Positions 1 through 64,000 of a stretch of 64,000 nucleotides of DNA are shown one piece after another. The stretch is from NCBI GenBank assembly GCA_965204725.1, contig OZ242005.1, forward strand, positions 4,224,001-4,288,000. The letters are read 5' to 3'. A program made the position numbers and the translations under genes. The notes beneath the pieces are model-generated. The model did no database searches. It saw only the letters and a list, made by a program, of their open reading frames with translations, and was not told the DNA's origin. How positions within the stretch are numbered: the first letter of the stretch is position 1; each line of letters opens with the position of its first letter. The DNA comes from Candidatus Latescibacterota bacterium. Lineage in GTDB: Bacteria > Latescibacterota > UBA2968 > UBA8231.

Positions 1-87
1 GATCAAACTGCATAGTGAATTTCTCCGAAGACTTGATGAAGGTTAAAAGATAAAAAACAGCACCCCAGTCTGCTACGAGTCCAAACT

Positions 88-1128
88 TCAGGCCGGGGTC
101 TCGACATGCGAGGGCAGGTTGCGCGTAAACCGCGCAAACAGTGCTTTGAGCGCAACGTCGCTGCGCGCCACAAGGCTGGTCACGATCACGGTTGCCCACA
201 CGCTGCGCCGCGAAATTTTGACCTGCTGCCCACTAGTAAAATCCGCGTGGGCGTGGATGCGGCGCAACGTCAGTACGGCCATGCCCAAGGCCCAAAGACA
301 GAACCGGCGAATGCCGGTTTCGCGCCCGGGGATGAGCAACGTGAACGCGAGTGCATTGCCGAGGTGCATCCGGGCCAAGCCGATCAGTTTGCCCAGCGCC
401 GTGCGGAACGCGGGATTGGTGTGGCCGGCCTCGAGTGAGCGCAAATCAAACCCGGCTTGCTCGAATACGTCTCGCGGCAGCCAACACGCGCCGCGCATTC
501 GGTCATCCCAGAGGTCCTTGAGGATGTTGGTCATCTGCAAGCCTTGGCCGAACGACACTGCGAGCGGCAACAGTTTCTTGCGCTGGCGGTCAATTTCCGC
601 CGAATAGTCGCAGAACAGCTCCGTGAGCATCTCGCCGACAACGCCGGCGACGTGGTAGCAATAGCGGTCGAGATGGGAGAGATCATCTAGACCTTTGAGG
701 CCCTGGCTCTGCTGAAACTCGGCCATGCCGTGCGACATGATTCGCACACAGCGCACGAGTGCAGCGCACTGCCGGTCGGAAAACCCTTGCGTGAGCCGGA
801 GCACCCGCGGGGTGTTGGCCACAAGCTGGTGTTCGGCGAGCGGCATGCTATCGGACAGGCGCGGCGCGAGCTGCTCGGCGAATGGGGCCGGCGGCTCCTC
901 GCCAGCGATAACCCGGATAAATCGCTCGGAAAACTCGCGCTTCCCGTCGGCCGACAAAGCCGGATCATCTTCAATGGTATCCGCGATGCGGCACAGCAGA
1001 TACGCGTTGCCTACGACATCGCGCAGGCCCGCCGGAAGCTGCGGAATGGTGAGCGCGAACGTGCGCGAGACGTCTTGCAAAATCGCGTGTTGCCACGCGA
1101 GATCAGCGGCGTGTTCATCAGTCGTCAT
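88..1128 (-). CDS. Squalene/phytoene synthase family protein (resembles one-step farnesyl-diphosphate farnesyltransferase)
   Basis: Motifs VSRTFA, CRIADTIEDD, YCYHVAGVVG, GLQMTNILKD and C-terminal FC...MAVLTL...VKISR. Confidence 0.9.
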   Translation of the reverse strand: MTTDEHAADLAWQHAILQDVSRTFALTIPQLPAGLRDVVGNAYLLCRIADTIEDDPALSADGKREFSERFIRVIAGEEPPAPFAEQLAPRLSDSMPLAEHQLVANTPRVLRLTQGFSDRQCAALVRCVRIMSHGMAEFQQSQGLKGLDDLSHLDRYCYHVAGVVGEMLTELFCDYSAEIDRQRKKLLPLAVSFGQGLQMTNILKDLWDDRMRGACWLPRDVFEQAGFDLRSLEAGHTNPAFRTALGKLIGLARMHLGNALAFTLLIPGRETGIRRFCLWALGMAVLTLRRIHAHADFTSGQQVKISRRSVWATVIVTSLVARSDVALKALFARFTRNLPSHVETPA

Positions 1129-1221
1129 GGCTATCTCAAACTATTTCAATATAATATACAATCAAACAGGCCCTTGCACTGCCGCCGCCGCACCCGTTGG
1201 CGAAAACACAGCTTTATTGCG

Positions 1222-1833
1222 ATGGAAATAGACCTTAATCACCGATTCAAAGGCGTCAACTACATCGAATCGCCCAACCAAGGCGGCCTTTTTGCCCCGG
1301 GCGCACCCGACGCGATCATCATTCACTTTACGGCCACCACCAATGCCGAGGCGGCCATCCACACCCTCTGCGACGACCAGCGCGAAAACAAGGTCTCGGC
1401 CCATCTAGTGGTTGCCCGCGACGGCACCGTGACGCAGTTGTTGCCCTTTAACATCATCGGCTGGCACGCGGGCGTGAGCCAGTGGGGGACGCGCACCGGG
1501 TTCAACAAGTATGCAATCGGCATTGAGATCGATAACGCCGGCCAGCTTTGCGAGCGAAATGGCCGCTACGAGTCGTGGTTTGGGCAGGTATATCCGCCCG
1601 AGGAAGTGGTGCGCGGCGTACACCGCAACCAGTCGGAAGCCTCTTACTGGCACCGCTACCCAGCCGAGCAGCTAGAAGTCGTTGAGGCGATTTGCGCCGC
1701 ACTGATCCAATACTACGGCATCCAACACATTCTCGGCCACGAGGAAATCGCCCCTTCCCGCAAGGTCGATCCCGGCCCGGCCTTCCCCCTTGATGCCATG
1801 CGCACTCGGCTCTGTGGCCGACCCCTCGCCTAG
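1222..1833 (+). CDS. N-acetylmuramoyl-L-alanine amidase (AmpD/Amidase_2 family)
   Basis: IIIHFTA, VSAHLVV, GWHAG, IGIEI, GHEEIAPSRKVDPGP; start moved to ATG 1222 because the longer ORF overlaps the opposite-strand synthase. Confidence 0.9.
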   Translation: MEIDLNHRFKGVNYIESPNQGGLFAPGAPDAIIIHFTATTNAEAAIHTLCDDQRENKVSAHLVVARDGTVTQLLPFNIIGWHAGVSQWGTRTGFNKYAIGIEIDNAGQLCERNGRYESWFGQVYPPEEVVRGVHRNQSEASYWHRYPAEQLEVVEAICAALIQYYGIQHILGHEEIAPSRKVDPGPAFPLDAMRTRLCGRPLA

Positions 1834-1910
1834 GGGTAGCTGCTTTTCTGTGTTGATCCTTTCGGTTATATTCGCCCTTTCCCCTCTAACCCGTGGGAGG
1901 CGCGAAGCCC

Positions 1911-2045
1911 TTGGCAGTGCCCGCCATTGATGTCCGCGAATTGAGCAAGACCTATAAGGTTGTCGGGAGTGCGGCACTATTCAGGGGCGTCGGCCTAGCG
2001 ACGGTCCATTTTTTTATTTCAAAAAAGGACAATGGGAATGAGTAA
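1911..2045 (+). pseudogene. Possible 5' remnant of an ABC-transporter ATPase
   Basis: GGGAGG at 1895-1900, TTG at 1911, peptide MAVPAIDVRELSKTYKV resembles ABC ATPase N-termini; stop after 44 codons with no Walker A. Confidence 0.4.
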
Positions 2046-3027
2046 TAGACAAAGCGGCATGCACGTCGGGGTGCAAGGGATTGGGACCTCAAAGGTGGAG
2101 CTGGAGTTTCTGGTGCGACACGGGGTGACCCACATGGACGCCGTCGTTGAGGACAACGAGGTCGAGACCTTGGTGCGGCATAAGGCGGCGGCGGCCGAGT
2201 GTGGGGTGAGTATGGAGTCGATCCACATCAGCGTACCCAAAAGCATCACGCTGGCGCGGGACCCGCAGCGAGACCGAGACCTCGACGAGGTCTGCCGCTG
2301 GATCGAAAACGCGGGTACGGCCGGGCTGCGGGCATTGCTCTACAACTTCTGCATCCTGCCGCACCAGCGCACCGCTCCCACGCCCGGGCGCGGGGGCGTG
2401 ACGTACAGCTCATTTGACCTAGCGAAATTCGACAACGAAACGCTGAGCGAAGCGGGTGTGGTCAGCCGCGAAGAAGCGTTTGAGCGGGCGGCCTACTGGC
2501 TCGAGCGCGTGATTCCGGTAGCCGAGGAAAACAAGGTGCAGATGGCCTGCCACCTCAACGACCCGCCAGCACCTGTTCTGCGCGGCGTCGAGCGCTGGAA
2601 CTGGCCGGTGATGGAGGGGCTCAAGCACTTTTCCGAACTAGTCGATAGCCCGTATCACGGCTTTAATTTTTGCTGCGGCGTGGCGTCTGAGGGGCTGGAG
2701 AATCCAGCTGCAGAACTCTGCGATATTGTGCGCTACTTCGGCGAGCGGGGAAAGCTCTTCAATATCCACTACCGCAACATCAAGGGAGGGCTACACAATT
2801 TCCAAGAGGTCTGGCCCGACGAAGGCGACGTAGATATGCACGAGGTGGCATGCACCCTGAGGGACGTAGGCTATCAGTACATGCTGATGCCCGACCACGC
2901 GCCATCTCATCCCGACGACAAGGCACCCGAGGGCGTTTCGGGCCGGGTCCGCCAAGCCTGGGCCTTCCAGTTCGGGTATATCATCGCCATGATCCAAGCG
3001 GCTAATAAAGAAGCGCGAACTACATAG
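2032..3027 (+). CDS. uxuA: Mannonate dehydratase (UxuA family)
   Basis: LLYNF, VIPVAEE...MACHLNDPP, GFNFCCG, IHYRNIKG, PDEGDVDM, MPDHAP, AFQFGYI. Confidence 0.8.
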   Translation: MGMSNRQSGMHVGVQGIGTSKVELEFLVRHGVTHMDAVVEDNEVETLVRHKAAAAECGVSMESIHISVPKSITLARDPQRDRDLDEVCRWIENAGTAGLRALLYNFCILPHQRTAPTPGRGGVTYSSFDLAKFDNETLSEAGVVSREEAFERAAYWLERVIPVAEENKVQMACHLNDPPAPVLRGVERWNWPVMEGLKHFSELVDSPYHGFNFCCGVASEGLENPAAELCDIVRYFGERGKLFNIHYRNIKGGLHNFQEVWPDEGDVDMHEVACTLRDVGYQYMLMPDHAPSHPDDKAPEGVSGRVRQAWAFQFGYIIAMIQAANKEARTT

Positions 3028-3039
3028 GGCCTCTGCGGC

Positions 3040-3939
3040 ATGTTGATCCATTGCCTGAGGGCGGTGCCATTGCTGCTCCTGCTCAGTTCGTTTGGCGGAG
3101 CTCAGTCTCCAGAAGAAAATGCGTCAAGAGAAGACTTGGCGGCGTTGGCGAGCGTTGTCTATCTAGTGGGGGCGGCCAGTGGAGTGGCCCTGCTGGTCTC
3201 GCTGGGGCTGCTCGTCGCACGTTGGCGGTTGGGGACGGTGCAGGCGCGGCGCTTTGTATTGCGCGGCGACGAGCACCAACTACTCGCTCAATTGGAGCAA
3301 GGCCCCAACGGCGGAGAGCTGGAGTTGAGGGATGCCGACGGTGGAATTACCGCTGTGCTGAGCAACAGGCTCCGGTTGTGCGACCGCGAAGGACAGGTGC
3401 GGGCCGACTTGCGGCTGGAGAGCGACAAGGCCCCGCTGCTAGCGCTCTACGACGAGCGGGGCGAAGTGCGAGCGGGCCTTTCGCTGAGCGAAGACGGAGC
3501 CGGCAGCTTGGCCTTTTACGACGCGAGCGGGCAGCCGCGCGCGGGCCTAGGCAGCGGCCACGCCGGCGCTATGCGGCTGAGTTTCTTCGATGCCCAAGGA
3601 CGGATGCGGCTGCAAAGCGGCATCGAAGACGAAGAGAGGCCCTCGCTCAAACTCTACGATGCCCAAGGCGCAGTCCGCGCCACCTTGAGTGTGCGAGCCG
3701 ATGGCATGACCTTGCTCGAAATGCGCGACCAAGACAGCCAGACTCGCACCATCGTCGGCGTACTGGAGGATGGAATCGCTTGGCTTGGAGTTCTCGATGA
3801 AGAGCAGCGTTTCCGCGCCGGGTTGGGCGTACCAAGCGGCGGGAACCCGCGGCTGGATTTCTACGACGAAGAGGGGGAGACGCAGGCCTCTTTGCACATC
3901 AACGACCAAGGCCGTTTTGCGACCGACCCAGATTCTTAG
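3040..3939 (+). CDS. Membrane-anchored hypothetical protein with tandem ~23-aa repeats
   Basis: Signal-like N-terminus, hydrophobic helix, then 8-9 units of L.(L/F)YD..G..RA.L. Confidence 0.75.
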   Translation: MLIHCLRAVPLLLLLSSFGGAQSPEENASREDLAALASVVYLVGAASGVALLVSLGLLVARWRLGTVQARRFVLRGDEHQLLAQLEQGPNGGELELRDADGGITAVLSNRLRLCDREGQVRADLRLESDKAPLLALYDERGEVRAGLSLSEDGAGSLAFYDASGQPRAGLGSGHAGAMRLSFFDAQGRMRLQSGIEDEERPSLKLYDAQGAVRATLSVRADGMTLLEMRDQDSQTRTIVGVLEDGIAWLGVLDEEQRFRAGLGVPSGGNPRLDFYDEEGETQASLHINDQGRFATDPDS

Positions 3940-3952
3940 ATTGGCTAAACGT

Positions 3953-4387
3953 TCACAGCTCGTCGTACCGGGGCACTTGGTCAATGAAGCCGCGATCGGC
4001 GACATAGCAATAGTGGACCAAGCCGTTGGTCACCAAAAGACAGCGGGCCTGAACCACGCGGTTGTACGCAGCAATTTGGTCGAAGGTCTGCTGACCGATG
4101 GAGGTGTCGGGCTCTTTGCACTCGGCCATTAGCAGGGCGCGGCCCGTGCGGTCGTGGACGACGACATCGGCGCGAAACCGCTTGCCGTGGAGGTCAATGC
4201 TTTTCTCAATGGCGATCAATCCTCGCGGGTAGCCCAAGCCCGATACTAGATATTGCACCAAGTGCTGCCGCACCCATTCCTCGGGCGTCAATTGCACGTA
4301 CTTGCGGCGCAAAGGGTCGAGTATCTCGCGCTTGCCTTCGACGTGGCGGATGTCAAACTCCGCGGCCGGGAGGTCGAGGCGCTGCAT
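3953..4387 (-). CDS. Stand-alone type I restriction HsdR N-terminal (PD-(D/E)xK) domain protein
   Basis: LRRKYVQLTPEEWVRQ, RADVVV, MAECK, QIAAYN, VTNG; ATG at 4387 directly after the upstream stop. Confidence 0.85.
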   Translation of the reverse strand: MQRLDLPAAEFDIRHVEGKREILDPLRRKYVQLTPEEWVRQHLVQYLVSGLGYPRGLIAIEKSIDLHGKRFRADVVVHDRTGRALLMAECKEPDTSIGQQTFDQIAAYNRVVQARCLLVTNGLVHYCYVADRGFIDQVPRYDEL

Positions 4388-4388
4388 G

Positions 4389-6725
4389 TTATTTAAGCAA
4401 GAGCATCTTGTGGAATAGTGAGACAGTGCCCTTCTGTAGGCGCACGATATAAACTCCTGTGGCCACAGGTTTCCCGCTGGCGTCTGCCCCATCCCATTCA
4501 ACTTGATAAACGCCTAGTCCTGTATAGCCACGGGCGAGCGTCTTCACCTTCTTGCCCTGTACGTCGAAAATTTCTAAGCGCACCCGGCCCGGCTCTTCAA
4601 TGCGGTAGCGGATGGTTGTGGAGCTATTGAAAGGGTTGGGATAGTTCAGACCGAGGGCAAACTTCTGTGGCGCACCGCTTTGGTCGCCTTCCTCCTGCAC
4701 AGCCGTAACACCTCCAGAGGACTGGGCGGCAACCAAGTACACATCGTCGAGATAGAAAGTTCCGCGCAGGGAGCCGATGAAGCGCAGCGACTCAATGGGA
4801 CCGTCGAGTTTGTCCAAGCCGACCTCAAGCACCTGCCACTGATTTAGTTCCCAGTCCAATTGGTCCGTCAAATCCAGCCGGTTGCTGGTATCGCCGTTGA
4901 TAACCCAAGCCAAGGAAGGACGGAAGCCGCCGGTGGCGGTCCCGGGATGCAGGGCCAAGCGCAGCCCGACGTAGCCGACTGGGGCGACCGGAATGCGGGG
5001 CAAGAATTCAATGGTGAAACCGCGAGCTTCCACCCGCATCGCTCGCTGTCCGGCAAAGACGGTATCCGCATGGGTCGGGTCGAGTTGTGCGCTGTAGAGT
5101 GCGCCTTGATCCCAAGCGAGCTCGTCGGCAAAGAGGACTTGATCCTCTCTGGGCAGCACGGCGATAGAATGCACCAGTTTGGTCGCCTCGTCGCCTTGGG
5201 CGAGATGCACCACCAGTTTTTTGCGGCCGTTGTGCTCACCAGCCGAGAGGTCGGCTTCCAAGCGGTAGGTCTGGTCGTCTATTCGTTGCAACGGCCATGC
5301 TTCAGGGCCGCCCAGCGCAGTTAAGTCGGCCGTTAATTGGGCGGACCCAGCGCCTTCTACCTGCCGCTGGAGGCGAATCGTCGCACGCAGGGATAGCATC
5401 GCGCCGACGAGCAGGGTATCGGGGGGGGGGGATTCCCACGTGCCTTGGAGCGGGCTGGCCTCAATGCGGAAGACAGCTTGGGTTAAGTCATCGCTCGTCA
5501 CGTACAGGCCACCCGCCTCGTCGGTAATCAGCCCAACGGGCTTACCCCATACGGTCCTTCCGTTGGGATTGGGACGGAACCCGGTGAGAAAGTCGGCGAT
5601 GCGGGCATTGGATCCATCCGGCTCGGCAAAGAGCGCCATGACCTTGTAGCCGGGATCGTTGCCCAAGACACCGGCGCGGAAGGCGACAAACGCAGCGTGG
5701 CGGTACTGAGGAGGGAACTGGTCATGCTCGTAGAAATGCAGCGCCATGGGCGCCAAGTGGGCGGGGACGAGGGCGGCCGGACGCTCCATGCTGGCAACCA
5801 ATAGCGAGTCGGCACTAGTCAGCGGGAAAATCGCCCGTCGGTAGGCCCCAATGGAGAAATCGGTCCAGACTTGGTAGGCGTAAGCCAAGGGCCAACCATA
5901 GAAGCGGCCATCGCGGAGAGGGGTGATCCACTCCGGCGGCAGGTCTCGGCCTTCGCGGTCGTGTCCATTGCCCGCACCCCACAGCTCGCCGGTGACCGGG
6001 TGCAAGTCGAGGCCGATGGAATTGCGCAGCCCAGAGGCAAAAATTCGTCGGCCCGTGCCATCGGTATTCATCTGTATAATAGTGGACCGCTCCGGGTCGT
6101 CTTCACGGCACAAGTCGCAACTTGAGCCAACGTGGAAGTAGAGCTTGTCGTTGGCCTCGTCGAAGACCAGCGTATGGGTCACGTGCTCAGAGGCGCGTCC
6201 CATAAAGCCGGGCACTTCGGCGAAGACAGCGCGCTCCTCGTAAAAGCCATCCGCGTCCCGGTCTTCGAGGCGGTAAATCGCATCGTCGTCGGCAACGAAA
6301 AGCGCTCCTTGGTAGAAGGCGACGCTGTGGGGCCAGTGAAAATCATCGGCCACCTTGTACACAGTGTCGGCGCGACCATCGCCATCGCGGTCGGGCAAGG
6401 CCAATACCGTACCTTGGCGGCCAGAGGCCGGACGCCATTGATTCCCTCTCTGAGTCTTCATGTTGGCTACGTGCAAGACGCCTTGGTCATCCCAAGCCAT
6501 GAAGCGGGCTTTATCTACTTGATCGGAAAAGAGTTTGACCTTAAAGCCGGGCGGGAGATTGAGGGTGCGGCCGGGGAGACCTTCGACTGGCACAGATTCG
6601 AGGTGAAGGTCAATTTTGGGCGTTAAGCGAATCTGGCCGGGGGGGTACTCGGCGTGAAGGGCAGAACTCGCAAGGATACAGAGCAGGTAGGAAGAAACCA
6701 TGCGGATGGCAGACAGAACAGACAT
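4389..6725 (-). CDS. Secreted PQQ-dependent glucose/sorbosone dehydrogenase-like beta-propeller with C-terminal FlgD-Ig/T9SS-like domain
   Basis: LPPGFKV, GSSCDLC, ASGLRN, FYGWP, AHLAP, GKPVG, LYVTSD; C-terminus NYPNPFN...WDG...GVY. Start uncertain (6725 or 6701; ORF track gives 6752). Confidence 0.8.
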   Translation of the reverse strand: MSVLSAIRMVSSYLLCILASSALHAEYPPGQIRLTPKIDLHLESVPVEGLPGRTLNLPPGFKVKLFSDQVDKARFMAWDDQGVLHVANMKTQRGNQWRPASGRQGTVLALPDRDGDGRADTVYKVADDFHWPHSVAFYQGALFVADDDAIYRLEDRDADGFYEERAVFAEVPGFMGRASEHVTHTLVFDEANDKLYFHVGSSCDLCREDDPERSTIIQMNTDGTGRRIFASGLRNSIGLDLHPVTGELWGAGNGHDREGRDLPPEWITPLRDGRFYGWPLAYAYQVWTDFSIGAYRRAIFPLTSADSLLVASMERPAALVPAHLAPMALHFYEHDQFPPQYRHAAFVAFRAGVLGNDPGYKVMALFAEPDGSNARIADFLTGFRPNPNGRTVWGKPVGLITDEAGGLYVTSDDLTQAVFRIEASPLQGTWESPPPDTLLVGAMLSLRATIRLQRQVEGAGSAQLTADLTALGGPEAWPLQRIDDQTYRLEADLSAGEHNGRKKLVVHLAQGDEATKLVHSIAVLPREDQVLFADELAWDQGALYSAQLDPTHADTVFAGQRAMRVEARGFTIEFLPRIPVAPVGYVGLRLALHPGTATGGFRPSLAWVINGDTSNRLDLTDQLDWELNQWQVLEVGLDKLDGPIESLRFIGSLRGTFYLDDVYLVAAQSSGGVTAVQEEGDQSGAPQKFALGLNYPNPFNSSTTIRYRIEEPGRVRLEIFDVQGKKVKTLARGYTGLGVYQVEWDGADASGKPVATGVYIVRLQKGTVSLFHKMLLLK
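5421..5431. repeat. G11 homopolymer inside CDS
   Basis: 11 consecutive G encoding S-P-P-P on the minus strand. Confidence 0.9.
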
Positions 6726-6747
6726 GAGAAACTCCAGCGTTCTAGGG

Positions 6748-6801
6748 GTCATTCCCGCGAACGGACGTCACCCCGTGCTCCGACACGGGGCGGGAATCCA
6801 G
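6748..6801. repeat. Nested REP-like palindrome
   Basis: GTCATTCCCGC...GCGGGAATCCAG enclosing CGTCACCCCGTG-CTCCGA-CACGGGG. Confidence 0.65.
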
Positions 6802-6925
6802 AAAAGGACCAAGCCGACGCCTGTCAGCTTGAGCTTGAGATACGAGCCTTATTAGATTAAACAAAAACTTGGACTGCGTAAAAGAGTCGCTGGCAAACTC
6901 GGCGACTGGCTCGAGGAGCAGAATA

Positions 6926-8950
6926 GTGCATAAACGGTCAATTCTCATCGCGCTCGTGCTGACTACAGCACCGGCATCCGCCCAGATTTCGCTGTGGAAA
7001 CTAGGCGGGCAGGGCTTGCCTTGGAGTCAGAACGACAGCAGTGAAGTCTTTATCGACTTCGAGACCTTTCCTCGCTCCATAGCACCGACCTATTTTGATG
7101 GCAAAGAGAATATCCTCTCCCAGCTTCCCTTTTGGTCGCCTTTCAAGTTTCCCATCGACTTGGGCTACGAAGACGGCCTCATTCCGCGAGTCTGGCGTGC
7201 GGCCAACGGCTTCTATTGGTTCACGGCTGGAACCCTGACGACCGAGTGGGTTGACGGCGACAGTTCTTCTTACAGCCCTCCGGTGGCGCGTGGCATCAAC
7301 TCGGAGTGGTACACCTTTGATGTAGGGGTCCCAGTGCCAGCCGACCTAGTCGGGTTCTACACACCGCCGCACGGGTTCCGCGCCGACGGTACGCTTTTGC
7401 GCGACGATATCTTCAAGGCGTTTGAAGTCTCAATCGCCGAGGAGTTCGATCCAGTCCTCAACCGAGAGAACAACGACAACGACTATCACCGACTAGAGAA
7501 GCTAGTCGCCGATGTACCGCTCAATTTCGACGCCAACGTTCAACTCGAATTTCCCAAACAGTACGTGCGTTTTATACGCCTCCAGCGCAAGCCCTCCATC
7601 GACGATAAAGCCTTTGCCTCGGGCCAAGCCAATGTCCAGCAGGGGACCATCGGCGAATTTGAGCTCAAAGGGGAAGGGGTGCCCAAACGGGTGTTTTACC
7701 TCTCTAAGATCATCTTCCTAGGCCGCACGGTGAATTTCGGGCGTCTATTCTGGGACGCCGCCCCCATGCGGATGATCGATGGCGTCCCCACCCCCGTTGA
7801 CGACGCCCAAGCCCGACTCGCAATCTCCGTGCGCTCGGGCCGCGACGACGACCCCAATGTCTATCACGAGTTTACAGACACCGGGGCCGAGCGAACGGTC
7901 TCTCGCGAGCGCTTTGAGAACGAACTCAAGCAACCAGACCAGAGTACCGGCGGCCAGATCCAAGAGGGTAAGCCCGGCCTTAGAGCCTCGATCAGTTACG
8001 ACCAAGACAACTGGACCTTCTGGTCTTTTCCCATCGCTAGATCGGGGCAGCTCTCCCCGCTGGAACGCGGGAACCACATCCAAGTGCGACTCACCTTTGA
8101 GAGCAGTTCCTTCTTCGACTTCGTGCGGCTCGACTCGCTGTGGGTTGAGATTGCCCCGCCGTTGGCTTCGCAAGTCATAGGCGAGATCGCCCGCTTTGAC
8201 GAACCGACGCCGGACGGCGGCCTGACCGAGGTGTACTTAGGGGAGACGACGGACTTTACTTACGATGTCCGTGCCGAGTTCGACGCGGCAAGCCAGCCGG
8301 GCTTCGACACCATCCGGATCCGCACGGGCAGCCGCCCCCGGTTCAAACGGCTAGAGATGGGCCAGCCACTCCAAGCACTAGACCCCGCCGAAGTAGTCGA
8401 GGGAGAAAACGAGCTAGTCGTGCATCTGCCGCAGGCGGTCACGCGCAGCCGCAACCAACCAGTGCGGCTGGTCTTCGGCACAGAGGTTTTCATCTTTGCC
8501 AACACGTTTGCCGGCGAGGTTCTCGACACGAGCGGAGAGAGTCTTCCGCAGCAGATTGAGGCCGGCAACGCCACCGACGAGGTCAACACCAACAGCCTGC
8601 GGGTTTTGGGTGGTGCCCAAGAGGCCGGAGCACCCATCGAAAACCTATCCTTTTCAAGCGAGGTATTGACCCCTAATGGAGATGGCACCAACGATGTCTT
8701 GGCTATCAACTATACCTTGTTCCGCCTGCCCGGGCCGGTGCCTGTGGCTCTCAACATCTACAACTTGCGCGGCGTCCGGGTCGGCGGTCTAGAAGTTGGA
8801 ATGCAGGATGCCGGGCCGCAAACCGTGCAATGGGACGGCCGCGATGCGAGCGGCGAGTTATTGGTCCCAGGTTTGTACCTAGTAGAGGTCGCCCTCAAGT
8901 CGGAATTCAAAACCTACCGCCACCAGCAGCCGTTGGGCTTGGCTTACTAG
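6926..8950 (+). CDS. Secreted hypothetical protein with C-terminal FlgD-Ig domain
   Basis: GAGGAG then GTG 6926, signal peptide ending ASA-Q, C-terminal TPNGDGTND...IYNLRG...WDGRD...PGLY. Confidence 0.8.
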   Translation: MHKRSILIALVLTTAPASAQISLWKLGGQGLPWSQNDSSEVFIDFETFPRSIAPTYFDGKENILSQLPFWSPFKFPIDLGYEDGLIPRVWRAANGFYWFTAGTLTTEWVDGDSSSYSPPVARGINSEWYTFDVGVPVPADLVGFYTPPHGFRADGTLLRDDIFKAFEVSIAEEFDPVLNRENNDNDYHRLEKLVADVPLNFDANVQLEFPKQYVRFIRLQRKPSIDDKAFASGQANVQQGTIGEFELKGEGVPKRVFYLSKIIFLGRTVNFGRLFWDAAPMRMIDGVPTPVDDAQARLAISVRSGRDDDPNVYHEFTDTGAERTVSRERFENELKQPDQSTGGQIQEGKPGLRASISYDQDNWTFWSFPIARSGQLSPLERGNHIQVRLTFESSSFFDFVRLDSLWVEIAPPLASQVIGEIARFDEPTPDGGLTEVYLGETTDFTYDVRAEFDAASQPGFDTIRIRTGSRPRFKRLEMGQPLQALDPAEVVEGENELVVHLPQAVTRSRNQPVRLVFGTEVFIFANTFAGEVLDTSGESLPQQIEAGNATDEVNTNSLRVLGGAQEAGAPIENLSFSSEVLTPNGDGTNDVLAINYTLFRLPGPVPVALNIYNLRGVRVGGLEVGMQDAGPQTVQWDGRDASGELLVPGLYLVEVALKSEFKTYRHQQPLGLAY

Positions 8951-8989
8951 GCCTAGCCCCGATTGGTCCCCATCGCCTTTTCCTTTTCA

Positions 8990-9577
8990 ATGCCTAGTAG
9001 AGATATAAGCCGCTTGGGCGAAGACATTGTGTTTGAAGAGACCCTCAGGGGGCACACTTTTACCTTTCACTCCACTTGGGGGCTTTTCAACCCCAAGCGC
9101 ATCGACCCCGGTACGCGGCTGCTCATCGACCATATCAAAGCCGGGCCTACCGACTGTTGCCTCGACTTAGGATGTGGATATGGTCCTATCGGCTTGGCGT
9201 TGGCTTTTCTCTGCTCTGAGGGCGAGGTCCACCTAATTGATAAGGACTTTGTCGCTGTCAACTACGCGGCACAAAACGCCGAGCGCAACGGATTGGCCAA
9301 TTGTCGCGCCTATTTGAGCAACGCCTTCAGCCACGTGCCCGCACACGTGCGCTTTGACACGATTGCCTCCAACCTGCCCGCAAAAACAGGCAACGAACTC
9401 CTGACGATCATCATGCACGATGCCTGCGCCCGCCTCAAGCCGGGCGGGCATCTATGGGTCGTCACCATTGCCGGGCTGAAGGAGTACATCAAGCGCAGTT
9501 TCAAGGAGGTCTTCGGCAACTACAAGAAGATCAAACAGCGGGGGACTTACCTAGTATCGCTAGCAGTTAAAGAGTAG
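8990..9577 (+). CDS. Class I SAM methyltransferase (MTS/RsmC-like)
   Basis: GLF...IDPGTRLL, LDLGCGYGPIG, SNLP. Confidence 0.85.
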   Translation: MPSRDISRLGEDIVFEETLRGHTFTFHSTWGLFNPKRIDPGTRLLIDHIKAGPTDCCLDLGCGYGPIGLALAFLCSEGEVHLIDKDFVAVNYAAQNAERNGLANCRAYLSNAFSHVPAHVRFDTIASNLPAKTGNELLTIIMHDACARLKPGGHLWVVTIAGLKEYIKRSFKEVFGNYKKIKQRGTYLVSLAVKE

Positions 9578-9578
9578 G

Positions 9579-10631
9579 TTATAGCAATTCCTCGTTTACT
9601 TCGACGCCAAAGCCCGAGCCTTCGGGCAGAACTAAGTGCCCCTCCCGGGGTTGTGGCTCACCTAGCCACAGCTCGTCGCGCACCGCACCGCGCCAGCCCA
9701 TGACCACTTCGGCCAAGTTGTCGCCGTAGCCCGCCGCCAAAAGGTGCAGACCCCAAATCTCGCCGCCGCGGTGAGGGACCAAGGGGACGCCGTGCGTTTG
9801 GGCCAGCTCGGCAATGCGCAGTGCCGCCGTCAAACCGCCGCACCAAGTGACGTCCGGTTGCCACAAATCCAGTGCCCGCGCACTGGCGATATGACCGAAA
9901 TCTCGCACGGTGAATTCGTGTTCGCCGCCAGCTAACAAAATGGGGTGAATCTGCGGCCGCAACGCCGCCAAGCCAGCCAAGTCGTCGGGCAACAGCACGT
10001 CTTCAAACCAATATATGTTGAATGGCGCGAGTTGCTGCGCTACGACCAAGGCAAAGTCGGGCGACCACGACATGTAGGCGTCAATCATCAAGAGCGCGTC
10101 TTTGCCCAAGGTCTGGTGCGCTCCTTGGGCCCACTCGAGTATGCGCGCCGCGTCTTCCGCTTGGCTTTCTCTCCGCGTCTGCGAAGACTTATGGGCGTCA
10201 AAGCCCAAGTCGCGATACCAAGCACAATCTGGGCCGGTGGCGTAGGCCCGCACCTCGTCTCGCTGCCGCCCCCCTAGCAAGTCGCAGACGGATTGCTCTT
10301 CTGCCCGGCCCAAGACATCCCACAATGCCAAGTCCACGCCGCTGATGGCCATGACGGCGATCCCGCTACGGCCGTAGGGCAGGCTGGCCTTGTATTGGTC
10401 GTCCCAGAGTTGGGCGACATCTTCAATGCTGTTGATGCTGCGCCCCACCAGCAACTCGCGCAGGTGGCGGTTGATCACCTCTACGGCAGCAATCCCGCCG
10501 CCACCCGCTCCCCAGCCGCTAACGCCGACGTCCGTATCTATGCGCACGACCATCTGCCAAAAGTGTCGGCGCCAAGCAGCGGGCGCGACGCGATAGCGGG
10601 GATACACGGACCGCACTTCGGTTATTTTCAT
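9579..10631 (-). CDS. Mandelate racemase/enolase superfamily sugar-acid dehydratase (rhamnonate dehydratase-like)
   Basis: AISGVDLALWD, LMIDAYM, WFED, GGEHE, QPDVTWCGG, VPH. Confidence 0.85.
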   Translation of the reverse strand: MKITEVRSVYPRYRVAPAAWRRHFWQMVVRIDTDVGVSGWGAGGGGIAAVEVINRHLRELLVGRSINSIEDVAQLWDDQYKASLPYGRSGIAVMAISGVDLALWDVLGRAEEQSVCDLLGGRQRDEVRAYATGPDCAWYRDLGFDAHKSSQTRRESQAEDAARILEWAQGAHQTLGKDALLMIDAYMSWSPDFALVVAQQLAPFNIYWFEDVLLPDDLAGLAALRPQIHPILLAGGEHEFTVRDFGHIASARALDLWQPDVTWCGGLTAALRIAELAQTHGVPLVPHRGGEIWGLHLLAAGYGDNLAEVVMGWRGAVRDELWLGEPQPREGHLVLPEGSGFGVEVNEELL

Positions 10632-10752
10632 GCGTAACCCCTTGGGTACATTTTTGTTTCCATAGCCTTACACTTTGGTAATAATCCGCCTCGTGCTGTA
10701 TTATTTACATATCCAAACACCTTGTATTTTATATCCCCATTAGGAGCAGCCC

Positions 10753-11964
10753 ATGTCCTTAGGACGCAACCTAAAAGAGCTGCGACAGAAACAATCGCTC
10801 AATCAGAAAGACCTCTCAGATCGCTCCGGCGTCTCCCAAGCCACCATCTCCCGCATTGAAACGGGCCGAGTGCGCCAGCCGGGTTCGTCTGCTCTAAAAA
10901 GTTTAGCTGATGCCCTCTGCGTCTCGACCGACTCCCTAATGGACGATAAGGGACACCTAGCCCAAGTCCACAAAGGCCGTTTGCATCAAATCGCCGAGAC
11001 CCTTAACGGCTTTGTCATCCACAAAAACGGACAACTGCTCTTCATCAGCCAGACCTTGGCCGACCTACTGGGGTATCGCGGGGAAGAATTGCTCGCCAAA
11101 GACGTCATTGAGCTCGTGTTCGCTCCTCAGTTCCGTCTCACCGCTCGGCATATCGTTGCTAGCGGCTCGTCCAATGCCTACGAAGTGCTCATGGTGTGTA
11201 GTGACGGCAACCTTCTTCCCGCTGAGATCAACAACGTCAACATCAGCGAAAAAGTGCGCTTGGTCACTGTGCGCGACATTACGGCTCACTGCTGTCAGCA
11301 AGGGGCCTTCCGCGTCTTGCAGGCTGGTTGCGAAGCGGAAAAAGTGCGCGATCTAGGCAAGGTCGTACGCATTCTGGGCGACGAGCTAGAGGCCATGGGC
11401 GTCCAATTCGAGGCGGTTGACCTACAGGTCATTGACGAACAAAGAAACCTCTTGGCTTGCTATCGCGCCCATTCCGAAGCACGGGGCTACCACTCCTTAC
11501 AGAACGCGGTACATCTCCGAGAATCGCTCGGGCACTTTGCTTCTCTGCGGAGGTTGCTTAGCCACTGGCACCGCCAAAAGGTCTGGGAGCGCAAGGCCGA
11601 CGAGGACTTTCAACAGGCGACCCAAGAAATTTTCTCGGACTCGGTATATCGCCCCGGACTGCTGATTGACGTGCCCTTTGCACAGGGCATGCTAGGGCTG
11701 GGGCTACCCATGAGCTTACCTAGGCTCCCCAAACAGCTAGCGACCATATTGGACGAGTTCGCCCGTTCTATCTCTTTGGTTGTCAAGCGGCTGCTCGAGC
11801 TTCAATCGCTACGCGAAAAGCTCGACTCTATCCCCATCAGCCCTACGGCTCCTGCCCCAACAGCAGACCTAAAAGAACTTGTCGTTGCTCCCTCTAAGGC
11901 TATGACCGTACTTCCTCCGGGCGAACTTTCCGCTGGTCCGAGGGTCGCGGAGGGGCCTTCTTGA
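10753..11964 (+). CDS. XRE-family HTH regulator with PAS and GAF-like domains
   Basis: LKELRQKQSLNQKDLS...SQATISRIETG; PAS-like LADLLGY...EELL...VRDIT; AGGAG RBS. Confidence 0.75.
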   Translation: MSLGRNLKELRQKQSLNQKDLSDRSGVSQATISRIETGRVRQPGSSALKSLADALCVSTDSLMDDKGHLAQVHKGRLHQIAETLNGFVIHKNGQLLFISQTLADLLGYRGEELLAKDVIELVFAPQFRLTARHIVASGSSNAYEVLMVCSDGNLLPAEINNVNISEKVRLVTVRDITAHCCQQGAFRVLQAGCEAEKVRDLGKVVRILGDELEAMGVQFEAVDLQVIDEQRNLLACYRAHSEARGYHSLQNAVHLRESLGHFASLRRLLSHWHRQKVWERKADEDFQQATQEIFSDSVYRPGLLIDVPFAQGMLGLGLPMSLPRLPKQLATILDEFARSISLVVKRLLELQSLREKLDSIPISPTAPAPTADLKELVVAPSKAMTVLPPGELSAGPRVAEGPS

Positions 11965-11979
11965 TGCGGGGGCGATCGC

Positions 11980-13302
11980 CTACGGCTCAAGCGTCAGGTT
12001 CGCTGCGCGCTGCAACTCCTCTACCACCTGCTCGATGTCCCCGCCTTCAATCGCCTCTACCATCGCCTCTTGAATTAACCGCCGCACTTGTTCGTACCCA
12101 GCTATCGTCGGCTCCGATTTTCCGTATTCCAACATTCCAAACGCCACTCCGTAATGCGGGTTTTCCTCGAAGTAGCTTTCCAACTCCCGCGCCGTACTCT
12201 GGCGCACTGGAAAGTAGTTGCTTGCCCGCACCCACCGCGCTTGTTGCTCGGGCGCAGTAAACCACTTGAGGAAAAGCCAAGCCGCTAGCTGTTTTTCGGG
12301 CGTACCAGCGCAGATTGACACGCTGGCCCCATACACGTCAACGACCGGCCTCGGTCCAGTCTGCGGCGGATGGGTTACTCCCCACTCGAAGACCAGCCCA
12401 GAGTCCTCAATGCCGCTCTTGTAAAAGGGTAGGCCGGAGGAAGAGTCCTGAGAGAAGAGAACCTGACCGGTGACAAACTCGTTTAGCTCGGCATCCCGTT
12501 CGCCGGCGATGTGTATCGCGCCGTCCTGTGCTAGCTCCTGTATCAGCTCCAGCACCGCTTTCGCTTCTGGCGAATCCAGCGTGTAGGTGGTGCCGGTCGC
12601 ATCTACTAGGTCGCCGCCGCGGCTGAAGACCATCGCGGCGAATCGGCTGGCGTCAACATCGAGCAAAAAGCCCAAGCTGCGGGCTGGGTCTTCGTTTTTG
12701 CTAAAGGGTTGCTCTTTGGCCAAGCGGCACATCGCGGCAAAATCGTCCCAAGTCGCGGGTGGATCGTCGTAGCCCAGCTCGCGCAACCAATCAAAATTGT
12801 AGTAGAGCAATTCCATCGAGCGATTCGGCGGGAAGCCAATCTGCACTCCGCCGACATTGTCCTGCTCCAGAAACGCCTCGACATAGTCGCCGCGCTCTTC
12901 GGGCGACAATCCCCATTTGGGCGAGTCCATATAGGGCGTTATATCCACTATGCCGTCGGCTTGGTAGTACGCTAGGGCTTGGTTTTGGTAGGCTACGACC
13001 AAGTTGGCAGCCAGCGAACCGCTCTGGATACCCACGTTCATCTTGTTGTAGATGTCCCCATAGCGCCCCACGTACTCGCCGCGGACCTCAATCCCATAGC
13101 GGTTCGTCTGGTTAAAGTCGGCAATCAGGGCTTGCAGGGCCTCTTCGCGCTCTCGGGTGTGTTGATACCAAAAGACGACTTTCTGGCCTTGCGGATCGAG
13201 GGCTTCGACACTGGTCTGCTGCTCGTAAACAACCTCTTGCGAGCCGCCACAGGCCCCCAGCAAGGCACACCAAACTAACATCATCGCACTTTTCAGCTTC
13301 AT
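11980..13302 (-). CDS. Carbohydrate ABC transporter substrate-binding lipoprotein
   Basis: Lipobox LGAC, LYYN, PPATWDD, AAWLFLKW; ATG 13302. Confidence 0.85.
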   Translation of the reverse strand: MKLKSAMMLVWCALLGACGGSQEVVYEQQTSVEALDPQGQKVVFWYQHTREREEALQALIADFNQTNRYGIEVRGEYVGRYGDIYNKMNVGIQSGSLAANLVVAYQNQALAYYQADGIVDITPYMDSPKWGLSPEERGDYVEAFLEQDNVGGVQIGFPPNRSMELLYYNFDWLRELGYDDPPATWDDFAAMCRLAKEQPFSKNEDPARSLGFLLDVDASRFAAMVFSRGGDLVDATGTTYTLDSPEAKAVLELIQELAQDGAIHIAGERDAELNEFVTGQVLFSQDSSSGLPFYKSGIEDSGLVFEWGVTHPPQTGPRPVVDVYGASVSICAGTPEKQLAAWLFLKWFTAPEQQARWVRASNYFPVRQSTARELESYFEENPHYGVAFGMLEYGKSEPTIAGYEQVRRLIQEAMVEAIEGGDIEQVVEELQRAANLTLEP

Positions 13303-13306
13303 CGCT

Positions 13307-14143
13307 TTATCCTTTGAACCCAGATATGGAAATGCCTTCCGTGAATTCGCGCTGAATGAGAAAATACGCCAAGAGTACGGGAGCGGTCGCGATAACGGCC
13401 CCGGCCATTTGCAGGTGTACCTCGGTCCCGGCCTCACTGGCAAACTGCTGCAAACCCACTGCGATCGGACGCCAATCAGGCGTATTGGTCACCAGTAAAG
13501 GCCAAGCCAAGGCGTTCCAAGAACCAATATACGTAAACATGCCAACCGTCAAGAGGGGTGCCCGGCACAGGGGGACCGCGATCTGAAACAGAAAGCGCAC
13601 ATGACCGGCTCCCTCAATTCGGGCCGCATCCCACAATTCGTTGGGCAGGCCGCGCATAAACTGACGCAAGAGAAAAATGCTAAAGGCACTAGCCATAAAG
13701 GGAATGGTCAGGGCCGGCCAGCTATTGAGCCAAGCAAACGGCGTATTGCGGTGTAGCCAAGTCACGACGAGAAAATTCGGCACGATGGTCACAGCTTCGG
13801 GGATCATCAGTGTAGCCAAGATGCCGGTAAAGACCGCATCTCGTCCGCGGAACTGCATCCGCGCCAGCGGGTAAGCCGCCATAAGCGAGAACAGCAGCGT
13901 CCCGCTGACCTGTAGGATGGCGATGATCAGCGAATTCTCAAAGTAGAGACCAAAATCCGCTTCTTGCCAAGCGGTGATATAATTGTCCCATTGTACGCGC
14001 TCGGGCAGCAAGACCCGCCGCAGTGATTCCCCGCGGCTCATAAAAGAGGCCAAAAGCATCCATGCGAACGGAAAGCTCGCGACCAGCCCCCCCAAGCTCA
14101 AACCGCAGTAAATCAGCCCCGCTTTGCCGACCCTAGTTGCCAT
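13307..14143 (-). CDS. Carbohydrate ABC transporter permease (MalG-like)
   Basis: LMIP, FLLRQF, ELWDAARIEGA (EAA motif), WNALAWPL. Confidence 0.9.
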   Translation of the reverse strand: MATRVGKAGLIYCGLSLGGLVASFPFAWMLLASFMSRGESLRRVLLPERVQWDNYITAWQEADFGLYFENSLIIAILQVSGTLLFSLMAAYPLARMQFRGRDAVFTGILATLMIPEAVTIVPNFLVVTWLHRNTPFAWLNSWPALTIPFMASAFSIFLLRQFMRGLPNELWDAARIEGAGHVRFLFQIAVPLCRAPLLTVGMFTYIGSWNALAWPLLVTNTPDWRPIAVGLQQFASEAGTEVHLQMAGAVIATAPVLLAYFLIQREFTEGISISGFKG

Positions 14144-15272
14144 AAAACACCCGCCTGCCGAGCACCCGGTTTTGTAGCAGCGTCAGTGCCAAAATCGCGA
14201 CGAAGAGCACGAAAGACATTGCAGAGGCATAGCCGGCGTTGTGGTACTCAAAAACTTGGTCGAAAATGGCAATACTGAGCACATCGACCGAGTCGCGGGC
14301 ACCCGGGGTCCGCATGATGTAAACATGGTTAAAGGCTTTGAAGGTCCCAATGACGGCCACCATCGACAAAAAGAACAGGGTCGGTGAGACCAAGGGCAGG
14401 GTAATGTGGCGGAAGACTTGCCACTCGCCAGCACCGTCCATCTCGGCGGCCTCATAGTATTGATTGGGGATAGCACTGAGGCCAGCCAGTAAAATCACCG
14501 TGTCGTAGCCGACATAGACCCAAATGTTGTATAGGATGATTGAGGTCAGGGCTAGGCTCGGGAAGACGCTGTCCACCCACGCGGGATAAGAAGCAAAGCC
14601 GGCCCCTTGTAGTAACAGGGCTACGACGGACTTGCTCTCGTAGAGCCAGTGCTGGCTCTCCAGCCCCCAAAAACTCCAGAAGCGGTTGGCCAGCGAGGAA
14701 GGGTGGGGACTAAAGATGGTGCGGAAAACCACGGCTGAGGCGATGATCGGCGTGACATAAGGCAGAAAGAACAGCGTGCGAAACGCACCTCTAGCCCGTG
14801 CGATCTTGAAGAGCAAATACGCCAGTCCGGTGGCCAAGCTCAGTTGGCACGGGATCGTCCCGACCGCGTAGAAAAACGTGACCTTAAAGCCGTTATACAG
14901 CACCGGATCGCCTGTCTCGACGAGGCCACCCAAGCCCTGAACCACCCCCAACCAAAGCCCCGATAGTACGACTATGCCCCAAGCGATGCGGACGTAAAGG
15001 GGACGCAGGCCGCGCTTGGATAAAGTGGCGCGGAGACGATAGGCTGCACAGACGAGGCCCACCCCGGCGATGAAGACCAACAGATACTGCGAGTCGCCCA
15101 AGGCGCGGACATAGTGGTCGAACCCAACCACCGCTTCCTTCCTTATTCGCCACTTGTGCAGGCTGACGTACAAGGCATAGCCAATAGGGAAAAGCCCAAA
15201 CGCACCTAGCAGGACAAGTGCCGGCGCAAGAAGGCCCCAAGCAGTCCGTTGTTCTCTAATGCGGGTACTCAT
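14133..15272 (-). CDS. Carbohydrate ABC transporter permease (MalF-like)
   Basis: FFLPYVTP, LAGLSAIP, YEAAEMDGA, ITLPLVSP, GYASA. Confidence 0.9.
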   Translation of the reverse strand: MSTRIREQRTAWGLLAPALVLLGAFGLFPIGYALYVSLHKWRIRKEAVVGFDHYVRALGDSQYLLVFIAGVGLVCAAYRLRATLSKRGLRPLYVRIAWGIVVLSGLWLGVVQGLGGLVETGDPVLYNGFKVTFFYAVGTIPCQLSLATGLAYLLFKIARARGAFRTLFFLPYVTPIIASAVVFRTIFSPHPSSLANRFWSFWGLESQHWLYESKSVVALLLQGAGFASYPAWVDSVFPSLALTSIILYNIWVYVGYDTVILLAGLSAIPNQYYEAAEMDGAGEWQVFRHITLPLVSPTLFFLSMVAVIGTFKAFNHVYIMRTPGARDSVDVLSIAIFDQVFEYHNAGYASAMSFVLFVAILALTLLQNRVLGRRVFYGN

Positions 15273-15351
15273 CGGCGTGGGATAGTGCTGAGACGCGAGG
15301 CTAAATGCGCGGAGAATGCGGCCTCGTCCCAATTATCGACGGGATCTAGGC

Positions 15352-15391
15352 CAAAAGAAGAAGGCTCCTGAAGCATTCATTTCAGGAGCCT
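15352..15391 (-). terminator. Intrinsic terminator after tRNA cluster
   Basis: AGGCTCCTGAA/TTCAGGAGCCT hairpin followed by pyrimidine/U run on the minus strand. Confidence 0.8.
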
Positions 15392-15395
15392 GTAT

Positions 15396-15471
15396 TGGCT
15401 GCCCCCCTAGGGCTCGAACCTAGAACCTCCTGATCCAGAGTCAGGCGCACTTCCAATTGTGCTAGAGGGCA
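15396..15471 (-). tRNA. tRNA-Gln(CTG)
   Basis: Cloverleaf, anticodon arm CCTGA-CT-CTG-GA-TCAGG, GTTCGAG T-loop, encoded CCA. Confidence 0.95.
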
Positions 15472-15483
15472 ACTCGGGAAAAT

Positions 15484-15577
<94 letters not shown>

Positions 15578-15652
15578 GAAACTTAAAAATAAACTTTTGA
15601 CGTGTTCCCATCGCTAAAAGGGATGGGATTGTGGCGGCATCAAATGGTGAAC

Positions 15653-15739
15653 TGGCGGAGGGTGAGGGACTCGAACCCTCAAGGGCGTAAGCCCGGCGGT
15701 TTTCAAGACCGCTGCCTTACCAATTAGGTCTAACCCTCC
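15653..15739 (-). tRNA. tRNA-Ser(TGA)
   Basis: GGAGGGT acceptor, GCGGT-CT-TGA-AA-ACCGC, long variable arm, G73-CCA. Confidence 0.95.
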
Positions 15740-15783
15740 TTTTCGCGGCAAGGATAAAAATATACATGAGGCACGATCTTAGG

Positions 15784-18309
15784 TCAACCCGAGGCCTTCT
15801 CATCGGTCTCGCTGTCTTCCCAGCTACTCTCTTCCTCGCTGCTGGGCAGCGGGGCCATGTCGATAACTCGGTCGCCCTCGTCCAAATTGATCACCCGAAC
15901 TCCTTGGGTATTGCGCCCGATGGGAGGCAACCCTTGTACGGGAATGCGGATCATAATACCGTTCTGGGTTACCACCATGACCTCCTCTTCGGCTTGGATC
16001 TCCCTACAGGCCACCACGTGACCGTTGCGTGGGGTGGTCTTGATGTCGATGACGCCTTGGCCACCGCGGTGCTTGCTGGGGTACTCGGCTTGGCTAGTGC
16101 GCTTGCCATAGCCGTTTTCGCAGATGGTCAACAAAGTGCTGCTTTCGCGCACTACGACCATGTCCACAACCTCGTCCTCTTCCCCCGGGCGTAAGCTAAT
16201 GCCCTTAACGCCAGTAGAAACCCGGCCCATAGAGCGGACTTCGCTTTCGCTAAAGCGCATGGCTCGGCCGTTGCGCGTCAGCAGGGCAATATCCTGCTGT
16301 CCGTCGGTGATGGCCGCCCCAATCAGGCCATCGTCGTCTTGGATCTTCAGGGCGATGATCCCATCGCGGCGGATGTTCTGGTAGGCCGAGAGCTTGGTCT
16401 TCTTGACAATGCCGCTGCGCGTAGCCGTGAACAAGTACTGATCGTCGGAAAATTCTCGAACTGGTACGATGGCGCATATCTGGTCGTCTTGGTCGAGTGG
16501 CAACAGGTTGGCTATTGACCGCCCCTGAGCCGTGCGGTCACCTTCGGGTATGCGAAAGACCTTGAGCCAATAACATTTGCCCTTGGCAGTCAAGAACATG
16601 ATATAGGAATGGGTCGAAGCCACGAAGAGATGTTCTACAAAGTCCTCTTCCTTGGTCTTCATACCCGTCACCCCGCGTCCGCCGCGATTCTGTACTCGGT
16701 AGGCCCTAGGGGACAGGCGCTTGATATAGCCACTGCGCGAGATGGTGACGACCATGTCCTCTTCTGCAATCAAGTCCTCAATGTCGAATTCCTCGGCTGC
16801 ATAGACGATCTCCGTGCGGCGCTCGTCGCCGAAGCGCTCGGCGATTTCATCAATCTCACCTTTGACGATCTGCATCTGCCGCTCCCGGCTGGCGAGGATG
16901 CCCCTCTGGTCCTCAATCGTCGTTACCAATTCCTTGTACTCGGCTTCAATTTTGTCTCGCTCCAAGCCTGTCAAGCGCTGCAAGGGCATGCTTAGGATGG
17001 CTTGGATCTGCCGCTCGCTCAACTCGAACCGCACCTCCGCCGCCCGCCCGTCGATCTCTGTGGGGCGGATGCTGGCCAGCCGGGCTTGAGCATCTGCCGG
17101 GCTTGACGAGCGGCGAATGGTCTCAATCACCAAGTCAATGTGGTCCAAGGCGATGCGCAGGCCCTCAAGGATGTGCGCTCGCGCTTCGGCCTTCTCCAAG
17201 TCGAATTCCGCACGACGCACGATCACGTCATGGCGATGATCAATATAGTGCTGCAGCATCTGCTTGAGGTTGAGCATCTCAGGGCGGCCATTGACAATGG
17301 CCAACATCATTACCCCGTAAGTAGTCTGCAACATGCTGTGGCTATAGAGCTGGTTGAGCACGACTTCGGCTTGGGCTTCTCTCTTGCATTCAAATACGAT
17401 GCGCAGACCCTTGCGGCCCGATTCGTCGCGGATATTGGCAAGTCCGTCAATGGTTTTGTCGCGCACCAAGTCGGCAATTTTCTCTAGTAAGCTAGCCTTG
17501 TTTACTAAGAAAGGGATTTCGGTGACAACGATGTTCTCGCGGCCGTTCTTGAGGGTTTCAATATCCGCCCGAGCTCGGATATAAATCAGTCCCCTCCCGG
17601 TTGCGTAGGCCTGCTGGACCCCGCTCATACCGTAGATGATTCCGCCGGTGGGAAAGTCTGGGGCCTTGACATGCTCGAGCAACTCGGCAATGGAGATATC
17701 GGGGCGATCAATCAGTGCCTTGAGGCCGCTGGCAACTTCCCGCAAGTTGTGCGGTGGGACCTTGGTGGCCATGCCGACGGCGATGCCCATTGAGCCGTTG
17801 CATATCAGGTTGGGGAACCTAGACGGCAAAACCAGAGGCTCTTGCTGAGTCTCGTCGTAGTTGCTGGCGAATTCGACGGTATTCTTGTCGAGGTCCGCTA
17901 GAAGCTCCATCGCCGGCCTACTCAGCCTCGCCTCCGTGTAGCGCATGGCAGCCGGAGGGTAGCCGTCAATTGAACCGAAGTTGCCTTGGCCTTGGACCAG
18001 TGGATAACGAAAGCGAAAGCTCTGCGCCATATGCACTAGCGTCGGATAGACAATGTCTTCGCCGTGCGGATGGTAGTTACCCGAGGTGTCGCCAGCAATT
18101 TTGGCGCACTTGCGGTAGCCGCGGTTGGGAAAAAGGCTCAAGTCGTTCATCGCCACCAAGATGCGGCGCTGGGATGGCTTGAGACCATCGCGGACATCGG
18201 GTAGGGCCCGCGACCGTATAAAGCTCATTGAATAGTCGAGGAAAGAGGTTTTGAGCTCCTCCTCAATTTTGACCCGAAGGATCCGGCTTTCTTGCTGTTC
18301 GAGCATCAA
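15784..18309 (-). CDS. gyrA: DNA gyrase subunit A
   Basis: RALPDVRDGLKP, YHPHG, AAMRYTE, GyrA-box QNRGGRG. Confidence 0.98.
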   Translation of the reverse strand: MMLEQQESRILRVKIEEELKTSFLDYSMSFIRSRALPDVRDGLKPSQRRILVAMNDLSLFPNRGYRKCAKIAGDTSGNYHPHGEDIVYPTLVHMAQSFRFRYPLVQGQGNFGSIDGYPPAAMRYTEARLSRPAMELLADLDKNTVEFASNYDETQQEPLVLPSRFPNLICNGSMGIAVGMATKVPPHNLREVASGLKALIDRPDISIAELLEHVKAPDFPTGGIIYGMSGVQQAYATGRGLIYIRARADIETLKNGRENIVVTEIPFLVNKASLLEKIADLVRDKTIDGLANIRDESGRKGLRIVFECKREAQAEVVLNQLYSHSMLQTTYGVMMLAIVNGRPEMLNLKQMLQHYIDHRHDVIVRRAEFDLEKAEARAHILEGLRIALDHIDLVIETIRRSSSPADAQARLASIRPTEIDGRAAEVRFELSERQIQAILSMPLQRLTGLERDKIEAEYKELVTTIEDQRGILASRERQMQIVKGEIDEIAERFGDERRTEIVYAAEEFDIEDLIAEEDMVVTISRSGYIKRLSPRAYRVQNRGGRGVTGMKTKEEDFVEHLFVASTHSYIMFLTAKGKCYWLKVFRIPEGDRTAQGRSIANLLPLDQDDQICAIVPVREFSDDQYLFTATRSGIVKKTKLSAYQNIRRDGIIALKIQDDDGLIGAAITDGQQDIALLTRNGRAMRFSESEVRSMGRVSTGVKGISLRPGEEDEVVDMVVVRESSTLLTICENGYGKRTSQAEYPSKHRGGQGVIDIKTTPRNGHVVACREIQAEEEVMVVTQNGIMIRIPVQGLPPIGRNTQGVRVINLDEGDRVIDMAPLPSSEEESSWEDSETDEKASG

Positions 18310-18340
18310 TTAAATCCTAGCTTTGTAGTCTATTTGTAGT

Positions 18341-20644
<2,304 letters not shown>

Positions 20645-20670
<26 letters not shown>

Positions 20671-21733
20671 AACGGGCAGCCTGTCTTGTACTGGGCTCTT
20701 GGGGGATCGTTGCTACGACCTGTTCAAACTCACTTACTATGTCCAATAGTTTTTCTATCCGGCCAGAGTCCAACTCTGAAAAAGCATCATCTAAGAGCAG
20801 CACGGGCTGCCGACCTGTTTGCTCCTCCATGTAACGAGACTCGGCCAGCTTCCACGATATGAGTACTGTCCTTAGCTGGCCCTCGGAGGCGTAGATTTCG
20901 GCCTGTTCTTCGTTCAACGTGAATTTCAAATCATCGCGGTGCGGTCCACAGAGCGTATGGCCTATTTGGGTTTCCTGCTCCCTGCGGCACTCGAGTGATT
21001 CGCGCAACTCGGCTCTAAGGGCCTCCAAGTCCTGCTCCTTGGTACCTTGATAGACAACGGCCGCCTCTTCGCCAGCCAAGGCAAAGCGACCGTAATAGCA
21101 GAGAAAGGGTGCTCTCAATTTATTCAGTGCCTCCAAGCGATGCAGTCGGAGTTGGGACCCCAAATCCACCAACTGAGTATTCCATGGTTCCATTACTTGA
21201 CTATCGACAAGTCCTTGTCCCGACTTCTTTGCAGTGCGTAACAAGTAGTTTCTCTGGGCTAACACACGGTAATAGCGCTGCATACACCGCAAGTACGTTG
21301 CGCTAGACTGAGAGATAAGTATGTCGAGGAGCCGCCTTCGCCGGGCCGGGAAGAGCAGTACCAACGATACGTCTTCAGGACAGAAGTGAACTGTGCGGAA
21401 GGTGCCCAGCAACTCCGATACTCGAGGCAAGGAATTAGCGTCAACAAATGCCTTCTTGCCTTCCTTCTTACTGTAAAAGACGCGTAATTGCTGGTCGTGG
21501 CGACCGTCAGTACACAAGGCTCGGATATCAAAGAAATCCTCGCCGTGCGGCACGACGTGTTGATCCTTGGCCCCGCGTACTGACTTACCGATAGATAGGT
21601 AGGAAATCGCTTCTAGGATATTGCTTTTACCGCGGCCGTTTGGACCAAAAATTAGCACATGATCTGCCGCAAAGCTCAAGCGAATCGCGGCAAAATTGCG
21701 GAAGGGTCTCAGCGTTAATTCACGGATCCGCAC
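20645..21733 (-). CDS. recF: DNA replication/repair protein RecF
   Basis: FRNF, GPNGRGKSN, GPHRDDL, SEGQ, LLLDDAFSELD. Confidence 0.95.
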
Positions 21734-21747
21734 TATTCCTGCTTACC

Positions 21748-22911
21748 TCATCCTGTTGGCCGCAAGGGCATTAGCAAGCAGAAGTAGTCCTCGCCTTCGT
21801 TTTGTTCCACCGGCCGCAACAGGGCTGCTGTGACGTGGTCATTGAGTTCAAAACAGACCTCCTTCGCGTCCATCCTGCGCAAGATATCCATCAGATACTG
21901 GGCGTTGTAGCCAACCTCTATCTCTTCAGAAGCGTATTGAGCCGGCACAACCTCCTTCGCTTCGCCGCCGATTTCGGGGCTGGCGGCCGAAAGCTCCACT
22001 TGGCCACTGTTTAGCTTAAAACGCACTTGACGCGTATAGGAACTAGAGAGGATGGACACCCGGCGTACGGCCGGTAGAAGATCTTCGCTAGCTATTCTTA
22101 GTTCTTTTTGGTTGTTTTGAGGAACGACTTGGGCATAGTTGACATAAGGTCCCTCAATTAGACGCGATAGTAAATGCGTCTGTCCTATATCGAACAGGAT
22201 CTGCGCCTCGCCTAGCGTGACGTTGACTGGCCCGCTATGACTACTCAGCAATTTGACGATCTGATTCAACGCTTGGGGGGGGACAATGACCGCGGTCTCT
22301 TGGTCGCCCTGTACCTGATCCTGCATATCTATGGCTAATCTGTAACAAGCTAGGCGGGACCCGTCAGTAGCCACCATCTCCATTCCCTGAGCATCAATGC
22401 GCCAGAGCACCCCATTGAACACTGGGCGCGTATCGTCGCCGGAAACGGCAAAGGCCGTCTTATTGATCATGTCTGCTAGGACATTGGTATCGGTTTGGTC
22501 ATCCCCTATACTCAGGCTTTGGCCGTCAAGTGCCGTCGGCATACTAGGAAACTCTTCAGCCTCTATTCCCGACAGGCTATACGATCCTTCGCTGCTCTCG
22601 GCATCCCCGAGCTGCCCTGAGAGGCTAATTCGCTCGTCCTGCACCTCAATACTCAGTTCCGACTCGGGCCATTCTCGAGTGATTTCTGCCAACTTGCGAG
22701 CCGAAACAGTCGTCTTTCCCTCCTCTTCCACTTCAGCAGGGACTTGAGTCCGGATGGACAAATCTAAATCCGTCGCAGATAGAGAGAGCGTCTTTGTATC
22801 GGCGTCAAGCAAGATATTAGCCAACACCGGTAGGGAAGGCTTTGAAGACACGGCTTCTAATACAGTATCAATGCCCCGCCATAACTCACTGCGATTTACT
22901 CTTAGCTTCAT
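21748..22911 (-). CDS. dnaN: DNA polymerase III beta clamp
   Basis: ATDLD, TRPVFNG, VATDG, SRLIEG, LLMPLR. Confidence 0.97.
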   Translation of the reverse strand: MKLRVNRSELWRGIDTVLEAVSSKPSLPVLANILLDADTKTLSLSATDLDLSIRTQVPAEVEEEGKTTVSARKLAEITREWPESELSIEVQDERISLSGQLGDAESSEGSYSLSGIEAEEFPSMPTALDGQSLSIGDDQTDTNVLADMINKTAFAVSGDDTRPVFNGVLWRIDAQGMEMVATDGSRLACYRLAIDMQDQVQGDQETAVIVPPQALNQIVKLLSSHSGPVNVTLGEAQILFDIGQTHLLSRLIEGPYVNYAQVVPQNNQKELRIASEDLLPAVRRVSILSSSYTRQVRFKLNSGQVELSAASPEIGGEAKEVVPAQYASEEIEVGYNAQYLMDILRRMDAKEVCFELNDHVTAALLRPVEQNEGEDYFCLLMPLRPTG

Positions 22912-23450
22912 AAAGATTCTTCGGATTATCCTTCTGTGAACGATTGTCTAAACATTAACTAAACTTAGCTTTTATATCTACTTATGTCAAGTTCTATTAT
23001 ATAGTGTCCCATTTTTCACAAGAGGAACATAAAAGCAGGTGTGTATTAAAAACAATAAAAGTGTGTACTATCAGGAACACACTACCCACATTGACCTTTT
23101 TGGTAAAATTACACTCTTCTGTGTTCTTTTACTTTTTTAGTTCTAGTTATGTTGGGGATATGTGGATAATCGTCTTATGAGGTTATTTCTAAACAACAAA
23201 ACATATTGTTAATAATATGTTTATGAATAAGAGGATTGATCGAACAGCAGGAGGTTGTATGTGGATTGCTGAGTGGAAAAACCCAATTTTCCACAGATAA
23301 AAGGTTAAAAATGACTGTGTTCTTTTTTACACAAAGTTATCCACACCGAATCAATACTTAGGCGGGGGTAGGTGTTAATAGTTTTCCACTGTCAAATAGG
23401 CACTGTGGTACTAAAAATACAGACGAAAAGGACCGAGAGATGGGGTGGGC
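22912..23450. other. Putative oriC (dnaA-dnaN intergenic)
   Basis: AT-rich ~540 bp; perfect DnaA boxes at 23161-23169 (TGTGGATAA) and 23337-23345 (TTATCCACA); near-matches at 23260, 23272, 23287, 23382. Confidence 0.85.
22962..22990 (-). promoter_or_regulatory. Sigma70-type promoter for dnaN
   Basis: TTGACA-N17-TAAGTT on the minus strand. Confidence 0.6.
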
Positions 23451-24836
23451 TTAGCGGTTTTGTCGACGAATAGTATTGGACAAATCCTCAACTAGTTTGG
23501 CGAAGACGGGGTCGTTCTCACACTTCTTCTCAACAGTGGTTACAGCGTGGATGACTGTGCTGTGATCTCGGCTGCCGAAGCGTAGACCGATGGTAGTGAA
23601 GCGACTTCCGATGAGGCTCCTAGCTAAGAACATAGCAATGTGCCTTGCTCTTACCACATCTTGCTTTCGTCCTTTTCCAGTGAGTTGCTCTTGAGTCATA
23701 TTGAAGTGGTCGGCGATATGCCGCTGGATCGCCTCAATGCTTAGTTCCGATGGGCTAGGCCCCAATTTATCTAGAATATGCTTGGCCGCCTCGATGTCGT
23801 ATTCCTTTTTATAAATTGAGCAGTGGGCCATTAAGTTAATCAACGTACCTTCGAGTTCGCGGACATTCGATCGGATATGATTGCCCAACAGAGCGGCCAC
23901 ATCATCAGGAATCCGTATGCCATTGCGCTCGGCCTTCTTGTGGAGGATGGCGATCCGGGTCTCGAGCTCAGGCGGATCTATTGCTGTGGCCAGACCCCAT
24001 GTAAAGCGGGATTTCAGCCTTTCTTCTAACCCATCAAGATGGCCGGGAGGACTGTCGCAGGTCATGACAATCTGCTTCTCGGACTGTCGCAAGGCATTAA
24101 AAGTGTGAAAGAATTCGTTCTGGGTCTGTTCGCCGCGGAGAAGAAACTGGATGTCATCGAACAGAAGGATGTCCACGTTGCGATAAAAGTTCTGAAATTC
24201 ACTCGTCTTATTGCGGTCTCGGAGCGATTGGACGAAATCGCTCATAAACTTTTCCGAGGGGACGTAAACGACCTTCTCGGCGAGGTTGAGATTATAGGCG
24301 TGATTCCCAATCGCTTGGAGCAGATGCGTTTTACCCAGCCCTACGCCGCCATAAATCACGAGGGGATTAAATTCCGTATTACCTGGGGCATTAGCTACAG
24401 CTAGTGCCGTTGCATGGGCAAATCGATTGCTATCACCAATGATGAATTCTTCAAAGGTATAGCGCTTATTAAGCGATATTTGAGCGGGGCCGACTTCTAC
24501 TTCTTCTTGTCCTCCTTCTGTGGATTCTTCTTTCTGAGCAGAGGGATTGCTTGCTTGATCGAGAGTTGGTTGGGGTGCTTGTGAAACGACAAAGGAGATT
24601 TTTGGAGCTAGGGTCGTCTCTTTTCTTACTACTTCTTGGATCATAGGCAAGTAGTGCTCTTCTACCCAAGCGGCAGAAAATGCACTGGGAACTTGGATGA
24701 CCAACAAGTCTTCGTCAAATTGATTTGCTGAAGTCTGCTTAAACCAATTATCAAATCTCTGGGGAAGAATTTGACGCTCTATGTTGAGCAGACATTGGGC
24801 CCAGATTTCTTGGGGATCCTGTTTTTCCAATACCAT
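23451..24836 (-). CDS. dnaA: Chromosomal replication initiator DnaA
   Basis: YTFEEF, NPLVIYGGVGLGKTHL, DDIQF, NVRELEG, RDHSTV. Confidence 0.98.
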   Translation of the reverse strand: MVLEKQDPQEIWAQCLLNIERQILPQRFDNWFKQTSANQFDEDLLVIQVPSAFSAAWVEEHYLPMIQEVVRKETTLAPKISFVVSQAPQPTLDQASNPSAQKEESTEGGQEEVEVGPAQISLNKRYTFEEFIIGDSNRFAHATALAVANAPGNTEFNPLVIYGGVGLGKTHLLQAIGNHAYNLNLAEKVVYVPSEKFMSDFVQSLRDRNKTSEFQNFYRNVDILLFDDIQFLLRGEQTQNEFFHTFNALRQSEKQIVMTCDSPPGHLDGLEERLKSRFTWGLATAIDPPELETRIAILHKKAERNGIRIPDDVAALLGNHIRSNVRELEGTLINLMAHCSIYKKEYDIEAAKHILDKLGPSPSELSIEAIQRHIADHFNMTQEQLTGKGRKQDVVRARHIAMFLARSLIGSRFTTIGLRFGSRDHSTVIHAVTTVEKKCENDPVFAKLVEDLSNTIRRQNR

Positions 24837-24872
24837 TTATTGAGCGATTCCGTAATACTAAGGGGTATTTCC

Positions 24873-24901
24873 AACCTATAAATAAGGCATATGTCAGTCA
24901 A
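24873..24901 (-). promoter_or_regulatory. Putative dnaA promoter
   Basis: TTGACT-N17-TAGGTT on the minus strand. Confidence 0.5.
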
Positions 24902-24956
24902 GAGTCTCTCGCGAGGTTGCCACTGAAATTCGTTAGCGTTCAAAGAGTTAAAAGTA

Positions 24957-24985
24957 TTGACACTAATCAGAATAGCCACTAAATT
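24957..24985 (+). promoter_or_regulatory. Putative rpmH promoter
   Basis: TTGACA-N17-TAAATT. Confidence 0.65.
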
Positions 24986-25037
24986 GGACTATTTCTGCTA
25001 TGCTGTGCATAAACTAACGTGAGGTGAAACTTTTATT

Positions 25038-25172
25038 TTGAAACGCACATTTCAGCCTAGCAACAGGTGCCGCCGCAACAAGCATGGCTTTCGCAGGCGC
25101 ATGAGCACACCCGCCGGTCGCAATATCATCAATCGTCGTCGGAGAAAGGGACGCAAGCAGCTAGCAGTCTAG
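25038..25172 (+). CDS. rpmH: 50S ribosomal protein L34 (not in ORF track)
   Basis: TTG start; [44 protein letters not shown]. Confidence 0.97.
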
Positions 25173-25188
25173 CACTTGTCGCGTTCGT

Positions 25189-25461
25189 TTGATGGATTGG
25201 GTTAGAGGACGCTGCTTTTGGATCCGCTGCGGTCGGGAAGATCGTGGTCAAATTTTTGTCGTCCGACGCAATTTGGGCAATGCTGTAAAGCGCAATCGGC
25301 TTAAGCGGCACCTGCGTAGTATCTGCCGAAATCGCCCATACTTTCCTCGTAGTCTAGTCGTTTTCTGCCAACCGTCAGCCGTCAAAGCCTCCTTTACTGA
25401 CTTAGAAAAGGAACTGGACTTATTGGTAGCAAAAATCCCTACTTTTCTTGTCCCACGATGA
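25189..25461 (+). CDS. rnpA: Ribonuclease P protein component, short and divergent
   Basis: RNR motif [11 protein letters not shown]; position between rpmH and yidD. Confidence 0.8.
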
Positions 25462-25667
25462 AGCAAATCGTCATTTTCATCGTCCGAGCCTACCGTCTTA
25501 TACTGTCTCCATACCTTCCCCCATCCTGTCGTTATCGACCTACTTGTTCCCAATATGCCGAAGAAGCACTAAGTAAGTACGGACTGTTCAAAGGCGGGAT
25601 GCTTGCTCTAAAGCGGATTAGTCAATGCCATCCTTGGGGAGGGCATGGATACGATCCTTTGCGCTAG
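25458..25667 (+). CDS. yidD: Membrane protein insertion efficiency factor
   Basis: [22 protein letters not shown]. Confidence 0.95.
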
Positions 25668-25712
25668 TAGTATGTTGATAACACGTTGTTTATAAAAGGG
25701 TAAGTAAAACCT

Positions 25713-27425
25713 ATGGAAGATAAGCGGACCCTGTTGGCCTTTCTCTTTATCGGCTTGATTTTCCTTTTGCTTCCCTATTATAATGAATGGCTGGGGCTAA
25801 ATCCTAAGCCTCCGTCTCAGACACCCGTGGAGCAAAAGCCGGTGCCTGAAACGGAAACAGAACCTGTTGCTGAAGATCTATCCAGAGCCGAGAGCATACG
25901 AGATCCCGAGTCTGCGAAACAACTCTATTCGGAAGAGCTGGCACCCGTTAAGTCTCAGGTCATTGAAAGAGTCGAATCGGCCGAAAGTTCATCCTTTATC
26001 CCGGAAGAGATTTTAGTACAAACTCCGCTTCAGAGCTTTGTTATCTCTACAAAGGGTGGTACTATTACATCATGTAAACTATTAAAATACAGATACGTAG
26101 ATGGAAGTATTATCGAAATGCTGCCTCCAACCGGCATCGGCTTGGGAATTCATTTACAAAGCGCGAACTACAGGGAGGATATATCCTCGGTGGAGTTTGT
26201 CGCTAATCTGTCGAGTTTGCAGGTGGGACTAGGTGAAGAGCACTCCTTAATTATGGTAGCCCAACTCGGTGGCGGCCAGAGACTGGAAAAGATATTGACC
26301 TTTAATGGGGACCGCTATGGATTCGATCTCCAAGTGCGTCACGAAGGATTTGACGATGATACCGAAGCCATACTCACTTGGGAAAACGGTATAGCATTTA
26401 CTGAGCGGGAGCCGGAAATAGACCTACCTGAAATGCGGGCTTTCGCCTATATCAACGAAGAACGGGTCGAACTCAAGGTAGATGATGGGGAATCGGACGA
26501 ATTGGAGGACAAAGGACTGCTAAAGTGGGCGGGTATTCGCAACAAGTACTTCTTGATTTCCTGCGTCCCCGCTGATAGAGAGCAGCGTTCTCGCGTCGTC
26601 CTACAGGGCAATCACCAAGGGTCGAATTTGCTGCCCGAATATTCTTTTCAGATAGGTCGGCGGCTCGAACGGGCAAGTTCTTGGAATAACACCATTTATC
26701 TAGGCCCACTCAACTACGACGAGCTCATCGGCTATGAGGCCGAACTGGAGCAGGCCATTGATTTCGGATGGCCTATCGTAAGCCAGATAAGCCGATTTCT
26801 ACTCATTTTATTTATAGCGACCTATCAATATATTCCTAACTATGGTTGGATCATCGTCCTTTTCGCCGTTGTTATCAAAATTATCGTCTATCCGCTTACG
26901 CACAAAACGTACGAGTCTGCGGCGAAAATGCAGGAAATTCAGCCGAAAATTGCGGCACTACGCGATAAGTACAAGAACGACAATCAACGCCTAAGCCGCG
27001 AAACTATGAAGCTCTACAAGGAAGAAGGCGTCAATCCTCTTGGGGGGTGTCTGCCTCTCTTGTTGCAGATGCCTATTTTCATTTCGCTCTACAATCTTTT
27101 TGGCAAAACAATTGAGTTGCGCCAAGCCCCCTTTACTCTTTGGATACAAGATCTGTCCCTGCCAGATGAGCTACTAATCGGCGGTTTGGAGCTTCATGTT
27201 CTTCCACTATTAATGGCTGTCTCCATGCTCGTCCAACAGAAGATGACTATGAAGGATCCCAAGCAGGCCGTTCTGGTTTACATGATGCCAGTACTGATGA
27301 TCTTTATCTTTTGGAGCATGTCGTCGGGATTAGTGTTATACTGGACTACCTTCAATGTCCTGACCATTGGCCAGCAGCTATTGGTCAATCATTTTAGGAA
27401 AGAAGCCGCTCCTTCCAGCACTTAG
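25713..27425 (+). CDS. yidC: Membrane protein insertase YidC
   Basis: IDFGW, NYGWII, VNPLGGCLP, QMPIF, WIQDLS, GLVLYW. Confidence 0.97.
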   Translation: MEDKRTLLAFLFIGLIFLLLPYYNEWLGLNPKPPSQTPVEQKPVPETETEPVAEDLSRAESIRDPESAKQLYSEELAPVKSQVIERVESAESSSFIPEEILVQTPLQSFVISTKGGTITSCKLLKYRYVDGSIIEMLPPTGIGLGIHLQSANYREDISSVEFVANLSSLQVGLGEEHSLIMVAQLGGGQRLEKILTFNGDRYGFDLQVRHEGFDDDTEAILTWENGIAFTEREPEIDLPEMRAFAYINEERVELKVDDGESDELEDKGLLKWAGIRNKYFLISCVPADREQRSRVVLQGNHQGSNLLPEYSFQIGRRLERASSWNNTIYLGPLNYDELIGYEAELEQAIDFGWPIVSQISRFLLILFIATYQYIPNYGWIIVLFAVVIKIIVYPLTHKTYESAAKMQEIQPKIAALRDKYKNDNQRLSRETMKLYKEEGVNPLGGCLPLLLQMPIFISLYNLFGKTIELRQAPFTLWIQDLSLPDELLIGGLELHVLPLLMAVSMLVQQKMTMKDPKQAVLVYMMPVLMIFIFWSMSSGLVLYWTTFNVLTIGQQLLVNHFRKEAAPSST

Positions 27426-27448
27426 AATTTTAGCCGGATCTCGATTCC

Positions 27449-28810
27449 TTGATACAGCCGGATACTGTTGTTGCTATCTCTACGCCACGGGGGAAGGGGG
27501 GGATTGGGATAGTGCGTTTGAGTGGGCCTGCAGCCCTATCTATTAGCCAGCAGGTTTTTCGCTCCCGTCGCCCACTCGGTGAGCGGATCCGATACGTTGA
27601 ATACGGGCGTATATGGGCTGGTGGCCGAGCAATCGACACTGGCGTCGCTTGGTGCTTTGCTGCTCCTCACTCTTATACTGGTGAAGATACCGTCGAGATT
27701 AGCTGCCACGGCAATATGGTCGTATTAGAGTCCGTCGTTGAGGAAGCACTTCGCTTGGGTGCCGTCGCTGCTGCCCCGGGAGAGTTTACTCGTCGAGCTT
27801 TTCTCAATGGGCGGTTAGACTTATTAGAAGCTGAGGCTGTAATTGACCTCATTCAGGCCAGTTCTAAAGCGCATCTCGATAATGCCTATGGCTTGGCTAG
27901 TGGTCGGCTATCTAAGATGGTAAAAGAGCTTAAGGGGCAGTTGGTTAAGATGCTATCACTACTTGAGATAGGGCTCGATTTTTCCGACGAAGACATAGAT
28001 AATATTGGACGCCAAGAAATACAGGCCGCGCTGAGTGAGGTAGTTGAGTCCTCTCTGCGGCTTGCCGAAACGTTTGAGGGAACAAGGCGTCGCCAAGAGG
28101 GATATTTAGTAGTACTCATCGGGCGTCCCAACGTAGGTAAGTCTACATTGCTCAACGTTTTGCTCGGCGAAGATCGGGCAATAGTCACCCCCTTACCAGG
28201 AACGACGCGAGACTTAGTAGAAGGTCGGACTACATGGGCAGGAGAGACGATCCGGATAGTCGATACGGCTGGGATTAGGCAAAGCCATAACCTGATCGAA
28301 AAAGAGGGGATTGAACGGGCGTCTCAAGCGGCGGGGGAAGCAGATGTGGTTTTAGCGGTATTCGACAGCTCGACCGAGTCGTGTGAGGACGATATAGCTG
28401 TGTTGGACCTACTCCCGTCTAATAAGAAGTCAATTGCTGTCTTCAACAAGATTGATCTGACAGGGGCTATTACTCGATCTAAGATCAAAGCACGGACCTC
28501 GGTATCCGTTGAAATATCAGCACTTAGGGAGTCCGGTATTGAAAAATTAAAGAGGGAGGTGACGGCCCAACTGCCCCATAGGGCGGAAATAGATGGAATC
28601 GGGATTACCCGTCAACGACACCAAGATTGCTTTTTGCGGGTAGCTAAATCTGGTGCTGTCGCAGATGAACTGCTGAGAGCTAGCCAGCCAGATGAGTGTA
28701 TCGTAGCTGAACTTCAAGACGCCTTGAATGCCCTAGGTGAGATGCTGGGGGAGACAGTAGAGGAGGAAGTTCTCGATTCTATCTTCTCCCAGTTTTGCAT
28801 CGGCAAGTAA
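27449..28810 (+). CDS. mnmE: tRNA modification GTPase MnmE
   Basis: SYTGED, GEFTRRAFLNG, GRPNVGKS, GTTRD, DTAG, FCIGK. Confidence 0.97.
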   Translation: MIQPDTVVAISTPRGKGGIGIVRLSGPAALSISQQVFRSRRPLGERIRYVEYGRIWAGGRAIDTGVAWCFAAPHSYTGEDTVEISCHGNMVVLESVVEEALRLGAVAAAPGEFTRRAFLNGRLDLLEAEAVIDLIQASSKAHLDNAYGLASGRLSKMVKELKGQLVKMLSLLEIGLDFSDEDIDNIGRQEIQAALSEVVESSLRLAETFEGTRRRQEGYLVVLIGRPNVGKSTLLNVLLGEDRAIVTPLPGTTRDLVEGRTTWAGETIRIVDTAGIRQSHNLIEKEGIERASQAAGEADVVLAVFDSSTESCEDDIAVLDLLPSNKKSIAVFNKIDLTGAITRSKIKARTSVSVEISALRESGIEKLKREVTAQLPHRAEIDGIGITRQRHQDCFLRVAKSGAVADELLRASQPDECIVAELQDALNALGEMLGETVEEEVLDSIFSQFCIGK

Positions 28811-28826
28811 TGTTCCACGTGGAACA
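28811..28826. promoter_or_regulatory. parS site 1
   Basis: Perfect palindrome TGTTCCACGTGGAACA. Confidence 0.92.
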
Positions 28827-28861
28827 CTTGAATTTCTTGAAGCACACCGGTAAGAGTTTGA

Positions 28862-28877
28862 CGTTCCACGTGGAACA
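28862..28877. promoter_or_regulatory. parS site 2
   Basis: CGTTCCACGTGGAACA. Confidence 0.9.
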
Positions 28878-28883
28878 TGTAAA

Positions 28884-29489
28884 ATGGTAATTCAAATGCC
28901 ATCTGAAATTCGTGAGGAACTTGAGCGGTTAAAGAGCAAAAGGATTCTATCCTGTTCTCTTGATGATGTCTGGCCTAAGCTGGAAATATATCTATATCTC
29001 TTGAGTCGGTGGTCGAGAAGAGTCAACCTGATTTCTCGACGAGAGTTGTCCGTTGTAGCAACCAAGCATTTGAGACAGGCGTTAATTATGGTCCCAGTTG
29101 TGTCAAGCCTCCCTCGTCGGTTGGTTATGGATCTAGGATCAGGAGCTGGATTTCCGGCTATTCCATTAAAGATCGTTATTCCGGACTCATGCTTTGTTTT
29201 GGTTGAAATCAGGAGGAAGCGGGCGCACTTTCTCAGGGAGGTTGTCCGAACTGTGGGACTTGACAGTATAGAGGTTGTAAACGACCGGATAGAGAATTTG
29301 AGTCCTATGGGAGCGGATTTAGTCACTGCGAGAGCGGTGGCTTCTCCAGAGAAACTGCTTGACCTAGTACAAAGACATTTGTCTCCTCATGGTTGGATTC
29401 TTTCAACACTTGGAGAAGATGCTGCCCATTCGGGATTGTTGGCATGGAGGATAGAACGGGTGGGGAGTAGCTTGGGGTTATTTCATTAG
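28884..29489 (+). CDS. rsmG: 16S rRNA m7G527 methyltransferase
   Basis: W...NL, DLGSGAGFPAIPL, R.E, VTARAVA. Confidence 0.9.
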   Translation: MVIQMPSEIREELERLKSKRILSCSLDDVWPKLEIYLYLLSRWSRRVNLISRRELSVVATKHLRQALIMVPVVSSLPRRLVMDLGSGAGFPAIPLKIVIPDSCFVLVEIRRKRAHFLREVVRTVGLDSIEVVNDRIENLSPMGADLVTARAVASPEKLLDLVQRHLSPHGWILSTLGEDAAHSGLLAWRIERVGSSLGLFH

Positions 29490-29554
29490 TTGATCGCATT
29501 GATAGCCTAGCAGAATCTTGCTAAGTCTAAATAATCGGGGGTTCCGAGTGTAGT

Positions 29555-29746
29555 TTTACCCATATTTATCCACACTCAAACCTAAAAGAACTGCGAGATT
29601 TAGGCCCTTTGGGGGACCTTATATGTCTAATTTTATCCAATAGATAGGCTATGATTTAGTGAAATATTGAGTAGAGTCGAAAAGATATAATGTGGAAAAC
29701 TTGCTCTTAAGAAAGTGGAAAACTCTATGGAAAATCCTTTGGAAGA
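29555..29746. promoter_or_regulatory. Second DnaA-box cluster
   Basis: TTATCCACA 29566-29574, TTATCCAAT 29633, TGTGGAAAA 29691, AGTGGAAAA 29714, TATGGAAAA 29726 in an AT-rich spacer. Confidence 0.65.
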
Positions 29747-29794
29747 AAAGAAAAAAACAAGTATATTTTTAGTAGTTCCCAAGGACGCAGGTTC

Positions 29795-30454
29795 TTGATA
29801 CAATGGCCCCAAGTGCCTATAAAAACAGGTTATTTTTTGCTAGATAAATACCTAAAAAAGTGGTGTTTGATCGTCCTTAGACCGTTGGCGCATTTGTTTA
29901 TTCGCTTGGGCTTCAGGCCCGATTGGCTGACTCTGATGGGGTTAGTTATGAACGTGGGGGCAACTGCGGCTTTTGCTGAGGGTTATTTACAATGGGGGGC
30001 TCTCATTATGATGGTTGCGGGTCTCTGCGACATCTTGGATGGACAAGTTGCAAGAGAAGGCCATAAGGAGACCAAGTTCGGAGCCTTACTGGATTCGACT
30101 ACAGATCGCTACTCTGAGATATTTATTTATTTTGGCATCGGTGCGTATTTGATTGGTCGCGATGCGTGGATTCCTTCAGGGATCCTCTTTTTTGCAATCA
30201 CTGGTTCGCTGATGGTTAGTTATGTAAGGGCTCGTGCAGAGGGGCTGGGCGAGGATTGTAAGGTGGGCTTCATGCAGCGTCCTGAACGTCTAATTGCCTT
30301 AGCCTTGGGGAGCTTGGTGGGTCATCAGGGATTGGTTTTTGTGCTGGTTTTATTGGCCGTTACCACCAACTATACGGTTGTTGAGCGCCTCGCTCATATT
30401 CGCAACAGGTTAAAATCTGGTCCCAACTCACCCGCCTCAGTCCAGCAGTCCTGA
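29795..30454 (+). CDS. CDP-alcohol phosphatidyltransferase family protein
   Basis: DILDGQVAR...FGALLDSTTDRY, SYVRARAEGLG, RPER; start uncertain. Confidence 0.9.
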   Translation: MIQWPQVPIKTGYFLLDKYLKKWCLIVLRPLAHLFIRLGFRPDWLTLMGLVMNVGATAAFAEGYLQWGALIMMVAGLCDILDGQVAREGHKETKFGALLDSTTDRYSEIFIYFGIGAYLIGRDAWIPSGILFFAITGSLMVSYVRARAEGLGEDCKVGFMQRPERLIALALGSLVGHQGLVFVLVLLAVTTNYTVVERLAHIRNRLKSGPNSPASVQQS

Positions 30455-30494
30455 TAAGGGGCTAATCGGGCTTTCTTGCGCTTCTCCTGCCATC

Positions 30495-31175
30495 GTGTAC
30501 CGGGGTCATTTCATCGTTTTTGAAGGAGTTGATGGCAGCGGAACTACAACCCAATCCCACATACTGGCGTCGTATTTAAGAGAAGCGGGTTTTCCAGTTG
30601 TACTTACCAGAGAACCGGGCGGGACGCCGATTGGAGAGCGGATTCGCCGTCTTGTTCTCGACCCAAGACAGGAAGCTATCTCCCATGTGGCAGAGCTTTT
30701 TCTTTACGGAGCTGATCGAGCACAGCACGTAAAAGAGGTGATTCAACCGTCGCTAAATCAAGGTAAAATAGTTATTTGTGATCGCTACATCGCATCATCG
30801 CTAGCGTATCAAGGTTATGGACGCGGCTTAGATCTAAAAATGGTTGAGCAAGTCAATAATCTGGCCATAGGGAAATGCCTGCCGGAATCGACAGTATATT
30901 TGGACATACCCGTAGAAGTGGCTTGGGGACGGATAAGTCGCCAGTGGAACTTGTTCTGCCAAGGGGATTCACACTCTCCTCGCGCCGAGGACCGCTTGGA
31001 GGAAGCTGGTGGAGAGAGACTACAAAGGAAAGTCGCCCGAGGTTATAAAAAGATCGCCGAGAGTGACGAGAGTGCCTTGGTTTTTGACGCACAGCTCGGA
31101 ATAGACCAACTGGCCAAAGAGATTCGGAACGCGCTGCGCGAGCGGTCGCCTTGGTTTCCAGAGGAGAAAAAGTAA
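30495..31175 (+). CDS. tmk: Thymidylate kinase
   Basis: FEGVDGSG, TREPGG, DRAQH, CDRY, AYQGYGRG. Confidence 0.95.
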   Translation: MYRGHFIVFEGVDGSGTTTQSHILASYLREAGFPVVLTREPGGTPIGERIRRLVLDPRQEAISHVAELFLYGADRAQHVKEVIQPSLNQGKIVICDRYIASSLAYQGYGRGLDLKMVEQVNNLAIGKCLPESTVYLDIPVEVAWGRISRQWNLFCQGDSHSPRAEDRLEEAGGERLQRKVARGYKKIAESDESALVFDAQLGIDQLAKEIRNALRERSPWFPEEKK

Positions 31176-31177
31176 TC

Positions 31178-33028
31178 ATGCGACACATCCTAATGGGATT
31201 GATTTTTTTAATTGTAAGTGGGGGCGTAATCCGCGCCGCGACTACGGAAGATCCGTATGCTGAGGTAAATGCTAGCTGGGAGCGTTTTGGGGCCGTGTAT
31301 TCGCGCATTCTGGAAAACTATTACGCCCGTCTGGACCAAGAGGAAGTTATGAGCGCAGCCATCAAGGGCATGCTCGGCCAACTGGATACATATAGCGAGT
31401 TCTACGACGAGGAAGGTTTGCGCCAGTTGCGCCAAGACACGACGGGCAAGTTCGCGGGGTTGGGGATTACGGTTGCTATAAAAGACCGTTTTCCCGTTGT
31501 AATTGCCCCTATTGAGGATACTCCGGCCTTTCGGGCAGGGCTGAGACCGGGCGACTTGATCGTCGCTGTCGAGGGCAAAAGTACCTTGGATATGCAGCTT
31601 GAGTCTGTCGTCAACGCGCTGCGCGGAGACCCTGGAACAAAGGTTGCCATCTCGGTCGCCACTCACTTGGGAGCAACGCCGCGCGAAGTTGAAATCCAAA
31701 GGGAAATTATCAGGATTAAGAGCGTTGTGCTGGTAGAGGAGCTCAAAGGCAAAATCGGTTATGTTAGTATGCGTCGGACGCGTTTTTCCGAGCATACCTC
31801 CAGTGAAGTAGAAGAGGCGGTAAAAAGCCTCCCGCGAGTTGAAGGGCTAATTTTAGATCTGCGAGGAAATCCGGGAGGCTTGTTTAGTCAAGCTACCCAG
31901 GTTGCGGACTTGTTTTTACCCCAAGGGGTGCCGATCGTTTCGATTAGGGAACGCGAAGGAGGGAGAGAAGAAGTCAAGTATTCCCGCCGTCAGTCTATTG
32001 CGCGAGATATACCCTTGGTAGTTCTGATTGACGAGGGTAGTGCCAGCGCGTCCGAAATCGTTGCTGGAGCTATCCAAGACAACGATCGAGGGGTGATTGT
32101 CGGAACGGCATCCTTTGGCAAAGGTTCGGTACAGACCATATTCGACCTACGCGAAGAGGCGTCTAGTGCTTTGAAGCTGACGACGGCACTCTACTACGCG
32201 CCAAGCGGGCGTAGTATCCACCGCGAACAGGATATAGTTCGGCCTGTGCATCGAGTCCTGTTCGGCGATAGGGAGCTGCCGCATCAGTTAGTGATGGACC
32301 TTATTTTGCGCTCAGATAATAGGGTTAAGGCCCTTTCTGCACTCCAATCTCATTTTGATATGGATTCTGAGTCCGCAGAGAGCGTTCTCTTGATCCGTTT
32401 GGGTGATTTAGTGGGTAGATCCAAGATAGGAGAGGCAGGATTGTTGGATAGCATTTCAAACCGAACTTATTATACTCAGCGAGGTCGCAAGGTCTTCGGC
32501 GGCGGCGGTATTAAGCCCGATATTGGTGTCGAGCAAGAACCATTCCCTCCCTACATACAAAAGTTAGAGCGGCGGCGGCTCTTCTTTGACTTTGTCATAG
32601 ACTATGTATCAACTGACTCGTCTTGGGCAGAGGAACATCCAAGCTTGACCGTCAGCGATGAGATGGTTAAGGGTTTTATAGAGTTCGTCCGCACTAAGAA
32701 CAGAAGCCTGGATCAAGGCCAAGAAGGGTTGAGCCAAATAGAAGAACTTGAGGGCTTGGCTGAGGAAATGGATTGGGATAAGGCTGCACAGGAGTTAATC
32801 CATCAGCTAAGGGCGGCGGTGGAGCAGGAGTGGGAGCGGCGGTATAGCAGCAAGTTAGAACCTTATATAAAGAATGCTTTACGTCGAGAACTAGTCTTGC
32901 GTTTCAGAGGAAGAAAGGCCCAACTTCTTGAAGAATTGAAGGAGGATGTACAGCTAGCGAAGGCGGTAGAAGTGCTAGGAGACCAAGACCAATACTTGGG
33001 GGTATTGGCCGCAGAAAAAGCGAAGTGA
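31178..33028 (+). CDS. ctpA: S41 carboxyl-terminal processing protease with PDZ domain
   Basis: Signal peptide, GLGI, LDLRGNPGG, SASASEIVAG, FGKGSVQ, GGGGIKPD. Confidence 0.93.
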   Translation: MRHILMGLIFLIVSGGVIRAATTEDPYAEVNASWERFGAVYSRILENYYARLDQEEVMSAAIKGMLGQLDTYSEFYDEEGLRQLRQDTTGKFAGLGITVAIKDRFPVVIAPIEDTPAFRAGLRPGDLIVAVEGKSTLDMQLESVVNALRGDPGTKVAISVATHLGATPREVEIQREIIRIKSVVLVEELKGKIGYVSMRRTRFSEHTSSEVEEAVKSLPRVEGLILDLRGNPGGLFSQATQVADLFLPQGVPIVSIREREGGREEVKYSRRQSIARDIPLVVLIDEGSASASEIVAGAIQDNDRGVIVGTASFGKGSVQTIFDLREEASSALKLTTALYYAPSGRSIHREQDIVRPVHRVLFGDRELPHQLVMDLILRSDNRVKALSALQSHFDMDSESAESVLLIRLGDLVGRSKIGEAGLLDSISNRTYYTQRGRKVFGGGGIKPDIGVEQEPFPPYIQKLERRRLFFDFVIDYVSTDSSWAEEHPSLTVSDEMVKGFIEFVRTKNRSLDQGQEGLSQIEELEGLAEEMDWDKAAQELIHQLRAAVEQEWERRYSSKLEPYIKNALRRELVLRFRGRKAQLLEELKEDVQLAKAVEVLGDQDQYLGVLAAEKAK

Positions 33029-33087
33029 GCGGCGATAAGCGGGGCTTTGTAATCGTCTGATTCTGTATCATTTTATAACTACTAAGC

Positions 33088-34623
33088 GTGAGGCAGATCG
33101 TGCAAACAGAGATTTTTATCAACCAAGGCATTCACGAATCCCGTATTGCCATCTTGGAAGAGGGGCGTCTAGCTGAAGTCTGGGTCGAAAGGCCCGAAAG
33201 TGAGCGGACGGTAGGGGACATATACAAAGGGGTTGTAACGGCCGTTTTACCTGGCCTACAGGCTGCATTTGTCGAGATAGGCCATGATCGCACCGCGTTC
33301 CTCCAAGTGCGCGATATGGTGGAGGCTGATAAAGGAGAGACCGAGGGGGCGCGTAACGGACACCGCTCTCGCCAGCGCGGTTATCCTTGCATTCAAAACC
33401 TAATCAAGAAGGGCGAAGAGGTGCTGGTGCAAATCACCAAAGAGCCCATAGGCACTAAAGGTGCCCGTGTGACAACTCAGTTATCGCTTCCGGGTCGTTT
33501 TATGGTACTGGTTCCGGGAGGTAATTGGGTTGGTGTATCGCGCAAGATCACGAGTCGGAACGAACGCAAAAGACTGAGAGATCAGGTACTCAAGATCAAA
33601 CCCAATGGCTACTCAGTAATCGTGCGGACCGAAGGACAGAACCAGAGCGATCGCGAGTTCAAACGCGATATGAAGCAGCTAGTAAAAAACCACGAGCGCC
33701 TGCTCAAGACTAGCAAGAAGGTTGGAGTACCTGCCTTAGTGTACAAGGAAATGGGCATGACCTCCAGCGTAATACGCGACCTGTTCACCGACAATGTGAA
33801 TCGGCTAGTCGTTGATAGCAAAGAGCTGTACAAGGAGATAACGGCTTATTTGCGGCAGGTTTCCCCTAAATTGCGTCAAAGGGTTGAGCTTTACCGAGAT
33901 CGTCGGCCCATTTTCGATGCCTTCAATATTGAGGAAGATATTGAGAAGGCGACCAACCGCACAGTGTGGTTGCGGCGGGGCGGAGCCTTGGTCATTGACT
34001 ACGCCGAGGCGGGGACCTTTATCGACGTGAACTCAGCCCGTTATCTCGGCTCAGACAATCAGGAGGAAAACAATCTTAACACCAACCTAAAGGCCGCTCG
34101 TGAGATTGCCCGCCAACTCAAGCTCCGCGACATTGGCGGAATTATCGTCATCGACTTTATCGATATGAGTGAGGCGCACAACCGCAGAAAGGTCGTTGAC
34201 TGCTTGGTCGAGGAGTTCAAAAGGGATCGGGCGAAGGTCTCTATCAGCCCGAACATCAGCGAGTTTGGCTTGGTTGAAATGACTCGCCAGCGCGTCCGTC
34301 CAAACCTTTTGCACACTCATAGCGATCCTTGTCCCATTTGCAGCGGCACGGGCCGAATTATGGGGCCAGACACAACCTTGACTTGGATTGAACGCTGGCT
34401 TCAGCGTTCGTATGCTGCCACCCGTGAAAGACGCTACGTGTTAAAGGTCCACCCCGATGTGGCCACCTATATGCTAGAAAACCGCGAGGAACGGCTCAAG
34501 TCGTTGCGTAAGGCGACCAAAGCTCGCCTCCAAATTGAGACCGATTCCACTTTGGGGCCTCAAGACTATCTTTTTTTCTCGACCAAACGCAGCCTAGACG
34601 TGACAGCCGAGTTTCGGGTTTGA
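33088..34623 (+). CDS. rng: Ribonuclease E/G family (RNase G-sized)
   Basis: S1 domain GDIYKG, KGAR, IDVNS, LRDIGGIIVIDFIDM, CPICSG. Confidence 0.92.
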   Translation: MRQIVQTEIFINQGIHESRIAILEEGRLAEVWVERPESERTVGDIYKGVVTAVLPGLQAAFVEIGHDRTAFLQVRDMVEADKGETEGARNGHRSRQRGYPCIQNLIKKGEEVLVQITKEPIGTKGARVTTQLSLPGRFMVLVPGGNWVGVSRKITSRNERKRLRDQVLKIKPNGYSVIVRTEGQNQSDREFKRDMKQLVKNHERLLKTSKKVGVPALVYKEMGMTSSVIRDLFTDNVNRLVVDSKELYKEITAYLRQVSPKLRQRVELYRDRRPIFDAFNIEEDIEKATNRTVWLRRGGALVIDYAEAGTFIDVNSARYLGSDNQEENNLNTNLKAAREIARQLKLRDIGGIIVIDFIDMSEAHNRRKVVDCLVEEFKRDRAKVSISPNISEFGLVEMTRQRVRPNLLHTHSDPCPICSGTGRIMGPDTTLTWIERWLQRSYAATRERRYVLKVHPDVATYMLENREERLKSLRKATKARLQIETDSTLGPQDYLFFSTKRSLDVTAEFRV

Positions 34624-34648
34624 CAGAAAAAATTCTGGCCTATACCTT
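34620..34648 (+). promoter_or_regulatory. Putative rplU promoter
   Basis: TTGACA-N17-TACCTT overlapping the rng stop codon. Confidence 0.55.
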
Positions 34649-34699
34649 TAGATGTTTCTTGGTTGATTGCGAAATAGTCTTAGCTTAGGAGCGTAAATC

Positions 34700-35017
34700 A
34701 TGTATGCAGTTGTCAATATCGCCGGCCATCAGATCAAAGTCGACAAAGGTCAGTGTCTGCGCGTACCTCGGCTTCAGGTCGAAGAGGGCAGCACTCAGGA
34801 ATTTACCGACGTATTGCTAATTTCCGGCGATGACGAGACTAGGATTGGCAACCCCACGGTCAAGGGGGCCAGTGTTTCGGCGACGGTCGTCGGCCATAGC
34901 CGCGGGGACAAGATCGTCGTTTTTAAGAAGAAGCGGCGCAAGAAATACCGGCGGCGCAATGGTCACCGCCAAAATTACACCGAGATTCGGGTGGAGGACA
35001 TCGTTCTCCCGAACTGA
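34700..35017 (+). CDS. rplU: 50S ribosomal protein L21
   Basis: [20 protein letters not shown]. Confidence 0.97.
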
Positions 35018-35037
35018 GTGAGAAAGGACTAGGTATT

Positions 35038-35292
35038 ATGGCTCATAAAAAGGGCGTCGGTAGTTCTAAAAACGGGCGCGATAGCAATGCCCAGCGTCTA
35101 GGCGTTAAGCGCTTTGGGGGACAGAGGGTCAGTGCAGGCACGATTATCGTGCGGCAACGCGGTACGCGCATTCATCCGGGCGTCAATGTCAAGAAGGGCG
35201 GGGACGATACGCTCTTCGCCACAATTGATGGGCAGGTGAAATTTGAGGCTTTCGGCAAGAAGGGCAAGCGGGTGAGTGTGTACGCTGCCTAA
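35038..35292 (+). CDS. rpmA: 50S ribosomal protein L27
   Basis: [21 protein letters not shown]. Confidence 0.98.
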
Positions 35293-35331
35293 GAAGATGA
35301 GTCAATAAATCATAACGCGAAATGTATTGAG

Positions 35332-35366
35332 GCAGGCTCCATCAGAATGATTGGGCCTGTTTTTTT
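35332..35366 (+). terminator. Intrinsic terminator after rpmA
   Basis: GCAGGCTC...GGGCCTGT hairpin plus T run. Confidence 0.7.
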
Positions 35367-35446
35367 GGCTTTGTACCAGGGGCCTTGCTGGTAGAAAGGG
35401 GTTTTTGTACTCTTTTACTTTCCACCGAATGGAATAGATAATTCTC

Positions 35447-36604
35447 ATGAAAATTCACGAATATCAAGCCAAAAAAATTCTGCGCCAGTACCAAGTCGCC
35501 GTACCTAGTGGCACCATGGCCACGACAGCCAACCAAGCCGAACGCGTGGCCGCCGAATTGGGTGGAAAGGTCGTAATTAAGGCCCAAATTCACGCTGGAG
35601 GTCGAGGCAAGGGCGGGGGCGTCAAATTGGCGGCTAACCCCGAAGAGGTGCGCCAAGCGACCAGCGAGATTCTCGGCATGCAGCTCGTTACTCACCAGAC
35701 TGGCCCTGAGGGCCAAAAGGTCAAGCAAGTCCTAGTGGAGAAGGCCTCGGATATAGAACGCGAGTTTTACTTGGGCATCACTCTCGACCGGGCACAGAGT
35801 AAGCCAGTGGTTATGGCCAGCCAAGAGGGCGGAGTTGAAATTGAGGAGGTTGCCGTTGCGACCCCAGAAAAAATTCTCAAGGAAACGGTCGATCCTAGAG
35901 TGGGGCTACAGGCATTCCAAGCAACACGCCTAGCATTTGGGCTTGGCTTTGAAGGCAAACAGGTTCGCCAAGCAATCAGCTTTATCCTTAGCCTCTATAG
36001 GGCCTATGTCGATGCCGACTGCTCGCTGGTCGAGATCAATCCCTTGGTGGTGACCGCCGACGGGCAGCTCTTGGCACTGGATGCCAAAATAGACATAGAC
36101 GACAACGCGCTCTTCCGCCACCCCGACTTAGCGAAAATGCACGATGTGGATGAAGAGGAGGAATTGGAGGTCGAAGCAGCCAAATACGGTCTGAACTACA
36201 TCAAACTCGACGGCAATATCGGTTGTATGGTCAACGGTGCTGGATTGGCGATGGCCACTATGGACATCATCAAGCTCTCGGGTGCCGAGCCAGCTAATTT
36301 TCTGGATGTAGGCGGAGGGGCCAGTGCTGAGACCGTGGAAAACGGCTTCCGAATTTTGCTTTCCGACCCGAATGTAAAGGCCATACTCATCAATATCTTC
36401 GGAGGCATTGTGCGCTGTGACCGCGTGGCCGCAGGCGTGATTGAGGCGCGCAAAAACATTGAAGTCAATGTGCCTATCGTCGTGCGACTAGCCGGGACCA
36501 ACGCGGAGGTGGCTGCCGAAATGCTGGAAAACTCCGACATGGACTTTGCCGTTGGGCACGGACTAAAAGACGCGGCGGCGATGGTCAAGGCGACTATTCC
36601 ATAA
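35447..36604 (+). CDS. sucC: Succinyl-CoA synthetase beta subunit
   Basis: [41 protein letters not shown]. Confidence 0.98.
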
Positions 36605-36617
36605 GAGGAGTACAGGG

Positions 36618-37487
36618 ATGAGTGTTTTAATCGACGAAAACACCAAGGTTTTTGTACAGGCAATTACTGGGTCGGAGGGCTCTTTTCACACTCGACAAAT
36701 GCTGGAGTACGGCACAAAGGTGGTAGGAGGAGCAACACCTGGCAAAGGCGGCCAAGAATTTGAAGGCATTCCGGTGTTTAATACGGTCGCTGAAGGCGTT
36801 GAGGCCTCTGGTGCCAATGCTTCAATCATCTTTGTGCCAGCCCCCTTTGCCGCCGATGCCATTATGGAAGCGGCCGATGCCGGTCTAGAGTTGGTCATCT
36901 GTATCAGCGAAAATATTCCCGTGAGCGACATGGTTAAAGCCTACGATTATGTACAGGCGCGCTCTACCCGGCTGATCGGGCCTAATTGCCCCGGCGTCAT
37001 CTCGCCTGGGAAGTGCAAAGTCGGCATTATGCCCGACTTTATTCACCAGCTAGGTCGCGTGGGTATTATCTCACGTAGCGGAACGCTGACCTACGAAGCC
37101 GTGGGGCAGCTTACTGAGCGGGGCCTAGGCCAGTCCACTGCTATCGGCATTGGCGGCGACCCAATTATCGGTACGCGCTTTGTGGACGCGCTGGCACTTT
37201 TTAAGGACGATCCTGAAACCGATGCAGTCGTGATGATCGGCGAGATCGGCGGCACCGCTGAAGAAGAAGCGGCCGCCTATATCAAAGAGTGCTACGACAT
37301 GCCTGTCATTGGCTTTATCGCGGGGCGCACGGCACCTCCGGGGCGGCGGATGGGACATGCAGGAGCTATTATTTCAGGTGGTAAGGGAACAGCCGAGGAC
37401 AAGATGGCGGCGATGCGGGAAGCCGGAATTCACATCTGTGAGAGTCCTGCGGAAATTGGGGAAACGGTAGAGAAGGTGCTGGGCTGA
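36618..37487 (+). CDS. sucD: Succinyl-CoA synthetase alpha subunit
   Basis: [28 protein letters not shown]. Confidence 0.98.
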
Positions 37488-37600
37488 TTGGGGATGTTTT
37501 TCTACGTTCAACAATTCAAGAGTCTGGCTGGGAAAGGTTTCTCCTAACCAATAGCGGCATAACGGCGGGTTGGCGGCTAAGAAGCAGGAGTCAGGCAGAG

Positions 37601-38566
37601 TTATGAGGCTACTGGGTAATTATCAAGCCGCCTTTGAATGAGCATCGCCTGTAGATAACCCCGAGTGCGGCTGGACCAGAACAGGTAACTAAAGACCAAA
37701 TCCGGGACATAGGTTTTCATAAGCCAGCGGGTCAACCAGCGGATTGGATAGTGAATCGGCGACAACAGGGCTAGCTGAAGTGCTATCCGCCGAGGAGAAA
37801 ATGCAGAGGCCCTGATAAAGTCCAGCCGGAGGACGGCGTCAAGTTCAGGGTGCTTGCGTAAAAGGACGGGGATTGACTTGCTGCCGTAAGTTTGCATTAA
37901 GCGGCAGAGTGGCTCCAATGAACGCAAGTGATAGTGGTAGGACAGGGCTTCAGGGGCATAGTAAAGCGGAATACCCGCTAAATGGAGGCGGTACCCCAAT
38001 TCTAGGTCTTCGCCGCCATAAGCAGTGAGATCCTCGTCGAAAAAACCCACGCGGCGCAGAGACGACCGGCGAACCGAGGAGTTGCCGGTGACGAAGCACT
38101 TGAAAGGTATGGGCTTATCCGTGTCGACCCTGTGAACACCCCTTCTTTCGAGATAGCGGGTCAGGGATGTAGTGGGAATTTCAGGGGCAAAGCGGATGTT
38201 ACCGATAAAAACAGCTTCTACATGGGTTTGATGCCGTTGGGCATGGGCACGGAGAAAATTTATGCCAACGGTCATATCGCTGTCGAGAAAGACAACTACA
38301 TCACCGCTGGCTACTCGAAGTGCCGCGTTGCGTGCCCGAGCGCGTCCCTGATTCTGTTCGTTGCGAATCAACCGCAACTGTAAAGGCGCGACTGCCGCAT
38401 GTAAGTGATCGGCGTCCAAGTGGGGGGAGGCGTCGTCCACCACGATGATTTGAATCGCCTCATGGGGATAATTTTGCTGCGACAGGCTTTTAAGTGCTGC
38501 TTCGAGGCACTCAGGCTCGCCATAGGTAGGCATCACGATGCTGAGCGTCAGCGGGGAGGCACTCAT
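37601..38566 (-). CDS. Family 2 glycosyltransferase
   Basis: SIVMPTY, VVDDAS, ARN, FLDSD, GGEDLELGYRL. Confidence 0.92.
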   Translation of the reverse strand: MSASPLTLSIVMPTYGEPECLEAALKSLSQQNYPHEAIQIIVVDDASPHLDADHLHAAVAPLQLRLIRNEQNQGRARARNAALRVASGDVVVFLDSDMTVGINFLRAHAQRHQTHVEAVFIGNIRFAPEIPTTSLTRYLERRGVHRVDTDKPIPFKCFVTGNSSVRRSSLRRVGFFDEDLTAYGGEDLELGYRLHLAGIPLYYAPEALSYHYHLRSLEPLCRLMQTYGSKSIPVLLRKHPELDAVLRLDFIRASAFSPRRIALQLALLSPIHYPIRWLTRWLMKTYVPDLVFSYLFWSSRTRGYLQAMLIQRRLDNYPVAS

Positions 38567-39678
38567 GCTAGAGTTGCATAAAGCTGGGTGAGTTGGGCGG
38601 CTTCTCGTTCCCAGTTATAGTGCCGTGCCGCCTGCAAACTCGCCTTAGTACATGCCTCCCGCTGCTCTGCATTGTCCAAAAAAGTGGCGATCTGCTCTCG
38701 GATGGCAACTATATCGGTTGGATCGACCGTAGCCCCGGTACGTGTTTCGCGGACGATACGTTGCATTTCAGGAAAGTTGCTAGCTAGGACTGGTAGCCCG
38801 GCCATCATATATTCAAAGAGCTTGTTGGGCAGAGAGTAGTAAAAGCTCTTGCCCGTGCCTTTTATCAGACACAGTCCCAAGTCGGCCGAGCAAGTATAGT
38901 TGTGAAGTTGGTGAAAGGGCACCCGGGGAATAAAGAAGACTTGGTCGTCTAGTCTCGCAGCGCGGACTTGGTTCCGCAGGGCCTGTTCGCTAGGCCCGTC
39001 CCCAATCAAAACTAAGGCAGCGGCAAGCCCAGCAGCGGCCTCAATTTGCTCGCGCAAGCCATTTTCGGTGAGGAATCCCCCTTGGTAGAGAACAATAGGG
39101 CGGTCATCGGGCAGGTCCAGCGTTTCGCGTATCAGGTTGCTTTGGTCCTTATGGCGGAATAGAGGCAAATTATGCAGAACAACGACCTCGTCAAGGCCGT
39201 AACGCTCCTTGAGTGATTGGGCGATAGACCCACTGACGGTTATGACTCGATCTACCTGTCTTATCAGCCGCTTCTCTAGCAAACTCCAGCAGGACCGCAT
39301 CAGCGGCCGACTGACCAGTGAGGATTGTTCGGTCCAAAATTCGTGTGAGTCATAAACGATGGGCCGATCTAGTCGCCGCGCAGCCCGCACTGCTGGCCAA
39401 AGCGAATCTAGGTCGTGGGCGTGATAGGCATCCGGGTGGATCTCAACCAATAGTCGATAAGCTCGTTGCCAAAACAAAGGATAGAGGCGGCGCAATGAGA
39501 GGCTGCGGTCTAGCGGAATCGGATGGACTTCAAAATTGTCCCATCCCTTGAGAGGGGCTGAGTTGAACGAGGAGGCGACAATGACGACTTGGTAACCAGC
39601 ACGGTGTAGCGAAGTGGCCTCTCGGTAGATGCGGTAGTCGAAATTCAGGTCGGTGAAGGCGACCATACAGATACGCAT
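38563..39678 (-). CDS. Family 4 glycosyltransferase
   Basis: HAHD, YDSHE, SLPNKLFEYMMAGLPV, YNWE; likely ATG 39678. Confidence 0.92.
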   Translation of the reverse strand: MRICMVAFTDLNFDYRIYREATSLHRAGYQVVIVASSFNSAPLKGWDNFEVHPIPLDRSLSLRRLYPLFWQRAYRLLVEIHPDAYHAHDLDSLWPAVRAARRLDRPIVYDSHEFWTEQSSLVSRPLMRSCWSLLEKRLIRQVDRVITVSGSIAQSLKERYGLDEVVVLHNLPLFRHKDQSNLIRETLDLPDDRPIVLYQGGFLTENGLREQIEAAAGLAAALVLIGDGPSEQALRNQVRAARLDDQVFFIPRVPFHQLHNYTCSADLGLCLIKGTGKSFYYSLPNKLFEYMMAGLPVLASNFPEMQRIVRETRTGATVDPTDIVAIREQIATFLDNAEQREACTKASLQAARHYNWEREAAQLTQLYATLA

Positions 39679-39706
39679 GACGTATAAAGGAATAGGCATA
39701 AAGGCC

Positions 39707-39747
39707 AAAAATAAAAGCAGCCCTTTTATTAAAAATGGGCTGCTCTT
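39707..39747 (-). terminator. Intrinsic terminator between the structured RNA and the GT4 gene
   Basis: Minus strand AAGAGCAGCCC-ATTTTTAATAAAA-GGGCTGCTTTT-ATTTTT. Confidence 0.8.
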
Positions 39748-39753
39748 AAAGAA

Positions 39754-39911
39754 AGAGTGTGGCGGCCAGATGGTGTGATCTTGAAACGCAAGTGAGATCC
39801 TCAAACGAGGCGGTGTGGGGAGGTAGTTTTGAAGATCTCAATGACCCGAAAAGGGAAATCCGAGCTTCGCGGATCAGGACTTTGGCCACGCTATGCGGAC
39901 CGCCACACTCT
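39754..39911 (-). ncRNA. Unclassified structured RNA (~160 nt)
   Basis: 12-bp perfect terminal stem (39754-65/39900-11), three internal hairpins, G-U pairs only on the minus strand, own promoter and terminator. Confidence 0.7.
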
Positions 39912-39923
39912 ATGTTGGAAACT

Positions 39924-39952
39924 AAAATACACACGCTAGATTGTGTTGTCAA
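39924..39952 (-). promoter_or_regulatory. Promoter for the structured RNA with palindromic site
   Basis: TTGACA-N17-TATTTT with extended TG; CACA-N8-TGTG at 39930-39945. Confidence 0.7.
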
Positions 39953-39989
39953 GTAGAAAAACATGCGATAAGAAAATGGTAATGGAGTC

Positions 39990-40018
39990 TTGCACACTTA
40001 CAAGTGTGTGCATATCTT
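39990..40018 (+). promoter_or_regulatory. Promoter and operator of the XRE gene
   Basis: TTGCAC-N17-TATCTT with inverted repeat CACACTT-AC-AAGTGTG at 39993-40008. Confidence 0.7.
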
Positions 40019-40058
40019 AGTAGAGGAGATGGTTGAAAATCGTTCGGAAGGATCGCAG

Positions 40059-40592
40059 ATGCAGTTTGCTGAAATGATCAAGGAGGCCCGGCTACAAGCC
40101 CATCTAAGCCAGCAGAGATTGGCCGAACAGCTCGTGACGGCACGAAGGCCCAAGGGCGTATGGGCAACCTATATAGGACAAATTGAGAAGGGGGAGAAGG
40201 TCCCTTCTGACGAAATATGTATCAAGTTGGCCGAGGTATTGGAACTAGACTCTAATAAAGTGTTGATTGCGGCCTATGAGGCCAAGGCGAGCTCGGAGGA
40301 AGGGCGTGCGATCTATGGCAAGATGATGCGCTTGCTGTCGGACCCAGTAGTCAACCAGCTCTTGTCTAACAAAGAGCCTTTGGATCCAGCCCTCTTGGGA
40401 TTGCTCTCTAATCCAGAAATCGTGGCTCTGCTCGGGGATAAACCGTGGTTAGAGGCCGTTGCCCGAGTGCATGAGAACCAGAAGGAACGCGATGTGTTGT
40501 CCCTGCTCGCTTTAGTAGAAGCGATGGACGACAAACAGTGGAATATGATAATGGGCCTTATAGAGACTTGGGGCTTAGGGCTGCCTAGTTAA
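40059..40592 (+). CDS. XRE-family HTH transcriptional regulator
   Basis: IKEARLQAHLSQQRLAE...TYIGQIEKGEKVPS...KLAEVL; start 40059 or 40029. Confidence 0.85.
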   Translation: MQFAEMIKEARLQAHLSQQRLAEQLVTARRPKGVWATYIGQIEKGEKVPSDEICIKLAEVLELDSNKVLIAAYEAKASSEEGRAIYGKMMRLLSDPVVNQLLSNKEPLDPALLGLLSNPEIVALLGDKPWLEAVARVHENQKERDVLSLLALVEAMDDKQWNMIMGLIETWGLGLPS

Positions 40593-40649
40593 GGAGGCCG
40601 ATTCGCTTAGCGGATGAGGAGAATCACAGCAAAAAGAGCTAATGTCTGG

Positions 40650-41108
40650 TTAGAAGTCGGGTAGTTGGTACTCGCCGCGCTCAATGGCTTGCTCTAACTC
40701 TTGGTGGAAGGTGCTGTCTAGGTGGGAAGTGATTTTCCAACCACTAGAATCGCGAAGAAAATAAAAGAATGGAGACGTGCGCTCATCGTCTATCGTTGAA
40801 GAATCAAAGAGTAGGTAGCCGATGCGCTCGTTGATGATGCGCTCTTCGGCGATTTCTCGACGCAGGTAAGTTTTTACTTCGGCTGGCGTCTTTTGCCGCC
40901 ATCGTTCGACAAAGCTCTGACGATCTTCTCCCCCTACTTGCGAAGAATTGAAACATTCCCAAAGCAGGTCAAAGTCGCGGTTTTCTAGCGCGTATTTATA
41001 GGTTTGGAAGGTCTGAGCCGGGTGGGAGAAGCGTTGGTCTATGTCTTCGCTGTTACAGCCGTGCAGGAGGGCGAGACAAAGAAATAGAAGAAATGGTTGT
41101 AAGGCCAT
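40650..41108 (-). CDS. Hypothetical lipoprotein
   Basis: Hydrophobic leader with lipobox LHGC; start could be 41147. Confidence 0.7.
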   Translation of the reverse strand: MALQPFLLFLCLALLHGCNSEDIDQRFSHPAQTFQTYKYALENRDFDLLWECFNSSQVGGEDRQSFVERWRQKTPAEVKTYLRREIAEERIINERIGYLLFDSSTIDDERTSPFFYFLRDSSGWKITSHLDSTFHQELEQAIERGEYQLPDF

Positions 41109-41188
41109 AGTGTGCAGCGCACGGGTCAGCATCTTGAGCAACGTCAACTACTTGGTAGGAGTAAGCCTACGACCCCCCAGATTGGGCT

Positions 41189-41884
41189 TCAGTGCTTGGC
41201 TTTATTAACGAGCAATTCGATTGCGTCACGTAGCCGAGCAGCCTCTTCGTATTCTTCGCAGATAACGGCCTGTTGTAGCTGGTGCTGAAGCAGACTGAGT
41301 TCGTCTTTCTCTTCCTTGAGGGGCTGTTGAGTTTCGGCCTCTTCAGCGTTCCGCTTCGAGGGGCGGATGTCGACCGTATCGGTTTCTATATTGAGCGACT
41401 TGGAAATCTGCGTTTCAAACTCATAAAAACGGTTCAGGGTGTGTTCAACGTCCAAGTCGGTCTCCAAAGGATCCAAGCCCACCTCGTCCAGCAACGCATG
41501 AGAAACGTAGATAGGCGCATCAGTACGCAAGGCCAAAGCAATAGCGTCGCTGGGACGTGCATCGATGTCTTTTATTGTGTGATCCTTCTCAATGACGACC
41601 CTTGCGTAGTACGTTGAGTGGCGCACGTTGTGAATGACGACTTGGCGCACATTTACCGCAAGGTCATCAACCATAGAAGAGAGCAAGTCGTAGGAAATCG
41701 GACGTATAGGCCCATCGTTTTCTAGCCGCATCCGAATGGCGGCGGCCTCAAATTCGCCAATGGGAATGGGCAAGAGCCGCGGCAATTCACCTTCCTTCTC
41801 GCTTAACCAGACCAAGGGCCTATCCTCTCGCAAGTAGGGACTAACCTTGACCACGGTCATCTCGACTAAAGAGGTATTACTCAT
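41189..41884 (-). CDS. Bifunctional nuclease (DUF151) with C-terminal UVR domain
   Basis: LPIPIGEFEA, RPISYDL, DARPSDAIALALR, EEYEEAARLRD. Confidence 0.9.
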   Translation of the reverse strand: MSNTSLVEMTVVKVSPYLREDRPLVWLSEKEGELPRLLPIPIGEFEAAAIRMRLENDGPIRPISYDLLSSMVDDLAVNVRQVVIHNVRHSTYYARVVIEKDHTIKDIDARPSDAIALALRTDAPIYVSHALLDEVGLDPLETDLDVEHTLNRFYEFETQISKSLNIETDTVDIRPSKRNAEEAETQQPLKEEKDELSLLQHQLQQAVICEEYEEAARLRDAIELLVNKAKH

Positions 41885-42501
41885 TAATCATCCCTGTTGA
41901 GGCGGCTAATCTCGTCGCGAAGCCGTGCCGCCTCCTCATAGATTTCTTCGGCAACAGCTTGGCACATGCGTCTTTTGAGTTGGTCTAACTGGCTGACGGC
42001 TGGTGGGGCGATGATGGGACGATCTGCCTGCGGTGCGGCCACGGATAGGGCGAGGGCTTCAACTTCAGTTGGAACCCATTCGCCATCGTCGGAGCGAACG
42101 CAGCCCACCTCTTTGAGGATTTCGATGGCGGCGTAGATCGGTGCGCGAGAGCGCAAGGCTAGGGCAATTGCATCGCTGGGACGTGCGTCGAAAGTATGGG
42201 GCTTGCCCGCGTAGTCAACGAGGTGAACCTCGGCGTAGTACGTTCCCTCGCGTGAGTTAAAGTAAGTGATTTCGACCCGGGCTACCCGAGCATCGACGTT
42301 GGCGAGAATCTGATGGGTTAGGTCATAACTGAGTGGGCGCACAAACCGCCGCTTGCTGTGGGCCATAGAAATGGCTGCCGCCTCAAAGCGGCCGATGACA
42401 ATGTGCAGATAATGGTTGCCCTCGACTTCTTTGAGTACTACTTCAGGGTATAAAGAGTGAGATTTGCTGCTTAAGACCTCCTTGACTTCCATCAGAACCA
42501 T
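41884..42501 (-). CDS. Bifunctional nuclease (DUF151) with C-terminal UVR domain, paralogue
   Basis: IGRFEA, RPLSYDL, DARPSDAIALALR, EIYEEAARLRDEI. Confidence 0.9.
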   Translation of the reverse strand: MVLMEVKEVLSSKSHSLYPEVVLKEVEGNHYLHIVIGRFEAAAISMAHSKRRFVRPLSYDLTHQILANVDARVARVEITYFNSREGTYYAEVHLVDYAGKPHTFDARPSDAIALALRSRAPIYAAIEILKEVGCVRSDDGEWVPTEVEALALSVAAPQADRPIIAPPAVSQLDQLKRRMCQAVAEEIYEEAARLRDEISRLNRDD

Positions 42502-42572
42502 AGCGGTACACCGCGGTTTAGTGGGCTACTGTCGATTGGTGTGTGAAATATAATACGGCTTCAAAGAAGGTG

Positions 42573-42752
42573 TCAACCGACGTGTGTTTCTTGCCCATCC
42601 GGCAAATCGCCCTCTTTGTTGCTCAACTTCAGCTCAAGTTCTGAGAGTTGGCGGCCTAGTTCCCCAGTGCGCCGGTTTAGGTGCATCAAATAGGCAAAAA
42701 GCACGACCCACACAGCCGCGAAGGCGGCAAACAAATAGTGGAGATTGTCCAT
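42573..42752 (-). CDS. ccmD: CcmD family protein (not in ORF track)
   Basis: MDNLHYLFAAFAAVWVVLFAYLMHLNRR..., 59 aa, immediately after ccmC. Confidence 0.8.
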   Translation of the reverse strand: MDNLHYLFAAFAAVWVVLFAYLMHLNRRTGELGRQLSELELKLSNKEGDLPDGQETHVG

Positions 42753-42758
42753 AGTCTC

Positions 42759-43430
42759 TTACGTTTCGTCCGTTAGTTTTTGCTGCAGGAATGCCACGGC
42801 TTTTTCAATGCGGGCTAGTTCCATGCGTTGCGCTAGGAGGCGAAAGAACAGCAGGAAGAAAGCCGCGTAGCAGATCCACTTGGTGTATTGCATCATCGGC
42901 TCGAGTTCTACGTTGCGCGGCGGGTGTAGTTGTTGGTCGGCGGCCCACAGATCGACAGCGTAGTACACTAAAGGAACGTTGACGAAGGCGAGAATACCCA
43001 GTACAGCACTAGTGCGCTGTACCGGAGTAGAGTAAGCCCCATATCCTCGCACCATCAGGTAGGCCACGTAGATGGTGAAGGTGATCAGCATTGAGGTTAA
43101 GCGCGGCTCCCATCGCCAGTAAACCCCCCAGATGGGTTTAGCCCACAAAGGCCCAGTGATCAGCACGATCAACGCAAAGATCACGCCCAATTCGGCGGAG
43201 CATTGCGCTAGGCGGTCCCACTTGTCCTCGCGAGTGCGTAGATACTGTACACTGCCGACAAATACCAGAAAAAAAGCCAAGAACGAAGAAATCGCCGCCG
43301 GTACGTGAAAATAGAAGATTCGTTGGACGATTCCCATTTCTTTTTCTGTGGGTACCCAGAGAAAAATCGCCCCCAAGGCGACGAGCATAACCACAAAAAC
43401 CAAACAGGAGAATGGAACCGAACGCATCAT
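42759..43430 (-). CDS. ccmC: Heme exporter CcmC
   Basis: RIFYFHVP, TGPLWAKPIWGVYWRWEPRLT (WWD domain), LHP. Confidence 0.93.
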   Translation of the reverse strand: MMRSVPFSCLVFVVMLVALGAIFLWVPTEKEMGIVQRIFYFHVPAAISSFLAFFLVFVGSVQYLRTREDKWDRLAQCSAELGVIFALIVLITGPLWAKPIWGVYWRWEPRLTSMLITFTIYVAYLMVRGYGAYSTPVQRTSAVLGILAFVNVPLVYYAVDLWAADQQLHPPRNVELEPMMQYTKWICYAAFFLLFFRLLAQRMELARIEKAVAFLQQKLTDET

Positions 43431-44104
43431 TCCTCGATCGCGTATTCAAAAAGCATTAGGGAGAGTACCGTGAAAATCACCGCGTACACTCCCAACATTT
43501 GCAGGTGCGGAAAGAGCTCTTTGCAACAGTCGTTGACCAGCACTAGCTCCGTCGCCTTCACGCTGGAAATCACCGCCGGCAAGATCATGGGGAAGAGCAG
43601 GAGAGGCAGCATTAGCTCGCGCAAACGCATGTTGTTCGACAGTGCCGCAAAGAGCGTGCCCACCGATGCTATACAAGCCGATCCTAGGACGAAGACCGCT
43701 AGTAGGGGGAGCAAAAAGAAGCCTAGAGACAGATTAAAGAAGAGGGCGAAAAAGGGCAAACTCAGAATTTCAACCGCTAAAAGAAAAACAAAATTACCCA
43801 GCATTTTACCTAGGTAGATGGAACCGCGGTCCCCCGGTGCCAACAGCAATGCGTCGAGCGCGTCGTTTTCGCGTTCCTCGGCAAAAGAGCGGCCTAGACT
43901 CAGCAAGCTGGCAAAGACATAGGACGACCAGAGCGTACCAGGTCCAATCTCGCGTAGAGCGGTCTTACCTAAATCAAAGGAGAAGTTAAACACCAGCAAC
44001 ATTAACAATATAAAGAAGACCATCGGGCTGAGGCGTACCTTAGTACGCCACTCGGCCTTAAGATCCTTCCGCAGTATCGCCAGCGCACGCCCTAAAAAGC
44101 TCAT
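43427..44104 (-). CDS. ccmB: Heme exporter CcmB
   Basis: KDLKAEWR, E.EN..LD.L, LGK, LLLFP; ATG 44104. Confidence 0.92.
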   Translation of the reverse strand: MSFLGRALAILRKDLKAEWRTKVRLSPMVFFILLMLLVFNFSFDLGKTALREIGPGTLWSSYVFASLLSLGRSFAEERENDALDALLLAPGDRGSIYLGKMLGNFVFLLAVEILSLPFFALFFNLSLGFFLLPLLAVFVLGSACIASVGTLFAALSNNMRLRELMLPLLLFPMILPAVISSVKATELVLVNDCCKELFPHLQMLGVYAVIFTVLSLMLFEYAIEE

Positions 44105-44817
44105 AGATCCGCGTCGAGATAGGGCGCACAGAGCCTGCACAGTTGGTTCGGGTCACCCGTCAGGGGTTGGTCCAAGCACCATTGCCCGCGTTCGATCACC
44201 AACAGGCGATCCACTAGGCCATCGGCTTCATCGAGGCGATGCGTCACCAAGATGTAGGTACGCCCTTCTTGCCGAAAGCGGCATACGAGGCGGTGCAATG
44301 CAGCACTGGCCCCGGTGTCGAGGCCGGTAAACGGCTCGTCAAGCAAGAGAATAGAGGGACAATGCAGGATGGCCCGGACAATAGCCAGACGCTGCTTCAT
44401 TCCGCGAGAGAACGAACCCACACGCTGGTCGAGCCGCTCGTACAAACCAACAGCCGCTAAGGCCGTAGCGATTTGTTCGTCAGGGTTTTCCAATCCATAG
44501 AGCTGGGCGAAGAAGCGCAAGTTCTCTCTCGCCGTCAGTTCGTCGTAGAGCAAGGTCTGGTGCGAGAGCAGGCCGATCTCGGCCCGAGCCTCGGGAATGC
44601 GCCAGGGATCGCGACCGTTGATCCGTACTTTCCCCACCGAAGGTTGGCAGAGGCCGGCCACCAGCCGCAGCAGGGTACTCTTGCCCGCGCCATTAGCACC
44701 AACGAGCAGCACCGCTTGGCCGTGCGGGATGACCAGATCGGTGGGATGTAGGGCTGTGTGGCTCCCGAAGTGCTTGGCAGCACCCTCTAGGACGATTGCG
44801 TCGTCTCCATCCATCAC
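44101..44817 (-). CDS. ccmA: Heme ABC exporter ATPase CcmA
   Basis: GANGAGKS, LTARENL, FSRGMKQR, LLLDEPFTGLD; operon context. Confidence 0.9.
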   Translation of the reverse strand: MMDGDDAIVLEGAAKHFGSHTALHPTDLVIPHGQAVLLVGANGAGKSTLLRLVAGLCQPSVGKVRINGRDPWRIPEARAEIGLLSHQTLLYDELTARENLRFFAQLYGLENPDEQIATALAAVGLYERLDQRVGSFSRGMKQRLAIVRAILHCPSILLLDEPFTGLDTGASAALHRLVCRFRQEGRTYILVTHRLDEADGLVDRLLVIERGQWCLDQPLTGDPNQLCRLCAPYLDADL

Positions 44818-45881
44818 GCTTCAAGTGCTTGAGTCAGGGCAACAGCTTCGCGCATCAGATGCTCTCGCTGGTCCATGTAATGCGGATCGTCGGGGCGACC
44901 GACAAAAGAATCGTCGAGCCGAGCGAGTTCTTCAATGAGATGCTGCCGCTTTCTCAATGCGCGGGCGCGATCGGTGCTCGGGCGTTGGCGGCTCAATGTC
45001 AACGCGACCCCACCGGCAAAGAACGCGCCGGCGAGGGCGGCCCATTTGAGCGACCAACGCAGCGAGGGGGCAAAGGATAAGGGGATCGCCACTTGCTGGC
45101 TTGGCTGTAGGTTTTCTAGAACAATTTTTTGGTACTGGCGTCCGTGCTGTTCGACAATACCTAGGTCAATAAAAGGGGGTTTGGGTTCCGTGGAAGGGGG
45201 ATCGAGAAAAACCTCCAAGCGGTCGGTTGGATAAATCGCCTGATGCACGTAGGGACTGTTGCGTCCGTCAAAATTAAAAGAAAAACTCCGCAGCGAGCGG
45301 CCTGGAGGCAAAGGCTGGTTGTCGAAGAAACGGCCTTCTCCGGCTTGGTGGAGGAGACCCGAGTGGCTTTGGAGGTTGAAGATGCCCGTTGGCAAGGCGA
45401 GTTCGGTCACTCGCCGCTCAGGCCCGTCGCCGCTGCCGGAGTAAGTCTGCTCTAGGGCGTTGTGAATTTGCAGGAGCTGGACACACTCAATCGCGTTTTC
45501 GCGCAAAGAAAAAAAGAGATGATGAGTACCGACGCGGATTCCAGAGGGGTCATCGGTTTTTTCGTAAACCTCGAGGATGATCTGTTGCTGCGCCCCGGCC
45601 TCAAGGGTTGAAGAGAAGTAGGGAATGTCGTTGTAGAAGGCAGCCAGCCCGAAGCGGAGCCCGCCCTGTAGGAAGGGGCCGGAAAAAGAGAAGTGCCCCT
45701 CGGCGTCAGTCTCCTTGCGCAGCATCTCGAGAGTTTGTCCGTCTTGGCGGACGTAGAAAGCCACGGGAATGCCCGGGATTCGCGCTTGGGTGAAGGGATT
45801 GAGCACATAACCGTTGATCGCCTCGCCCCGCAGGTCGGAAGCGTACAGGACTATTGCAGCGCAAAGCAAGCGCAGAACCAT
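44814..45881 (-). CDS. Hypothetical exported protein with C-terminal membrane anchor in the ccm operon
   Basis: Signal peptide, carboxypeptidase-regulatory-like TDAEGHFSF, TM helix, cytoplasmic helix ELARLD...Y...RE.L. Confidence 0.7.
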   Translation of the reverse strand: MVLRLLCAAIVLYASDLRGEAINGYVLNPFTQARIPGIPVAFYVRQDGQTLEMLRKETDAEGHFSFSGPFLQGGLRFGLAAFYNDIPYFSSTLEAGAQQQIILEVYEKTDDPSGIRVGTHHLFFSLRENAIECVQLLQIHNALEQTYSGSGDGPERRVTELALPTGIFNLQSHSGLLHQAGEGRFFDNQPLPPGRSLRSFSFNFDGRNSPYVHQAIYPTDRLEVFLDPPSTEPKPPFIDLGIVEQHGRQYQKIVLENLQPSQQVAIPLSFAPSLRWSLKWAALAGAFFAGGVALTLSRQRPSTDRARALRKRQHLIEELARLDDSFVGRPDDPHYMDQREHLMREAVALTQALEA

Positions 45882-45884
45882 GAT

Positions 45885-46337
45885 TCAGCTAGATTCCACT
45901 AGCGAGGCCCCGCATTGCGGACAGAACAGATCGCCCTCGCGTCGCAGCACCCCACAACTGCGGCAACGAGGAGCGGTGGTCTTTTGGCGCAGAGCCGCGA
46001 CCTCTTCCTCTATGCGTCGTTCGAGTTGGTGGCTGCTCGCGCCGTTGAGCCGATCCAACTCGCCTATAACCGCTAGCGTCTCGGCCTCCAATTCGGCGAA
46101 GCGGCGCTGAAAGTCCTCTGCGGACACTTTACCGAGCTCGCGGTCGAGTTCCAACTCGACGATTTCGCCCAAAAGCTGCTCCTTGCGCTCAAAAAGCTGT
46201 CGCGTCGGCCTACTCGCCGCGCCCGCCCGCCCACTCATTAGGAGTGGACGTCCTAGATAGAGCAATAGCCCCAATAGCAGAGCGACCGAACACAAGGTGG
46301 GCAAGAGTCCCAACGCATTCATTATATAGGCCCTCAC
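45885..46337 (-). CDS. CcmI-N-terminus-like membrane protein with zinc ribbon
   Basis: TM helix, ELELDRELGKVS.EDF, CRSC...FCPQCG. Confidence 0.75.
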   Translation of the reverse strand: MRAYIMNALGLLPTLCSVALLLGLLLYLGRPLLMSGRAGAASRPTRQLFERKEQLLGEIVELELDRELGKVSAEDFQRRFAELEAETLAVIGELDRLNGASSHQLERRIEEEVAALRQKTTAPRCRSCGVLRREGDLFCPQCGASLVESS

Positions 46338-48817
46338 GGCCCGCGTCGGTTTGGCCGACCGGGCCTATCGTCGTAGTGATCCAGTTCGCGTCTCAAGCGA
46401 CTTGGATCTTGACCGTGGTCGGCTGGAGGGGCCTTGGATTGCAGAGGTGCTTGGCCTTGGTCCTTCCAGCGAACCAGCAGCGTCCGTACTAAGGCGACGC
46501 CAAACAAAAGAGCCAGAAAAGGCGCGACCCAAGCCAGCAAGTTAAACCCCTCGTGTGGCGGGGCAGCTAAGGCCATCGGGCCAAAACGCGCTACATAGCC
46601 ATCGATGATCTGCTGCCGAGTCTGGTCTTGGTCTAGAGCCAAGCCAATTGCCTCGCGTTCGGGGACCGCGAAGTCGGTGCAAAGACAGGTGGCTAGGGAT
46701 TCTCGGTTGCAATTACCGCAGAGACAGACCAAATCCTCAGCCACCGCCTTGATTTCCGCCGTTGTTGCCGCTCCTACCGGCGAGAAGCCCAGTGCCACCG
46801 CCGCGAGCACGGACACGTAAGCACGAGGCCTCCGTGCGATGGCTGAGTCCATTGCGGTCTCGCGATCCATCTGAGCTAGCCGTCGGTCGCGCGGCGTAGG
46901 CCACATCGCCCACAGTGCGCCGAGCACTAGAACGACAGCACCGAGCCACACGAAGTTGATTAGCGGGTTGATATAAACTTGGAATTTGGCACTGTCGTCT
47001 TCAGCAGAGCCGACCAGAATTACATAGAAGTCCTCGCGCCATGTCGAATAAACGGAGACTTCAGTAGTACCTTGGTCAAAAGCCGGGTAATAGCGTCGCT
47101 CCGGTAGCAGCGTCCCGAGGAATTGCTCGCCGCGATGCAGAGCCAACGCCGCGGTAGTAGTGCTGTAATTAGCGTTCTCGGCCGAGGCCAGCGACGCGAA
47201 GGTAATCCGATATTCGCCGACTTGACGCGAAGCCCTTTGGTCTAGGACGACTTCAGCTTCTTGGGTAAAAGCTTTGCCCGTGAAGCCAGCAAAGAGCAAT
47301 ACCAGCCCAAGGTGGGTCAGATACCCGCCGTACCGCCTCCGGTTCTTGGCACAGAGGCGGTACAATGCCACCGGATAAGGCTCGCCTGTACTGTGCATCC
47401 GCGCTCGTGCTCCAGCGTGAAACTCGGAGGTGAGCGCGACGAGAACGAATACGCACAGCCCGAATGACAGCACGACATAGGGATCGCGGACGCCGAGCGT
47501 AAAAAAGACTCCGCAAGAAAGTGCGCCCACCGTCACCGGATAGGTGAAGTTTTTGCGCAGACTCTCGCGGGAAGTGCGGTGCCAAGCGAAGAGCGGGCCA
47601 GCACCCGTCAACAACAGGAGCACGAGGCCGATGGGAATCGTGACTTGGTTGAAAAAGGGGGGGCCGACCGTGATTTGCTCGTCGGTCAAGGCTTCGGAGA
47701 CTAGTGGAAAGACCGTGCCCCAGAACACGGCGAAGAGCATCCCCAAGAGAATCCAGTTATTGAGCAAGAAAGCTGTCTCGCGGGAGGCAAAAGACTCCAA
47801 GCGGTTTTCGGCCTTGAGCAAGGGCAGCCGCAGCCACAAAAGCCCAAAAGAAAAAATCAGCGTTAGGACTAGGAACGTGCCAAAAAAAGGGCCGATGTTG
47901 GATTGGGCAAAGGCGTGAACCGAGGAGATGATGCCGCTGCGGGTCATAAAGGTGCCGAAGAGGCACAGCGCGTAGGTCAGGATCGCCAGTGCTACGTTCC
48001 ATACTTTGAGCATGCCCTTGCGCTCTTGAATCATAATTGAGTGCAGGAAAGCGGTGGCGACCAGCCAAGGCATCAGCGAAGAGTTCTCCACAGGGTCCCA
48101 CCCCCAATACCCACCCCATCCCAGTTCGACATAGGCCCATTTGCCGCCCAGCAGCAGACCGAAGCCGAGAAAGGTCCAAGGGATGAGCATCCAGCGGCGT
48201 GAAGCGCGGAGCCAAGTAGCGTCCAACTTGCCGGTCAGGAGCGCGGCGATGGCAAATGCAAAGGGTACGACCATGCCCACCATTCCCAAGTAAAGCATCG
48301 GTGGATGAATGGCCATGACCGGGTGTTGTAGAATCGGGTTGAGTCCGCGTCCGTCTTCTGGCGTGAAAGGCAGGCGCTGAAACGGGTCGGCGGCAAAGAG
48401 GTGTACAATGCAAAAGAAGAAGCTGGTAAGGGATAGGGTCGCCAGTGCGTAGGGCATCAATTCGCGATAGCGCTGGCGGTAGAGCGCCGCCAATCCCGCC
48501 GAGTAGAGGGATAGGATCCAGCCCCAAAACAACAGCGACCCGTTCTGACCCCCCCACAGTGCCGTTACCAAATAGAATAAAGGCATGGCGCGGTTGCTGT
48601 TTTCGGCTACGTACTCGACTTGGAAGTCGTGGGAAATGAAGGCGTGCCATAGCGCGAGAACCGCCAGCGTCAGCAGGGCACAAGTTGCCAAGACCCCGTT
48701 TTCGCCCGAGCGCACCAAACCCAAGTGGCCACGCCTCGCTCCGAGGGCCGATGCTAGAACCCCATAGCCGGACGATAGGAGTGCTAGGCACAAGGCAAAA
48801 TAGCCAATATCAACCAT
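46334..48817 (-). CDS. ccmF: Cytochrome c heme lyase CcmF fused to a CcmH-like domain
   Basis: GLNPILQ, HPP, WAYVELGWGGYWGWDPVEN, SVHAF; C-terminal LVCLCGNC...AREAI...G.....II..YV.RFG. Confidence 0.93.
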   Translation of the reverse strand: MVDIGYFALCLALLSSGYGVLASALGARRGHLGLVRSGENGVLATCALLTLAVLALWHAFISHDFQVEYVAENSNRAMPLFYLVTALWGGQNGSLLFWGWILSLYSAGLAALYRQRYRELMPYALATLSLTSFFFCIVHLFAADPFQRLPFTPEDGRGLNPILQHPVMAIHPPMLYLGMVGMVVPFAFAIAALLTGKLDATWLRASRRWMLIPWTFLGFGLLLGGKWAYVELGWGGYWGWDPVENSSLMPWLVATAFLHSIMIQERKGMLKVWNVALAILTYALCLFGTFMTRSGIISSVHAFAQSNIGPFFGTFLVLTLIFSFGLLWLRLPLLKAENRLESFASRETAFLLNNWILLGMLFAVFWGTVFPLVSEALTDEQITVGPPFFNQVTIPIGLVLLLLTGAGPLFAWHRTSRESLRKNFTYPVTVGALSCGVFFTLGVRDPYVVLSFGLCVFVLVALTSEFHAGARARMHSTGEPYPVALYRLCAKNRRRYGGYLTHLGLVLLFAGFTGKAFTQEAEVVLDQRASRQVGEYRITFASLASAENANYSTTTAALALHRGEQFLGTLLPERRYYPAFDQGTTEVSVYSTWREDFYVILVGSAEDDSAKFQVYINPLINFVWLGAVVLVLGALWAMWPTPRDRRLAQMDRETAMDSAIARRPRAYVSVLAAVALGFSPVGAATTAEIKAVAEDLVCLCGNCNRESLATCLCTDFAVPEREAIGLALDQDQTRQQIIDGYVARFGPMALAAPPHEGFNLLAWVAPFLALLFGVALVRTLLVRWKDQGQAPLQSKAPPADHGQDPSRLRRELDHYDDRPGRPNRRGP

Positions 48818-48850
48818 AAAATGTCGGGAAAAGCCAAAAGGTCCTGCGGG

Positions 48851-49285
48851 CTAGTCGTTTGGGCTGTTCATCGCCTGCACGTGGCCTTCGTAGCTTTGTC
48901 CCTCGTATTTGGAAGGGCATTTGGCAAAGACGAGATCAGCGGCAAAAATCTGGTCGGCTAGATGGTATTCGCCTTCGAGAACTACTAGTGCCTCGTCTTT
49001 GAAGGTATCGGGTAGGACTGTGTGTCCGACATAGCGCACCCGCAGCGTGTGTTGCCCGTCGGTAATCACAAATTCGGGGCGCGAGCGGTACTGGTCCCAC
49101 TCAATCGAACCGGGCACCACGGTGCCGCCGCCTAGTTGGATGCGCTGGCCCTGATCTATCGCTCCGTCCATCAAGGTTTGCAGCGTCAGATGAGTCGCTG
49201 TTGACTGTTGGACGCCGGCAGCAAAAAGATAGATCAGGCCCGCGGCAATGACTAGGGAGCCGAGAGTAAATTTGTGCCGTCTCAT
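48851..49285 (-). CDS. ccmE: Heme chaperone CcmE, CxxxY type
   Basis: LPDTFK, AKCPSKY. Confidence 0.9.
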   Translation of the reverse strand: MRRHKFTLGSLVIAAGLIYLFAAGVQQSTATHLTLQTLMDGAIDQGQRIQLGGGTVVPGSIEWDQYRSRPEFVITDGQHTLRVRYVGHTVLPDTFKDEALVVLEGEYHLADQIFAADLVFAKCPSKYEGQSYEGHVQAMNSPND

Positions 49286-49351
49286 AAGATAAATTTGCTC
49301 AATTTCCCTGTCTTGTGCAACGAGTGTGCTCGTTGGCGGAAAGGGTCGCGT

Positions 49352-50491
49352 TCACACTTCGAGCACCTTGGGTAAGCTGGATAGGTTCTCGTAGCTGCCT
49401 TCGCAAACGACGACCGTATCTTCGAGCCGCACGCCCCCTAAGCCTCGGTAGTAGAGTCCCGGCTCCACCGTCACGACATGGCCGGCCTCAAGCACATCGC
49501 CGTGCGGGCCAATCCTCGGTGCCTCGTGGATCTCCAGACCTAGCCCGTGCCCCGTGCCGTGGATATAGCCCTGCATATAGCCATCTTGCTCTCCCGTCTT
49601 GTAGCCGGCGTCGCGGAAGAACCGTTGGATTGATTTGTGAATAAGGCGACCTTCGGCACCGGGACGGATGTGGTCTAAGCCCAACTGTTGAGCCTTTAGC
49701 ACGGTTTCGTACAGGTGCTGTATCGGCTTGGAGACCTGTCCCTTACAGAAGGTCCGCGTCAGGTCTCCATAGTACCCGCTCGCCTCGTCGCGCGGAAAAA
49801 TGTCGATGATGATAGGCTCATGGGCGCGCAAAGGCCCAAACCCCACTTGGTGTGGGTCACAGCCTTGGTCGCCGCCAGCAATGATGGTGTGTTCGCCAAT
49901 AGTATTGCAGTCCATTAGCGTCTGATGCACCATGCGCCGCAACCGCTCTGAAGTGAGCACATCGCCGTTGAGAAAGAGCACGCTGTCGCGTACATCGGCT
50001 GCCCGCAGCTCGTTAATTGCCGTTTCCATGCCTGCTTCGGCGGCTCTCATTGCCCGGCGTATGCCCTCAATTTCGCTGGCGTCCTTGATCTGGCGCTGGG
50101 GAAAGAGCAGCTCGGCTGCAACGACGAGTTCAATGCCCTCTCCCCGCAGAAAATCGGCCGTACCAAGGGGAAAATCAGCGGGCACTTGCAGCTTCTCCAA
50201 GCCGAGGTCGCGCAAAAGTTCCAACAAGACAGCGTTGCTGTTGGGCCGCTCTTGGCCTCTTTCCTTGACCTGCTTCTCGTACTGGGCATAAGGCAATACC
50301 CGGTTGACGCAGGCTTGGTCGCGCGCCCGGCCGATCTCTAGGTTGCGGGCGAGCATGATTTTTTCGCTAGAGGTCCACAAAAAGACAAAGGGGTCGGGAG
50401 CGCGAAATCGGGTGGCGTAGAACAGGTTGGCGCAGCGTTCGCTACTGCCGATCATCAGCAGGGCATCGGTGCCTTTTAGGTCGTGCGTCAT
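49352..50491 (-). CDS. Xaa-Pro peptidase (M24 family)
   Basis: YYGDLTRT, HGTGHGLGLEIHEAP, TVEPGLY, GGVRLED. Confidence 0.93.
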   Translation of the reverse strand: MTHDLKGTDALLMIGSSERCANLFYATRFRAPDPFVFLWTSSEKIMLARNLEIGRARDQACVNRVLPYAQYEKQVKERGQERPNSNAVLLELLRDLGLEKLQVPADFPLGTADFLRGEGIELVVAAELLFPQRQIKDASEIEGIRRAMRAAEAGMETAINELRAADVRDSVLFLNGDVLTSERLRRMVHQTLMDCNTIGEHTIIAGGDQGCDPHQVGFGPLRAHEPIIIDIFPRDEASGYYGDLTRTFCKGQVSKPIQHLYETVLKAQQLGLDHIRPGAEGRLIHKSIQRFFRDAGYKTGEQDGYMQGYIHGTGHGLGLEIHEAPRIGPHGDVLEAGHVVTVEPGLYYRGLGGVRLEDTVVVCEGSYENLSSLPKVLEV

Positions 50492-50495
50492 GGTT

Positions 50496-51959
50496 TTACT
50501 CTGGAATCCTCAGCAACCGGACATCGATTCCGGTATCAGGCCGCCAAAGCCAGAAAAGCGCAGACTGCCCCTCTTCCAGCCCAGAAACAAAGCGCACAAA
50601 TTGCTCCAACGAGGTAACGCGCTCTTGATCTACTTCGGTAATCACATCGCGCACTTGGATGCCTTTGTCCGCTGCCAGCCCCTTGGGATCTACTTCAACT
50701 ACCACCACCGGCCCCTCGCCGCGCTCAAGACCCAGTTCAGCCGCCAACTCGTCGCCAAACCCCAGTTCGGCCGCCAATTCGGCGGACAGGGATTCAACGG
50801 AGAACCCTAGCTGTGCTATCCGCTGATGGCCCGCCGAGAGAAGCCGGTCGTCTTCGCGCTCGCCGAGCACCACGGCGACTTGGTGAAGCTGGCTCTGGCG
50901 CATGATTTGCAGGTTGACCGTCTCGCCCGGGTCGCGACTGTAGATCAGCGTCTGCAAGTGGTTGAAGTGGTTCACCGGGATACCATCGAGCGACAGGATG
51001 ACGTCCCCCCCGAGCAGGCCACCGCGCTCGGCAGGGCTGTTGGGCTGCACTTGTCGGAGGTAAACCCCCCGTGGCCGTTCCATGTTGAGGTCGTACTTGC
51101 GGACGAGCTCTTGGGTCATCTCAGATTCCATGGTCACGCCCAGATGGCCGCGTACGATCCGTCCGTGGATCAGTAGATCGTCAACCACTTCGCGCGCTAG
51201 GTTGATCGGCACGGCCAGCCCGTAGCCGATGTAGTAACCAGTGCGCGTTGAAATGGCCGTGTTGATTCCAACGACTCTGCCCTGTAGGTCGAGCAGAGGG
51301 CCGCCGGAGTTGCCCGGATTGATCACGGCATTGGTCTGGATGAAGCTCTCGATGGCATAGCGATTTTCTTCGTTGTCGTTAAAAATACCTGCTTGACGCC
51401 CTAGCGCACTGACGATTCCGTGCGTTAGCGTTGACCCCATGCCCAAGGGATGGCCGATGGCCAGCACCCAGTCGCCGATTTGCAAAAGGTCTGAGTCGGC
51501 CAACTGCACAGTAGGCAGCCCCGGGGCGTCAACCTTGAGCAGGGCGATGTCAATCAGCGAGTCAAAGCCGATGACCTCAGCTTGATAGGTGCGGCGGTCA
51601 GAGAGGGTGACTCGGATGGAGTCGGCACCGGCGACGACGTGGTAATTGCTCAGAATGTAGCCGTCGTCGCTAACGATAGTACCCGAGCCTATGCCGCGAA
51701 AATCTTCGGGGATTTCCGGGTGGAAAGGGGGCAATACGCGCTTCCGCCATGTTCGGGTCGTCGCCGAGATTAAAACCACAGCCGGCCGCACTTGTTCATA
51801 GACTTGGCGGAAAGCCCTGCTGAGGTCCGCTAGCGGCTGGGTGCTCTCCACCGGCATTTGCGCCCCGGCCGGGCTCCCGCCCGCAAGCAACGCGGCAATA
51901 AAGGCGATGCCCACCCACGGGCGACAAGTGCCAAACAGGATGGAGGGGTTTCGCTTCAT
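50496..51959 (-). CDS. HtrA/DegP-type serine protease with two PDZ domains
   Basis: SNYHVV, DIALLK, INPGNSGGPL; signal peptide. Confidence 0.93.
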   Translation of the reverse strand: MKRNPSILFGTCRPWVGIAFIAALLAGGSPAGAQMPVESTQPLADLSRAFRQVYEQVRPAVVLISATTRTWRKRVLPPFHPEIPEDFRGIGSGTIVSDDGYILSNYHVVAGADSIRVTLSDRRTYQAEVIGFDSLIDIALLKVDAPGLPTVQLADSDLLQIGDWVLAIGHPLGMGSTLTHGIVSALGRQAGIFNDNEENRYAIESFIQTNAVINPGNSGGPLLDLQGRVVGINTAISTRTGYYIGYGLAVPINLAREVVDDLLIHGRIVRGHLGVTMESEMTQELVRKYDLNMERPRGVYLRQVQPNSPAERGGLLGGDVILSLDGIPVNHFNHLQTLIYSRDPGETVNLQIMRQSQLHQVAVVLGEREDDRLLSAGHQRIAQLGFSVESLSAELAAELGFGDELAAELGLERGEGPVVVVEVDPKGLAADKGIQVRDVITEVDQERVTSLEQFVRFVSGLEEGQSALFWLWRPDTGIDVRLLRIPE

Positions 51960-53518
51960 CCGAGGTCGTATTCCTTCAACTTCCGGTAGAGCGTACGAGT
52001 ACTGATGTCGAGAATTGCCGCCGCCTTCCGGCGGTTGCCACCGACGCGGTCGAGTGCCTGTTCGATGGCTTCCCGCTCCATGTCTTTGAGTGTGGGCAAA
52101 GGCTCAATAGCTGCATTTTCGGGAATGCGTATTGCGGCCGGCTCTTTGGGGTCTGTGGGCTTGTATGGGGCGTCCTCGACCGGGTAAACGGGCTGACTTG
52201 ATTCCTCGGGCGCGACCGGCTGAATGACCGCTGGTGCTACGGGCGGTGCCATGGGAACATTGCGCTCGACAGCCGCTCTTAGCTCGGCGACCTCGCGCTT
52301 GAGATCCAAGAGCGCAAAGTAAATCAACTCGCGCTCAGACTGGTCTGGCGTCTTGTTGGTTGGCACTGGCAGGTGGCGCGTGGGTTGGCTCTCTAGATGG
52401 GGCACTAGGTCTTCGGGTTCAATGAGGGCACGCGGGGTGAGGAAGACCAGGTGCTCAACTAGGTTCCGCAACTCGCGCACATTGCCGGGCCAAGCATAGC
52501 CTTGCAAAAGGTCAACCGCCGCCGCCGAAAACCCCTCTAGGCGGCTCTTGGTATCTCGGGTCAACTCGCTGATGAAGTGCTCGATCAAGAGGGGAATGTC
52601 CTCGGCCCGGCGGCGTAGCGAGGGGATGTCGAGCTCGACGACCTTGAGCCGATGGTAGAGGTCGAGGCGGAACTCGCGCTGTTCAACCGCCTTTTGTAGG
52701 TCGCGATTGGTCGCGGCGATGACGCGAATATCCACCGCGATGGGTGCGCTGCCGCCGATGCGGACCACCTCGCGCTGTTCGAGGACCCGCAAGAGGCGCA
52801 CTTGTGCCGCCAGCGACATCTCGCCGATTTCGTCTAGAAAGACTGTTCCCTTATTAGCTTGTTCAAAGATGCCCCGGTACTGGGCGCGGGCGTCAGTGAA
52901 AGCTCCCTTCTCATGTCCAAAGAGTTCGTTCTCCAGCAGATTCTCTGGAATGGCACCGCAGTTGAGCGGACGGAAAGGATGTTCGCACCGGGTGCTGTAG
53001 CGATGCAGCGCTTCGGCGACTAGATCCTTGCCCGCGCCGCTTTCGCCCGTCAGTAGGATAGAGGAAACCGGCGTCGGTGCCACGATTAAGATGCGTTCGC
53101 GCAACTGGCGCATTAAGGGCGACTGCCCCACCAGCTCAGCCCCGCGCAAAAAGTCCCCGCGCTCTAGTAGCTGGTCTAGATGTTGGCGCAGGACTCCGGC
53201 CTTAAAGGGCACGGCGATTTGGTCTTTGAGCGGCGAGCCCCACAAAAGGCGGTCCCACCCCTCGTCGGCATTGCCCACGCCTAGGATGGGTACATCGCGG
53301 TATTGGTCGAGTGCAGCGACTCCCGCTGCTAGGACGTCGGGCGGAAGTTCCATGTCAAAGGCGACTAGGTCCAGCCCGCGCCGCAGCAGCGGCCCAAGCG
53401 CGTCGCCGTTAGCCGCGTTGAGTACGCGTAACCGCACGTCGTGGATCGCGGACTTGAACTCCGCTGCCAGCTCTGATCGCTGGGTCAGGAGCAGAATGTG
53501 ACGTTGAGTCGGGGCCAT
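51956..53518 (-). CDS. Sigma54-dependent Fis-family activator with receiver-like N-terminus
   Basis: GESGAGK, ELFGHEKGAFTDA, FLDEIGE, WPGNVREL, TRTLYRK. Confidence 0.92.
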   Translation of the reverse strand: MAPTQRHILLLTQRSELAAEFKSAIHDVRLRVLNAANGDALGPLLRRGLDLVAFDMELPPDVLAAGVAALDQYRDVPILGVGNADEGWDRLLWGSPLKDQIAVPFKAGVLRQHLDQLLERGDFLRGAELVGQSPLMRQLRERILIVAPTPVSSILLTGESGAGKDLVAEALHRYSTRCEHPFRPLNCGAIPENLLENELFGHEKGAFTDARAQYRGIFEQANKGTVFLDEIGEMSLAAQVRLLRVLEQREVVRIGGSAPIAVDIRVIAATNRDLQKAVEQREFRLDLYHRLKVVELDIPSLRRRAEDIPLLIEHFISELTRDTKSRLEGFSAAAVDLLQGYAWPGNVRELRNLVEHLVFLTPRALIEPEDLVPHLESQPTRHLPVPTNKTPDQSERELIYFALLDLKREVAELRAAVERNVPMAPPVAPAVIQPVAPEESSQPVYPVEDAPYKPTDPKEPAAIRIPENAAIEPLPTLKDMEREAIEQALDRVGGNRRKAAAILDISTRTLYRKLKEYDLG

Positions 53519-53540
53519 AATTCTCTCTGCTGTCGTCGCC

Positions 53541-56500
53541 TCAGTTGAGGTTGTCCAACTTGTGGCGCAGGGTCTCGATGCGCTCGCGGGCTAGCTGCCC
53601 CTGTGGACTCTGGCCCCCTTCGCGCCGGGCGATGCGCTCGTAGATGGTCATGGCGGTGGTATGTTCACCCAGCGATTCGTGGCAGCGGGCGCGCTGGAAA
53701 TCCGCCGAGGTAATCCACATGCTGAGTCCTTCGTCGCCGTGGTAGCTGACTTTGTAATAGGCTTGGATAGCCTTGCGGTACTCGCCCATGTTCTGATAGG
53801 ATTCGCCGATGTAAAACCGGGCTTCGGAAGCGTTGTTCCCATTGAGTAGCTGTTGGGAAAGCAGGTCGTCTAGCCGTTCAATGGCTTGGGCGTATTGACC
53901 CTTATTCTTGAGGATGATACCCAACTCGAGTTGGGCCTCAACGGCCTTGGGACTCTCGGGGTACTGGCTCAGTAGCTGATTGGCTACTTGGTGAGCGGCC
54001 TCGTACTCATGGGCGCTTTGGTAGCTCTTGAGGAGTTTCCACATCGCGTCTTGGGCCTGTTCGCGGCTGACTTCTGGCGCGTCCAAGGCGTGTTTGTAGG
54101 CCCCGGCCGCTTGTAGGAAGTTGTGCAGCGAAAAGTGGTAGTCGCCTAGGCGCAAGTAGGCTTCATCTACATGGGGACTGGTCGGATATTCCCGTACAAA
54201 GCGCGATACGGCCTCCAATGAGTAGGCCGCCCATTCCTCGCTGGGCTCTGCCTTGTTTCGCTTCCACAGCGTCACGGCCATCCAATAGGCTCCGTCGTCG
54301 GCCCATCTGCCTCCTTGCTTTTCCACCGCTTGAAAAAGCTCGTAAGCCTTCTTGTAGTTACCAGCCTGTAAATAGTATTTCCCTTCTTCAACCCGGAAGC
54401 GTTGACGCCACTCGGTCTCCTCCTCGAACCGCTTGGCAAACCGCTTGGCTGCTTTGCGCCCCTCCTCTACGCGCTTGAGTCGGAACAGGGCGAGGACAGC
54501 TTGTCCGTGGATCAGGGTATCCTCGCTCTGCTCCAGCAAGGGCTGATAGAGTTGGTAGGCTTGTTTGTATTGCTGTCGGGCAAAGGCGATGTGGCCGGAC
54601 CGCGCCGAGGCTTCGGCCGCCAACCCGCTCGCTGCAAACTCTCGGCCGACCTTGCGGAAGAGCCGGAGTGCCTCGTCTTCTCGACCTAACCTCAGTTGCA
54701 GAACCGCTTGAGAGAAGTAAATGCTGTCTAATCCAGCCGGGTTCGGTTCTTCGGCGAGTATCTGCCGATAGGTCTCCATGGCCTCACCATAGAGGTTTAG
54801 GTGGTGGTAAGAGCGACCGAGTCGGCGGAGAATCGGTCCTCTGTCGTCGGTGATCGTCGGGTTCGAGACCAGCGGTTGATACAACTCGATGGCGGCGGCG
54901 TATTGGCCGCGCTGAAAATAGGTGTCGCCCAACAGTTTCTGTGCGGCGCGGCGCTGGGGAAAGGCCGGATAACCCCAGCGCAACTCTTGCAGTCGGGCGA
55001 TGGCTTCTTGGGGCCGCTCCTGCGCTAGGCGGATATGGCCCAGCTCAAAGAGCACTGGGGCCGTCAGCGGACTGTCGGGATAGTCTCTCAGAACGCGCTC
55101 GAGCGAGTCGGCCGCTGCTTGGTGTTGTCCTTTTTGCACTAGGCAAAGACTCTTGCCGTACAGAGCGTGGGGTACGAGTGGACTATTAGAAAAGAGTTGA
55201 CGAAGCTGGTCGTAGGCCGCAATGGCCTCGTCGGTCCAAGTGCTATCGGTCGCCCCGAGCTGGCGGCGGGCATCGCCTAGTTGCAAAAGAGCTTGGTCTA
55301 GATGGCCCCCTCGGCTCCCGGAAAACTCGGCGACGAAAGCAGCAATTCCCTCTTCGAGAGCTGACAACCGCAGCGAATCGGGGCTATCCTCCGCTTCGAT
55401 TTTAATAAGGCGCAGTCGGGCGCGCTGGCCCCAAGTGCTGCTGTCGCTGGGGGATTGCTCGGTGAGAAAGCGATATTCCCGTAGGGCGAGTGCCCGCAGC
55501 GAGTCCGCGCTAAAAGGCTCCGCTTCTAGCTGGCGTTGGCGGGAGAGCTTGAGCAGACTTTCGGCCAAAAAGTACTGCGCCTCGTTGCTGTTGTGATCGT
55601 CGGGATAAGTCGTGGCGTAGTGTTTGAAAAGTTGGGCGGCAGTTACAAAATCGTGGTGCGAGAAAAGCATCCGGGCTACCTCTAGCAGTACTAGTTGGCG
55701 CGACTTGCCGCTCAATTCATCGATCCAAGTTTTCTGTAGGGCTTGGTTGAGGCTGGCTGGATCCAAGACGGTGAACTCGCGCAGATATTCGATTCGCTGG
55801 CGCACCGCCCCGCTCCGGCGGTTGGCGGGAAAGAGCTCGAGGAAGGCCACGTATTCGCGCAGTGCCGTACGCGGCTGTCCACTTTGCTCAAAGGTTTGGG
55901 CGAGGGCGAATTGTGCATCAGTTGCCACCTCGTCCTGACCCGAAGCGAGCTGGCGATAGAGCGAGACGGCTTCTTCGTAGTAGCCGGTTGAGGCATAGAG
56001 CGCGGCGAGCTCAAAGCGCACGGCGTCGGCAGCCTCATCGGTTTCCTGTAGGTAGCGGCGATACCAAGTTATGGAGCGCTGGTGATAATTGGTTGCCACC
56101 TCGTCCCGACCCGAAGCTAGGCTGCGGTCGCCGCGCCGCTTGTAGAGGACGCCCAGTTCCCCTAGAGCACTGATGGCTTCGGGGCTGCCGCCGGTCTGGA
56201 GCAATCCTTGAAACAGGCCGACCGCGAGGGCAAATTGTCCGGCTTGGCCTAGGGCGATGGCCCGGCCTAGCTGCGCCCTGAGATAGTCGGGGTGGTCGGG
56301 TTGGAGCATGGTGCTTAGCTCGTTGTAGTGGGTGATGGCTTGGCGCGTCTGATGACTCTGGCGGCGGGCATCGGCTAGCCCTAGGAGCGCGTGTTCTTTG
56401 AGGGAGCGGTCGTCAATTTTGTTAAAGGCTCGCTGATAGGCGTCCCCAGCTTGGCTAAATAGGCGCGATCTATAGAGATCGTTTGCGCGATCTAGATAGG

Positions 56501-57242
56501 CACTGTCAGTCTGCGCCGCCTTCGGAAAACGCCGCTCCAGCGATTTGAATCGCTTCTCAGCGGTTTCCCTGTTGCCCATAAAGAGAGCGATGCGCCCTCC
56601 GAGAAGCAGGGCGCTAGGGGCTTCAGGCGGCGGCGGTGTAGTGGCGGCGATTTGCCCGAGTAGCTGTTGGGCTTCTTCGGCCCGACCAGCGGCAAAGCGC
56701 AACTGGGCCAGCCGGTAGCGCGCCAAATGCACTCGGTCAACAGTCGCGTAGTCGGTCAGCAGGCGTCCGTAAACGGCTTCGGCTTGCCGCAAATTTTCGG
56801 CGCGGGTATAATTAGCCGCGGCTTCAATCAGGGCACTGGCGGCGAACTCGCTGGCACTGAAACGACGCTGAACCTCTTCGTATGAGCGGGCAGCCAACAG
56901 GTATTGGCCTTGCTCGGCCAAACAAGCCGCTCGCTCGCGCCGTGCGTCGGCGGTATTCAAGTGATCGGGATGTTCGAGATAAAAGGTCGCGTAGGCCGGC
57001 ACCGCTAGGTCGCAACGGCCGCTCTGGCGGTACGCACGCGCCAGCATCAGCCGGGCCTCGGCTAGCTGCGGATTATCGGGATAATTGCGAATAAACTCGG
57101 CGAACAGCCCGGCGGCCGTAGCATAGTCGCCGGCATCCCGGAAGAGATTGCGGGCTAGTTTGAAGTCGTCCTCTGCGTTCGTTTGCGCCCAACTCTGGGT
57201 GTTTAAGCAAAGGAAAAGCACTACGATCAACGTTGCAAACAT
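53541..57242 (-). CDS. Large exported tetratricopeptide-repeat protein
   Basis: Signal peptide from ATG 57242; many BamD/YfiO-like TPR units (..YP.S....A). Confidence 0.88.
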   Translation of the reverse strand: MFATLIVVLFLCLNTQSWAQTNAEDDFKLARNLFRDAGDYATAAGLFAEFIRNYPDNPQLAEARLMLARAYRQSGRCDLAVPAYATFYLEHPDHLNTADARRERAACLAEQGQYLLAARSYEEVQRRFSASEFAASALIEAAANYTRAENLRQAEAVYGRLLTDYATVDRVHLARYRLAQLRFAAGRAEEAQQLLGQIAATTPPPPEAPSALLLGGRIALFMGNRETAEKRFKSLERRFPKAAQTDSAYLDRANDLYRSRLFSQAGDAYQRAFNKIDDRSLKEHALLGLADARRQSHQTRQAITHYNELSTMLQPDHPDYLRAQLGRAIALGQAGQFALAVGLFQGLLQTGGSPEAISALGELGVLYKRRGDRSLASGRDEVATNYHQRSITWYRRYLQETDEAADAVRFELAALYASTGYYEEAVSLYRQLASGQDEVATDAQFALAQTFEQSGQPRTALREYVAFLELFPANRRSGAVRQRIEYLREFTVLDPASLNQALQKTWIDELSGKSRQLVLLEVARMLFSHHDFVTAAQLFKHYATTYPDDHNSNEAQYFLAESLLKLSRQRQLEAEPFSADSLRALALREYRFLTEQSPSDSSTWGQRARLRLIKIEAEDSPDSLRLSALEEGIAAFVAEFSGSRGGHLDQALLQLGDARRQLGATDSTWTDEAIAAYDQLRQLFSNSPLVPHALYGKSLCLVQKGQHQAAADSLERVLRDYPDSPLTAPVLFELGHIRLAQERPQEAIARLQELRWGYPAFPQRRAAQKLLGDTYFQRGQYAAAIELYQPLVSNPTITDDRGPILRRLGRSYHHLNLYGEAMETYRQILAEEPNPAGLDSIYFSQAVLQLRLGREDEALRLFRKVGREFAASGLAAEASARSGHIAFARQQYKQAYQLYQPLLEQSEDTLIHGQAVLALFRLKRVEEGRKAAKRFAKRFEEETEWRQRFRVEEGKYYLQAGNYKKAYELFQAVEKQGGRWADDGAYWMAVTLWKRNKAEPSEEWAAYSLEAVSRFVREYPTSPHVDEAYLRLGDYHFSLHNFLQAAGAYKHALDAPEVSREQAQDAMWKLLKSYQSAHEYEAAHQVANQLLSQYPESPKAVEAQLELGIILKNKGQYAQAIERLDDLLSQQLLNGNNASEARFYIGESYQNMGEYRKAIQAYYKVSYHGDEGLSMWITSADFQRARCHESLGEHTTAMTIYERIARREGGQSPQGQLARERIETLRHKLDNLN

Positions 57243-57313
57243 ATCAATCCTCAAGCGTATGCCAATCTGACATTTAGATTGAATATAGTAAAATGCGGTC
57301 AAGGTGTGCAGCG

Positions 57314-58171
57314 ATGGATATCCGGCTGGTCGAAAAAGCATACGCAAAAATAAACTTAGGGCTTAAGGTTCTCGGCCGCCGCCCCGATGGCTACCACGAG
57401 ATCCTCAGCGTGGCTCAATGCGTGGACTTAGCGGACGTCTTATACCTTAGACCCTCTTCCTCCGATCATTTGACCTGTAGCCTCGATGGCCTATCGACCG
57501 GGCCGGACAATTTGGTGTGCCGCGCAGTTGATGCCTTTCGCGCTCGGCTCAACCGGCCGACTCACTCGTTCCGCATCCACCTAGAAAAGAATATTCCCAT
57601 AGGTGCGGGCCTAGGCGGAGGCAGTGCTGATGCAGCAGCGGCCCTGCGGGCACTCAATCGCTTCTATGACCAGCCATTCTCAAACGTGGGCCTTCGCCAG
57701 ATCGCCGCTACCCTTGGCTCGGACATTCCCTTTCTAGTGGAAAGCGGCACCGCTCTAATGAGAGGCCGAGGTGAAGTTCTCGAAGTGCTGAGTTGGGAGG
57801 GAGCAGTCTTTTACGTGCTGGCGTACCCCGAGATCGAGCTCAGCACGGCGTGGGCATATAACCAACTCGGCTCCATCTTGACAGAAAATTCTCCCTATTC
57901 TAAATTTATCAATTCCCTGAGCGACGGGTGCGTTGACCACGACAGGTTATTTGAAGTGCTGGAGAACGACTTCACGCCCGCGGTAGATCGTACCTATCCC
58001 ATCGTCGCAGAACTTCGTTCTCAACTGGACCAAGTTGGTGCTCGCGCCACGTCAATGTCGGGCAGCGGCTCCACTGTTTACGGTATCTTCGACGACCGGA
58101 AGGCCGCCTCTCAGGCGCAGAGCGCACTGCAAGGGCAAGGTTGCCGGTCTTTTTTATGTCAGCCAGTCTAG
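57314..58171 (+). CDS. ispE: 4-diphosphocytidyl-2-C-methyl-D-erythritol kinase
   Basis: AKINLGL, DGYHE, KNIPIGAGLGGGSADAA, GSDIPF, MSGSGS. Confidence 0.96.
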   Translation: MDIRLVEKAYAKINLGLKVLGRRPDGYHEILSVAQCVDLADVLYLRPSSSDHLTCSLDGLSTGPDNLVCRAVDAFRARLNRPTHSFRIHLEKNIPIGAGLGGGSADAAAALRALNRFYDQPFSNVGLRQIAATLGSDIPFLVESGTALMRGRGEVLEVLSWEGAVFYVLAYPEIELSTAWAYNQLGSILTENSPYSKFINSLSDGCVDHDRLFEVLENDFTPAVDRTYPIVAELRSQLDQVGARATSMSGSGSTVYGIFDDRKAASQAQSALQGQGCRSFLCQPV

Positions 58172-58201
58172 CTTGGGAAAGAGCGAGGCATAGAGATAGG
58201 T

Positions 58202-58276
58202 AGCCCGGTCGTTCAATTGGTAGGACAACGGATTTTGGTTCCGTTTATCGAGGTTCGAGTCCTCGCCGGGCTGCCA
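58202..58276 (+). tRNA. tRNA-Gln(TTG)
   Basis: AGCCCGG/CCGGGCT acceptor, ACGGA-TT-TTG-GT-TCCGT, GTTCGAG, G73-CCA. Confidence 0.95.
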
Positions 58277-58319
58277 TTATGCCATTGGTTTTGATTGAGT
58301 CTTTTGAGGAGATGTTCCA

Positions 58320-59000
58320 ATGCCGCAAGTCCCACTACAAATCCAAGCGCGCGAGCAGGTCGCGCTCAAAGTCCAGTCCCGCCGGGAGCAGGGCAAAGGC
58401 CCGGCGGGCCAGTTGCGCCGCCTGCAGGGCCAGTTGCCTGGGGTGATCTACGGCCACAATCAGCCCTCTGAGTCCTTCAAGACGGATGCCCATGGCTTGG
58501 ATCGCATCCTGAGTAAGGGGGGGCAAAACGCGATCATCTTGGTTGAGCACGAAGAATCCGATAAGGGCTCTGAGCAGGCCCTGATTCGCGACATTCAATA
58601 CCATAAAGTCCGCGGCGATGTACTACACTTAGACCTCTTGCGCATTGATCCGAGCGAGACGCTGCGCGCCAATGTACCGCTCCTGACGGAGGGGGTGCCC
58701 GAAGGCGTCCGCAACGAGGGCGGGGCCTTGCAGCAGACGCTGACCTCAATCGAAATGGAATGCGTCGTCTCAGAAATGCCCGCCGCGATGGTAATCGACA
58801 TCTCTGCGCTGGTCATCGGCGATAGCCTTCATGTGAGTGATCTCCTCGAACAGGAGCCGCGCATTACTACCGACCCGTCCCGCACGATTGTCAATATCTT
58901 GGCTCCGCGCTTGGTCGCTGCCGAGGAAGAAGCCGAGGAGCCTGAAGTCCCCGAAGGCGAAGGCGAAACAGGCGAAGGCGACGAGGGTGGCGAAGAGTAG
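58320..59000 (+). CDS. rplY: 50S ribosomal protein L25/Ctc
   Basis: PGVIYG, DIQYH, LHLD, GVRNEGG, IGDSLHVSD. Confidence 0.95.
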   Translation: MPQVPLQIQAREQVALKVQSRREQGKGPAGQLRRLQGQLPGVIYGHNQPSESFKTDAHGLDRILSKGGQNAIILVEHEESDKGSEQALIRDIQYHKVRGDVLHLDLLRIDPSETLRANVPLLTEGVPEGVRNEGGALQQTLTSIEMECVVSEMPAAMVIDISALVIGDSLHVSDLLEQEPRITTDPSRTIVNILAPRLVAAEEEAEEPEVPEGEGETGEGDEGGEE

Positions 59001-59002
59001 GT

Positions 59003-59572
59003 TTGCAAGTAGCCTTGGGTTTGGGTAATCCCGGTGTGCGCTACGCATCAACGCGGCACAACATAGGATTTATGGTGATAGACCATCTAGCGGCCCGCTG
59101 TGGCGTTGACTGGCAGCATCGAGCAGACATACAGGGCCAAGTTGTCCGAGTCGTGCTGGGCGGTCGGGAAGTACTCTTGGTCAAGCCCCAGAGCTATATG
59201 AACCACAGCGGTCGAACCGCCGCGGCCCTTTGCTCCCAATGGGAGGTCCCTCCCGAAGACGTACTGGTCATCTTCGACGACTTCCTCCTCGACTTCGGGT
59301 GCCTGCGCTTTCGCCGTGGAGGGAGTGATGGCGGACACAACGGTTTGGCTTCGGTTCTCGAAGCACTCAATACCAAGGCTGTACCGCGTCTGCGTCTGGG
59401 GATCGGCATCCCACCCGCAGGCGCGGACATCATTGACTATGTACTGAGTCCGTTCTCTCCAGAAGACGAGGTAGAAAACTTGCTTGAGTACGGGAATGCA
59501 GCACTCGAAGTGTACTACGCCGAAGGCATTGAGGCGGCCATGAACAGGTTCAACGGTCAAAAAGTAAAGTAG
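59003..59572 (+). CDS. pth: Peptidyl-tRNA hydrolase
   Basis: GLGNPG, TRHNIGF, YMN.SG, GGHNGL, RLRLGIG. Confidence 0.96.
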
Positions 59573-59594
59573 TCGGGGAAGGTTACAAACGCGT

Positions 59595-61637
59595 ATGGAA
59601 ATCTGGACAACCGCAGCACCATTCATAGGTCTGGGCGGTTTGCTTTGCTCGCTCCTGCTGTACTTCTACATCAAAAAGTCTCCGGCTGGTACTCCAGAGA
59701 TGGTGGAAATCTCAGAGGCTATCCACGAGGGAGCGATGGCCTTTCTCAAACGCGAGTACACCATCCTCGCCGGGTTTATCGTCATCGTCTTTGGCCTCCT
59801 TTTTGCCTGCGTCGGCTCCCACACTGCGTACGCTTTTTTGTCGGGAGCCGTTTGCTCCATTTTGGCCGGTTATACCGGCATGAAAGCGGCCTGTCACGCC
59901 AATGTTCGCACCGCCCAAGCGGCCAACCAGCACGGCCAAGGGCCGGCCCTGAACATCGCTTTTTCAGGGGGCGCAGTGATGGGGCTTGCCGTGGCTGGCT
60001 TGGGGCTTTTCGGCGTTGGAGCTCTGGCCAGTGCCCTTGGTATCTGGGACGATATAAGCCAAGCCCCCACGATCAGTGGCTTTGCTATGGGGGCCTCTTC
60101 GATTGCCCTTTTCGCGCGCGTCGGCGGCGGTATCTTCACCAAGACCGCCGATGTGGGTGCTGACTTGGTGGGCAAAGTGGAAGCGGGGATTCCCGAGGAC
60201 GACCCCCGCAATCCGGCCGTTATCGCCGATAGTGTCGGCGACAACGTCGGTGACGTCGCCGGCATGGGTGCCGACATCTTTGAATCCTATGTCGGCTCGG
60301 TCATCGCCACCATTGCCATCGCCGCCACCGCGTCCACGGCTCTGCTGGCCACTCTCGCCCCCGGCATCTCGGACCCGACCGAGGCGAAACTGGCGGCGAT
60401 GAGCTTCCCGCTGATCGTCATTACGATCGGCATAGGAGCGTCGCTTCTGGGCGTGTTGATGGTGCGGATACTACAGAATTTTGACCCCAGTGCCGCCTTG
60501 CGTTACTCGACTTGGGTTGCCGCCGCCCTAATGATTTTAGGTGCTTGGTGGGTCGCCGGGACAATCGGCCTATCCAACAAGCCGGTGTGGGCGCTGTGCG
60601 CGGGCTGTCTGGCCGGGGTCGCGATTGGCCTTTTTACCGAGTACTACACCGGCGGCAAACCCATCCGCACCATCGCTGAAACCTCCAAGACCGGCGTGGC
60701 GACCAACATTATTTCCGGCTTGGCCATAGGCATGGAGAGCGTCGTCCTGCCAACCTTGGGAATCGTCGTCGCCATTGGCTTGGCCTTCCACTTTGCCGGG
60801 CTTTTTGGGATTGGCATCGCCGCGGTCGGTATGCTGGCCACAGTGGGTATCACCATGTCGGTCGACGCCTATGGTCCCATAGCCGACAACGCGGGCGGCA
60901 TTTCCGAAATGGCGGGCTTGGGCGAAGATACTCGCAAGATCACCGATGGCCTCGATTCACTCGGCAACACTACCGCGGCCATGGGCAAGGGGTTTGCCAT
61001 TGGTTCGGCCGCGTTGACGGCATTGGCGCTTTTTTCGGCCTATTCCTCCGCTATTGAGACCGCAACCGGCAAGCCGATCGTCATTGACGTGACTACGCCG
61101 GTTGTCGTCGGTGGGCTTTTTATCGGTGCGATGATTCCCTACCTAGCGGCCTCCATTACCATGACCTCGGTCGGCAAGGCCGCCTTCAAGATGATCGAGG
61201 AGGTCCGGCGTCAGTTCCGCGAGATCGAGGGCCTAATGGAGGGCAAGGCCAAGCCCGATACCCGGCGCTGCGTGGAGATCAGCACGGCGGCGGCACTGCG
61301 CGAGATGATTCTACCGGGCCTGTTGGCGGTGTTGGCCCCGGTCGCTGTCGGTTTTGGTCTCGGCCCCGTCGCCTTAGGCGGAATGCTCGCCGGGGCGACG
61401 GTCAGCGGCGTACTGCTGGCGCTGATGATGGCCAATAGCGGCGGGGCCTGGGACAACGCCAAAAAGTGGATCGAAGAGGGCCACTTGGGAGGCAAGGGCT
61501 CTGACCCCCACAAAGCTGCTGTCGTCGGCGATACGGTCGGCGACCCATTCAAGGACACTTCGGGGCCGTCTCTAAACATACTCATCAAGCTGATGTCGGT
61601 TATATCTCTCGTCTTGGCACCGCTTTTCGTCGTCTGA
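59595..61637 (+). CDS. hppA: Membrane-bound pyrophosphatase, K+-dependent, probably Na+-translocating
   Basis: [39 protein letters not shown]. Confidence 0.95.
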
Positions 61638-61675
61638 GAAGTGTGCCCCAGCTAGAACCAAGAAAGCGCAATACA

Positions 61676-62242
61676 ATGAGAAACTACGAACTCGTATGTA
61701 TCTTGGACCCCCAATTCGGCGAGGGCCAATACGAGCAAATCGTCGAAAAATACGAGGCACTCCTCGAGGAAAACGGCGGGGAAGTCGTCCGAATCGACAA
61801 TTGGGGTCTGCGGCGTCTAGCCTATACCTCGGCTAGCCTGAAGAACCGGCTCCAAGGCTACTACGTGCTCTACCAGTTTTCCGCCGCGCCGACGGCGATT
61901 GAAGGGCTAGAGCAGACGCTCAAGCTCGACGAAACGGTGCTGCGCTACCTCGTCACCGCTGTCGAAGGCGACTTCATCCACGTCCCCGAGCTAGCCGCCG
62001 ACAATTTCCTCGAAGAAGCCTTTGCCCGACCGGCCCGGGGCCCGAGGCACCGAGGTGGCCCGCACCGCGACTCCCGCGGCCCAAGATCCCGCGACGAGGC
62101 CCGCGGTGCTGCCCCTGAACGCGAGGCACTTGATGACGAGGAGAAGGTAGCGGAGGTAGCGGAGGTAGCGGAGGTAGCGGAAGTAGCGGAGGCAGGGGAT
62201 TCACCAGCAGAGGCCGTTGTCCAAGAGTCCGACGACTCTTAG
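61676..62242 (+). CDS. rpsF: 30S ribosomal protein S6 with long C-terminal tail
   Basis: MRNYELVCILDP, WGLRRLAY, GYY, VLRYL. Confidence 0.95.
   Translation: MRNYELVCILDPQFGEGQYEQIVEKYEALLEENGGEVVRIDNWGLRRLAYTSASLKNRLQGYYVLYQFSAAPTAIEGLEQTLKLDETVLRYLVTAVEGDFIHVPELAADNFLEEAFARPARGPRHRGGPHRDSRGPRSRDEARGAAPEREALDDEEKVAEVAEVAEVAEVAEAGDSPAEAVVQESDDS
62144..62188. repeat. 9-bp tandem repeat (GAGGTAGCG) x5, imperfect
   Basis: Encodes (V-A-E)n in the S6 tail. Confidence 0.9.
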
Positions 62243-62257
62243 AGTCGGCATGTGCCG

Positions 62258-63070
62258 ATGCTGATTCTGTTGGGCATAGTGCTGGCGGTCGCTTCGCTTT
62301 TGGCCAGTTTGCGCTACGGCTCGCGTGGAGCCTTGCCTTTGATCGGTCTGCTTTGCTTGGGCACCGCCATGCTGCTAGGGGCTACGTTGGGGCTAGTGCC
62401 CATTATGGGGTTGCTCGCCGTTTTGCAAATAGAGCGTCAGCAGACCTATGGTCGCGTCCTAGCCATGGCCTGCGCGCCGGCGGCGGGCTTGTGTCTCTGG
62501 CAGCTAATTCAGGTGCGCGATGGCGTCCATCGCCAAGAGCAAGCCGCCGCTGTCTTAGAGCAATTCCAAGCCTTGGGGATAGCCGTTGAGGAAGGCGGCC
62601 AGACGCTAGGCGCGATGATCGACGCGGTCCTGCGGGTGCAGCCGGCCATTGAGATGGCGACCCTGCTTTTGACTTTTGTCATAGCGTATCGGTTGAGTCA
62701 GGGCTTGGCCTTGCGGCTGGGGCTGGGGCTGCCTGCTCCCCTGCCGCTGTCCTTGTGGCGACCTTGGGAAGAGCTGATTTGGGTATTGATCGCGGCCTTA
62801 GGGCTAAGTCTTTTGGGCGACGGGTTGTTGGCCGATTTGGGCCTTAACCTGATCGTGTTGATGGGAATTATCTACGGGGTTCAAGGATTGGCGGTGCTGC
62901 GCTTTTTCGCCCAACGCCAACGGGTGCCGCTTTTGGTCGAGCTGTTGTTTTACATAGGGCTTTTTTTTGTCGCGGGATTGGCGTTTCTGCTCTTAGCAGG
63001 GTTAGGGCTTTTGGATACTTGGTTTGATTGGCGTCGGCTGCGTCCAACGCCCGCGGAGGAAGAAGCGTAA
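62258..63070 (+). CDS. DUF2232/YybS-like membrane protein
   Basis: Multiple TM helices, QGLAV, GLLDTWFDWR; position before rplI. Confidence 0.8.
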   Translation: MLILLGIVLAVASLLASLRYGSRGALPLIGLLCLGTAMLLGATLGLVPIMGLLAVLQIERQQTYGRVLAMACAPAAGLCLWQLIQVRDGVHRQEQAAAVLEQFQALGIAVEEGGQTLGAMIDAVLRVQPAIEMATLLLTFVIAYRLSQGLALRLGLGLPAPLPLSLWRPWEELIWVLIAALGLSLLGDGLLADLGLNLIVLMGIIYGVQGLAVLRFFAQRQRVPLLVELLFYIGLFFVAGLAFLLLAGLGLLDTWFDWRRLRPTPAEEEA

Positions 63071-63114
63071 GGCCCAAACAACATCGCCGTTTTCTATGAA
63101 GTGGAGGACAAGTC

Positions 63115-63558
63115 GTGAAAGTAATTCTGTTAAAGGACATTGAAACCTTGGGTTCGGCCGGCGAGGTCGTGGAAGTAAAGAACGGGTATGGTCGCAACTT
63201 CCTGATTCCTCGCAACGAGGCGTTGGTCGCTACCGTCGCCAACATGGCTCAGTTCGAGTCTAGGCGCAAACAGCAAGAGACCTTATCCGAGCGCGACCGC
63301 CGGGCCGCCGAGGCCCTCGCCAAGAAGCTCGAAGCGGAGTCTATCACCGCGCAGGTCAAGGTCGGTGAGGAGGATCGCCTTTTCGGCTCGGTAACCGCCC
63401 AGAACATCGCCGAGTTGCTCGATGAAAAGGGCTACGAGATCGATCGTCGCGCCATCCTTCTTGAAGACCCCATCCGCGAATTGGGTGTTTACAATGTCGA
63501 AATGCGCCTCCACCCGGAGGTGACAACAGCGGTCAAGCTCTGGGTCGTCAAGGAATAG
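63115..63558 (+). CDS. rplI: 50S ribosomal protein L9
   Basis: MKVILL, GYGRNFLIP, LFGSVT, LHPEV. Confidence 0.97.
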   Translation: MKVILLKDIETLGSAGEVVEVKNGYGRNFLIPRNEALVATVANMAQFESRRKQQETLSERDRRAAEALAKKLEAESITAQVKVGEEDRLFGSVTAQNIAELLDEKGYEIDRRAILLEDPIRELGVYNVEMRLHPEVTTAVKLWVVKE

Positions 63559-63598
63559 CGCGACGCTGGGTGCCCTCCCACCTCAACGGAGGTAATTC

Positions 63599-64000
63599 AT
63601 GCCAAGCAGGGTCTTGCTCCTTTGCTGGATGTGTGCCGCGGCCACCGGCTGCGCCCCGGAACATTCGGGAGGTCCCGGTCCCTTCGGGCGCGTCGGGCAG
63701 GAAGTATGGCGCACCGTAAACAGAAGCCACCGCGGGGCCGACGGCGTCTTGGTGCAGGCGACCTTGCACACCTTCGCCTATGAGATCGCCCGCGCCTATG
63801 CACGGGCTGAGCGCGAGGACTTAGGGCAGGAGCAGCTCGAATTCCGCATCAAGCAGCTACTCTACTCTTATGTTGATGGCACTTACCCAGCCGAAGACGG
63901 CACGGACCTCAACAACCTCTACTTTCAGTATCTGATCTACGTAAATCCGTCCTTCGACGTACATAACCCCCTACAAAAACGCGCCTTCAACATCTGGCGA
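63599..64000 (+). CDS. Hypothetical lipoprotein, runs off the window
   Basis: GGAGG RBS, ATG 63599, leader ending ATGC, open to the window end. Confidence 0.7.
   Translation, partial: MPSRVLLLCWMCAAATGCAPEHSGGPGPFGRVGQEVWRTVNRSHRGADGVLVQATLHTFAYEIARAYARAEREDLGQEQLEFRIKQLLYSYVDGTYPAEDGTDLNNLYFQYLIYVNPSFDVHNPLQKRAFNIWR

Follow-up and report, generated by a model that had tools for sequence, protein, structure and literature searches.

What is encoded between a divergent regulator gene and two glycosyltransferase genes in this uncultured bacterium? On the minus strand of the window (by which we mean the whole stretch of 64,000 nucleotides analysed here), positions 39707-39952 carry promoter and terminator signals around a stretch with paired ends. 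The preliminary description took this for an unannotated structured RNA of about 160 nt that might be a new sRNA, an atypical 6S- or Y-like RNA, or an attenuating leader for the glycosyltransferase genes. We conclude that it is a new, conserved, structured, non-coding RNA of uncultured Latescibacterota, here called the large RNA, that it is apparently abundant and that, judged by sequence, one or two G-rich RNAs with genes of their own mirror its invariant loop. Its gene is made up of the following elements, listed in the direction of transcription.

39924..39952, minus strand: promoter, with the -35 element TTGACA at 39952-39947, a 17-nt spacer and the -10 element TATTTT at 39929-39924
39754..39911, minus strand: conserved core of the large RNA, about 158 nt, from the covariance-model match and alignments
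39898..39911, minus strand: 5' strand of the closing stem P1, AGAGUGUGGCGGUC, pairing with 39767-39754
39867..39871, minus strand: 5' strand of P3, CGCGA, pairing with UUGCG at 39791-39787 at the base of the three-way junction
39844..39865, minus strand: P4 hairpin, GCUCGGA-loop-UUCGGGU, with the conserved C-rich loop UUUCCCUU
39793..39840, minus strand: apical stem P5, UGAGAUCUUCAAA/UUUGAGGAUCUCA, with 39840-39828 pairing with 39805-39793
39827-39806, minus strand: apical loop of 22 nt, closed by P5
39804..39824, minus strand: predicted partner-pairing site ACCUCCCCACACCGCCUCGUU, which includes the anti-Shine-Dalgarno-like ACCUCC
39768..39786, minus strand: 3' single-stranded segment with a semi-conserved GAUC(A/G)CAC motif, from the alignment
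39754..39767, minus strand: 3' strand of P1, GGCCGCCACACUCU, pairing with 39911-39898
39707..39747, minus strand: intrinsic terminator, a long GC-rich hairpin followed by a U-run, from the computed fold

The promoter, TTGACA-N17-TATTTT as first described, matches the consensus at 10 of 12 positions, is the sole promoter-like site on the minus strand between 39000 and 40700, and is identical letter for letter through the main part of the source genus. The core corresponds to a full-length covariance-model match of 184.7 bits (G000:C1:4263754-4263911, minus strand; G000 is the source genome). Transcription probably starts at about 39916 and ends at about 39707, which would give a primary transcript of about 205-210 nt with leader and terminator; the original figure of about 160 nt fits the conserved core and falls short of the predicted transcript. 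The U-tailed terminator was missed by a simple terminator scan and is present in the computed fold at 39747-39707. Likewise, a hairpin and U-run follow the core in the flanks of homologues as printed. The terminator sequence varies among genera, the spacer that separates it from P1 varies in length, and no conserved alternative pairing of the terminator with the core was seen in these flanks. A terminator that is variable, set off from P1 and without such alternative pairing is more likely to be constitutive than part of a riboswitch-type platform.

The fold of the RNA strand has a minimum free energy of -81 kcal/mol, compared with -48.4 +/- 4.3 for 200 shuffled sequences (z = -7.7); for the opposite strand of the locus, z = -4.8. 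Five helices are backed by RNAalifold and by pair counts over 38 sequences, distant genera included. Across these 38 homologues, 94.6% of consensus cells are paired, and double-sided changes are seen in 23 of 39 pairs. These values were reached by none of 500 shuffles, and slid controls were at most 44% paired, although these figures come from an alignment fitted to the model, a bias that favours the structure. Both-side changes occur in 4 of 12 pairs of P1 (97.8% paired), 4 of 5 pairs of P3 (for example, C-G to U-A), 3 of 7 pairs of P4 (93.7% paired) and 10 of 12 pairs of P5 (95.4% paired). A small hairpin directly follows P1 in the consensus fold, the open middle of the RNA varies in sequence and length, and the sequence of P1 is kept beyond pairing needs.

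Several elements of the preliminary description reappear in this fold: its paired transcript ends are P1, and its 13-bp stem is P5 with the 22-nt loop. Its AUCCG/CGGAU hairpin has to be given up, since its third pair is disrupted in 18 of 39 sequences, its covariation is not significant and it clashes with the covarying P3 (CGCGA/UUGCG); the three-way junction takes its place. The bases of its CCC/GGG hairpin are better assigned to P4; being invariant, they are uninformative on their own. Stem irregularities had been said to be G-U on one strand only. Consistent with this, we counted 261 G-U cells and only 27 A-C cells, from which we conclude that the minus strand is the RNA; 94.6% of cells are paired on this strand versus 78.6% on the opposite one. 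We also considered a coding reading, a 31-codon frame that starts at a UUG and runs across the loop, and rejected it because the frame is broken by single-base indels between close relatives.

Conservation is highest in the apical loop, which is invariant within the genus, with about 20 invariant bases (ACCUCCCCACACCGCCUCGU), and can be made out even in the remotest genera; CGCCUCGU is the part best kept there. Both the P4 loop and the apical loop (ACCUCCCC) are C-rich and unpaired in the consensus fold. The motif CACAC occurs three times in the large RNA, in the apical loop, the 3' segment and the 3' strand of P1.

A pattern derived from the apical loop matched 50 stretches in contigs representing one genome per species; about 40 were the large RNA, and the others were isolated matches in unrelated sequence. 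Most records with the large RNA carry the name Candidatus Latescibacterota; about ten assigned to Gemmatimonadota or Gemmatimonadetes, and a few entered only as 'uncultured bacterium', have the same RNA and the same neighbour genes. The source genome has a single copy. Within its genus, blastn found the large RNA in 28 of 30 genomes at 88-98% identity (the two genomes lacking a match are 58% and 77% complete), while the neighbouring proteins share just 80-95% amino-acid identity. A covariance model built from 39 distinct sequences was run on the family's 75 other genomes and gave exactly one full-length match in each of 55; with the genus of the source genome counted in, 15 of the 18 genera have the RNA. 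The model matched none of 56 genomes from three sister families of the class. As far as searched, the large RNA is confined to one Candidatus Latescibacterota family.

Public sequencing runs bear on whether this RNA is made. Of 24 listed runs, 16 are recorded as RNA. When words were sampled from 451 nt surrounding the large RNA, each of these 16 runs contained 12-20% of them. We compared contigs of four runs from four studies (X2, X3, X4 and X11) with the locus. Summed word depth on 39759-39891 was as high as 1.85e5 (X3), 1.7e4 (X4) and 2.5e4 (X11), from three studies, and in the same RNA libraries it was at most 72 on GT4-side contigs and at most 53 on HTH-side contigs; word depth sums over relatives and is a poor expression measure, and contigs show neither strand nor ends. 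Run X2 had flat, low depth over genes and spacers and was uninformative. These data hint that the core of the large RNA, and not its flanks, is present at a high level in RNA libraries. Positions 39892-39912, the 5' strand of P1, are uncovered by any high-depth X3 or X11 contig, and adapters abut in X11 at 39765 and 39885, in X4 at 39758-39764. This pattern could reflect 5' processing, although contigs cannot show ends. A joint in X3 that 'goes back 128' was considered as a sign of a circular or permuted RNA and discarded; the simplest explanation is a relative's 5' variant (GGCCCACUGGCAUGGCC, as in L023) split by the aligner.

The large RNA matched no known family; the preliminary description had seen in it no hallmarks of SRP RNA, tmRNA, RNase P RNA or common riboswitches. 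With Rfam 15 at the gathering score, only four tRNAs elsewhere in the window were matched. At E <= 10, the best matches in the region had E values of 0.75-8.6 and scores of 14-15 bits, well short of cut-offs of 33-98 bits. Riboswitch, Y RNA and YrlA families gave no Rfam match to the large RNA, and the RsaE/RoxS family, to which its likeness is functional only, was not among the matches of the scan. Together with the covarying fold, the conserved promoter and terminator, and the high-depth RNA-library contigs on the core, the lack of an Rfam match supports the proposal of a new sRNA.

Two of the other proposals involve protein partners. 6S RNA is rod-like, with a large central bubble between closing and terminal stems; its conservation is centred on the bubble, and its product RNAs are templated on the RNA itself. 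The large RNA resembles 6S RNA in being single-copy, in appearing abundant, in lying in the range of 160-200 nt, and in having paired ends and a mostly helical body in which a partly open middle separates the closing stem from a long distal one. However, its distal part is a three-way junction, its middle is variable in sequence and length, its conservation peaks in the apical loop on that junction, and the RNA complementary to it is encoded in trans (see below). To our knowledge, a three-way junction with an invariant apical loop is not a feature of 6S RNA. RF00013 (6S) had no match at E <= 10 in the whole source genome, with E. coli, B. subtilis and other controls positive, a gap that the large RNA might be thought to fill. 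However, RF00013 was also unmatched in 61 class relatives, including 24 genomes of families lacking the large RNA; its absence is therefore not specific and does not discriminate. We found no support for an atypical 6S RNA. More broadly, the large RNA might bind a protein, as a 6S-like decoy for RNA polymerase or as a sponge for a protein that binds C-rich or CACAC sequences, with the G-rich RNAs releasing or blocking it. High word depth, one copy per genome, the 6S-like outline, the three CACAC motifs and the excess conservation of P1 would all fit such a role, but in addition to the structural and phylogenetic objections just given, the analysis yielded no candidate protein partner, and we consider a protein-binding role improbable. 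A Y-RNA-like partner of the Ro protein, suggested by paired 5' and 3' ends around a structured middle, is so improbable that we give it hardly any weight: TROVE/Ro (PF05731) had no match in the source genome (94% complete), with Deinococcus and Bacteroides controls positive, and there was no match to Y RNA or YrlA.

The proposal of an attenuating leader rests on the neighbouring genes, which, with two inverted repeats, are as follows.

38563..39681, minus strand: GT4-family glycosyltransferase gene (Pfam Glyco_transf_4, 9e-24; Glycos_transf_1, 7e-23)
37601..38566, minus strand: GT2-family glycosyltransferase gene, downstream (Pfam Glycos_transf_2, 3.4e-28)
40029..40592, plus strand: divergent XRE-type HTH protein, 187 aa (Pfam HTH_3, 6.7e-09)
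39946-39929, within the large-RNA promoter: inverted repeat ACACA-N8-TGTGT in the promoter spacer
39992..40011, no strand assigned: second inverted repeat, of the GCACACAC-TTGTAA-GTGTGTGC type, between the RNA promoter and the HTH gene

The large RNA has GT4 next to it in 65 of 68 loci; in 63 of 64, its other neighbour is the divergent HTH gene. Many genomes are entered twice in these counts, and the adjacency of GT4 does not imply that it has a role in the function of the RNA. The ATG of GT4 (39681) lies about 25 nt beyond the U-run, in agreement with the preliminary description. The large RNA could thus be the 5' part of a GT4-GT2 transcript, with the terminator setting read-through, perhaps under the control of a ligand, of a protein or of the partner RNA, and the short RNA might be a by-product or a dual-function 5'-UTR-derived sRNA. 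Consistent with this, GT4 begins 100-200 nt past the loop on the same strand in those 65 loci, the spacing is kept even where GT4 is only 54-63% identical, the 25 nt between U-run and ATG are too short for a separate promoter and include no recognisable S-D sequence, and an X3 contig on GT4 extends upstream into a T-rich stretch. Leaders of polysaccharide genes (for example, c-di-GMP riboswitches) are likewise structured RNAs that combine a closing stem with a terminator and lie immediately before glycosyltransferase genes. However, the large RNA matches no riboswitch family, and its GC-rich terminator hairpin differs by genus, follows a variable spacer, has no conserved pairing with the 3' strand of P1 and does not compete with the core. 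Moreover, word depth on GT4 is at most 72 compared with 1e4-1e5 on the core in three RNA libraries (subject to the reservations about depth given above), L062 has the large RNA with no adjacent GT4, and the most conserved part of the RNA is an apical loop that is matched by a trans-encoded RNA, unlike the conserved parts of such leaders. We conclude that attenuation of GT4-GT2 is unlikely to be the main role of the large RNA, although the conserved tight spacing of GT4 leaves room for some read-through.

The trans-encoded RNA emerged when the whole source genome was scanned for complements of the apical loop: a single near-continuous match lay between genes, at C1:3505911-3506000.

G000 C1:3505947-3505998, plus strand: partner RNA, about 52 nt, outside the window, 758 kb away

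At that distance, the complementary RNA was beyond what the preliminary description could have seen. The partner locus is kept in all 24 genomes sampled from the genus, and its best-kept part is about 52 nt long. The alignment contains a promoter, an invariant 5' stretch CUCACACGAGGCGGUGUGGG, hereafter the seed, and a terminator hairpin with a variable loop; this hairpin has two G-U pairs, which are valid on the G-rich strand alone. In other genera, TTGACA-N17-TAnnTT precedes each partner copy. These signals suggest that the partner locus is transcribed as a separate small RNA. Rfam assigned it to no family (best match AbsR28, 19.4 bits versus a cut-off of 50).

A covariance model of the partner (R2) matched 30 of 30 genomes of the genus as well as the source genome and, at E < 1e-3, 19 further genomes from seven other genera (g22, 7/8; g24, 5/5; g16, 2/3; g3, 2/2; g4, 1/1; g19, 1/1; g7, 1/2). 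When both covariance searches are tallied, 43 genomes have both RNAs, 13 only the large RNA, 7 only the small RNA and 13 neither; the 7 genomes with the small RNA alone are all 58-89% complete. A targeted search for the partner in ten of the genomes with the large RNA only (g26, g6, g7, g23, g2 and g21) found none: searches in g26, g6, g7 (G036), g23, g2 and g21 returned weak matches that lack complementarity to the loop of the same genome. A pattern search allowing three mismatches was too noisy to read. Given the 13 genomes that have the large RNA and in which no partner was found, the large RNA may have a partner-free function.

Loop and seed are predicted to form a duplex of 15-18 contiguous pairs in 17 of 17 comparisons, one of which used the identical loop of a sister genome, with energies of -31 to -38.6 kcal/mol; shuffled seeds gave means of -13 to -20 and a best value of -31.6 kcal/mol. 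The duplex coincides with the invariant stretch of each RNA. In genus g3 (G032 and G104), CCGUCUCG in the loop and CGAGACGG in the seed replace the CCGCCUCG and CGAGGCGG of all others; this change on both sides, in two genomes of one genus, is a single independent event of intermolecular covariation. A C-to-U change in the seed of G099 retains a G-U pair, and g16 has one A-A mismatch within the duplex. In some genera, the complementarity extends beyond the loop into the 3' strand of P5.

For the source genome, the predicted duplex energy is -37.2 kcal/mol, the costs of opening are 2.7 and 18.4, and the net value is -16.1. A duplex of 15-18 bp is too long for a closed 22-nt loop, and binding must therefore distort or open P5. 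Cofolding of the two full RNAs gave a gain of -0.6, equal to that of shuffled seeds, with a method that forbids pairing into a closed loop, and full-length duplexfold produced meaningless long loops. When mRNA targets of the loop were sought with RNAduplex across the genome, most matches were gapped and GC-driven, and we accepted none besides the partner.

The complementarity might instead have its origin in DNA. The loop element is an inverted repeat, CACAC-N6-GUGUG, that resembles the ACAC...GTGT repeats of the promoter region, and an inverted repeat present in opposite orientations makes two copies complementary even if it is a DNA operator. Both genes would then carry a shared 20-nt inverted-repeat site for the XRE-type protein or another factor. 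The element CACAC-N6-G(U/G)UUG or GUGUG is indeed found in both genes, 63 of 64 loci have a divergent HTH gene, and an ACAC-N4-14-GTGT repeat lies upstream of the large RNA in 27 of 38 regions, compared with a mean of 0.6 and a maximum of 3 after shuffling. We take these upstream repeats to make the divergent XRE-type protein a candidate regulator of the large-RNA gene, and the repeat at 39992..40011 a candidate operator. The loop element itself, however, is located some 90 nt into the transcript, precisely within the loop of a stem with strong covariation. Its spacer CGCCUCGU is better kept than its arms across distant genera, the reverse of the usual situation in operators, and the double change in g3 sits in this spacer. 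In addition, the complementarity continues past the repeat into CCUCC/GGAGG, and the promoter repeats have unrelated spacers. We therefore regard a DNA operator as a poor explanation of the match between the two RNAs, with little likelihood of being correct.

The exact 15-mer of the loop recurs in genus g22 and in G015, G017 and G024, and G108, G110 and G111 (g22) have one exact site each and no large-RNA match. We fetched 12 copies of this second class, which on the G-rich strand read AAGGCGGUGUGGGGAGGU, a conserved UGGUUUUACGGCUGG and then a terminator; the adjoining terminator hairpin is stabler in the G-rich orientation in 11 of the 12. Some genera thus appear to carry a second G-rich partner class. 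Copies of the 15-mer in G034 (C78), G100, G101, G103 (C1:590793) and G130 were set aside as chance or coding matches, being GC-rich, coding-like and devoid of promoter and terminator.

How might these RNAs act? We reasoned that an unchanging C-rich loop matching a second small RNA probably marks a pair of a regulator and its RNA antagonist. On balance we favour, with confidence somewhat better than even, the view that the large RNA is an abundant, stand-alone non-coding RNA that belongs to a new family and takes part in a chaperone-independent sRNA/anti-sRNA (sponge) pair. What would be expected of such a pair is found here: a partner gene with its own promoter and terminator, from which we infer its transcription, and conserved, extended complementarity. 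In the model that we propose, the large RNA would fold into the closing stem P1, a partly single-stranded middle and a three-way junction (P3, P4 and P5) presenting two C-rich loops; its apical loop would base-pair with the 5' end of the separately encoded G-rich RNA of about 52 nt and, in some genera, also with the second G-rich RNA; and the RNAs, which presumably meet in the cell, would act as a regulator/antagonist pair through long duplexes that need no chaperone. We found no Hfq in the source genome, and long duplexes would fit with this.

Either RNA could be the regulator. We lean slightly towards the large C-rich RNA as the primary actor, which might, for example, mask G-rich sites that resemble S-D sequences and be switched off by the G-rich RNAs; the presence of the large RNA in more genera than the partner and its extra conserved parts favour this direction. 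The opposite direction, in which the large RNA serves sibling G-rich regulators as a decoy, is almost equally likely, and sibling G-rich RNAs with a common seed would favour it. A plain decoy role would not account for the sequence conservation seen in P1, in the P4 loop and in the 3' segment.

A bolder reading starts from the anti-S-D-like sequence of the loop. The 3' end and tail of 16S rRNA in the source genome (GGAUCACCUCCUUUCU / ACCUCCUUUCU) are those of a canonical anti-S-D, and S-D-like motifs lie upstream of 38% of crude start sites, compared with 11% of control windows. The large RNA might then be a housekeeping-grade global regulator that mimics the anti-S-D tail, with its loop (ACCUCC...) competing with 16S rRNA or holding a core protein such as RNA polymerase, and S-D-mimicking small RNAs (GGGGAGG) toggling it by invasion of the apical stem. 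We think this rather unlikely; if true, it would be a three-component, RNA-only switch with no described counterpart.

Of the systems described so far, the one closest to the sponge pair is that of Bacillus subtilis, in which the C-rich sRNA RoxS is antagonised by the stand-alone G-rich sponge RosA; RsaE, RsaG and RsaD with RsaI in Staphylococcus aureus offer a parallel (PMC8216469). The likeness lies in single-stranded C-rich regions of an sRNA that pair with G-rich, S-D-type sequences, in a separate G-rich sRNA with its own promoter and terminator that pairs with these regions and antagonises the sRNA, and in organisms lacking a known sRNA hub protein (PMC8216469). The Latescibacterota pair, however, belongs to another, uncultured phylum and has no sequence or model similarity to RoxS/RosA (no Rfam match). 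The sizes also differ, the C-rich RNA being larger here (a core of about 158 nt with a three-way junction) and the G-rich RNA being about 52 nt rather than the roughly 229 nt of RosA. Moreover, the predicted duplex is one stretch of 15-18 bp, whereas RoxS and RosA make several short contacts between C- and G-rich regions.

A literature search for regulatory RNAs of Latescibacterota (formerly WS3) returned nothing relevant. The RNAs described here would add two, possibly three, new RNA families linked by conserved complementarity. We read the pair as a base-pairing sRNA with an RNA antagonist, in which the large RNA may do more, and compensatory mutations in loop and seed offer a clean, testable prediction of this pairing. 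If the pair works as we read it, RNA-against-RNA control of the RoxS/RosA type reaches a distant lineage without Hfq. The fixed place of the large RNA beside glycosyltransferase genes and an HTH regulator suggests a tie to cell-surface sugar chemistry and, being easily detected in metatranscriptomes, the large RNA could serve as a marker for these bacteria and as an entry to their physiology.

The C-rich, 22-nt apical loop of the large RNA is complementary, by sequence comparison, to the 5′ end of a G-rich RNA of ~52 nt that is predicted to be encoded elsewhere in the same genome:

G000 contig C1, 3505947-3505998 (outside the window; the same as L140:1548-1599 and L169:1501-1552 among the compared loci): predicted gene for the G-rich small RNA

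This partner gene is conserved, and its sequence indicates a promoter and a terminator of its own. It is flanked by a divergent NAD-dependent epimerase gene on one side and, in G000, by a glucokinase-like gene on the other; the gene downstream of it varies among genomes of the genus. The promoters of the large RNA and partner genes share a -35 element TTGACA and a -10 element TAnnTT(T/G)G, as in TATTTTTG and TTACCTTGG. In both RNA genes, a -10 element resembling TAnnTTTG, the -10 consensus of Bacteroidota promoters, is thus paired with the usual -35.

The promoter and repeat region upstream of the large RNA was compared across 38 homologues:

Window 39924-39952 and 39992-40011: promoter/repeat region of the large RNA

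Across most of the genus, the module TTGACAACACA-N-GTGTGTA(A/T)ATT lies directly 5′ of the large RNA. Most other genera carry the same module ~100 nt upstream, with a second ACAC...GTGT repeat immediately 5′ of the core, so that their large RNAs may possess an additional promoter or an extended 5′ leader.

At gathering level, Rfam matched four tRNA genes and nothing else in the whole 64-kb window:

Window 15399-15739, minus strand: cluster of three tRNA genes
Window 58202-58273, plus strand: single, separate tRNA gene

Two adjacent paralogous genes on the minus strand of the window (41189-41884 and 41884-42501) each encode a BFN_dom (bifunctional-nuclease domain) and a UVR motif.

About ten MAGs that carry the large RNA are labelled Gemmatimonadota or Gemmatimonadetes, with the same neighbouring genes as in the Latescibacterota records. 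These labels look doubtful, since several of the MAGs are almost identical to genomes that belong to the same genus.

Sequences resembling the apical loop also occur at other loci. Two genomes of genus g20 (G100 and G101), in which the large RNA was not found, contain a stretch of 20 nt that matches the loop of genome G103 (L266 and L267). The match lies inside a coding-like region, the opposite strand of which would translate as ...LHEAAWGG..., resembling the consensus of ankyrin repeats. This match could be due to chance or could represent a target site.

An exact copy of a 15-mer from the loop is found, beside a two-way terminator, at a third conserved non-coding locus:

L137-L139 (genomes G024, G015 and G017) and L255-L260 and L263-L265 (genus g22): third conserved non-coding locus

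The adjoining ~150 nt are also kept between genera, and their C-rich strand includes AGAGGUGGUCAUUUCAAGCC and CUGUAUCUGAU. From its sequence, the G-rich strand of this locus reads as a second partner RNA of the large RNA.

Follow-up and report, generated by a model that had tools for sequence, protein, structure and literature searches.

Genes and Features of the Locus

The window, which is the whole 64,000-nucleotide stretch of Latescibacterota DNA that was analysed, contains the gene for an XRE-family regulator of 177 amino acids (40059..40592, + strand) next to that of a structured small RNA, here called RNA-L (39748..39916, - strand). XRE is composed of an N-terminal HTH_3 domain and an all-helical C-terminal domain of ~100 amino acids, and its conservation begins at the ATG at 40059, not at the TTG at 39990 of the listed open reading frame. 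Pfam HTH_3 (PF01381) matches the protein at 35.8 bits (cut-off 23, E 8.3e-9); HTH_19 and HTH_31 both fall under their cut-offs, and NCBIfam returns sub-threshold HTH matches only. In the AF2 model (pLDDT 89.6 overall, 92-98 over residues 1-70) the HTH domain has a five-helix, cI-like fold that matches P22 c2 with a Z of 11.3 and an rmsd of 2.0 Å over 65 residues. Further structure matches are ImmR (Z 10.8), DdrO (Z 10.4), the 434 repressor (Z 10.1) and C.AhdI (Z 9.9), and by sequence the C-proteins C.BclI, C.AhdI and C.Csp231I are among the solved structures that match best. The recognition-helix segment GVWxTYIGQIEKGEKVPS is nearly invariant throughout the class; the protein alignment left out L123 and L148, which have stop codons in range, and L114, L134, L136 and L142.

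The C-terminal domain is predicted to dimerise. In the homodimer model, which places the interface at residues ~78-175, the ipSAE is 0.59 and the best control gives 0.00; among solved structures, 20 of the 30 homodimers attained this mark, as did 1 of the 23 monomers. Runs of the model agree in at least 82% of their contacts, and the partner pLDDT is 82. Searches for a relative of this domain gave no informative match in Foldseek pdb (best full-length E 1.4e-3), rows covering residues 1-90 only in VIA-align wide, and chance-level scores of 0.79-0.80 in the ESM Atlas.

RNA-L measures ~165 nt between its inferred 5′ and 3′ ends. It folds into a conserved three-way arrangement that includes two hairpins: a closing stem P1, P2, the hairpin P3 with a C-rich loop, and the hairpin P4 with an invariant loop of ~27 nt (AAAACUACCUCCCCACACCGCCUCGUUUG, 39802..39831, - strand). 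The MFE z-score is -6.45; for 41 sequences, pairing holds in 95% of cells and compensatory changes occur at 20 of the 38 pairs, a level of covariation reached by none of 500 shuffles. The RNA ends in an intrinsic terminator (39704..39744, - strand), a AGCAGCCC...GGGCUGCU hairpin followed by a U-tract, which the scan missed because its loop exceeds 8 nt; among genus loci the hairpin is kept and the loop varies. Scanning the window at 36000-44000 with Rfam 15 (cmscan, E<=1), together with four related loci, placed no family on RNA-L or on the two further RNAs described below, RNA-S and RNA-L2; chance-level matches elsewhere were limited to WT1-AS_2, HgcG, miRNAs and suhB (E 0.05-0.84).

RNA-library contigs from three RNA runs in two studies cover RNA-L at 39758-39891, with a summed depth of 1e3-1.7e5 against 13-242 for the adjacent gene. 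Metatranscriptome contig depth over RNA-L is 100-1000 times that of its neighbour, on a measure that reflects expression poorly and carries neither strand nor ends. RNA contigs leave 39705-39745, 39910-39950 and the XRE coding sequence without cover in X15, X16 and X18, which is not read as absence.

The RNA-L promoter (39924..39952, - strand) was called by a promoter scan with 10 of 12 consensus matches: TTGACA (39952-39947), a 17-nt spacer and TATTTT (39929-39924). Its TTGACAAC... box is conserved class-wide. The putative XRE promoter (39990..40018, + strand), with TTGCAC (39990-39995), a 17-nt spacer and TATCTT (40013-40018), was read by eye, since with 8 of 12 matches it lies under the scan threshold; of the 20 genus loci that were aligned, 19 conserve its hexamers. 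The back-to-back promoters that the earlier note had described, each overlapped by a palindrome, are both in place.

Candidate Operators at Both Promoters

The two palindromes are found where that note had put them. The first, O1 (39993..40008), reads CACAC-TTACAA-GTGTG (CACACTTACAAGTGTG) and overlaps the XRE promoter at its -35 and spacer. The second, O2 (39930..39945), reads CACAC-GCTAGA-TTGTG (CACACGCTAGATTGTG), has in this genus a single arm mismatch (TTGTG), and fills the spacer of the RNA-L promoter at a distance of 63 bp from O1. CACACTTACAAGTGTG occurs once in the 5.43-Mb genome, which holds just three sites with the perfect CACAC-N6-GTGTG. The conserved core of the operator is the inverted repeat ACAC-N6-GTGT, with half-site centres 10 bp apart.

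This core is strongly concentrated upstream of XRE orthologues. It appears 45 times in the 14,075 nt preceding 32 non-redundant orthologues, whereas 500 shuffles average 0.17 and never exceed 2; in the same regions the reverse arrangement is found 0 times and odd spacings 0-1 times. In 20 genus loci O1 and O2 are invariant or nearly so while the 30 nt separating them vary freely, and O2 is unchanged in all of these loci except L026, which has one change, in the centre. The constancy of the sites and the excess of the motif together place them beyond chance. Among relatives the centre of the operator varies (ACAAGT, ACTGGT, ACCAGT) and the 5-bp arms alone are kept; accordingly, the 7-bp arms previously assigned to O1 are present but peculiar to this genome.

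The motif is conserved at both promoters in at least nine genera. In the f1 genera and in f3 it sits in the -35/-10 spacers of both, whereas in f2 and f4 it is found at the RNA promoter and no site overlaps the XRE promoter itself, so that autoregulation is not evident there. Many relatives have a third site ~65 bp deeper in the RNA leader. Binding may be cooperative or looped, as the spacing of ~63-68 bp between sites in many relatives would suggest.

Distribution of the Module and of the Motif

An XRE orthologue is present in 94 of 132 class genomes. Co-occurrence in relatives, a check that the earlier note had proposed, bears out the linkage: in every f1 genome with full-length XRE and RNA-L (43/43) the two are adjacent and divergent, and the operator is lost together with XRE. 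In six f1 genera (10/10 genomes) the XRE profile finds no orthologue; RNA-L is retained there, and the motif is found at or near its promoter in none of the 10 loci. Its absence where XRE is missing and RNA-L is kept ties the motif to XRE. G097 and G098 (genus g16) have both operators beside RNA-L, but their sole XRE-like gene is diverged and lies on a different contig. Should the XRE-containing genera be a single clade, as is possible, the co-occurrence of XRE, motif and RNA-S would represent few independent events.

Outside f1, the RNA-L model R1 found no member in the 56 genomes of f2-f4, only local matches of 13-21 bits. In f2, exact matches to the C-rich core of a second RNA, RNA-L2, lie 320-390 nt upstream of XRE in 21 of 21 cases; given the outcome with R1, it is unproven that the f2/f4 RNA-L2 is homologous to RNA-L. 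A search for an RNA-L2 partner with the complement of the C-rich core returned RNA-L2 alone.

Across genome G000, ACAC-N6-GTGT occurs at 12 sites, similar to other spacings and without enrichment, which implies either that the regulon is small or that the core alone cannot find it. A relaxed YACAC-N6-GTGTR scan of G000 gave five sites. One of these, a promoter-spacer-like site at C1:1143575, was rejected as a chance occurrence, as it lies inside an 854-aa open reading frame in an AT-rich island. Scanning with the CACACTTACAAGTGTG 16-mer at up to three mismatches was uninformative (12 matches versus 7 for the control). The core motif also recurs ahead of mraZ in four genera: of 17 readable loci, 11 have one to three copies at a distance of 50-100 nt upstream from the mraZ -35. 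These genera (g1, g8, g12 and g19) all contain XRE; the mraZ-upstream motif is absent from g6, g10 and g15, though XRE is present there.

A Candidate Partner RNA

RNA-S, an sRNA of ~55 nt that is new here, is a candidate sRNA-sponge partner of RNA-L. Its gene (G000 C1:3505946-3505998), which lies 758 kb away from RNA-L, carries a separate promoter and a terminator that covaries. The G-rich 5′ end of RNA-S is complementary over about 19 nt to the invariant C-rich P4 loop, the proposed pairing site, and the resulting duplex has an energy of -39.9 kcal/mol versus -14.7 +/- 3.2 for shuffles. Loop-only duplexes were used in this comparison because cofold and full-length duplexfold need P4 opened for the loop to pair with the 5′ end. 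The two RNAs resemble sRNA-sponge pairs in two respects: independent transcription, each from its own promoter to its own terminator, and extended complementarity in accessible regions.

The RNA-S covariance model matches in g1 (30/30), g16 (7/8), g19 (5/5), g9 (2/3), g15 (2/2), g12 (1/1), g6 (1/2) and g7 (1/1), and RNA-S was identified by eye in g8 and g10. A class-wide 15-mer search with one mismatch was too noisy, its matches falling mostly in coding sequence. All 26 sequences from XRE-containing genera share the P4 loop core CCCACACCG without change. In the two genomes of g15, a C-to-U change in the P4 loop is matched by a G-to-A change in RNA-S; g12 shows one G.U-compatible change and g9 one A.A mismatch. 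The trans-covariation is a single event, and such a compensatory change between unlinked genes supports RNA-L:RNA-S pairing, which may take place in vivo.

In g1 and g16, RNA-S starts with a perfect CACAC-GAGGCG-GUGUG. As a general XRE operator this palindrome was rejected, its spacing or left arm being altered in g6, g9, g10, g15 and g19.

Regulatory Model and Alternatives

The comparative evidence strongly supports an arrangement in which an autoregulated XRE also controls the divergent RNA-L through matching operators. A dimeric XRE resembling cI and the C-proteins would recognize ACAC-N6-GTGT; bound to O1, over its own -35 and spacer, it would repress its own gene, and bound to O2, in the spacer of the strong divergent promoter, it would repress RNA-L. 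The positions of O1 and O2 imply that their occupancy would shut off both promoters. With its consensus -35 and 17-nt spacer, the RNA-L promoter works without XRE in the genera that lack the regulator, so a protein bound in that spacer is best read as a repressor. That XRE is the protein bound at the operators, and that it acts there as a repressor, are readings of the sequence comparison. RNA-L is extremely abundant in situ, hence any repression would be at most partial under those conditions. Downstream, the invariant P4 loop would base-pair with the RNA-S 5′ end, one of the two RNAs probably titrating its partner in the manner of a sponge and its regulator. When free, the two single-stranded C-rich loops of RNA-L probably target G-rich, Shine-Dalgarno-like regions of mRNAs, which are its presumed targets. 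Taken as a whole, from the dimeric XRE with its double repression to the RNA pair, this explanation is a probable one. What the earlier note had inferred, an autoregulated XRE repressor controlling the RNA, is supported by comparison as far as control is concerned (at least nine genera, linkage in all f1 genomes with full-length XRE and RNA-L, an operator lost without XRE), and site position suggests the repressor sign. The XRE/RNA-L module likewise stands, but the "small" circuit of that note appears to be wider, with the motif upstream of mraZ and a trans-encoded RNA-S.

Other readings of the same sites concern first the sign and then the identity of the regulator. Restriction-modification C-proteins have activator or dual action at OL/OR sites, and from its operators XRE might likewise activate RNA-L or regulate it in both directions. 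Three C-proteins are among its best sequence matches, RNA-L reaches very high abundance in places where strains carrying XRE live, and two to three sites at a regular spacing of ~65 bp would permit occupancy-dependent switching. This is nevertheless unlikely: O2 fills an optimal 17-nt spacer beside a consensus TTGACA, the classic repressor position, and XRE-less genera use a similar, site-free RNA-L promoter, for which an activator is not needed. It is less likely still that another transcription factor binds ACAC-N6-GTGT and that the XRE gene is merely a neighbour. The motif also occurs upstream of mraZ, distant from XRE, and the sites persist in G097 and G098 where no XRE adjoins them; moreover, XRE is assigned to the sites by inference. 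However, the sites overlap the XRE promoter itself in most f1 genera and in f3, the motif is missing at all ten RNA-L loci of XRE-less genomes, and a half-site spacing of 10 bp suits an HTH dimer such as the one predicted for XRE.

Two further proposals are both very improbable. According to one, the palindromes work as hairpins of RNA or DNA, in leader structures or at processing sites, or are simply conserved promoter spacers. The third site, being in the transcribed leader, would indeed fold, as a 10-bp stem in L026 and as CACACAC...GUGUGUG in the f2/f4 RNA. O1 and O2, however, lie upstream of the inferred transcription starts and are therefore not in RNA; the arms are always ACAC/GTGT, conserved in sequence without stem-like covariation; and the motif recurs in a non-transcribed region upstream of the mraZ promoter. 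The other proposal makes the RNA a decoy: CACAC/GUGUG in the closing stem and P4 loop of RNA-L, or the RNA-L:RNA-S duplex, would mimic the operator and titrate XRE. The note had raised such mimicry from a CACACTC in the closing stem, which is indeed located at 39906-39912. The 169 nt of RNA-L hold CACAC three times and GUGUG once, RNA-S of g1 and g16 opens with the palindrome given above, and XRE-containing genera preserve the invariant CACAC of the P4 loop, which is altered in 8 of 10 sequences from XRE-less ones. Yet the closing-stem GUGUG/CACAC is equally invariant in XRE-less genera, which speaks against mimicry, and the RNA-S palindrome is lost or respaced in five genera in which complementarity to RNA-L stays. 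HTH_3 domains, as far as is known, are readers of B-form DNA. Pairing with RNA-S by itself accounts for the constraint on the P4 loop. A bolder variant would be a three-part switch of XRE, RNA-L and RNA-S, in which the half-site is embedded in both RNAs and the duplex, or an RNA-S hairpin CACAC-N6-GUGUG, serves as a decoy or ligand of XRE, perhaps via its unassigned C-terminal domain. This is a long shot; if true, it would couple the RNA-L/RNA-S ratio to transcription of RNA-L, xre and the mraZ cell-division operon.

Relation to Known Systems and Significance

XRE resembles the cI, P22 c2 and 434 repressors and the C-proteins in its five-helix HTH fold and in half-sites one helical turn apart. 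As with cI and the C-proteins, an inverted-repeat site overlaps the regulator's own promoter (in f1 and f3) and dimerisation is predicted. XRE differs from these regulators in being chromosomal, single-copy and class-wide in Latescibacterota, with no phage or restriction-modification module, in the ~100-aa helical C-terminal domain without a clear structural match, and in its proposed target, an sRNA gene. Back-to-back regulator and sRNA genes with a shared control region and a self-controlling regulator are found in OxyR-oxyS, GcvA-gcvB and SgrR-sgrS, which involve LysR-type or other activators of Proteobacteria. XRE and RNA-L are similarly transcribed back to back from a shared control region; here, however, an XRE-type protein occupies repressor positions in a different phylum, and the RNA survives in lineages that have lost the regulator.

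Among pairing sRNAs, RoxS/RsaE of Bacillus subtilis has C-rich stretches that are single-stranded and pairs with its sponge RosA, an sRNA transcribed separately from it, each of the two having a transcriptional repressor of its own (PMC8216469). RNA-L is comparable in having C-rich single-stranded loops and a separately transcribed pairing sRNA, but the C-rich loops are on the longer, very abundant RNA-L and RNA-S has only ~55 nt. There is no sequence or structure homology (no Rfam match) between the two systems. The 6C sRNA of Actinobacteria is a conserved RNA whose C-rich hairpin loops can pair into G-C-rich duplexes without a chaperone (PMC6486639). The proposed pairing sites of RNA-L are likewise C-rich hairpin loops; compared with 6C, its fold, size and lineage differ, and it has no Rfam match to 6C. 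With 6S RNA, RNA-L shares a similar size, a long closing stem and very high abundance, but its three-way fold with two hairpins is not a rod with a central bubble. The 6S RNA model RF00013 has no match in the whole genome at E<=10, where no other 6S candidate was detected, and 6S-clan models have none in the window at 36000-44000 (E<=1).

To our knowledge, the Latescibacterota (formerly WS3) include no cultured model, and a full-text literature search found no paper on sRNAs in this group. The locus provides a defined candidate operator, ACAC-N6-GTGT, for a class-wide regulator. It adds two or three RNA families that are new, one of which seems to rank with the transcripts that these bacteria make in greatest abundance in sponge and marine metatranscriptomes. 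It further offers a candidate sRNA-sponge pair backed by a covarying change in two unlinked genes, and may be connected to the mraZ/dcw cell-division promoter.

Putative operators and promoters between XRE and RNA-L

Two putative palindromic operators lie at the promoters of XRE, a 177-aa helix-turn-helix (HTH) regulator gene (40059..40592, plus strand), and of the divergently encoded small RNA, RNA-L. Both are present as the earlier note had claimed. O1, CACACTTACAAGTGTG (39993-40008), overlaps the -35 element and spacer of the XRE promoter, and O2, CACACGCTAGATTGTG (39930-39945), 63 bp away, exactly fills the 17-nt spacer of the RNA-L promoter. A promoter scan located the latter on the minus strand as TTGACA (39952-39947)-17-TATTTT (39929-39924). 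The putative XRE promoter on the plus strand, TTGCAC (39990-39995)-17-TATCTT (40013-40018), was read by eye; with 8 of 12 matches it falls under the scan threshold. The exact O1 16-mer is single-copy in the 5.43 Mb of this genome (G000), which holds only three perfect CACAC-N6-GTGTG sites. The window spans C1:4224001-4288000 of G000.

Public genome records yielded 74 related loci, all titled uncultured MAGs and mostly Candidatus Latescibacterota. In an alignment of the whole intergenic region from 20 same-genus loci, the two palindromes and the two promoters show no or almost no change; the ~30 nt that separate them are free to vary, as is the XRE leader. The 7-bp arms described previously are not the conserved unit, because the O1 centre differs among these relatives (ACAAGT, ACTGGT, ACCAGT). 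A wider count used 32 non-redundant regions upstream of XRE orthologues (14,075 nt in total), where ACAC-N6-GTGT occurs 45 times against a shuffle mean of 0.17 and maximum of 2 (500 shuffles). The reverse arrangement, GTGT-N6-ACAC, has no copies in these regions and odd spacings have 0-1 each; the N8 and N10 counts of 40 and 31 come mostly from identical sites shifted outward by one CA/GT step. Sites recur at intervals of ~63-68 bp, for instance at -217/-149/-83 and -228/-160/-95.

The XRE protein

The ORF at 39990-40592 carries an HTH_3 domain, and conservation among relatives begins at the ATG at 40059, giving the 177-aa protein. Of the 132 class genomes, 94 have a full-length orthologue. 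The segment spanning the recognition helix, GVWxTYIGQIEKGEKVPS, is almost invariant among them, which makes a single DNA specificity throughout the class plausible. The AF2 model is all-helical (pLDDT 89.6), and its residues 1-74 superpose on P22 c2 (Z 11.3, rmsd 2.0 Å, 65 residues) as well as on ImmR, DdrO, the 434 repressor and C.AhdI; solved structures matching by sequence are C.BclI, C.AhdI and HipB. Structure searches gave no convincing match for the C-terminal ~100 residues. The predicted homodimer interface lies nearly all within residues ~78-175, with an ipSAE of 0.59 (best control 0.00); 20 of 30 solved homodimers and 1 of 23 monomers attain that mark. The runs have at least 82% of contacts in common, and the partner pLDDT is 82. 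The prediction supports dimerisation, and half-site centres 10 bp apart fit a dimeric HTH protein.

In one g15 genome (G096 C1:2198969-2200506, L146) the XRE gene is apparently broken, with a TAG within the match and halves ~1.1 kb apart; RNA-L and RNA-S, a second small RNA, are both intact. In the window, a 165-aa ORF (40650-41147, minus strand) converges on XRE; its N-terminus resembles a lipoprotein signal (LLHGC) and the ORF has no Pfam match. At 41189-42501 (minus strand) follow two tandem paralogues of 231 aa (41189-41884) and 205 aa (41884-42501), in which a bifunctional-nuclease (BFN) domain is joined to a UvrB/C-like motif. More distant members of the genus have a different gene downstream of XRE, at L026 a HEAT-repeat-like ORF.

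Fold and abundance of RNA-L

RNA-L runs leftward from ~39916 for ~165 nt; its closing stem measures 11 bp, and a terminator hairpin with a U-tract follows at 39744-39704 (minus strand). It folds with an MFE z-score of -6.45. Rfam has no family that matches at E ≤ 1, and the 6S model has no match in the whole genome. The fold was assessed on 41 sequences spanning 15 genera: 95% of cells pair, and compensatory changes occur at 20 of the 38 pairs. No shuffle out of 500 was as good, and slid controls pair at 39-46%. The fold comprises five helices: P1, which is the closing stem, and a 3-bp helix next to it, P2, hairpin P3 with loop UUCCCCUUUU, and the 12-bp hairpin P4, whose ~27-nt loop includes CCUCCCCACACCGCCUCG.

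Four RNA-library runs were compared with the window. Contigs at least 90% alike cover 39758-39891 in X15 and X16 (one study) and X18 (another) at summed word depths of ~1e3 to 1.7e5, against 13-242 for the adjacent glycosyltransferase gene, depth being a rough measure and contigs showing neither strand nor ends. DNA carry-over would hardly account for a 100-1000-fold excess over the flank, and RNA-L is probably a very abundant transcript. In run X17, parts of a relative's XRE gene are covered.

Most genera (L026, L052, L053, L055, L056 and others) have a leader of 66-85 nt between the RNA-L promoter and the RNA body, with a third palindrome, O3; the subgroup that includes this genome has lost it, and the promoter abuts the closing stem (39912-39924). 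L021 and L025 (G023, G001) carry the 3' strand of the closing stem as a short tandem repeat (GAGTGTGGCGGCCATGTGGCGGCC) at the 3' end of RNA-L, which gives P1 two alternative 3' partners.

Linkage of regulator, RNA and motif

The RNA-L covariance model, R1, detects RNA-L as a single copy in 55 of the 75 other family-f1 genomes, with no match in families f2-f4 of the same class. XRE and RNA-L are adjacent and divergent in all 43 f1 genomes that have a full-length XRE together with RNA-L. Exceptions are two g16 genomes (G097, G098), where RNA-L has two operator-like sites and the only XRE-like gene is diverged and on another contig. Six f1 genera (g11, g14, g17, g18, g21, g22) have RNA-L without XRE. 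In their 10 genomes, a profile search found no XRE orthologue, returning two unrelated HTH proteins (19.5 and 23.9 bits), no XRE gene flanks RNA-L, and ACAC-N6-GTGT is at or near the RNA-L promoter in 0 of 10 loci. These genera may reflect one shared ancestral loss, which would leave few independent events.

Since RNA-L is kept in XRE-less genera, it does not need XRE. That the motif occurs only with XRE is the strongest argument for XRE as its reader. Without XRE the RNA-L promoter still works; its -35 is consensus, its spacer is optimal, and the site lies within that spacer. This argues for XRE as a repressor of RNA-L.

Families f2 and f4 share the conserved promoter box, TTGACAACACA..., whose spacer again holds the site, and there it drives RNA-L2, a distinct C-rich RNA of ~280 nt. 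RNA-L2 contains UCCCC five to six times, and a CACACAC...GUGUGUG hairpin is part of the transcript. All 21 exact matches to its core sit 320-390 nt upstream of XRE. Homology to RNA-L is unproven. At L113, L115, L116, L128 and other f2/f4 loci, RNA-L2 lies about 100-400 nt upstream of XRE; it contains a long-range stem, GGGUGGGGAGGG/CCUCCCCA. It has no match in Rfam, and one search pattern found no complementary partner.

RNA-S, a probable partner RNA encoded elsewhere

The third perfect palindrome of the genome, at C1:3505951, pointed to RNA-S, a ~55-nt transcription unit outside the window (C1:3505946-3505998; L151/L277). Its promoter, TTGATT-17-TATATT, is followed by the 5' sequence CUCACACGAGGCGGUGUGGGAGG, then a terminator hairpin and U8. 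RNA-S is an independent unit, since in most genus members the glucokinase-like gene that is next in this genome lies ~1.5 kb away. The terminator stem covaries and the 5' 18-19 nt are invariant. Its covariance model, R2, matches in g1 (30/30), g16 (7/8), g19 (5/5), g9 (2/3), g15 (2/2), g12 (1/1), g6 (1/2) and g7 (1/1); with g8 and g10, recognised by eye, RNA-S occurs in at least 10 genera. R2 gave no strong match in XRE-less g11, g13, g14, g17, g18, g21 and g22, nor in g20.

The invariant 5' segment of RNA-S and the P4 loop of RNA-L are complementary. The duplex, computed for the loop only, reaches -39.9 kcal/mol, compared with -14.7 ± 3.2 for 2000 shuffles (minimum -30.6). In the two g15 genomes, the loop has CCGUCUCG for CCGCCUCG and RNA-S has CGAGACGG for CGAGGCGG, by sequence a compensatory change between unlinked genes. 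Elsewhere, a g12 change yields a G.U pair and g9 has one A.A mismatch. In genera without XRE and RNA-S, the P4 loop is not invariant, and 8 of 10 sequences are altered within CACACC.

The palindromic RNA-S 5' end was considered as an operator and instead read as a by-product of pairing, because it is kept only in g1 and g16. In non-g1 genera (g6, g7, g8, g9, g10, g12, g15, g19; L216, L219, L295-L306), a conserved box, (A/T)TTGCTCGG(A/G)NC, lies within ~10 nt after the terminator and is a candidate gene end or other element.

A possible second target at mraZ

The trmB terminator and the mraZ promoter flank another of the three perfect sites, which has a related palindrome 7 nt away (GCACACTAATTTGTGC, CACACTTATTTGTGTG; C1:1976185-1976223, L006 about 1478-1516). 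Of 17 readable orthologous loci, 11 have one to three copies of ACAC-N6-GTGT at 50-100 nt upstream of the mraZ -35. They come from g1, g8, g12 and g19, all XRE-containing, and the centres differ in every lineage; g6, g10, g15, g17 and g22 have none there. Given this conserved motif, XRE may also touch the cell-division (dcw) operon. Three MraZ-box repeats, GTGGTGGAAA, lie between the mraZ promoter and start.

An operator-like site in an AT-rich island (C1:1141000-1147300; local GC about 0.43, genome 0.60) was judged chance. The island, probably a defence or mobile element, contains two large ORFs (854 and 559 aa) and one that resembles a DNA cytosine methyltransferase.

A proposed regulatory circuit

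XRE dimers would occupy O1 and O2, plus O3 where present, and so repress xre and RNA-L until a signal, perhaps sensed through the C-terminal domain, intervenes. Once made, RNA-L would be stable and abundant; its P4 loop would pair with RNA-S, one RNA titrating the other, and its C-rich loops would probably pair with G-rich, Shine-Dalgarno-like regions. The earlier note's autoregulated XRE controlling the RNA is largely right, given sites at both promoters, the linkage and the loss of the motif with XRE, but incomplete in lacking RNA-S and mraZ. Its further suggestion, that RNA-L mimics the operator, drew on CACACUC, and the closing stem does contain this sequence. Yet genera without XRE keep the GUGUG/CACAC pairs of P1 just as invariant, and RNA-S pairing accounts for the loop CACAC, leaving mimicry highly improbable.

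RoxS/RsaE with its sponge RosA (PMC8216469) resembles RNA-L/RNA-S in way of working, as does 6C (PMC6486639) with its C-rich loops. RNA-L is not a member of either family, because nothing matches it in Rfam. A full-text literature search found no paper on sRNAs in Latescibacterota. Circuits that couple an autoregulated HTH repressor to a divergent sRNA are already known; the one proposed here brings new RNA families, a trans-acting RNA partner and possibly a tie to mraZ, and belongs to a phylum that lacks cultured models.
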